From a virus (Duplodnaviria > Caudoviricetes): a stretch of DNA of 25,971 nt. The notes below the pieces were generated by a model. The model was not told the DNA's origin. It saw nothing but the letters and a program-made list of their open reading frames with translations, and made no database searches. The position numbers and the translations under genes were made by a program. The stretch lies in IMG/VR virus record IMGVR_UViG_3300005805_000423, positions 1 through 25,971 of that record. One strand, written 5' to 3'. Shown here piece by piece: positions 1 to 25,971 of the stretch (position 1 is its first letter; every line of letters begins with the position of its first letter).

Positions 1-36
1 CAACGCCTTAGCGTCGATTGTTCCGAAAATTGCCAT
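1..36 (-). CDS. 5' end of a late gene running off the window (MAIFGTIDAKAL...), probably structural
   Basis: ATG at 36-34, AGAGGAA RBS at 41-47, TATAAATA late promoter at 72-79; only 12 codons visible. Confidence 0.6.
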   Translation of the reverse strand, partial: MAIFGTIDAKAL

Positions 37-71
37 CGGTTTCCTCTATAAAATATTCTTATTCTAAAAAG

Positions 72-79
72 TATTTATA
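72..79 (-). promoter_or_regulatory. T4-type gp55-dependent late promoter TATAAATA
   Basis: Exact T4 late consensus on minus strand, directly after a terminator and upstream of an RBS/ATG. Confidence 0.8.
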
Positions 80-110
80 AAAAAAGGAGACCTTAGTTTT
101 GGTCTCCTTT
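79..110 (-). terminator. Rho-independent terminator
   Basis: 10-bp stem AAAGGAGACC/GGTCTCCTTT, 8-nt loop, T-run on minus strand; the loop contains the stop codon of ORF 93..260. Confidence 0.8.
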
Positions 111-260
111 ATGTTTTAATAGAGCTCTTAGAAATGTTTGAATTAGATCTAAGATTCCATTTGCTTTGATTCTTTTATTTTTTGATAACCATTCAGAGAA
201 TGATAACAAAAATGCCAGAATTATTGTAACACCCCAATTAGTTAATAAGCAAGTGATCAT
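93..260 (-). CDS. 55-aa membrane protein, possible holin-like (MITCLLTNWGVTIILAFLLSFSEWLSKNKRIKANGILDLIQTFLRALLKHKGDQN)
   Basis: Translated by hand (below the ORF-track cutoff); N-terminal hydrophobic helix, amphipathic C-terminal helix; ATGA overlap with upstream ORF. Confidence 0.7.
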   Translation of the reverse strand: MITCLLTNWGVTIILAFLLSFSEWLSKNKRIKANGILDLIQTFLRALLKHKGDQN

Positions 261-430
261 GCTTGTGGTTTAAACATGAGATCTCTTACCATTTCATAGA
301 CAGCATTATCAATGCTGTTATCTGTGCTATCAACATACTTCTTGAGTAGATCTAGCACTAGTTGCTTAACTGCAGGGTGGGTAGCAATTTGAATAAGGAA
401 TGGCTTAATAGCCGCTACTACTGCGCCCAT
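257..430 (-). CDS. 57-aa hypothetical protein (MGAVVAAIKPFLIQIATHPAVKQLVLDLLKKYVDSTDNSIDNAVYEMVRDLMFKPQA)
   Basis: Translated by hand; GGAGG SD at ~436-440; late-promoter variant at 459-465; AVKxLVxDLL..TDNxIDx pattern recalled from small cyanophage proteins. Confidence 0.75.
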   Translation of the reverse strand: MGAVVAAIKPFLIQIATHPAVKQLVLDLLKKYVDSTDNSIDNAVYEMVRDLMFKPQA

Positions 431-458
431 GATGACCTCCGATAAATGGATGACAGCC

Positions 459-465
459 TATTTAG
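459..465 (-). promoter_or_regulatory. Late promoter variant CTAAATA overlapping the stop codon of 462..1199
   Basis: TAAATA core upstream of SD/ATG of 257..430; centred in the inverted repeat CAGCCTA-TT-TAGGCTG (454-469). Confidence 0.55.
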
Positions 466-1199
466 GCTGCTTTCTTTGCCATCGAGGTAGCAGTTCCATA
501 CATCACATCTTTTGCTTTTTCGCCATACTTAGACTTGAAAGATCCAAACTTTTTCTTCATACCTTTGACAAACTTTTCTTTCTTTGCCTTCTCTTTAGCA
601 GAGAGTTTCTTCTCTTCAAGTGACTCAACTTCTTCTTTCTTTAGTTTCTTTTTTACATCATCAGTTGTTTTTCTACCAGTTGGAGGATCCATATCATTAG
701 GAGTATCCACTGTTGGCATGATTTCAATTTCAACTTTCTTACCTTCAGCAACCTCTGCTGCTTTCTCCCACATCTCCTTAACTGACTTCTTGCCTTTTCT
801 AGCACGAAGTAACGCAAAGTCATGTGCGTCTACCTTGCCATTCTTGTTGGCATCAATTTTTTCTTGATTGCCAGGCATATCTTTTCTTTCAGATAAGTCT
901 TCGGTGCCTTCCATTTCGTAACCTGCCTTTACACAATTGTTAACTTCTTTGTCACCTTTGATTTTGGTGCCTTGTTTTTTATATCCTTTCCAGCAAGAAT
1001 CAAAACCATTGTCATCTTTGCCATCTTTCTTAACTTCCATAACAGTTTCTTCAGCACGATTCTGCTTGGAAGAATTGCAATCAGCGTCACCATGCACAGG
1101 GCATGATGCACCTGCGCCAGTATGATTACATGATTCTTTTTCGTCTAACTCAGCAACCACCTTTTCAATCAGGTGTTTTGAAAAATCGTCAATTGTCAT
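462..1199 (-). CDS. 245-aa highly charged modular protein, candidate internal head protein
   Basis: K/E-rich ORF with own TATAAATA promoter; modules C-x-H..CPVHG..C, CWKGYKK..NCV, EF-hand-like DANKNGKVDAHD, C-terminal KYGE..VMYGTAT. Confidence 0.75.
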   Translation of the reverse strand: MTIDDFSKHLIEKVVAELDEKESCNHTGAGASCPVHGDADCNSSKQNRAEETVMEVKKDGKDDNGFDSCWKGYKKQGTKIKGDKEVNNCVKAGYEMEGTEDLSERKDMPGNQEKIDANKNGKVDAHDFALLRARKGKKSVKEMWEKAAEVAEGKKVEIEIMPTVDTPNDMDPPTGRKTTDDVKKKLKKEEVESLEEKKLSAKEKAKKEKFVKGMKKKFGSFKSKYGEKAKDVMYGTATSMAKKAA

Positions 1200-1476
1200 T
1201 GGTCTTTTCTCGTTTATTCTTATTTATAAATTGCTTGACCTTTTCTTTGGCCGACATCTGAGAATGATCACAACCACAATGCTCTTTGATATCTTTCACC
1301 CACGCACGAAACATCTTACCTTCAGAAGTAACAGCGATCACATAGTTAACTCCACGCCTATGAATCTTTCCAACCTCACCCAAATTGTTTTGCACCCAAT
1401 CACCCTCAGCAAACATGTTGCCAAGCATGTAGGATTTTTGTTTGGATTGTAGTAGTAGATCTTTCAGTGATTTCAT
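1189..1476 (-). CDS. 95-aa hypothetical with SH3-like beta-barrel pattern (GDWV..GEVGKIHRRGVNYVI..GKMFRAWVKDI)
   Basis: ORF track; pattern resembles the C-terminal domain I recall from longer cyanophage cytidyltransferases; late promoter variant upstream. Confidence 0.75.
   Translation of the reverse strand: MKSLKDLLLQSKQKSYMLGNMFAEGDWVQNNLGEVGKIHRRGVNYVIAVTSEGKMFRAWVKDIKEHCGCDHSQMSAKEKVKQFINKNKREKTNDN
1221..1228 (-). promoter_or_regulatory. Late promoter TATAAATA for 462..1199
   Basis: Exact consensus ~21 nt upstream of the ATG at 1199, inside the 3' end of ORF 1189..1476. Confidence 0.75.
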
Positions 1477-1489
1477 AGTGTTTTATTGG

Positions 1490-1496
1490 TATTTAG
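1490..1496 (-). promoter_or_regulatory. Late promoter variant CTAAATA overlapping the stop codon of the 609-aa gene
   Basis: TAAATA core 13 nt upstream of the ATG at 1476. Confidence 0.55.
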
Positions 1497-3322
1497 TCTC
1501 TGACCTTAACGTAGGATGAGTTGTAGAAGTAACTCTTTTTAAGTAATCCCGAGTCATCAAAAATTTGTAATCCCTGAGATGATGCATATAAGTACAAGGA
1601 TCTTAAAATGTTATTTTTTATAATAGGTTGAATTTTTTTACTAGTTAAAACCCACCCCAATTCTACAGAAGCAATCTTTGATTTAAAATAATTTCTCAAA
1701 TCCTTATCAGATTTGTTTAAATTATATCCAGTTTGTTTTGAAAGAAATTTAATGTAGTTGCCAAAAAGAATTGGCCATCCTGCATTTGAAGTTACAGCAT
1801 CAATAGATTTATTATCAATAAAGATTTTTCTTGTATTCATATTCACAATATTATCTTCAAATGATTTCCTTGCTTGATCTTGACTAATCCCATTTTTTAT
1901 CATCCATCGGAGATAATTTTTTCTTGATTGCTTTAGCATATTTCCCACCGTAGGACTAGTCATATCAATTATCATAGCTGCTGGGCCTACAGAAATTTTA
2001 CCATGTTTAGCAGAAGATCCATCAGCACCCAATTCAAACTGAACATTTTCACCAACGTTAAAGTTTCTACAATCAAAAAAGTATGAACTTTTTTTCTTAG
2101 TAGTTTGCGATGTGCCAGCAACCTCCATAGTATAAACAGCGTCAAAGTGAATGTAAATTTTTGCAGCAGTAACTGCCCAATCAACTCTGATATTTTCAAC
2201 ATCAACCGTAAAGTTTTCTATAGACGGATTTGATATCAAATCAACTCTAACATTATTCAAAGCTTTTTTTAATGAAATTGGAATAAGATTACCACTAATA
2301 AGTTGTTCATGTATCCAAGAATTATATCGTGTCAATTCAGCCATATCTTGTTGAACTTTTATATCCGATGGTGCTACACGCTTTGCCCCAACAAATTTTT
2401 TGTAATCTTTCTGATCATCAGCAAAAAATCCCATAGTAGTAGTTCGTAATTCTGCTTTATTGAGATTTTTTGATACAGCAAAAATATCTGCTGGATTCCA
2501 TTTGTCATCAACAGACGATCCATAGTTTTTTACATCATTTGATACATTGTGTAATTGTCTCAAATAACCCTGCAAAAGGTTATTGAATTTTGTAGACCAT
2601 TTAGTTTTAAACCATTTTATTTGTGGAGCTCCTCCAAAATAAAAATCATAATTAACTCCAGATTTTAAATATGGAGATTGGTATAAGGCATTTGCTACAT
2701 TAACACTAGATGTTACCCATTCTTTGTTAGAGATTCCATATTCATAAACTTTCTCTTGCTCTTTCTGACTGACAACATTTTGAGTAATTACTTGACGCAC
2801 TTTAGTATCACCATTTTTGCCATTGAGAAGAAATTGCCTAAACTCAGCATCCGTTATATTCTTTCCAATATCTTGCCTAAAGGCCAAAGCATAACAAGTT
2901 AGAGTTTCCGTCCAATCAGATTCTTTTCCTTCGTATTTTGTTGTTACTCCTCCCCTTCCAGATATAACTTGTTTACCTATTTTATTTAAAGATAATACTT
3001 CTATTTTTTTAGGATCCGTTATACTCTGATATTCAATATCTTTAAATGGATACCTACTAAGTGTTTTACTGTCTTTAGGTCCAGTGGGAAGTTGTCTGAA
3101 TAAATCATGTAAGATATCTTTATCATAAACATCCATTCCCCACGTTACTAAATCATCATAAATTTCAAGTATTCGTTTTACTTTTTCTCCATCTTTATAA
3201 ATTCTTCTAGTAGCAACTTGTTCATCTGTGAAAGGAACCTCTGCACCCTCCCTCATAAGTTCAATAAATTTTTCCAAGTATTTTGGTTTTTCAATAACTT
3301 CACGAATAGCTACAGCTGTCAT
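1493..3322 (-). CDS. 609-aa AT-rich protein, putative PD-(D/E)xK-like nuclease
   Basis: Long ORF; motifs WTETLTC, DKWNPADIFAV and LIPISLKK fit an E..PxD..(S)xK restriction-like core; ATGA coupling to upstream gene. The ORF is confident, the function is inference. Confidence 0.6.
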   Translation of the reverse strand: MTAVAIREVIEKPKYLEKFIELMREGAEVPFTDEQVATRRIYKDGEKVKRILEIYDDLVTWGMDVYDKDILHDLFRQLPTGPKDSKTLSRYPFKDIEYQSITDPKKIEVLSLNKIGKQVISGRGGVTTKYEGKESDWTETLTCYALAFRQDIGKNITDAEFRQFLLNGKNGDTKVRQVITQNVVSQKEQEKVYEYGISNKEWVTSSVNVANALYQSPYLKSGVNYDFYFGGAPQIKWFKTKWSTKFNNLLQGYLRQLHNVSNDVKNYGSSVDDKWNPADIFAVSKNLNKAELRTTTMGFFADDQKDYKKFVGAKRVAPSDIKVQQDMAELTRYNSWIHEQLISGNLIPISLKKALNNVRVDLISNPSIENFTVDVENIRVDWAVTAAKIYIHFDAVYTMEVAGTSQTTKKKSSYFFDCRNFNVGENVQFELGADGSSAKHGKISVGPAAMIIDMTSPTVGNMLKQSRKNYLRWMIKNGISQDQARKSFEDNIVNMNTRKIFIDNKSIDAVTSNAGWPILFGNYIKFLSKQTGYNLNKSDKDLRNYFKSKIASVELGWVLTSKKIQPIIKNNILRSLYLYASSQGLQIFDDSGLLKKSYFYNSSYVKVRD

Positions 3323-3873
3323 GGTAGGTTCTCCTTTACTGCGTTAAACAATCTAGTTTTAAATTCTTTATTTCTTTTTACACTAGTAGGTAATCCAGAA
3401 ACATAAGTTTTTATATCCATCTCTGAAATTGCCTTTCTCATTTTACTTGCAGACATACCAGAAACATCATCTGCATCTGGGTCGCGCTCTCCTGCTGATA
3501 CAGTTTCTAACTTTCTGAAAGTATATTCTTTCTCGTTATACTTTTGTATCAACGAATCCATTTCTTGCACACGGTCACTTCCAACAACCAGTGTAACGTC
3601 AGCATACTCACCTTGCAAGCTCTGTAACACATGTATGATTGTTTTCAGGGTATTATCATACATGATATTTTTTTTGTGAATAGGAAACATTTCTTTCATA
3701 AACTCTACCTTCACATCGGAAGGTAGAGGATTCTTTCCTTTCTTGTCTTGTGAATGACTAGTATAAATTTTATAGTCATCCGTGCCTGCTGCTTTCTTCA
3801 CAGCATCCAATAGTTTTTCGTGCCCCGTAGTCGGTGGATTGAATCTACCAAACGTGATGACTACTCGTTTCAT
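3319..3873 (-). CDS. Cytidyltransferase-family (HxGH/HIGH) nucleotidyltransferase
   Basis: TFGRFNPPTTGHEKL, KNPL, VVGSDR, SAGERDPD, MSASKMR motifs typical of T4-like phage cytidyltransferases. Confidence 0.88.
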   Translation of the reverse strand: MKRVVITFGRFNPPTTGHEKLLDAVKKAAGTDDYKIYTSHSQDKKGKNPLPSDVKVEFMKEMFPIHKKNIMYDNTLKTIIHVLQSLQGEYADVTLVVGSDRVQEMDSLIQKYNEKEYTFRKLETVSAGERDPDADDVSGMSASKMRKAISEMDIKTYVSGLPTSVKRNKEFKTRLFNAVKENLP

Positions 3874-5081
3874 TAGTCTCCCTTAACCCAGTTTTTGTCT
3901 ATAGTAAAGTTGGCAACACTAAACTCTAAACGGTCAACCAGTTTGGTAGCAGCACCATCTTTGATTGCTACGAATCCTTCAGGTGCGGTAACTTTAAATC
4001 CATGCTCAGTGCGAAGGAAGGTGCGAGTGGCATCATTTGATTCCAACTTTTTAACGAAGAAGAGTTTGGCGTTGCTGATAGTATTATATAGAATTACCAT
4101 CTTTTTAAACGCTTCCATGTTGTTGTCAATCAATTCCATGCCATCATAAAGCTTCTTGAGTTTTGCTGCTTTGGTCTTCGCCATCTTTGCTTTATCAACT
4201 TCTTTCATCACCACACCTTCAAAGTATTTCTTGAAGTTGTTGATGAATCCAGGCACGTTGCTAACCTTCTTACCTTCACGCACATAAGTGTTGAAGTAAG
4301 TTTTGAGGCGAGGGCCAACAGAAAGATTATCTTTCGATTCAATCAGAGCAGCAATTTCATTGAGAAGTTTTTTGCAACCAGGCAAAGTGCGTTGTGCAAC
4401 TTTCTTCATGTTATTGAGAGTGCGTTTCTCCTGTGCATTTAATAACACATTAGATCCAAGAGTGCCCACCTCTGCACTGATAACAAAGATGTCATCATTT
4501 TTAGCAAACTTAGAAACGTCAACACCAAAGGTTGCACTGGATTCAGCAATGCTGTTGCCAACATAGCGAGTGTGAAACACTACGCCAATCTTTGCTCGCT
4601 TTGCTTTTTCGTATGCAGGGGTGCCTTTGGGAATAGCATAGGTGATGGTGTTGGGAGTAAAAGTGAAATACTCTTTACCATCAATCTTAGCATCCTTACC
4701 ATCATCAGTAAACAGCAAGTCTCCCTGTACGATTCCCTTGATTTTCAGTTTGGGAAAATACTCAAGTGCTACTTTCAGTTTCTCAACCAGACCAGGAGCA
4801 TGACCATGATTAGTTTCTATATCACCAACAGTATAATTGATCTTTCCATCTTTGTTGAATACCGATTTGGTGCCAACAAAAAATTGTTTATACTCTGGAT
4901 CGATACCACAGATCACAGCAGGAGCACCATCCCACTTAGTCGTAATTTTAAAGTTGCTGGTTTGAGTGCCACTGAAAGTTTTGGTGAGCTGATCAAGGAA
5001 TGCAAACGCATCAATAGCACCCTGCTCGCCATCGAACAGGATGCTGTCTTCCAAGTGCTCTAGGTGCGTGTTCTTGCTCAT
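3873..5081 (-). CDS. Conserved T4-like phage protein (DUF6267-like) with ATP-dependent ligase/nucleotidyltransferase-like motifs
   Basis: HLEHLED N-terminus, TTKWDGAPA (motif I KxDG), QGDLLF (III-like), PEGFVA (IV), KLVDR (V). Confidence 0.75.
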   Translation of the reverse strand: MSKNTHLEHLEDSILFDGEQGAIDAFAFLDQLTKTFSGTQTSNFKITTKWDGAPAVICGIDPEYKQFFVGTKSVFNKDGKINYTVGDIETNHGHAPGLVEKLKVALEYFPKLKIKGIVQGDLLFTDDGKDAKIDGKEYFTFTPNTITYAIPKGTPAYEKAKRAKIGVVFHTRYVGNSIAESSATFGVDVSKFAKNDDIFVISAEVGTLGSNVLLNAQEKRTLNNMKKVAQRTLPGCKKLLNEIAALIESKDNLSVGPRLKTYFNTYVREGKKVSNVPGFINNFKKYFEGVVMKEVDKAKMAKTKAAKLKKLYDGMELIDNNMEAFKKMVILYNTISNAKLFFVKKLESNDATRTFLRTEHGFKVTAPEGFVAIKDGAATKLVDRLEFSVANFTIDKNWVKGD

Positions 5082-5088
5082 ACTAGAA

Positions 5089-5117
5089 AGGGATCCCCCT
5101 TTATTTAGGAGACCCCT
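5089..5117 (-). terminator. Hairpin after mazG (terminator or RBS-occluding) with CTAAATA late promoter across its loop
   Basis: AGGGGTCTCC-TAAATAAA-GGGGGATCCCT (with G-U pairs) followed by TTCT; CTAAATA at 5102-5108. Confidence 0.55.
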
Positions 5118-5129
5118 ATCATAGCATAC

Positions 5130-5534
5130 TTACAGGTCGTTGGCGACTCGGTTTTCACTTCGCTCAATGCTGAAGGCACCCTCAGGATATCGTGCCGTCA
5201 GTTTTTCAAAATTCATCTGAGCGATCTCTTCAAACGAAATGTCAAGAGCGATACATGCCTGAGCGATATACCAGAGAATATCTCCCAACTCTCGTTTCAT
5301 ATGGAAGATGTTATCTTCGCTGTAAGGTTTACCTTGAAAAGCAATCTTCTTTACGATCTCAGTAAACTCACCACCTTCAGCAGTGATACCAGCGGCAGCA
5401 GTGAGAAGACGCTGAATGTCTGCACCCTGAGATTTTAATTCATTTACGCGAGCAACAAACTCTTCAGTGTTGCGTGAGGCAGGGCTGGTGACGGCACCAA
5501 CGAATTCAATATACTTATCGAAATCAATAGTCAT
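5130..5534 (-). CDS. mazG: MazG nucleotide pyrophosphohydrolase
   Basis: LLTAAAGITAEGGEFTEIVKK..FQGKP..ELGDILWY; EXXE..EXXD motif; position after g41. Confidence 0.93.
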   Translation of the reverse strand: MTIDFDKYIEFVGAVTSPASRNTEEFVARVNELKSQGADIQRLLTAAAGITAEGGEFTEIVKKIAFQGKPYSEDNIFHMKRELGDILWYIAQACIALDISFEEIAQMNFEKLTARYPEGAFSIERSENRVANDL

Positions 5535-6913
5535 AGAATAAAACTGGTAAATTTGTTTTGTGTTTTTTTACTTTGCTCTGCTGCCATTTCCTCAAAGTCA
5601 TACTCTTCTTCTTTGTCAGAAGATAGATCAACAGCGTTGTCTACATTATACAACTTCATTCTCGCTCTGTCAACACCAACCAAGAATCTCTTATACATCG
5701 TAGGATCGTTATAACGATTCTTCAATTGCTTCACCATGATCTTGCCATCTTTCTCCAGATCCTCTGTAGCGATGAGAGCAAACATAAAGTCAGCAGTAGC
5801 TGGCAGACCAAAAGATTCACTGGTATCAGTGAGATCGACATCACTATTGCCAAACCCAGACCTTGTAGTTTGTGTAGCAGTGACAAGTGGTACATTGTGC
5901 TCAACTGCCAATCCTCTAAGCTCTTCTGCGATTGCCTTGACATAAGTGTATGAGTTTACGATTGCTCCTTTATATCGAGCAGAAGCACAGATGTTAAGGT
6001 AGTCAATAAAGATGATATCAGGTTTAAATGTTTTCTTGAGTTGCAATTCATTGAGCAAAGATTTGAAATGCCCAACGTGTGCTGATGCTGTAGGGTATTC
6101 TTTGATGATAAGACGACCAGCAGTTTTACGCTTCAACTCATTAATGCGACTCTGGAAGATTGTCTCAGGCAAATCAATCAGGTCTTTGATGTTGACGTTG
6201 AATAGGTTAGCATCAATACGCTCAGCGATCTTTTCCTCTGCCATTTCCATTGTGATGTAAAGCACGTTGCGACCCATTGATAGACAATGAGCAGCATAGT
6301 CACACATAAACAATGACTTACCAACACCAGTGCCAGCAAGAGCAACGTTAAGTGTTTTGTTTGGTAGACCACCTTTGGTAATCTTATTGAAGTATTCTAG
6401 ATGGAAAGGAATCTTCTCTTCGGTCAAATGGTAAAAAGCATAACGCTCTACACTATTCTCTAGATAATCGTGACCTACATGCTCGTCGAAAGAAACTGCC
6501 AGGGCCTCTTGAAGGATTGCTGGGATCGCATCTTTTGAAATCTTTTGATTGCCTCCATCCGCGATCTTGATTGACTCAAGAAGGGCGAGGTAGATTGCTC
6601 TGTCTTTACACCACTTCTCTGTGGTGTCGAGCACCCAGTTGTATTCGACTGGCGCATCACTAAGCTCAGAAATTGTTTTAACTGCGTTTTGATATACTTC
6701 CTCATTTAAATCTTTCCTACTTTCAAGGTTAATTATTAATACTTCTTTCGTAGGCACTAACTCATAGTTGCTAGCAAAATTCCAAACTTCTTCATAGATC
6801 ACACGCTCATGAATCTCATTGAAGTAATCTGGTTTTACAAAAGGCACAACCTTCCTGTAAAACTGCTCGTTACAGAGAAGGTTGCGTAGTATAGTTGTCT
6901 CAATTCTCTCCAT
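5531..6913 (-). CDS. g41: Replicative DNA helicase gp41 (DnaB-like)
   Basis: Walker [41 protein letters not shown]. Confidence 0.96.
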
Positions 6914-7928
6914 CCGCTACTCCATATAGAAACTCTTTGTGGGCACATTCATCTAACGCTTGCATTATTTCGGGCGTGAAATACTTCTCAGGATCGGCAA
7001 GAATAACAGAAGGATAAACGGAAGATTCCCCAACAACCACGCGATTCCCCTTACGGGCGAATACTCCGTACTTCTCACCCAACTCCAGTAATCCATAATA
7101 CTTATCCAATCCCCTTGCGTCATAGAATAACCTCGTTTCTATATCTGAGTTTTCTTTAGTGAATCGAGACTTCTGCGCTTTCACTTTAATAATATTACCT
7201 ACGACTTCCGTGCCATCTTTCTCTTTCTTCTTAGACAAGAAGAGAATAGTTGAGGCAGAATATTTGAGACCACTACCACCACCCATTTCTTTAGTTGGCA
7301 CATAAGCACCCACCACTTCATATGTATGATTGGTAACGATTAGAGGAATGCCAGCTTGCCCAAGTTTCAGTGACAGAATCCTAAAGATAGATTTAATCAC
7401 CTGAGCACGGGTCATGTCTCTGGTTTCTTTACCATCAGTGGCATCCTGCACTTCCTTAGAAGTTGAAAGCATCCCCAAAGAGTCTAGCACAAACAGCAAA
7501 GGTGGTCGATCATCTTTCTTCAGTTTCATATACTCATCTACCACCTTGATAGATTGTGTGCGAAACTCTTGCACAGTTGTGACAGGCACAAGACCTACAC
7601 GCTTGACATCAATGCCACGCGAAACCATCATGTCTTTAGAGACAGCAGATTCAGTCTCAAAATAAATTACCTGAGCATCAGGATTGTTATTCAGAAAGTT
7701 TTTGCAGATGGAGAGAGCGAAGAATGTTTTACCTGTACTGGATTCTCCCGCGAGTGCAGTGATTTTATTTGATGGGAGACCACCGTATATACTGCCGCTG
7801 ATAAGAGCATTGAGTATAAAACTACCAGTATCCACATACGAATCGCAATCGCCTGCGGCGACGCCATCCTCCACAACTGAAGCAAATTCATTATCTAACT
7901 CCTTAATAACTGATTGTAAAAAACTCAT
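6900..7928 (-). CDS. uvsX: UvsX RecA-like recombinase
   Basis: [31 protein letters not shown]. Confidence 0.96.
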
Positions 7929-7934
7929 AATACC

Positions 7935-10427
7935 TCAAGAGAAAAAACTACTCAAACTGCCTTTGCGCTCCGCTTGCCATCCAATGCATTCTAGCACGTT
8001 TTTGATGGGCTCAAAGAAACTCTTTTCAAATTGTAGCGTATAGTCAATGTATTTGTCAAGATTCAATTCCTTCGGCAGTTGTTGAAAGAATGAAATGACA
8101 TTTTCACGAATTGGATTTGGTGTCTTCAGGTAGATAAACTTGATCTTTTCACCTTCCTGAATAATCGGATACTTGTGCTCCAGATTGTTTTTACGAATGT
8201 AATAGTTGTAAAGCAACGCACCACGCACTTGAATTGGTGTGCCCTTCTGGTAAATGTCAGCAGCACTACGATACTTCTTCAGACCATTACAACCGCGAGG
8301 GAATGCAATGTTGAGATAGTTTTGCTTCTTAGTGTCTTCCTTGATTTCATTAATGAAGTCAAGCACATCATCATTTGTTTTGGTTACGATGATACGATAT
8401 GCTTGCTCTAGTTTGTCACGAAAGTAAGCGGGAGTGGATGAGCGAGCAGTTTCCATGCCACAGATTTTCATCTTTGGTTTGGCATAACGCACACCTTCAC
8501 TATCCCATACGTTGAGCACATAGCGTTTTTTGGCGGTCCAGAAACCACGCTCAGCGATATTCTCTCGCTTCATCTTCATTTTCTGATCGTATGCCTTGAG
8601 GTAGTCTGCCAATTCTTGGTAAGAACTTTCAATAAACTTCTCAAGTTCCATCGCACAGACCTTATCAAGGAACGTAACAATGCTCTCATTAGTTTTCTCT
8701 CTTCCTGAGAATACCTTGTCCACCAGCGGGCCCAGATTAAGATACATAGAGTCAGTATCAGAAGCAATAACATAATCAGCACCATCAGTCTTAAGGATTT
8801 TATTTAGATATGCATTCATTCTATCGCCAATCCAGCGAATGGAAAGTTGACCAGAAAGAGTGATTGCCTCAGCAATTTCTAGTTTGTAATAACGAAAGTG
8901 CTCGTTACCGATAGCACCATAGGCAGAGTTAAGTTGAATCTTACGCGCCATCTGAATGTTATTGCAACGAGAAATCTCTTTTCTCAACTCAATCGTTGGA
9001 GTCTTCTCATACTGCTGTTTAGCAGCAAGCATCTTCTTCTTATAGATGGTGCGATCCTCATAGATCTTCTCCATCAGTTTAGGAAGGAAACCCTGATACT
9101 CTGTGGTGTAGTGGGTGCCGTTGGCACACAGAGTCTCCCCTACGAGGTCGCTGGTATCAAATGCCTTATCGAGTAGCATGTCAACGTTGACGCTGCTGCG
9201 ACGAGGCAGGAGGGTCTCTGGAGACAGGTTATACTGCATGATGAGGTGAGGATACAGCGAGTTAAGGTCAAACGAAACTACCCAGTCATACATTCCAGGA
9301 ATAGGTTCTTTTACATAAGCGCCAGCATACTTGGCATCTTTAACACTATCTTTCTTAGGAGGAATGACAATACCCATCTTCGCCAGATAGATGAAGATGA
9401 TGTTATCCCACATACGCACCTGAGAGTAAACATCTTCATAGTTTACTTTGGCGTCGTATGCCATAGTAAATGCCAACTCAAGAAGTTTCATCTTGTCTTC
9501 CAGTTGGTCAACAAGGCGCACGTCGATGATGTTATACTTGACAAATTTATCCCAGTCTTTGGTATAGAATTCTTTGAAAGTATCAAACTCAGAGTGGTCT
9601 AGTTTCTTTGCATCCAATTCAACGGAAGCAATATGATCGAGACGATATGACTCTTGATTAGTATAAGTGAATTTCTTATACAACTCCAGATAATCCAGAC
9701 AAGCAACGCCAGGAATATCATACGCAATCTGCTTACGACCTTTAATATAAATCTCACGCGATGAAATTAGTTTCCAAGGCGACAGAAGTTTAGTATGGTC
9801 TTCTCCCAAGACTCGATCCATACGACGGCAGATGTATGGAATATCGAATAGTTGCACATTCCAACCAGTGATTACATCGGGGGTATTCTCCTGCCACCAT
9901 TTGAGGAAGCACGAAAGGAGTTTCGTCTCATCGTTACAATGGATGTAATCAACCTGTCGGTCTTCATTCTTGAAACTCTTTGATCCCCAGACAGTGATGC
10001 GATTTGTAAAAGAATCACGGATAGAAATAAGGAGAATCTCTTGGTCTGCTGATTCAATATCAGGGAAACCATTCTCGGCTCCAGTTTCAATATCCAAAGT
10101 AAATGTGCGAATGAGAGAAGAGTCGAAGCGAATTTCGTCATCGGGATATGCTTCGTTGATATACTGATACAAGTATCTAGTGTTTCCGTGAATTTCAAAT
10201 CCCTCTACGCCCTCATACTGATTGATAAATTGCCTACAATCATTAATAGAGCCTGGGCGGACTTCCTTAAGGAAACGACCATCCAGACTCTTATGATCTG
10301 TCTGCTTGTTAGCAACAACAAACAAACTCGGATTGTAGTTTACACGATACTGCACACGCTCACCATTTTCATAACCACGAACGAGGATGCGATTCCCCGC
10401 TTGCTCAATATTCGTATAAAACTTCAT
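7935..10427 (-). CDS. g43: Family B DNA polymerase gp43, uninterrupted
   Basis: Exo I DIET, Exo II GWNVQLFDIPY, Exo III YNIIDV, SFDLNSLYPHL, KIQLNSAYGA, SDTDS, KKRY. Confidence 0.97.
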   Translation of the reverse strand: MKFYTNIEQAGNRILVRGYENGERVQYRVNYNPSLFVVANKQTDHKSLDGRFLKEVRPGSINDCRQFINQYEGVEGFEIHGNTRYLYQYINEAYPDDEIRFDSSLIRTFTLDIETGAENGFPDIESADQEILLISIRDSFTNRITVWGSKSFKNEDRQVDYIHCNDETKLLSCFLKWWQENTPDVITGWNVQLFDIPYICRRMDRVLGEDHTKLLSPWKLISSREIYIKGRKQIAYDIPGVACLDYLELYKKFTYTNQESYRLDHIASVELDAKKLDHSEFDTFKEFYTKDWDKFVKYNIIDVRLVDQLEDKMKLLELAFTMAYDAKVNYEDVYSQVRMWDNIIFIYLAKMGIVIPPKKDSVKDAKYAGAYVKEPIPGMYDWVVSFDLNSLYPHLIMQYNLSPETLLPRRSSVNVDMLLDKAFDTSDLVGETLCANGTHYTTEYQGFLPKLMEKIYEDRTIYKKKMLAAKQQYEKTPTIELRKEISRCNNIQMARKIQLNSAYGAIGNEHFRYYKLEIAEAITLSGQLSIRWIGDRMNAYLNKILKTDGADYVIASDTDSMYLNLGPLVDKVFSGREKTNESIVTFLDKVCAMELEKFIESSYQELADYLKAYDQKMKMKRENIAERGFWTAKKRYVLNVWDSEGVRYAKPKMKICGMETARSSTPAYFRDKLEQAYRIIVTKTNDDVLDFINEIKEDTKKQNYLNIAFPRGCNGLKKYRSAADIYQKGTPIQVRGALLYNYYIRKNNLEHKYPIIQEGEKIKFIYLKTPNPIRENVISFFQQLPKELNLDKYIDYTLQFEKSFFEPIKNVLECIGWQAERKGSLSSFFS

Positions 10428-10430
10428 GCG

Positions 10431-10820
10431 TCAACCCACAGTCTTCTGGTAGTATTCTAGCACAGAATAGGAGGGATCCGCAAGTGTCAGAATGTCTTCT
10501 GCCCTCAGGTAGATCTGACTTTGGTTTGTATACTTTGGAAATTTTTCCAAAAGAATATAGTCTGATTGAGTAACTGTAACTTCGTTACCATCCTTGTCGA
10601 TTTCTTTATCAATGCTTTCACTAATAAAGAGAGCATCTGGATTGCGAATACTTTTATAATCAACATTAGAGTGATCCCAATAAGTTAGGTCAGTCACTCT
10701 GTAAGGATTAGTCAAAAGACATTCAGGGCTTTCTTCCCTTTCTTCAATCCCCGCTATCAGATACTCCTGATTCTTCAGAAGAATCATTTGAATCACTGGT
10801 TGATACGGTGTCGTCGTCAT
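10431..10820 (-). CDS. Conserved hypothetical, Sm-like fold candidate
   Basis: ILLKNQEYLIAGIEE..CLLTNPYRV..FP..ILTLADP..LEYY pattern; GAGG SD upstream of 10820; usual position before g43. Confidence 0.75.
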   Translation of the reverse strand: MTTTPYQPVIQMILLKNQEYLIAGIEEREESPECLLTNPYRVTDLTYWDHSNVDYKSIRNPDALFISESIDKEIDKDGNEVTVTQSDYILLEKFPKYTNQSQIYLRAEDILTLADPSYSVLEYYQKTVG

Positions 10821-11118
10821 TTAATACCTCAGCAAATCGATCTAAGTAAATTTCAAGAATGTTTGGTTCAACATCACCAATTGCAACTACAGTTGAATAT
10901 GGCACCTTATACTGAACTTCACTAGAATAAGGTATCCACTTACTAAAGTTTACATTGTATTGAACTTGATCCTGACCACCATCAGTAGTTGGAATCATTG
11001 TTAAAATATATGGACATCGAAGAATTAAACAAATTCCTTGTCCTTTGTCGTCTTTTAATTCTCCGACTCCAGCGATTATCCTTTCGCCAGATTGAGTCAA
11101 AATTATTTTAGGATCCAT
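10744..11118 (-). CDS. Conserved hypothetical, Sm-like fold candidate (124 aa, start MDPKII)
   Basis: Start moved to ATG 11118 (TGGAGA SD, promoter upstream); LTQSGERIIAGV..LRCPY..WIPYS..VVAIGDVEP pattern. Confidence 0.78.
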   Translation of the reverse strand: MDPKIILTQSGERIIAGVGELKDDKGQGICLILRCPYILTMIPTTDGGQDQVQYNVNFSKWIPYSSEVQYKVPYSTVVAIGDVEPNILEIYLDRFAEVLNDDDTVSTSDSNDSSEESGVSDSGD

Positions 11119-11140
11119 AATTCTCCATACACTAAAAAAT

Positions 11141-11169
11141 ATTATACCATAAAAAAGAAAATAGGGCAA
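11141..11169 (-). promoter_or_regulatory. Sigma70-type early promoter TTGCCC-N17-TATAAT with extended -10 TG
   Basis: -35 at 11164-11169 inside the terminator stem, -10 at 11141-11146; would drive the Sm-like genes and g43 operon. Confidence 0.8.
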
Positions 11170-11195
11170 GAGCTGATAGTTGCCAGCCCTGCCCT
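11151..11195 (-). terminator. Rho-independent terminator after hsp20
   Basis: 12-bp stem (one G-U, one bulge) at 11163-11195 followed by ATTTTCTTTTTT. Confidence 0.8.
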
Positions 11196-11225
11196 TGATG
11201 CAGCGACGATATTTGGGTTGCCCCG
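11151..11225 (-). ncRNA. Candidate ~70-nt late small RNA (5' GCAA-tetraloop hairpin, AUAUCGUCGCUGC linker, 12-bp terminator stem)
   Basis: AATAAATA late-type promoter at 11230-11237; GGG-GCAA-CCC; stem AGGGCA-GGGCUG/CAGCUC-U-UGCCCU then U-tract; no RBS-led ORF inside. Confidence 0.45.
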
Positions 11226-11228
11226 AGA

Positions 11229-11714
11229 TTATTTATTTACTGTATTTTCACCAGGGAAATTTGAATCTCGATCTTCTGTTAAAAACTTTGGGTCGAGAGA
11301 TCTCCCAATAGTATACGTTGTTTTCTTCTGATGATCTGGAATGATTTTCTCCAATGAGATTGTTAGTAAACCATCAGCAAAATCTACAGAGGATACTCTG
11401 ACATCATCTGCGAGTTGCCAACTGTGTGAGAATGAACGTTTGGATAAACCCTTGTGGAGATACTTTCTTTCAGAATCTGATTTCTGAGATTTAGAGGTAA
11501 CTCTGAGAATGTTTTGTTCTGTAGATACTTCAATCTCCTCTGATTTAAATCCAGCAAGAGCGACTTCAATTTCGTAGTTAGCTTCATCGTTTTTGATGAT
11601 GTTGTAAGGGGGATAGTTAGTATTGTGACCAGACATCGCATCTAGTCTATTAAAAATGCTTTCTAATCCAACCCCAAATGGTGTATAGACATCCCATGTG
11701 TAAGCGTTTGTCAT
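11229..11714 (-). CDS. hsp20: Small heat shock protein Hsp20 (161 aa, start MTNAY)
   Basis: NYPPYNII, IEVALAGF, YLHKGLSKRSF, DGLLTISLEKIIP; AAGGAGA SD before ATG 11714. Confidence 0.95.
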   Translation of the reverse strand: MTNAYTWDVYTPFGVGLESIFNRLDAMSGHNTNYPPYNIIKNDEANYEIEVALAGFKSEEIEVSTEQNILRVTSKSQKSDSERKYLHKGLSKRSFSHSWQLADDVRVSSVDFADGLLTISLEKIIPDHQKKTTYTIGRSLDPKFLTEDRDSNFPGENTVNK

Positions 11715-11720
11715 TTTATT

Positions 11721-11765
11721 TCTCCTTAATAAGCGAGAGTTTGTATAAGACCCCGAAGGCGTCTT
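11721..11765 (-). promoter_or_regulatory. Structured hsp20 5' leader: cUUCGg hairpin plus ROSE-like SD-sequestering hairpin
   Basis: AAGACGCC-UUCG-GGGUCUU, then UCUC-G-CUU-AUU-AAG-GAGA containing UCGCU opposite the SD. Confidence 0.6.
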
Positions 11766-11787
11766 CATTATTATATATGAGAAAGCA

Positions 11788-11813
11788 ATAAAAAAGGGAG
11801 TGTGGCACTCCCT
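11788..11813 (-). terminator. Rho-independent terminator after regA
   Basis: AGGGAGTG-CCA-CACTCCCT followed by TTTTTATT. Confidence 0.85.
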
Positions 11814-11819
11814 ACAAAA

Positions 11820-12248
11820 TTATTCGGTTATCTCGGTCTTCTTACGACCAATGTTATATTTACTTTCAAGAGTCCATTCATCTTTCTCTTTAAAAGCAAG
11901 AACTTTGATTTGATTCAACGGAGCAACATCAGCAATCGCTTCTGCTTTGACAACAGTAATCAATCCCCAATCGGATAACAGTTGAATGATTCTGTTTCTA
12001 CGTTGCACATCATTTACCGAAAGATTGGTATTCTTCCCATCAAGGGCAAACAGCTCCTTGAAGTGAACAATGTAATACTTGCCTTGCTTATGCAGAATAT
12101 GGCAAGATTGATAAATCTTTTTTTCTTTTCGGGATGCAACACCAATGCGAGTTAAGGTCTCACGAACTTTGAGGAAGTCATCAGGTTCATTGAGAGTCAC
12201 CTCAACCATATCAGCTTGCTTCCATTCTACTTCAATATCAGGAGTCAT
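11820..12248 (-). CDS. regA: RegA translational repressor
   Basis: PDDFLKVRETLTRIGVAS, QSCHILHKQGKYYIVHFKELFALDG, RRNRI..LLSDWGL. Confidence 0.97.
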   Translation of the reverse strand: MTPDIEVEWKQADMVEVTLNEPDDFLKVRETLTRIGVASRKEKKIYQSCHILHKQGKYYIVHFKELFALDGKNTNLSVNDVQRRNRIIQLLSDWGLITVVKAEAIADVAPLNQIKVLAFKEKDEWTLESKYNIGRKKTEITE

Positions 12249-12631
12249 TTCTTTCCACCTTTGTCTACAAGTTTTTTAATGTGTTCAAGTTGAGTTTTAG
12301 ATAAAATTCTCAATGCCTGTAGAGCCTTATCGTCGTTATAACCATAATACTCTTTGATCGCATCAAGGTATTCTACTTGAGATTTTTTCGCCCATGGCGA
12401 AAACCGCTTACGCGGATTGATACTATTTATAAAAAAGTCATATTGCAACTTCTTGTCTAGGTGAGGATACATATTCATCTCATTAGCAAAGAGAACTGTA
12501 TCGTGAAAAGCAGCAAGACATTTGTTGACAATAAAAGGTGGATATGCTTTTTCCGATTCCTCGTCAATAACTACCGACTTCTTGTTTTGATTTATTGAAT
12601 TCAAATATTCCGTTAGAGATGGTTTCGTCAT
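12245..12631 (-). CDS. g62: Clamp loader small subunit gp62
   Basis: YLNSIN..YPPFIVNKCL..ANEMN..QYDFFINS..RKRFSPW..YYGYN..KA; synteny with regA. Confidence 0.93.
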   Translation of the reverse strand: MTKPSLTEYLNSINQNKKSVVIDEESEKAYPPFIVNKCLAAFHDTVLFANEMNMYPHLDKKLQYDFFINSINPRKRFSPWAKKSQVEYLDAIKEYYGYNDDKALQALRILSKTQLEHIKKLVDKGGKK

Positions 12632-13454
12632 AATTAGTAATCAATAGTTCAGCGCGATCTTTTTGCTCATTCATGTAGTCGCCTACTGAACGCATAGTAT
12701 AAGTCAAATCCCATTTAGTTTGATAGTAACCATCATACCACTCCATAAGAGTTGGGTTGGTATTGTATGTAATCATCCAGCGATCTTTTACATTGCCCTG
12801 AGTAATCCAAGCATGAAACTCTTCATGGTTGAATCCTTTGTGTAACTCTCCTTTCTTACCATAGAGATTGTCTTTGATATCGTAGGGAGGATCAAAGAAC
12901 CAAAAGGTTCCCACAGGAGCAGATGTCATCATCATATCCCAATAGGGACCACAGGTAATCTTCCAATTTTTAATAAGTTTAGAATACTCAGGGAGTTTTT
13001 CAATTCCTCTAACAGAAAAATTGGAGTTACTTGCCTGAGGTGAAAAAGAAGAACTTTCAGTAAGACCACTGAAAGAACACTTATTGATGATATAAAATCT
13101 CACCGCACGTTCGAAATCTCCAGTATTCGGATCATTAAGAATCTGTTTTGAAATATCAAAAAGACCTCTAGCAGATACTGGATCTGGGCAAGCGTTTTTA
13201 AAGTGAAGAAGATGGTCTTTAAGTTCTTCTCCATACTGTTGGAGTTGTTGCCAAAAGATTACAAGTGGTTTGTATAGATCATTCACCCATACAGGAATGT
13301 CTGGATATTCTTTTGTGAATGCGATTGCTACACTACCACCGCCCAGAAAAGGTTCACGATATTCTACGATATCTTTTGGCATCTTGGGAATCAGATACTT
13401 AACAGCACGAGATTTACCACCAGGATAACGAAGAGGGGTCTTTAGTGATTTCAT
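12564..13454 (-). CDS. dam: Dam-like (D12 class) N6-adenine DNA methyltransferase
   Basis: LRYPGGKSR, YREPFLGGGSV (SAM binding), NDL, DPPY catalytic motif, ELLITNY. Confidence 0.9.
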   Translation of the reverse strand: MKSLKTPLRYPGGKSRAVKYLIPKMPKDIVEYREPFLGGGSVAIAFTKEYPDIPVWVNDLYKPLVIFWQQLQQYGEELKDHLLHFKNACPDPVSARGLFDISKQILNDPNTGDFERAVRFYIINKCSFSGLTESSSFSPQASNSNFSVRGIEKLPEYSKLIKNWKITCGPYWDMMMTSAPVGTFWFFDPPYDIKDNLYGKKGELHKGFNHEEFHAWITQGNVKDRWMITYNTNPTLMEWYDGYYQTKWDLTYTMRSVGDYMNEQKDRAELLITNYDETISNGIFEFNKSKQEVGSY

Positions 13455-14392
13455 TTAAACTTACACTCCACCATGATTTCAGTTAGACAAGCGAGAAGAT
13501 TAATCTCTTGATCTGCCACAAAGGCAATCTGATATTGATACTTAGCAAGCACCAACACAGCAGGAGGAATAGAAGATCCTTCCAGCACTTCATTCAACGC
13601 ATTGTAGATTTTACGAATGATAGTGTTGGGGTCACTATCCATATTATCAACAACCCACTGACGCACAATCTTATATTCTTTTGCTTTCATTGCTCGCATC
13701 AACTGATCGAGATTAACATCAGCAATATCACAGAGCACTGCAGAATCAAGTGACCCACTAGCAGAGTGACGCTGTGCCTCATTCAGCAGGCGTCGCCAGT
13801 CGGGGTAGTAACGCTGGATCAGTTTGACCAGCACCTTGTCTTCATACGCCACGCCAGAGGCGTCTAGGATGCCCTGTAAGCGCCCGAAGAATGCTGCCTG
13901 CAGTTTCTTCTGCTCCTCGGGTTTGATGCGGAAATCCACGACCGTGCAGCGAGAGTGCAGAGGGTCAACGATCTTGTTAATGAAGTTGCAAGTAAAGATG
14001 AAACGACAGTTACCATGAAACTCTTCAACGAAAGCGCGAAGAGATAGTTGCACGTCATGCGTGGTGTTATCTGCCTCGTCAATGATGACGACTTTATGCT
14101 TACCACTGCCAGTTAAACTGACAGTAGAGGCGAATTGTTTTACGCGAGTGCGAATAGTATCAAGGAAGCGACCTTCATCGGATCCGTTGATAACAATGTA
14201 TGAAGCACCAATCTCTTCACACAGGGCTTTGGCAACTGTAGTCTTACCAACGCCAGGAGGACCAGACAGAAGGAGATTAGCAATCTCCCCCTGCTCTACA
14301 AATCCAGTGAATACTTTCTTTAACGAATCAGGGAGGATACAATCTTCGATCTTACGAGGACGATATTCCTCCACCCACAAAAAGTTTTTCAT
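13451..14392 (-). CDS. g44: Clamp loader large subunit gp44
   Basis: LWVEEYRP, GPPGVGKTT, IIDEAD, PLHSRC; ATG 14392 overlaps the g45 stop (TGATG). Confidence 0.96.
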   Translation of the reverse strand: MKNFLWVEEYRPRKIEDCILPDSLKKVFTGFVEQGEIANLLLSGPPGVGKTTVAKALCEEIGASYIVINGSDEGRFLDTIRTRVKQFASTVSLTGSGKHKVVIIDEADNTTHDVQLSLRAFVEEFHGNCRFIFTCNFINKIVDPLHSRCTVVDFRIKPEEQKKLQAAFFGRLQGILDASGVAYEDKVLVKLIQRYYPDWRRLLNEAQRHSASGSLDSAVLCDIADVNLDQLMRAMKAKEYKIVRQWVVDNMDSDPNTIIRKIYNALNEVLEGSSIPPAVLVLAKYQYQIAFVADQEINLLACLTEIMVECKFK

Positions 14393-15054
14393 CAAGGTTC
14401 AAGCGCAATGTAATATGTAACGTCAAGGTTGAGATGTTTCCACTCAGAAATGTGATGCTTAGAAACACCAACCTGATAATCACCCTGAAGAAGTCGAATG
14501 TTTTCTACTTTCAAATCAAGAGAGTGAGATCCCTCAAAGGTGCCAGGAACAATGATATCATACGTGTTGGAAGTTGACACTTCATTGTCACGCACAGAAA
14601 GCACAATCTCTTCACCAGAGCTGATATTGAGATCGGGAAGTTTGTAGATACCAGTTGCCTTTTGAATGGCAGCAATATCAGAAGCAGACAGAGTAAACTG
14701 AATATCAGATCCAGGATATTTTACCGATTTGTCTGGAGCAGTCTTGAGCGTAATTTCAGGATCCGAAAAATAATATTTGACACGGCTACGTCCATCTTTG
14801 ATAGTAACATAATCGTCATTGTCAAAGACCAGAGAAGGATTGTCAAACAAACTAAGACCAGCGAGAAACTGATTGAGATCATAAATCGCAAAGGTCTGAG
14901 GAAAAGACTCTTCGACATTTGCTGCAGCCAAGATATTTTCAGCGTTGGAAATGGTTCGTAGAGTGTTTCCTTCTTTGATGATAATGCCATTGTTAATGGT
15001 AGCAAAGTTTTTTAGAATATTCAGAGTAGTTTGGGAAAGTGCGACTGTGCTCAT
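14392..15054 (-). CDS. g45: Sliding clamp gp45
   Basis: LSQTTLNILKNFATIN, FAIYDLNQFL, YYFSDP, YYIALEP. Confidence 0.95.
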   Translation of the reverse strand: MSTVALSQTTLNILKNFATINNGIIIKEGNTLRTISNAENILAAANVEESFPQTFAIYDLNQFLAGLSLFDNPSLVFDNDDYVTIKDGRSRVKYYFSDPEITLKTAPDKSVKYPGSDIQFTLSASDIAAIQKATGIYKLPDLNISSGEEIVLSVRDNEVSTSNTYDIIVPGTFEGSHSLDLKVENIRLLQGDYQVGVSKHHISEWKHLNLDVTYYIALEP

Positions 15055-15338
15055 CGGTTGTAATCTTCGCGGGTTGCATTTTTATCATTAAAGTTTAGAA
15101 GGAGCACGGCATAGTGCAGCACCTTCATAATATCCATTCTAGCACTTCCTTTCTTATCATAGCGCGAAGCGTATTTAAGAATGTTGCTGCGACAGAATGC
15201 TTCTCCATCGCCACACGCTTCAATCAAATCAAGGGTTTGGATTTTATCATCGCCAGCAGAATAATGTTGCTGGTAGGTTTTGGCGATGTAATCTCGCAGT
15301 TCATTGAGCAGTTGCTCTTCATTGTATTTCCATTGCAT
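15051..15338 (-). CDS. DUF3310-like protein (related to T7 gp1.7 nucleotide kinase)
   Basis: HYS..IQTLDLI..FCRSNILKYASRYDKKG..DIMKVLHY pattern. Confidence 0.75.
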   Translation of the reverse strand: MQWKYNEEQLLNELRDYIAKTYQQHYSAGDDKIQTLDLIEACGDGEAFCRSNILKYASRYDKKGSARMDIMKVLHYAVLLLNFNDKNATREDYNR

Positions 15339-15340
15339 AG

Positions 15341-15538
15341 TTAGACTTCTTTAATAACGGAATCTATTTGGTCAGTATAGCACCTTGTCACCACATAGTC
15401 AACCTCTGTAATATAACGCCGACCAAGATAACAAGGAATGTGGTTGCCACTGTGAAGTTCCATCACCAGGCACTTGATTAAAAAAACACCCCCATCCGTC
15501 AAGCGAATGAGAGTGTGGCGAGGGAGATTTTCAAACAT
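15341..15538 (-). CDS. 65-aa hypothetical protein
   Basis: Fills the gap exactly; ATG overlaps the cobS stop (TGATG). Confidence 0.6.
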   Translation of the reverse strand: MFENLPRHTLIRLTDGGVFLIKCLVMELHSGNHIPCYLGRRYITEVDYVVTRCYTDQIDSVIKEV

Positions 15539-16626
15539 CAGAAGATTTCAGTTTCAGTAGTTTGGGTTTCAGTAGGAGCATCGATAGAAGCATCAATCTT
15601 GGAATAGAGTTCCATGAAAGATTGCTTAGTCTCATCATCGAAACGAGCAATACAAACTTCGATTGCTTTCTTACGCTTACCAAAGATGCTGAAGGCACGG
15701 ATGACATGCACCAGGCGACGAGTAGAAATGATTTCGTCAACACCGCCATCGTAGAAGGTCTTACGAATAATCTCTGCCCACGCAACCAGACGACTCACAA
15801 ACTCTTCATCGTAGCAGTTGAGCGACTCAGAAGCTTTCTTGAGGATAGCAGTTTCAACCTTAGGAGTAGGATATGCCTGCTCAAAGGTTACAGGGAAACG
15901 CTCAAGGAATGCTTCATTAAGCACGTTGGTGCCAATGAAACGACCATCATCACTACCTTTACCTTTAGTGTTAGCAGTAGCAACAACGTTGAAACCATCG
16001 GCGGGTTTGACATACTTACCAATCTTCTTGAGGAAGACACCCTTACCTTCCAGCACAGATTGCAGGCAGAGGATTTTATTGGAAGCGAGGTCAATCTCAT
16101 CCAGCAGAAGAATAGCACCGCGAGTCAGTGCTTGCACAACAGGGCCATCATGCCACACAGTCTCACCATTGACGAGACGGAAACCACCAATCAGATCATC
16201 CTCATCAGTTTCGATAGTGACGTTGACACGAATCAATTCACGCTTCAGTTGAGCACAAGCTTGCTCCACACTGAAAGTTTTACCGTTACCAGAGAGACCA
16301 GTGATGAAGATAGGATAATACTGACGAGAAGAAACAATCTTTTTAATATCACTAAAGTTACCAAAGCTGACGAAGGAAGCATCTTTAGCAGGAATAAAGT
16401 TTTCGGGATTTTCTACCACAGGTTCTACCGCAGGTTGATTATACGTTTGCTCCAGTTGCTCAGCAGCAGTCAGATGCCACATGCCACGTTGCACTTTAAA
16501 CTGATCCAGTTTCTTAGTGAGAGTTTGATAAGACATACCGATCTCATCAGCATAGGCACGAACGTCAGCAGCAGTCACGACAGCGCCGAAGCGGTCAATC
16601 ATGGAGGCGACTTCAAAGTTTTTCAT
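15538..16626 (-). CDS. cobS: CobS-like MoxR-family AAA+ ATPase (start MKNFEV)
   Basis: Walker A GLSGNGKT, DLIGG, Walker B LLLDEID, ATANTKG, NEAFLERF, ISTRRL; start moved to ATG 16626 downstream of the promoter. Confidence 0.9.
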   Translation of the reverse strand: MKNFEVASMIDRFGAVVTAADVRAYADEIGMSYQTLTKKLDQFKVQRGMWHLTAAEQLEQTYNQPAVEPVVENPENFIPAKDASFVSFGNFSDIKKIVSSRQYYPIFITGLSGNGKTFSVEQACAQLKRELIRVNVTIETDEDDLIGGFRLVNGETVWHDGPVVQALTRGAILLLDEIDLASNKILCLQSVLEGKGVFLKKIGKYVKPADGFNVVATANTKGKGSDDGRFIGTNVLNEAFLERFPVTFEQAYPTPKVETAILKKASESLNCYDEEFVSRLVAWAEIIRKTFYDGGVDEIISTRRLVHVIRAFSIFGKRKKAIEVCIARFDDETKQSFMELYSKIDASIDAPTETQTTETEIF

Positions 16627-16651
16627 GGTGTGGGTCGTTTCGTATGTAAGT

Positions 16652-16687
16652 ATTATAGAGGAAACGGGGGGTGGGGTCAACCCCCCG
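16652..16687 (-). promoter_or_regulatory. Early promoter TTGACC-N17-TATAAT fused with a terminator-like hairpin
   Basis: -35 at 16675-16680, -10 at 16652-16657; stem CGGGGGGT/ACCCCCCG (16665-16687) followed by TTTCCTCT. Confidence 0.85.
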
Positions 16688-16697
16688 ACTGATAAGA

Positions 16698-18845
16698 TTA
16701 ACTAATGAGTGTGGCAAAGGAAGTCAGCATCTTCTTATTAACACCTTTCTTGGCAAGTGCTTTAGTAAATGCTTTACCGATTTCTCTATCAGAAGCATTC
16801 TCTTCCACATCAAATTCGCTATTCGCAGATAGCGAATCGGTGCCCATCAGGTAGAGAGATTGATAACCAAGATGGTTAGGAAGCTCAGCAGACTTAGATT
16901 TTTTCCATTGCTGTTGCACTTCAGTATAAGTAATAGAGCACTCTTCAGCATTGTAAGTGGTATTCAGACCGCGACCATTCACCAGACGAATACCAATCAG
17001 GTTTACATCAGGGAAGCGGTCACGCACATTCTGTAGAAACACTTTGGTGATGAGATCAGAGTTACCATAGTATCCACCATCCTTGAAACGAGGATACACA
17101 CGACCAGTCTTACGATCACGCAGAATACAATCACTGCTGACATAGTTAGTGCCCATACGATTACCATACTTATAGTCAGTATAGTAATTGATGCTAGCAG
17201 ATTCACCATCCGTGAGAATAATCACGTTAGTCTTCTGCACCTTGTTACGCTTCTGGAAATCAGGGATAATTGCGGTCAGGGAGATTGCTGCCTCATGAAG
17301 AGGAGTGCCAGACAGACTATAACCAGCAGGGGTAGAGTAACCACAATAACCAGCGTTACCAATAACAAGACGCCAGAAGTTTTTCAGTTGTGCTTCTAGA
17401 TCTTTGCCATTACGACCATTGCTGCTAACGAGATTCAGCATACGGAAATTATGACACAGTGCCACTTGACCTACTTTAGGTTTCTGAATTTCAGATGCTT
17501 TATTGCGAGTACAAGTTTTATAATCATAGGATTTCTGAAACCAATAGTCATTGGTGAAAGCAAAGATATCAAAAGGAATCTGCACTTTCTTACAAAACCA
17601 CGCAAGGTTGAGTAGTTGCTTGGCGGTATCTTGCAGGATACTACCCATAGATCCAGACCAATCGAGAATGAAGATCAGACCGTGATTCTTGCCATCAGGC
17701 ACTACATTGATTTTCTTGAATACATCTTCATTCCACTTGTAGGTGTGGAGTTTCTGAGTATCAAGAATACCAGTCTTAGCAGTGCTAGCACGAGCATACT
17801 GATCTGCAGACTTACGCATTTCAAACTCTTTCACAAGGTAGTTAACCTCGCGTTGTGCTTCGCTACGAAACTGCAGATACTGACTGTCAACTTCACTAAA
17901 CAAAACTTGCGCTTGCTCATTGAAACAAGTGTTGCAATCTTCCATCACTTGCTTGTTAGGAATGACAACCGACTCCACTTTAATATCAGGCAACTCAATG
18001 TAATTAAAATTCTGAGCGCGAGGATAATCGCTAACCAGTTGTTTCTGATTCTCGGTAAATGCCTTATCAGTTTCAGACTCTAGCGTATTGTGTTGACCAC
18101 CGCCAATACCAGCACCTTCACCCTGATCATTGGGTTGATCAAAATCAGCACCTTGAGTTTGATTGCCGTCACCAGAAGTTTGCTGAGGTTGATTACCTTC
18201 ATCTTCAGAAGGATCTTCACCCTCAGATTGAGTAGAATCACCCCCACCTTGAGTAGATTCTTGGAGATCTACCTGTGCTTCTACAACCTCTTGCTGCTCC
18301 TGCTCCTTAGTATATGCAAGAATCTTGCGAGCAACTTCCACAACTTGATCAAAAGTTTCGGCATTATCGAGCTCATCTACCAGCACTTTCTCTTCTGGTT
18401 TCCAAGTGAAAACCTCACCAGCATGGAGACCAATCTTAAAGTAGAGATTGATACGGTCAATCAAAGCATAGGTATCCATGCCACGATCACCGATGCAGAA
18501 GAAATCATCATCCTGCAATTCTTTATAACCAGCAAAGAAGTTGCGAGCGAGACCAGGAAACTTACGCTTCATTAGTTTCTCGATACGAGCATCCTCACAA
18601 ACATTCAAATAAGACTGAGGAATGCCATAGTCATTACCCCACTTATCAGGAGTATAGAGAGCATGACCGACTTCATGACCGACCAGCATATCATATACGT
18701 TAGCAGATGCTTTCTCCCACATAGGCAGAGTCAGCACACGATCCTTCACGTTAAACATCGCCGTCTCAACAGGGCGGTGCTCTACGATCAGATTCTCGGT
18801 AGCGAGCAGTCGAGCGAGGGTGCCCTTGACTTCGGCGTTAAACAT
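16698..18845 (-). CDS. HExxH metallopeptidase-like plus VWA (CobT-like) protein (start MFNAEV)
   Basis: HEVGHALYT and NVCEDARIE, acidic Q/E/G linker, MIDAS DWSGSM, GTPL, ILTDGE; adjacent to cobS. Confidence 0.88.
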   Translation of the reverse strand: MFNAEVKGTLARLLATENLIVEHRPVETAMFNVKDRVLTLPMWEKASANVYDMLVGHEVGHALYTPDKWGNDYGIPQSYLNVCEDARIEKLMKRKFPGLARNFFAGYKELQDDDFFCIGDRGMDTYALIDRINLYFKIGLHAGEVFTWKPEEKVLVDELDNAETFDQVVEVARKILAYTKEQEQQEVVEAQVDLQESTQGGGDSTQSEGEDPSEDEGNQPQQTSGDGNQTQGADFDQPNDQGEGAGIGGGQHNTLESETDKAFTENQKQLVSDYPRAQNFNYIELPDIKVESVVIPNKQVMEDCNTCFNEQAQVLFSEVDSQYLQFRSEAQREVNYLVKEFEMRKSADQYARASTAKTGILDTQKLHTYKWNEDVFKKINVVPDGKNHGLIFILDWSGSMGSILQDTAKQLLNLAWFCKKVQIPFDIFAFTNDYWFQKSYDYKTCTRNKASEIQKPKVGQVALCHNFRMLNLVSSNGRNGKDLEAQLKNFWRLVIGNAGYCGYSTPAGYSLSGTPLHEAAISLTAIIPDFQKRNKVQKTNVIILTDGESASINYYTDYKYGNRMGTNYVSSDCILRDRKTGRVYPRFKDGGYYGNSDLITKVFLQNVRDRFPDVNLIGIRLVNGRGLNTTYNAEECSITYTEVQQQWKKSKSAELPNHLGYQSLYLMGTDSLSANSEFDVEENASDREIGKAFTKALAKKGVNKKMLTSFATLIS

Positions 18846-18868
18846 GGGTCTCTTTCGTTGATGAATCA

Positions 18869-18902
18869 ACTATACAGCAAAGGGGGTGCTGACGCAACCC
18901 CT
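18869..18902 (-). promoter_or_regulatory. Early promoter TTGCGT-N17-TATAGT fused with a terminator-like hairpin
   Basis: -35 at 18892-18897, -10 at 18869-18874; stem AGGGGTTGC-GTCA-GCACCCCCT. Confidence 0.7.
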
Positions 18903-18908
18903 CTTAAA

Positions 18909-20633
18909 CTATTCTGATGCTTCTTCAGTGACGTATGAGAAATTCTTATGCTTCTCAAATCGTAGGCAGCGATCAAACTTATCTGCGATATTGTCTCGAT
19001 GAGAGATAACAAATACGTTTGTCTTCTCATCAAAGGTTTTAAGAATCCATCCCAGATCACTGTTACCAGATTGATCAAGTGATCCGTCAAAGATTTCATC
19101 AAGGATTAAAAGATTAGTATCCACGCTATTCTTAAGTTTAGCAATACTACGCCAAGTAAGCAGCAGAGAAATATCAATTCTAGCTTTCTCTCCTTCACTA
19201 AAAGATTCATAACTAAATTCATCCCTGTAACGTGATTTGATTACCTCTTCAAAACTTTCGTTGAGCATAAACGATGCTGGGAATTCCATCTTATCAAGAT
19301 AATCATTGATAAGTTTATTCATCGTCGGGAGGTATTTTTTGATGATCCTCGTTTTGATCCCCGAGTCTTTGAGAAGTTGCGCTGCTGTGAGTAGGCAATC
19401 TTTTTCTTCTTTTGTTTCCAAAATCGTTTCTTGGATTCGCTTTCCGTCTTGGTCGAGGGATTTAAGAATCGAAAATTGCTCCCGTTGATTGACATCTGAA
19501 TCCCGCAGTTTTCTGATGTCGTCGTCCAGCTCTTCAATTCTTCTATGAAGTGACTTAATTTCATTATTGAGTTGTCTATTCTTTAGATTGAGTTCGTTTA
19601 TTTCATCAATCAAAAGAATAAAGGTATCTTCTTTACTTTGGAGATCGGAAAGTTGTTGTCCCAAATCAGACATTGCTTTTTCCACCTCAACAAGTTTATC
19701 CGAGAGAATCTGGATCTTTTCTTGTTTAAAATGCTCCTCAATCTGCTGCCCACATGTCGGGCACGAATCATTCTGCTCAAAGAATATTTTTTCCTTATTA
19801 TATGTTTTTTGTTTGGATGATATTTTGTTGCTGAGCGTATTAACCTTAGTGATCGTTGCTTTAAGCGTCTGCGTGTCTGAAACGGCAGAGGTCTTAGCGT
19901 CGATTTCCTTGTCGTTATGGAGGATTTCTGTCTCATAATTTAGAGCTTCTGTTAACAGAGATTCTTTCTTATTCTCTTTTTGTTGAATATCTTCTTTATT
20001 CTTTTTATCAATTTCGATCATAAACTGCTTCTGCATATCAATCTTCTCTTTAACGAGAGACAGTTTATATTCGTGATCTTTTAATTCGTCGTTAATTACT
20101 TTAAGTTTTTCTTTCAGATTGACATTCATTGTTGAGAAGATTTGAATGTCAAGAATGTCTTCGATGATTTCTCTGCGAGCAGCAAGAGGAAGACGCATGA
20201 ATGGCACAAAGGTCGATGACCCGAGCACAACAATTTGAGTAAACGATTTGTAATTCATCTTCAGAATCGTTTGCTCAAAATGTTTCTGCTGATCTACGGC
20301 AGAAGAATCTTGGTTAAGTAGAGCACCATTCTGATAGATTTCAAACTTCGCTGGTTTGATACCACGAATCACTTTGTATTTATTACTACCAATATCAAAG
20401 TTAATTTCTACAACACAATCACTTTGATTGATGGAGTTGAGAAGTTGTGGTTTATTAATCTTTCTGAATGGTTTACCGAATAAAGAGAAGGTAAGAGCAT
20501 CCAGAATGGTTGACTTGCCAGCACCATTAGTACCCACAATCAAACTACTTTTTCTATCGGTCAGTGAAATCTCGGTAAACTGAGCACCAGTAGAAAGAAA
20601 GTTTTTCCATTTAATCGTCTTGAAGATTATCAT
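18909..20633 (-). CDS. g46: gp46 recombination nuclease subunit (Rad50/SbcC-like ATPase; start MIIFKT)
   Basis: WKNFLSTG, GTNGAGKST, CPTC zinc hook, coiled coils, FSEGEK signature, LILDEIFD, VISH. Confidence 0.96.
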   Translation of the reverse strand: MIIFKTIKWKNFLSTGAQFTEISLTDRKSSLIVGTNGAGKSTILDALTFSLFGKPFRKINKPQLLNSINQSDCVVEINFDIGSNKYKVIRGIKPAKFEIYQNGALLNQDSSAVDQQKHFEQTILKMNYKSFTQIVVLGSSTFVPFMRLPLAARREIIEDILDIQIFSTMNVNLKEKLKVINDELKDHEYKLSLVKEKIDMQKQFMIEIDKKNKEDIQQKENKKESLLTEALNYETEILHNDKEIDAKTSAVSDTQTLKATITKVNTLSNKISSKQKTYNKEKIFFEQNDSCPTCGQQIEEHFKQEKIQILSDKLVEVEKAMSDLGQQLSDLQSKEDTFILLIDEINELNLKNRQLNNEIKSLHRRIEELDDDIRKLRDSDVNQREQFSILKSLDQDGKRIQETILETKEEKDCLLTAAQLLKDSGIKTRIIKKYLPTMNKLINDYLDKMEFPASFMLNESFEEVIKSRYRDEFSYESFSEGEKARIDISLLLTWRSIAKLKNSVDTNLLILDEIFDGSLDQSGNSDLGWILKTFDEKTNVFVISHRDNIADKFDRCLRFEKHKNFSYVTEEASE

Positions 20634-20898
20634 ATGATCGCGGGGGAATAATAATGTCGTCTGGTTCAACTATAATGTATTTCATTCCTCTCAACTCACA
20701 CATACCAACACCAGATTTAGCATCAATTTCATGAGTGACAAGGGATGGAAGATTGTCTTCTTCGTCGTTTGCTTCAAGCAAACCAAGATACCTTTCGGCA
20801 TCGTCTTCTTCTCTGAAGAAGTATACTACATGATCACCTTCTTCGTCAATAACCGAATATACTCCGTCTTGATGCTCAGCAAGAGTGATCAGAAACAT
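20611..20898 (-). CDS. Conserved hypothetical between g47 and g46
   Basis: GVYSV..F.EEDDAERY..DDIIIPP pattern; tight packing between g47 and g46. Confidence 0.8.
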   Translation of the reverse strand: MFLITLAEHQDGVYSVIDEEGDHVVYFFREEDDAERYLGLLEANDEEDNLPSLVTHEIDAKSGVGMCELRGMKYIIVEPDDIIIPPRSYDNLQDD

Positions 20899-21948
20899 TT
20901 ACACTACCTCACAACTTTCAATATATAGTGTTTTCATTACAGACTTTAATTTAGCTTTGTCTACGGATATCTCTACCTCATCAATGTATTCATTCAGAAG
21001 TGTGAGAGTATCTTTGATTTCTACATTGTCATCTTCTTCCACAAAAGAATCATTGACCAATGTTTCAATAATTTTAACGTCGTGTGGTTGAGTTGCAAAC
21101 ACAGAGTCTACAAACTTCTCAAACTCATTGTAGTCTTTCTTATCTTCTACGATAATCTTGACAAAAGAATTTGCACACTCACTGGTATCGAAGCTGAGAT
21201 GAGAACCAGTAGAATCATTATAATAGATTTTCTGGAAAATCTCATAAGGGTTTTTGACCCGCTGTAGTTTATTTGTTGTCGGTTCATAGAGATGAAATCC
21301 TCGCTCGTCTTTGTAATCATTCCAAAACATCTGGTAAGGATTACCAAGATAAGTAATATTACCTCTAGATGATTTGTGATGGTAGTGACCAGAGAATACT
21401 TGTTTAAATTTTTTGAAGATGGAAGGATCCATGCCATGCTCCTGTTTGTTACCAGGAGTCACTTCAAATCCAGAAAGCTCTAGATGACCCATAGCAATTT
21501 CAGCACTGGTATCTTCAATCCAACGCATTGTCTCTTCGTAGTTAGAAGAGTTGATCCATGGCATCATTAGAATTTTAGCACCATCAATCATTACTGTCTC
21601 TGGGCGAGAATAAACTTCGATGTTACTAAAATCTTTTAGCAGCAAATCGGGAGAATTAATTTCGTTAGTGTTTTTATAATACGTGCAATGATTGCCAAGA
21701 ATCATGTGAACGAAGATACCCATGTCTTCAAGACGTTGAAAATAATGAGTACGCACACGGTTCCAAACATTGAAATCAATCCCCTTACGATTATCAAACG
21801 TGTCACCGAGATCGATAACAGTTTTAATTCCTCGTCTCTCCAGTGTCGGGAAGAAGATGTCGTCGTAGAATTTTTTGAAGTATTCCCAAAACGCAACACT
21901 GCCTTTTCTCCCGTCTAGATGTTGGTCAGTAATAAGAGCTACGGTCAT
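20899..21948 (-). CDS. g47: gp47 recombination nuclease subunit (Mre11/SbcD-like)
   Basis: ITDQH, LGDTFDNRK, GNH, GHLE, FSGHYHH metallophosphoesterase motifs. Confidence 0.96.
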   Translation of the reverse strand: MTVALITDQHLDGRKGSVAFWEYFKKFYDDIFFPTLERRGIKTVIDLGDTFDNRKGIDFNVWNRVRTHYFQRLEDMGIFVHMILGNHCTYYKNTNEINSPDLLLKDFSNIEVYSRPETVMIDGAKILMMPWINSSNYEETMRWIEDTSAEIAMGHLELSGFEVTPGNKQEHGMDPSIFKKFKQVFSGHYHHKSSRGNITYLGNPYQMFWNDYKDERGFHLYEPTTNKLQRVKNPYEIFQKIYYNDSTGSHLSFDTSECANSFVKIIVEDKKDYNEFEKFVDSVFATQPHDVKIIETLVNDSFVEEDDNVEIKDTLTLLNEYIDEVEISVDKAKLKSVMKTLYIESCEVV

Positions 21949-22460
21949 CGTTTAGATCTAATCTCAAGGTTTTCTTTGATGCTATTCATGTCAGCACTGC
22001 TGCTACTATAACCGTACATGTCGCCACTGTGACTATCCATATGCAAAACTTCATCAAACCCTGACCTTTCAAGAATCTTAGTCTTGATTTCTAGTTGCTT
22101 TTTCTCACGTTGAATCCTACGCAAGAAAGCGTAGTAAATAATCTGAGTAAAGTAAGCAAATGGATTAGTAGACTTTTCTGGATTGAAGTTGTCAATATAC
22201 TGCAGACAATTTTCAATGCCATCACATATCATATCTTCCCTAAACATGTAGTTGACAAAGTTAGGTTTGTATGATAAGTGTGTAGCGATCTTAAGAAAGC
22301 ATTCTCCAATATAGTTTGGCACTTTTGGTTTGGGCAAATCTGCTTCTTTGGCAGCAGCAACCTGCTGTCGATACACCATCAGGGCATCGAGAAACTCACG
22401 GTTATTAACGTAATTTTCTTTGGTTGTTCTTTTACCCATCGGTTTTTCGACTGTTAGCAT
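21945..22460 (-). CDS. g55: gp55 late-transcription sigma factor
   Basis: YVNNREFL, YIGECFLKIATHLSYKPNFVNY, NPFAYFTQIIYYAFLRRI; alternative start at the second Met possible. Confidence 0.96.
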   Translation of the reverse strand: MLTVEKPMGKRTTKENYVNNREFLDALMVYRQQVAAAKEADLPKPKVPNYIGECFLKIATHLSYKPNFVNYMFREDMICDGIENCLQYIDNFNPEKSTNPFAYFTQIIYYAFLRRIQREKKQLEIKTKILERSGFDEVLHMDSHSGDMYGYSSSSADMNSIKENLEIRSKR

Positions 22461-22483
22461 GGTTTGTATCCGTTGGTGTTAAC

Positions 22484-22512
22484 ATTGTAACACATCCAAC
22501 GGTTATTGTAAA
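22484..22512 (-). promoter_or_regulatory. Early promoter for g55, TTTACA-N17-TACAAT
   Basis: -35 at 22507-22512, -10 at 22484-22489, 17-nt spacer. Confidence 0.75.
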
Positions 22513-22517
22513 GGGGC

Positions 22518-22546
22518 TTGACACAACTCTTAAATCCGTATATAAT
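22518..22546 (+). promoter_or_regulatory. Perfect-consensus sigma70 promoter on the non-coding strand, TTGACA-N17-TATAAT
   Basis: TTGACA 22518-22523, TATAAT 22541-22546; no plausible plus-strand gene downstream. Confidence 0.8.
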
Positions 22547-22561
22547 AGCAATGTGGCGCTT

Positions 22562-22981
22562 TCAAGATTTGTTATATATCTCTTCTAATAACTTCTTAGC
22601 TTCTTTAATAGATCCTAGATAACCCTCATGTGACTGGGGGTTTTGTCTTTTTGTATTAGATTTTTTTTCTTCTACGTTTCTTTTTTTATACTTTGTTTTA
22701 TCTTGTAGGTGGTCTTCGTAGCAAAGTATTAGTTTTGGATCTAATTCAACCATTGTAATAATTTGATCTCTGGGAATCACAAACATATTTTCAAATGTTG
22801 CATTCATCCAATCATCAAACACAAGACCTTCTACAATAAACTTTCCTTGCTTTTCTTCTATTTTTTCAACTAATCTAGGTTCTAATAAAATGATAACATC
22901 ATCATTTGGATCGTAACTGACCTTTGCTACGATCTCTTCACCAGAAGTTAATTTGATACTAGCGTAAAATTCTTCTTCCAT
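22562..22981 (-). CDS. Conserved hypothetical, Sm-like fold candidate
   Basis: FYASIKLTSGEEIVAKV..P..WM..IITMVE and C-terminal GYLGSIKEAKKLLEEIY; usual position between uvsW and g55. Confidence 0.82.
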   Translation of the reverse strand: MEEEFYASIKLTSGEEIVAKVSYDPNDDVIILLEPRLVEKIEEKQGKFIVEGLVFDDWMNATFENMFVIPRDQIITMVELDPKLILCYEDHLQDKTKYKKRNVEEKKSNTKRQNPQSHEGYLGSIKEAKKLLEEIYNKS

Positions 22982-22982
22982 A

Positions 22983-24461
22983 TTATCTTAGATCTATTTT
23001 AATAATTTCTACATTAAAATTTTCTTCCTCATAAATTTTCAAACGCTCATCTAAATGTTTCAGTGTATAATTTTTGTGTGGTGTGCGGCAATACTCATCA
23101 GCAATATCATAAAGAGTTGCATAAGTTTTGTTGTTGCCCTTACGCAATACACGACCGATAGATTGTAAGTTTCTTACTCTTGATTTTGAAGGCGAAGCAA
23201 ATACAACATTGTGTAAATTACGAATGTTGATACCAGTGCTGAATGTTCCGTATGAAGCAACAATCACTGCGTTGTTTTCAGTTTCAGTGATACGTCTGAT
23301 CTCTTCACGCTCTTCTGTGTCTACACCACCATAGACTAGAAAAACTTTACGACCTTCTTCGACAACACTATTTATGCTCTCATATAAAGGCATCCCATGA
23401 CGCTCAACGTAATTGAATAACACAAGACTGTTTCCCTCTAAGTCTCTGACGAGATTTCTAATCAACCTGTTACGTTTAGGATTGTCAACGATTGCATCAA
23501 TCTCATTCTGGTAATCAAAAAACTCTTGCTTCTCATGCTTAAGTAAAAGCACTTTGATTCTAAAGTCAGACAGATGACCTTCCTTAATAAGTTTTTCTGT
23601 TTTGGTTACATGCTTACATTCACCAAACAATCCTTCAAGCACCCACTTGTGAGTAGCAGATCCATCAAGTGTGCCAGTGAAACCAAAACGATACTTAGCT
23701 TCATGCAGTTTAGTCATGATGCCAACTAGAGATTTAGATTTAAATAAGTGTGCTTCATCACCAATGACACAAGAGAAATCATCAAACCAACGTTTAGGAA
23801 ACTTGTAGATAGATTGCCAAGTAGAAATGATGACTGCTTTCTCTATATTTTTATCTTTACCTCCGTAAATTTTGTGGCAATTTTCTTCCACATCCCAACC
23901 ATAATCTTCAAAGTCTTTATACATCTGCTCCACTAGAGAAGTGGTGGGCACAATGATAAGAGTTTTCTTTCCAGTCTTTTTATACTCTGATGCATAGTAA
24001 TAACGCACCAAAGAATAAATCATTAAAGATTTACCTGATGCAGTTGGAGAAAGTAGAAGTCTACGGTTGTTTAGTAGTGCTTCATATACTGCTTGTATTT
24101 GATAATCTCTTGGTTGATGGTTGGGGCATACAGCTGCCATGAATCCTTTAACACCGTCAAGTGTTATCATAGGATTCTTTTCTTCTACATCTCCGTAGAA
24201 TTTGTTTGCTTGGTAAACGATTGAGTAAGATTTGATTCCACACCATTCTCTGAGGTGTGATATGAGACCACAATATAACTCACCTGTTCCTGGCGAGTAG
24301 AGGCGGATCTTCCCATCCCATACTCCACTTCTATACTGGGGCATGAATTTAGCGTTTGGGATGTCGAATGTGAAATAATCCGAGAGTTCGTAGTGGACAT
24401 GAGGTTCTGCTTTAATAGTTAAGTAAATGTTGTTTTTCTTTGATACTACCAATTCTGTCAT
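22983..24461 (-). CDS. uvsW: UvsW SF2 RNA-DNA/DNA helicase
   Basis: WDGKIRL, PRDYQ, SPTASGKS, DEAH, GFTGT, STGINI, LQSIGRVLR. Confidence 0.96.
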   Translation of the reverse strand: MTELVVSKKNNIYLTIKAEPHVHYELSDYFTFDIPNAKFMPQYRSGVWDGKIRLYSPGTGELYCGLISHLREWCGIKSYSIVYQANKFYGDVEEKNPMITLDGVKGFMAAVCPNHQPRDYQIQAVYEALLNNRRLLLSPTASGKSLMIYSLVRYYYASEYKKTGKKTLIIVPTTSLVEQMYKDFEDYGWDVEENCHKIYGGKDKNIEKAVIISTWQSIYKFPKRWFDDFSCVIGDEAHLFKSKSLVGIMTKLHEAKYRFGFTGTLDGSATHKWVLEGLFGECKHVTKTEKLIKEGHLSDFRIKVLLLKHEKQEFFDYQNEIDAIVDNPKRNRLIRNLVRDLEGNSLVLFNYVERHGMPLYESINSVVEEGRKVFLVYGGVDTEEREEIRRITETENNAVIVASYGTFSTGINIRNLHNVVFASPSKSRVRNLQSIGRVLRKGNNKTYATLYDIADEYCRTPHKNYTLKHLDERLKIYEEENFNVEIIKIDLR

Positions 24462-24937
24462 TAGGTGTTACCATTAATAAATTTCTCCCACTCAATAGCG
24501 TTTTTAATTTGGAAGCTCCTGTTTGAAATCATCTTCAAAACATTATCTAAAAAGAAGAGTGCCTTATTAATAAACTCTATTTTCATTTCAATGTTAATTA
24601 AATCTTCATCCGCTTCTAAGTAGACTTTCATCTTCTCAGATGTCTTAATGGATTGACCAAATGGTTTTTCCTTATAAACTTCAGGGTCTGCCTCTCCTTG
24701 ATAATATTCTCGTTTATCTTTCAACTTCATGCGATACTGGAATTCCAGTGCTGTCTTCTCTGTAGAGAAATCGTTATAGAAGTTTAAGTATTTATTGTGC
24801 TGGTAGGGAATGTCTAATGAGATCTGTGCTAGATCTGCTGAGTATTGCTTGTTTTTAAATTGAAAGTCGATGTGTGAATCTTCTTGCCATTCTGATTTAA
24901 CATGATCAAAGAGGGTTTTCAAATCTTCAAATTTCAT
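24461..24937 (-). CDS. uvsY: UvsY recombination mediator
   Basis: IPYQHNKY, YYQGEADPEVYKEKPF, YLEADEDL, RSFQIKNAIEWEKF. Confidence 0.93.
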   Translation of the reverse strand: MKFEDLKTLFDHVKSEWQEDSHIDFQFKNKQYSADLAQISLDIPYQHNKYLNFYNDFSTEKTALEFQYRMKLKDKREYYQGEADPEVYKEKPFGQSIKTSEKMKVYLEADEDLINIEMKIEFINKALFFLDNVLKMISNRSFQIKNAIEWEKFINGNT

Positions 24938-24940
24938 AAA

Positions 24941-25456
24941 TTAAATCCTTTTATTGAGTTTATCAGTAAAGTAATATTTGGTAAATTTAAATGATGTGTT
25001 AGCAGTCATGTATTCTACATCTGTATCTGCAACATCGAAAGATAATTCTGTTAAGTCTACTGGAAAAATATCTTCAAATACAACAATTACATTTGGATTA
25101 AAATTGCTGTTTAAAATTTGTAATCTTGCAGTGGAGTATTCTGGATAAAGTTGATCATCAAAATCTTCGGCAAGATTGTTTTTATAAATCCATTTCCAGA
25201 TGGTTAGATAATTTTGAAGATCTTCATCGATAATAAATTTTAATCTAAGATCTCCAAATTGTACTCCTCCTGCTGATGCAATAGGAATACCTCTGTATCG
25301 TGTAGAAACTTCTGTGCTGCCTACACTGATGTCTGGCACGTTGACACTTTGGCAAAAGAAATCAACTCCAGGAAAAATATCCAAATCAAATTTAAAACCA
25401 ACTGGTGCAAGAAAATTTCTATTAGTTGGTTGATTCTCAACCCATTTTGCTGGCAT
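24941..25456 (-). CDS. g3: gp3 tail completion / sheath stabiliser
   Basis: NRNFLAPVGFKF, VDFFCQSVNVP, FIIDEDLQNY..W, FPVDL; directly after g23. Confidence 0.9.
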   Translation of the reverse strand: MPAKWVENQPTNRNFLAPVGFKFDLDIFPGVDFFCQSVNVPDISVGSTEVSTRYRGIPIASAGGVQFGDLRLKFIIDEDLQNYLTIWKWIYKNNLAEDFDDQLYPEYSTARLQILNSNFNPNVIVVFEDIFPVDLTELSFDVADTDVEYMTANTSFKFTKYYFTDKLNKRI

Positions 25457-25475
25457 GATTCTATCCTTTTTTTAC

Positions 25476-25483
25476 TATTTATT
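25476..25483 (-). promoter_or_regulatory. Late promoter variant AATAAATA for g3
   Basis: ATAAATA core between the g23 terminator and the g3 ATG. Confidence 0.6.
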
Positions 25484-25488
25484 TGCAT

Positions 25489-25514
25489 AAAAAAAAGACC
25501 CCCGAAGGGGTCTT
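25489..25514 (-). terminator. Rho-independent terminator after g23 with cUUCGg loop
   Basis: AAGACCCC-TTCG-GGGGTCTT followed by a T-run. Confidence 0.92.
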
Positions 25515-25531
25515 GATTGATAACCTGAAAA

Positions 25532-25971
25532 TCAGGTGAGGTTGATAACCTTAACTCTTCTGTAATACTGGTTAGTATTAGGAGTGAGGGTCTGACCATC
25601 TGGAGTAGCACCAGCGATACCGTTGGTGTTAGTGGTCGAAACGAATGGGTTGCTGACCATGCCGTAACGAGTCTTGAATCCAATCTTAGGCTGGAAGGTG
25701 TCAGGATTGATCGAACGAACCATTTGGAGAGGAACGTATGGGCAATAGAAGAGACCAGCATCATAAGGATTGGTTCCCTTATAACCCATGACGTAGTAGT
25801 GCTTAGCAGCCTGACCTTGTGAGTAGATTGGAGCACCGAATGGATCGATATAAACACGGATACCACCTTGAAGCACACCAGCAAATACGTTGCCAGTGTC
25901 ATCAACGTTGAGTGAAGTGTTGAGAGCAGGAGCGTAATCAAGCATACCAGCCATGCTCATAGCGGAAGCAA
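25532..25971 (-). CDS. g23: Major capsid protein gp23, C-terminal part (5' truncated by window)
   Basis: VDDTGNVFAGVL, RVYIDP, GYKG..YDAGLFYCPYVPLQMVR, FQPKIGFKTRYGMVSNPF, YYRRVKVINL. Confidence 0.97.
   Translation of the reverse strand, partial: ASAMSMAGMLDYAPALNTSLNVDDTGNVFAGVLQGGIRVYIDPFGAPIYSQGQAAKHYYVMGYKGTNPYDAGLFYCPYVPLQMVRSINPDTFQPKIGFKTRYGMVSNPFVSTTNTNGIAGATPDGQTLTPNTNQYYRRVKVINLT

Follow-up and report, generated by a model that had tools for sequence, protein, structure and literature searches.

The window, by which we mean the whole stretch of DNA analysed here (a contig of 26 kb, 25,971 nt), belongs to a T4-like phage with the gene order of cyanomyoviruses. Pfam matches and reading of the translations place on it the end of gp23, uvsY, uvsW, gp55, gp47, gp46, the sliding clamp and its loaders, regA, hsp20, gp43, uvsX and gp41. 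The nearest cultured relatives of its hsp20 product are found in Synechococcus phages, at ~66% identity. All parts of the locus that follows this gene lie on the minus strand, and the features that concern us are these:

11229..11714, minus strand: hsp20 small heat-shock gene (Pfam HSP20, E 1.1e-17), the usual neighbour upstream of the RNA
11230..11239, minus strand: two overlapping TAAATA late-promoter boxes (from the sequence), the downstream one (11235-11230) leading to a predicted +1 at 11224
11151..11224, minus strand: predicted late small RNA of 74 nt, its ends estimated from folding, conservation and pairing limits
11200..11224, minus strand: 5' arm antisense to host 5S rRNA, from complementarity to cyanobacterial 5S
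11163..11195, minus strand: hairpin whose stem covaries and whose apical loop (U-G...C-A closing pairs) is semi-conserved, from folding and alignment
11151..11161, minus strand: U-tract of the predicted intrinsic terminator (from the sequence), kept throughout the alignment
11141..11169, minus strand: sigma-70-type promoter TTGCCC-17-TG-TATAAT (10/12 matches, extended -10)
10744..11121, minus strand: Sm-like protein A, 125 aa, acidic (Pfam Sm_like, E 1.3e-4, 22.5 bits, below cut-off)
10431..10820, minus strand: DUF6561 protein B, 129 aa, acidic, a probable Sm-like paralogue (Pfam DUF6561, E 8.9e-15)
22562..22981, minus strand: Sm-like protein C, 139 aa, between uvsW and gp55 (Pfam Sm_like, E 1.3e-9; PHROG 471)

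Upstream, a terminator-like hairpin (11795-11813, minus strand) after regA separates this gene from hsp20, and hsp20 itself is preceded by a structured leader (11712-11764, minus strand) in which a hairpin is followed by a stretch possibly covering the Shine-Dalgarno site; the leader gives a weak Rfam match to freshwater-2 (E 4.1).

The TAAATA boxes occupy 11239-11234 and 11235-11230 and share bases with the hsp20 stop codon (11231-11229); NATAAATA is the published late promoter of cyanomyoviruses (PMC2984593, accessible sections). Five bases past the second box starts GGGGCAACCC (11224-11215), followed by the unpaired stretch AAATATCGTCGCTGCATC, a hairpin of 13 pairs with a 1-nt bulge (11195-11163) and the U-tract (11161-11151). 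An earlier note on this DNA had described a promoter at the hsp20 stop, an unpaired stretch, a stem and a U-tract, and all of them are indeed there, the stem having 13 pairs; the sigma-70 promoter at 11169-11141, which overlaps the hairpin's 3' arm and is oriented towards the Sm-like genes and gp43, had escaped it. The folding z-score of the RNA is -3.15, with none of 200 shuffles equally stable, and the hairpin, which a simple terminator scan of the window did not list, is likely the terminator stem and possibly a protein-binding site. Reading the seed within the arm as a coding stretch for three arginines was dropped, there being no start codon past the predicted +1. Metatranscriptome contigs come only from relatives, at 85-95% identity and with small word shares, and such contigs show neither transcript ends nor level.

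At the gathering threshold of Rfam 15 the window gave no matches, a 5S gene included (best local E 0.78), and 17 related loci gave tRNA only, so that the family is missing from this collection. Its conservation behind hsp20, which the earlier note had mentioned, proved to be real: seed and hairpin occur in 61 of 76 usable hsp20 loci (41 of the 52 distinct ones), with L004, L047, L059 and L075 left out of the hsp20-locus and flank analysis as too short. We estimate that the promoter-plus-seed pattern occurs in ~3000 viral stretches, and one variant of it matches 302 cultured phage records, at one place each, many of these being redundant isolates and one, from a Listeria phage, a chance match. 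A pattern free of the promoter retrieved 120 loci, 117 of them distinct and usable, among which TAAATA lies at most 40 nt upstream in 112 (background 3.4%) and exactly 9 nt away in 82, while the remaining five loci without TAAATA have TATATA. The spacing from the late box to the seed is thus fixed, and it is kept even where hsp20 ends hundreds of bases off, whereas the spacing from the seed to the -35 box varies; the -10 box stands 16-18 nt past the -35 position in 106/117 loci.

Covariation of the hairpin, which the earlier note had proposed as a check, was found in the inner stem of 69 aligned sequences: column pair 35-50 shows 40 double changes and 1 break, and column pair 36-49 shows 14 and none. 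The score was reached by 0/500 shuffles and fell in slid registers; the aligned sequences had been chosen partly for the loop and the U-run, a bias that favours this result. Two false extractions (L058, L162) and six split variants were left out of alignment A3. A covariance model of the family, R1, scores positions 11156-11215 of the window at 53 bits, the window itself having belonged to the training set. The data support the earlier note's suggestion of a late gene for a discrete small RNA, with a single-stranded seed that is conserved. Since TAAATA and a plain terminator without the seed stand after hsp20 in several phages, that arrangement alone is no proof of a functional RNA; some phages with the RNA elsewhere still have it at this place.

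Variants of the element were also seen. In the six split ones (L155, L184, L186, L359, L369 and L380) the conserved loop hairpin is distinct from the terminator that follows it, and a -10-like box often lies in the interval. Seven others (L092, L160, L163, L188, L282, L377 and L378) bear short inserts past the seed that can fold back onto it in differing registers, and these inserts might gate access to the target. After hsp20 in L006 (2486-2530) and L058 (881-920) the seed is present and the hairpin missing, by deletion or assembly artefact, and in L018-L021 an inserted ORF, preceded by a TATAAATA box, takes the place of the RNA. Two gamma-proteobacterial places that we take to be C4 antisense RNA loci carry the loop string UGGCAAAAUCCA. 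They are alignment flanks, the two seen among the 11 occurrences of the string in supplement file 4 of PMC2864571 (a source available in part), and the loop may be a wider hairpin module. A search for cellular copies in a species-genome collection gave 13 pattern matches, three of them full elements surrounded by AT-rich, phage-like sequence, while the others resembled chance hits; the full ones (L412, L414, L419) sit in bins labelled Thermoplasmata, Acidibacter and Psychromonas and are probably mis-binned phage DNA.

Fifteen cultured genomes were searched with R1, and eight have one strong copy each: S-PM2, S-H38, S-CREM1 (whose copy was in the training set), ACG-2014e, ACG-2014f, Syn9, S-RIM44 and, weakly, S-CREM2. 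No RNA was detected by the model in the other seven, six of them cyanophages (HTVC008M, P-HM2, P-TIM40, S-TIM61, P-SSM2, S-CRM01 and S-SSM7; five also checked with the pattern), and the TAAATA box is missing at its expected place in the ACG-2014f and S-CREM2 copies. Among the eight positive phages only ACG-2014f has the RNA behind hsp20, and the neighbours vary. Elsewhere the RNA lies in the hli-psbA island (S-RIM8, P-SSM7, Syn19, ACG-2014d), near psbD (S-CAM9) or after hsp20 (S-SM2, S-SCSM1, S-SCSM2R). Uncultured loci with 800 bases of flank are more uniform, with hsp20 upstream in 56/56 and an Sm-like gene just downstream in 54/56. As judged from these placements, the RNA is a mobile single-copy unit.

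The Sm-like genes had led the earlier note to propose that a ring of these proteins, possibly a hetero-oligomer, binds the U-tail of the RNA and promotes pairing of its seed, to which 5S could now be added as partner. Phage Sm-like proteins are already published (PMC3710371, PMC12152347), and binding of U-rich RNA is known for rings of both Sm and Hfq (PMC3710371). Sm-like family membership is supported for two of the three proteins: relative to the curated cut-off of Sm_like (PF16243, 29.4 bits), C lies above (38.5), A below (22.5) and B is unmatched, and A, whose most likely start is the ATG at 11121, has a profile match to PDB 3BY7 (E 0.0036). AlphaFold2 models A as strands plus a C-terminal helix (pLDDT 82) and B as all-beta (pLDDT 80), so the former is not the helix-free product that had been described. 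Proteins A and C match in sequence the pentameric Sm-like family of cyanophages, to which 3BY7 belongs and which is already known, and the modelled layout of A, with its terminal helix, is like that described for the cyanophage pentamer, while B differs from it by an extra hairpin and by giving no PDB sequence match; this hairpin is the modelled form of a conserved ~45-residue insertion relative to the DUF6561 profile. The relationship of A and C to 3BY7 and the downstream gene in the 54 uncultured loci speak for a ring that binds the RNA, and distance between the genes would be compatible with action in trans. The linkage is inconstant, however: RNA and Sm-like genes lie at least 28 kb apart in S-PM2, S-H38 and S-CREM1, and P-HM2 combines four DUF6561 matches with the absence of the RNA. 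Moreover, the two have separate promoter classes, the Sm-like genes having the sigma-70 promoter of their own, all three proteins are acidic (pI 4.05, 4.36 and 4.99), and a duplex of 18-23 pairs may need no chaperone. We therefore regard an sRNA-Sm ribonucleoprotein as quite improbable; most likely the Sm-like genes are adjacent by position and belong to another transcript, early or middle, with a role of their products in trans possible.

If the seed is a guide, its complement should be sought in phage and host, as the earlier note had advised while naming no target. No shared target emerged within the phages, where a complement of nine bases was found in five genomes without a common site; among the 30 of 32 phage matches that were looked at, homology linked just two, which lie in a single gene of two close phages. 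For the host, an alpha-carboxysome carbonic anhydrase was found in 5 of 101 cyanobacterial genomes, and 31 genomes of that family, taken to be picocyanobacteria, were searched; another family was rejected as host because its low-GC genomes are without alpha-carboxysome markers. Raw counts (24 matches of the seed complement versus 59 of the reversed control) are below the control, so that only recurrence at one locus is informative. Such recurrence was found: 18 of the 24 matches, from 13 of the 31 genomes, fall at one homologous place in the 5S rRNA gene, Rfam confirming 5S in all 12 loci submitted and the other six being assigned by visible sequence likeness, while 14 of the 31 genomes had no match and were left out of further examination. 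The conserved single-stranded seed has its complement in host 5S rRNA.

In the window, the arm is antisense to this rRNA over a run of 18 pairs, 15 of them Watson-Crick, between 11217-11200 and 5S nt 65-82, and 11224-11220 adds five pairs with nt 88-92. The latter identify the small 5' GGG-GCAA-CCC hairpin of the earlier note, whose sequence is present, as part of the anti-5S arm and complement of helix IV. Seven of the 12 distinct 5S sequences allow all 18 consecutive pairs (duplex -44.7 kcal/mol), and co-folding gains -6 to -14 kcal/mol over separate folds with three 5S sequences, in a model that takes no account of loop E or of bound proteins. The site, placed by alignment, is what we take to be the 5' strand of the arm formed by helix V, loop E and helix IV. 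In other bacteria ribosomal protein bL25 covers the loop E region; it was not found in five of five host-family genomes of unreported completeness, in a search whose control matched 8/14.

The match between core seed and 5S is circular, because it was searched for, and positions outside the pattern were therefore tested. At positions -7 to -2, 467 of 473 cells within the predicted transcripts pair with 5S (329/335 without position -2, which is constrained by the extraction), whereas upstream of the predicted +1 the same positions do so in only 274 of 523 cells. The drop speaks for the pairing as well as for the predicted start. Segments of 50 nt anchored only on the hsp20 stop pair with the 5S site in a run of at least 12 in 40/51 cases, against 6/152 coding control segments at any site. 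The variation also fits RNA wobble, with A or G opposite host U (120/121 at position -4) and C or U opposite host G. Two seed positions depart from this pattern: position 9 is A opposite a host C in 12/166 elements, and position 7 is G in 92/166, where the opposite 5S base is G in 10/12 sequences and C in 2/12 (phages and hosts not being matched pairs), which means that the sample contains too few hosts with C or that the pairing tolerates a G-G mismatch. The hairpin loop could also pair with the 3' end of 5S, runs of at least 6 being present in 123/166 elements, but this would need an opened terminator and is not claimed. On this comparative evidence the virus probably pairs its RNA with host 5S rRNA, and the partner that the evidence supports is 5S rather than the Sm-like proteins.

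These results also bear on two readings in which there would be no separate trans-acting RNA. The overlap of a terminator-like stem-loop with a sigma-70 promoter in an intergenic gap recalls the PeSLs of phages RB49 and phi1 (PMC2839356), and it holds in most copies of the element, so that the unit could be a DNA cassette of that kind, its likeness to 5S being left over from captured host DNA or due to chance. However, PeSLs are multi-copy recombination cassettes, with neither late promoter nor conserved antisense arm in the accessible part of their description (PMC2839356). The unit studied here is single-copy (one strong copy in each of the eight positive genomes), its seed keeps a fixed distance to the late box and a variable one to the -35 box, and its substitutions preserve RNA wobble pairing, not DNA identity, with pairing ending at the predicted +1; we consider such a cassette very improbable. 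Alternatively, the anti-5S arm could tether messages to ribosomes in cis, being carried by hsp20 mRNA as a 3' tail or by late read-through messages as a 5' leader. This would suit the constant hsp20 of the 56 uncultured loci and a hairpin that would also end hsp20 transcripts, but seven of the eight R1-positive cultured phages have the unit elsewhere than behind hsp20, among varying neighbours, the spacing to the late box holds with a distant hsp20 end, and 5S complementarity stops at the predicted start, which makes action in cis improbable.

We favour, with a probability of about 0.6, a stand-alone RNA of T4-like cyanophages, likely late, which likely pairs with 5S rRNA in trans and would hinder its entry into new 50S subunits or destabilise it. 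Polymerase directed by gp55 would start 5 nt past TAAATA, as the conserved spacing suggests, and stop at the hairpin and U-tract to yield an RNA of 55-75 nt. The unpaired 5' arm would nucleate on the non-canonically paired loop E strand of 5S, free of bL25 in the hosts tested, and then extend into helices V and IV, where complementarity is observed and pairing in the cell is presumed. The opened 5S arm could not reach its native fold, and late ribosome building in the host would be curbed. Interference with 5S is favoured as the outcome because overexpression of chloroplast AS5, an RNA antisense to 5S, lowered 5S stability and polysome association (PMC3017836, available in part). Given pairing, we put hindered entry or destabilisation of 5S at roughly even odds. 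Two points speak against this scheme: it gives no role to the conserved hairpin loop, and with 5S blocked the late translation of the phage itself could suffer.

Because that loop is conserved even apart from the terminator, the main rival has the RNA dock on the mature 50S subunit through 5S, as an adaptor or guide, while the hairpin loop recruits a protein to modify, cleave, protect or redirect ribosomes. The two-part anatomy of antisense arm and conserved loop would fit such docking, as would the persistence of the loop hairpin away from the terminator in L155, L184, L186 and L380, the hosts tested in which bL25 was not found, and a tolerated mismatch at seed position 7. Nevertheless, no partner protein or guide box was identified, and the long pairing with helix IV in the clade of the window would unfold the 5S arm, which should be harder in a mature subunit, so that we hold docking to be unlikely. 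At a more general level, we think it somewhat probable that a late RNA invading the loop E arm of 5S, an arm exposed because the hosts are without bL25, is widespread among T4-like cyanophages, and that its conserved hairpin loop, possibly together with an Sm-like ring, remodels or commandeers ribosomes; it would then be a viral RNA effector directed at rRNA.

Trans-encoded base-pairing sRNAs of bacteria have a 5' single-stranded seed, a terminator hairpin with U-tail, their own promoter and short partial complementarity to the target. All of these are found in the phage element, whose promoter and terminator are conserved and whose unpaired seed is complementary to a conserved 5S site. To our knowledge the targets of such RNAs have to date been mRNAs or other sRNAs, whereas the recurring complement here is a ribosomal RNA. 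Phage examples of the class have been reported (PMC12197685, accessible part). AS5 also shares with the phage RNA complementarity to 5S and a cyanobacterial lineage, yet it is encoded in cis, on the strand opposite to the host's own 5S-trnR region (PMC3017836, in the part available). The phage RNA, which in our reading acts in trans, is a short one whose complementarity spans 12-23 nt at a single site, and a late promoter and a terminator belong to it alone; the window contains no 5S gene, and the complement is confined to the 5' arm. T4-like cyanophages have other non-coding RNA elements, namely wcaG, manA, glnA, PhotoRC-II, abiF and CfrI, the latter being a cis-antisense RNA at psbA (PMC12197685, same part). 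No known Rfam RNA, abiF included, matches the element, and its S-CREM1 copy (8289-8344) lies apart from the four published there (9745-10567 and 164232-164330).

A virus-encoded RNA pairing with host 5S rRNA was not described in the literature searched, including the accessible portions of PMC9964418, PMC5931967 and PMC12801897. The seed is absent from the supplement parts of PMC2864571 and PMC10690425 that were searched; the supplement of PMC5737381 and the 2016 Syn9 transcriptome may list the RNA as a candidate. Given that the element is present in cultured model systems with known hosts (Syn9, S-PM2, S-RIM8 and S-SM2), pairing with 5S is directly testable. If it is true, ribosomal RNA would join the targets of phage small RNAs, the element would offer a natural probe of what the loop E arm of 5S contributes to ribosomes that have no bL25, and the finding would bear on how abundant aquatic viruses control host translation late in infection.
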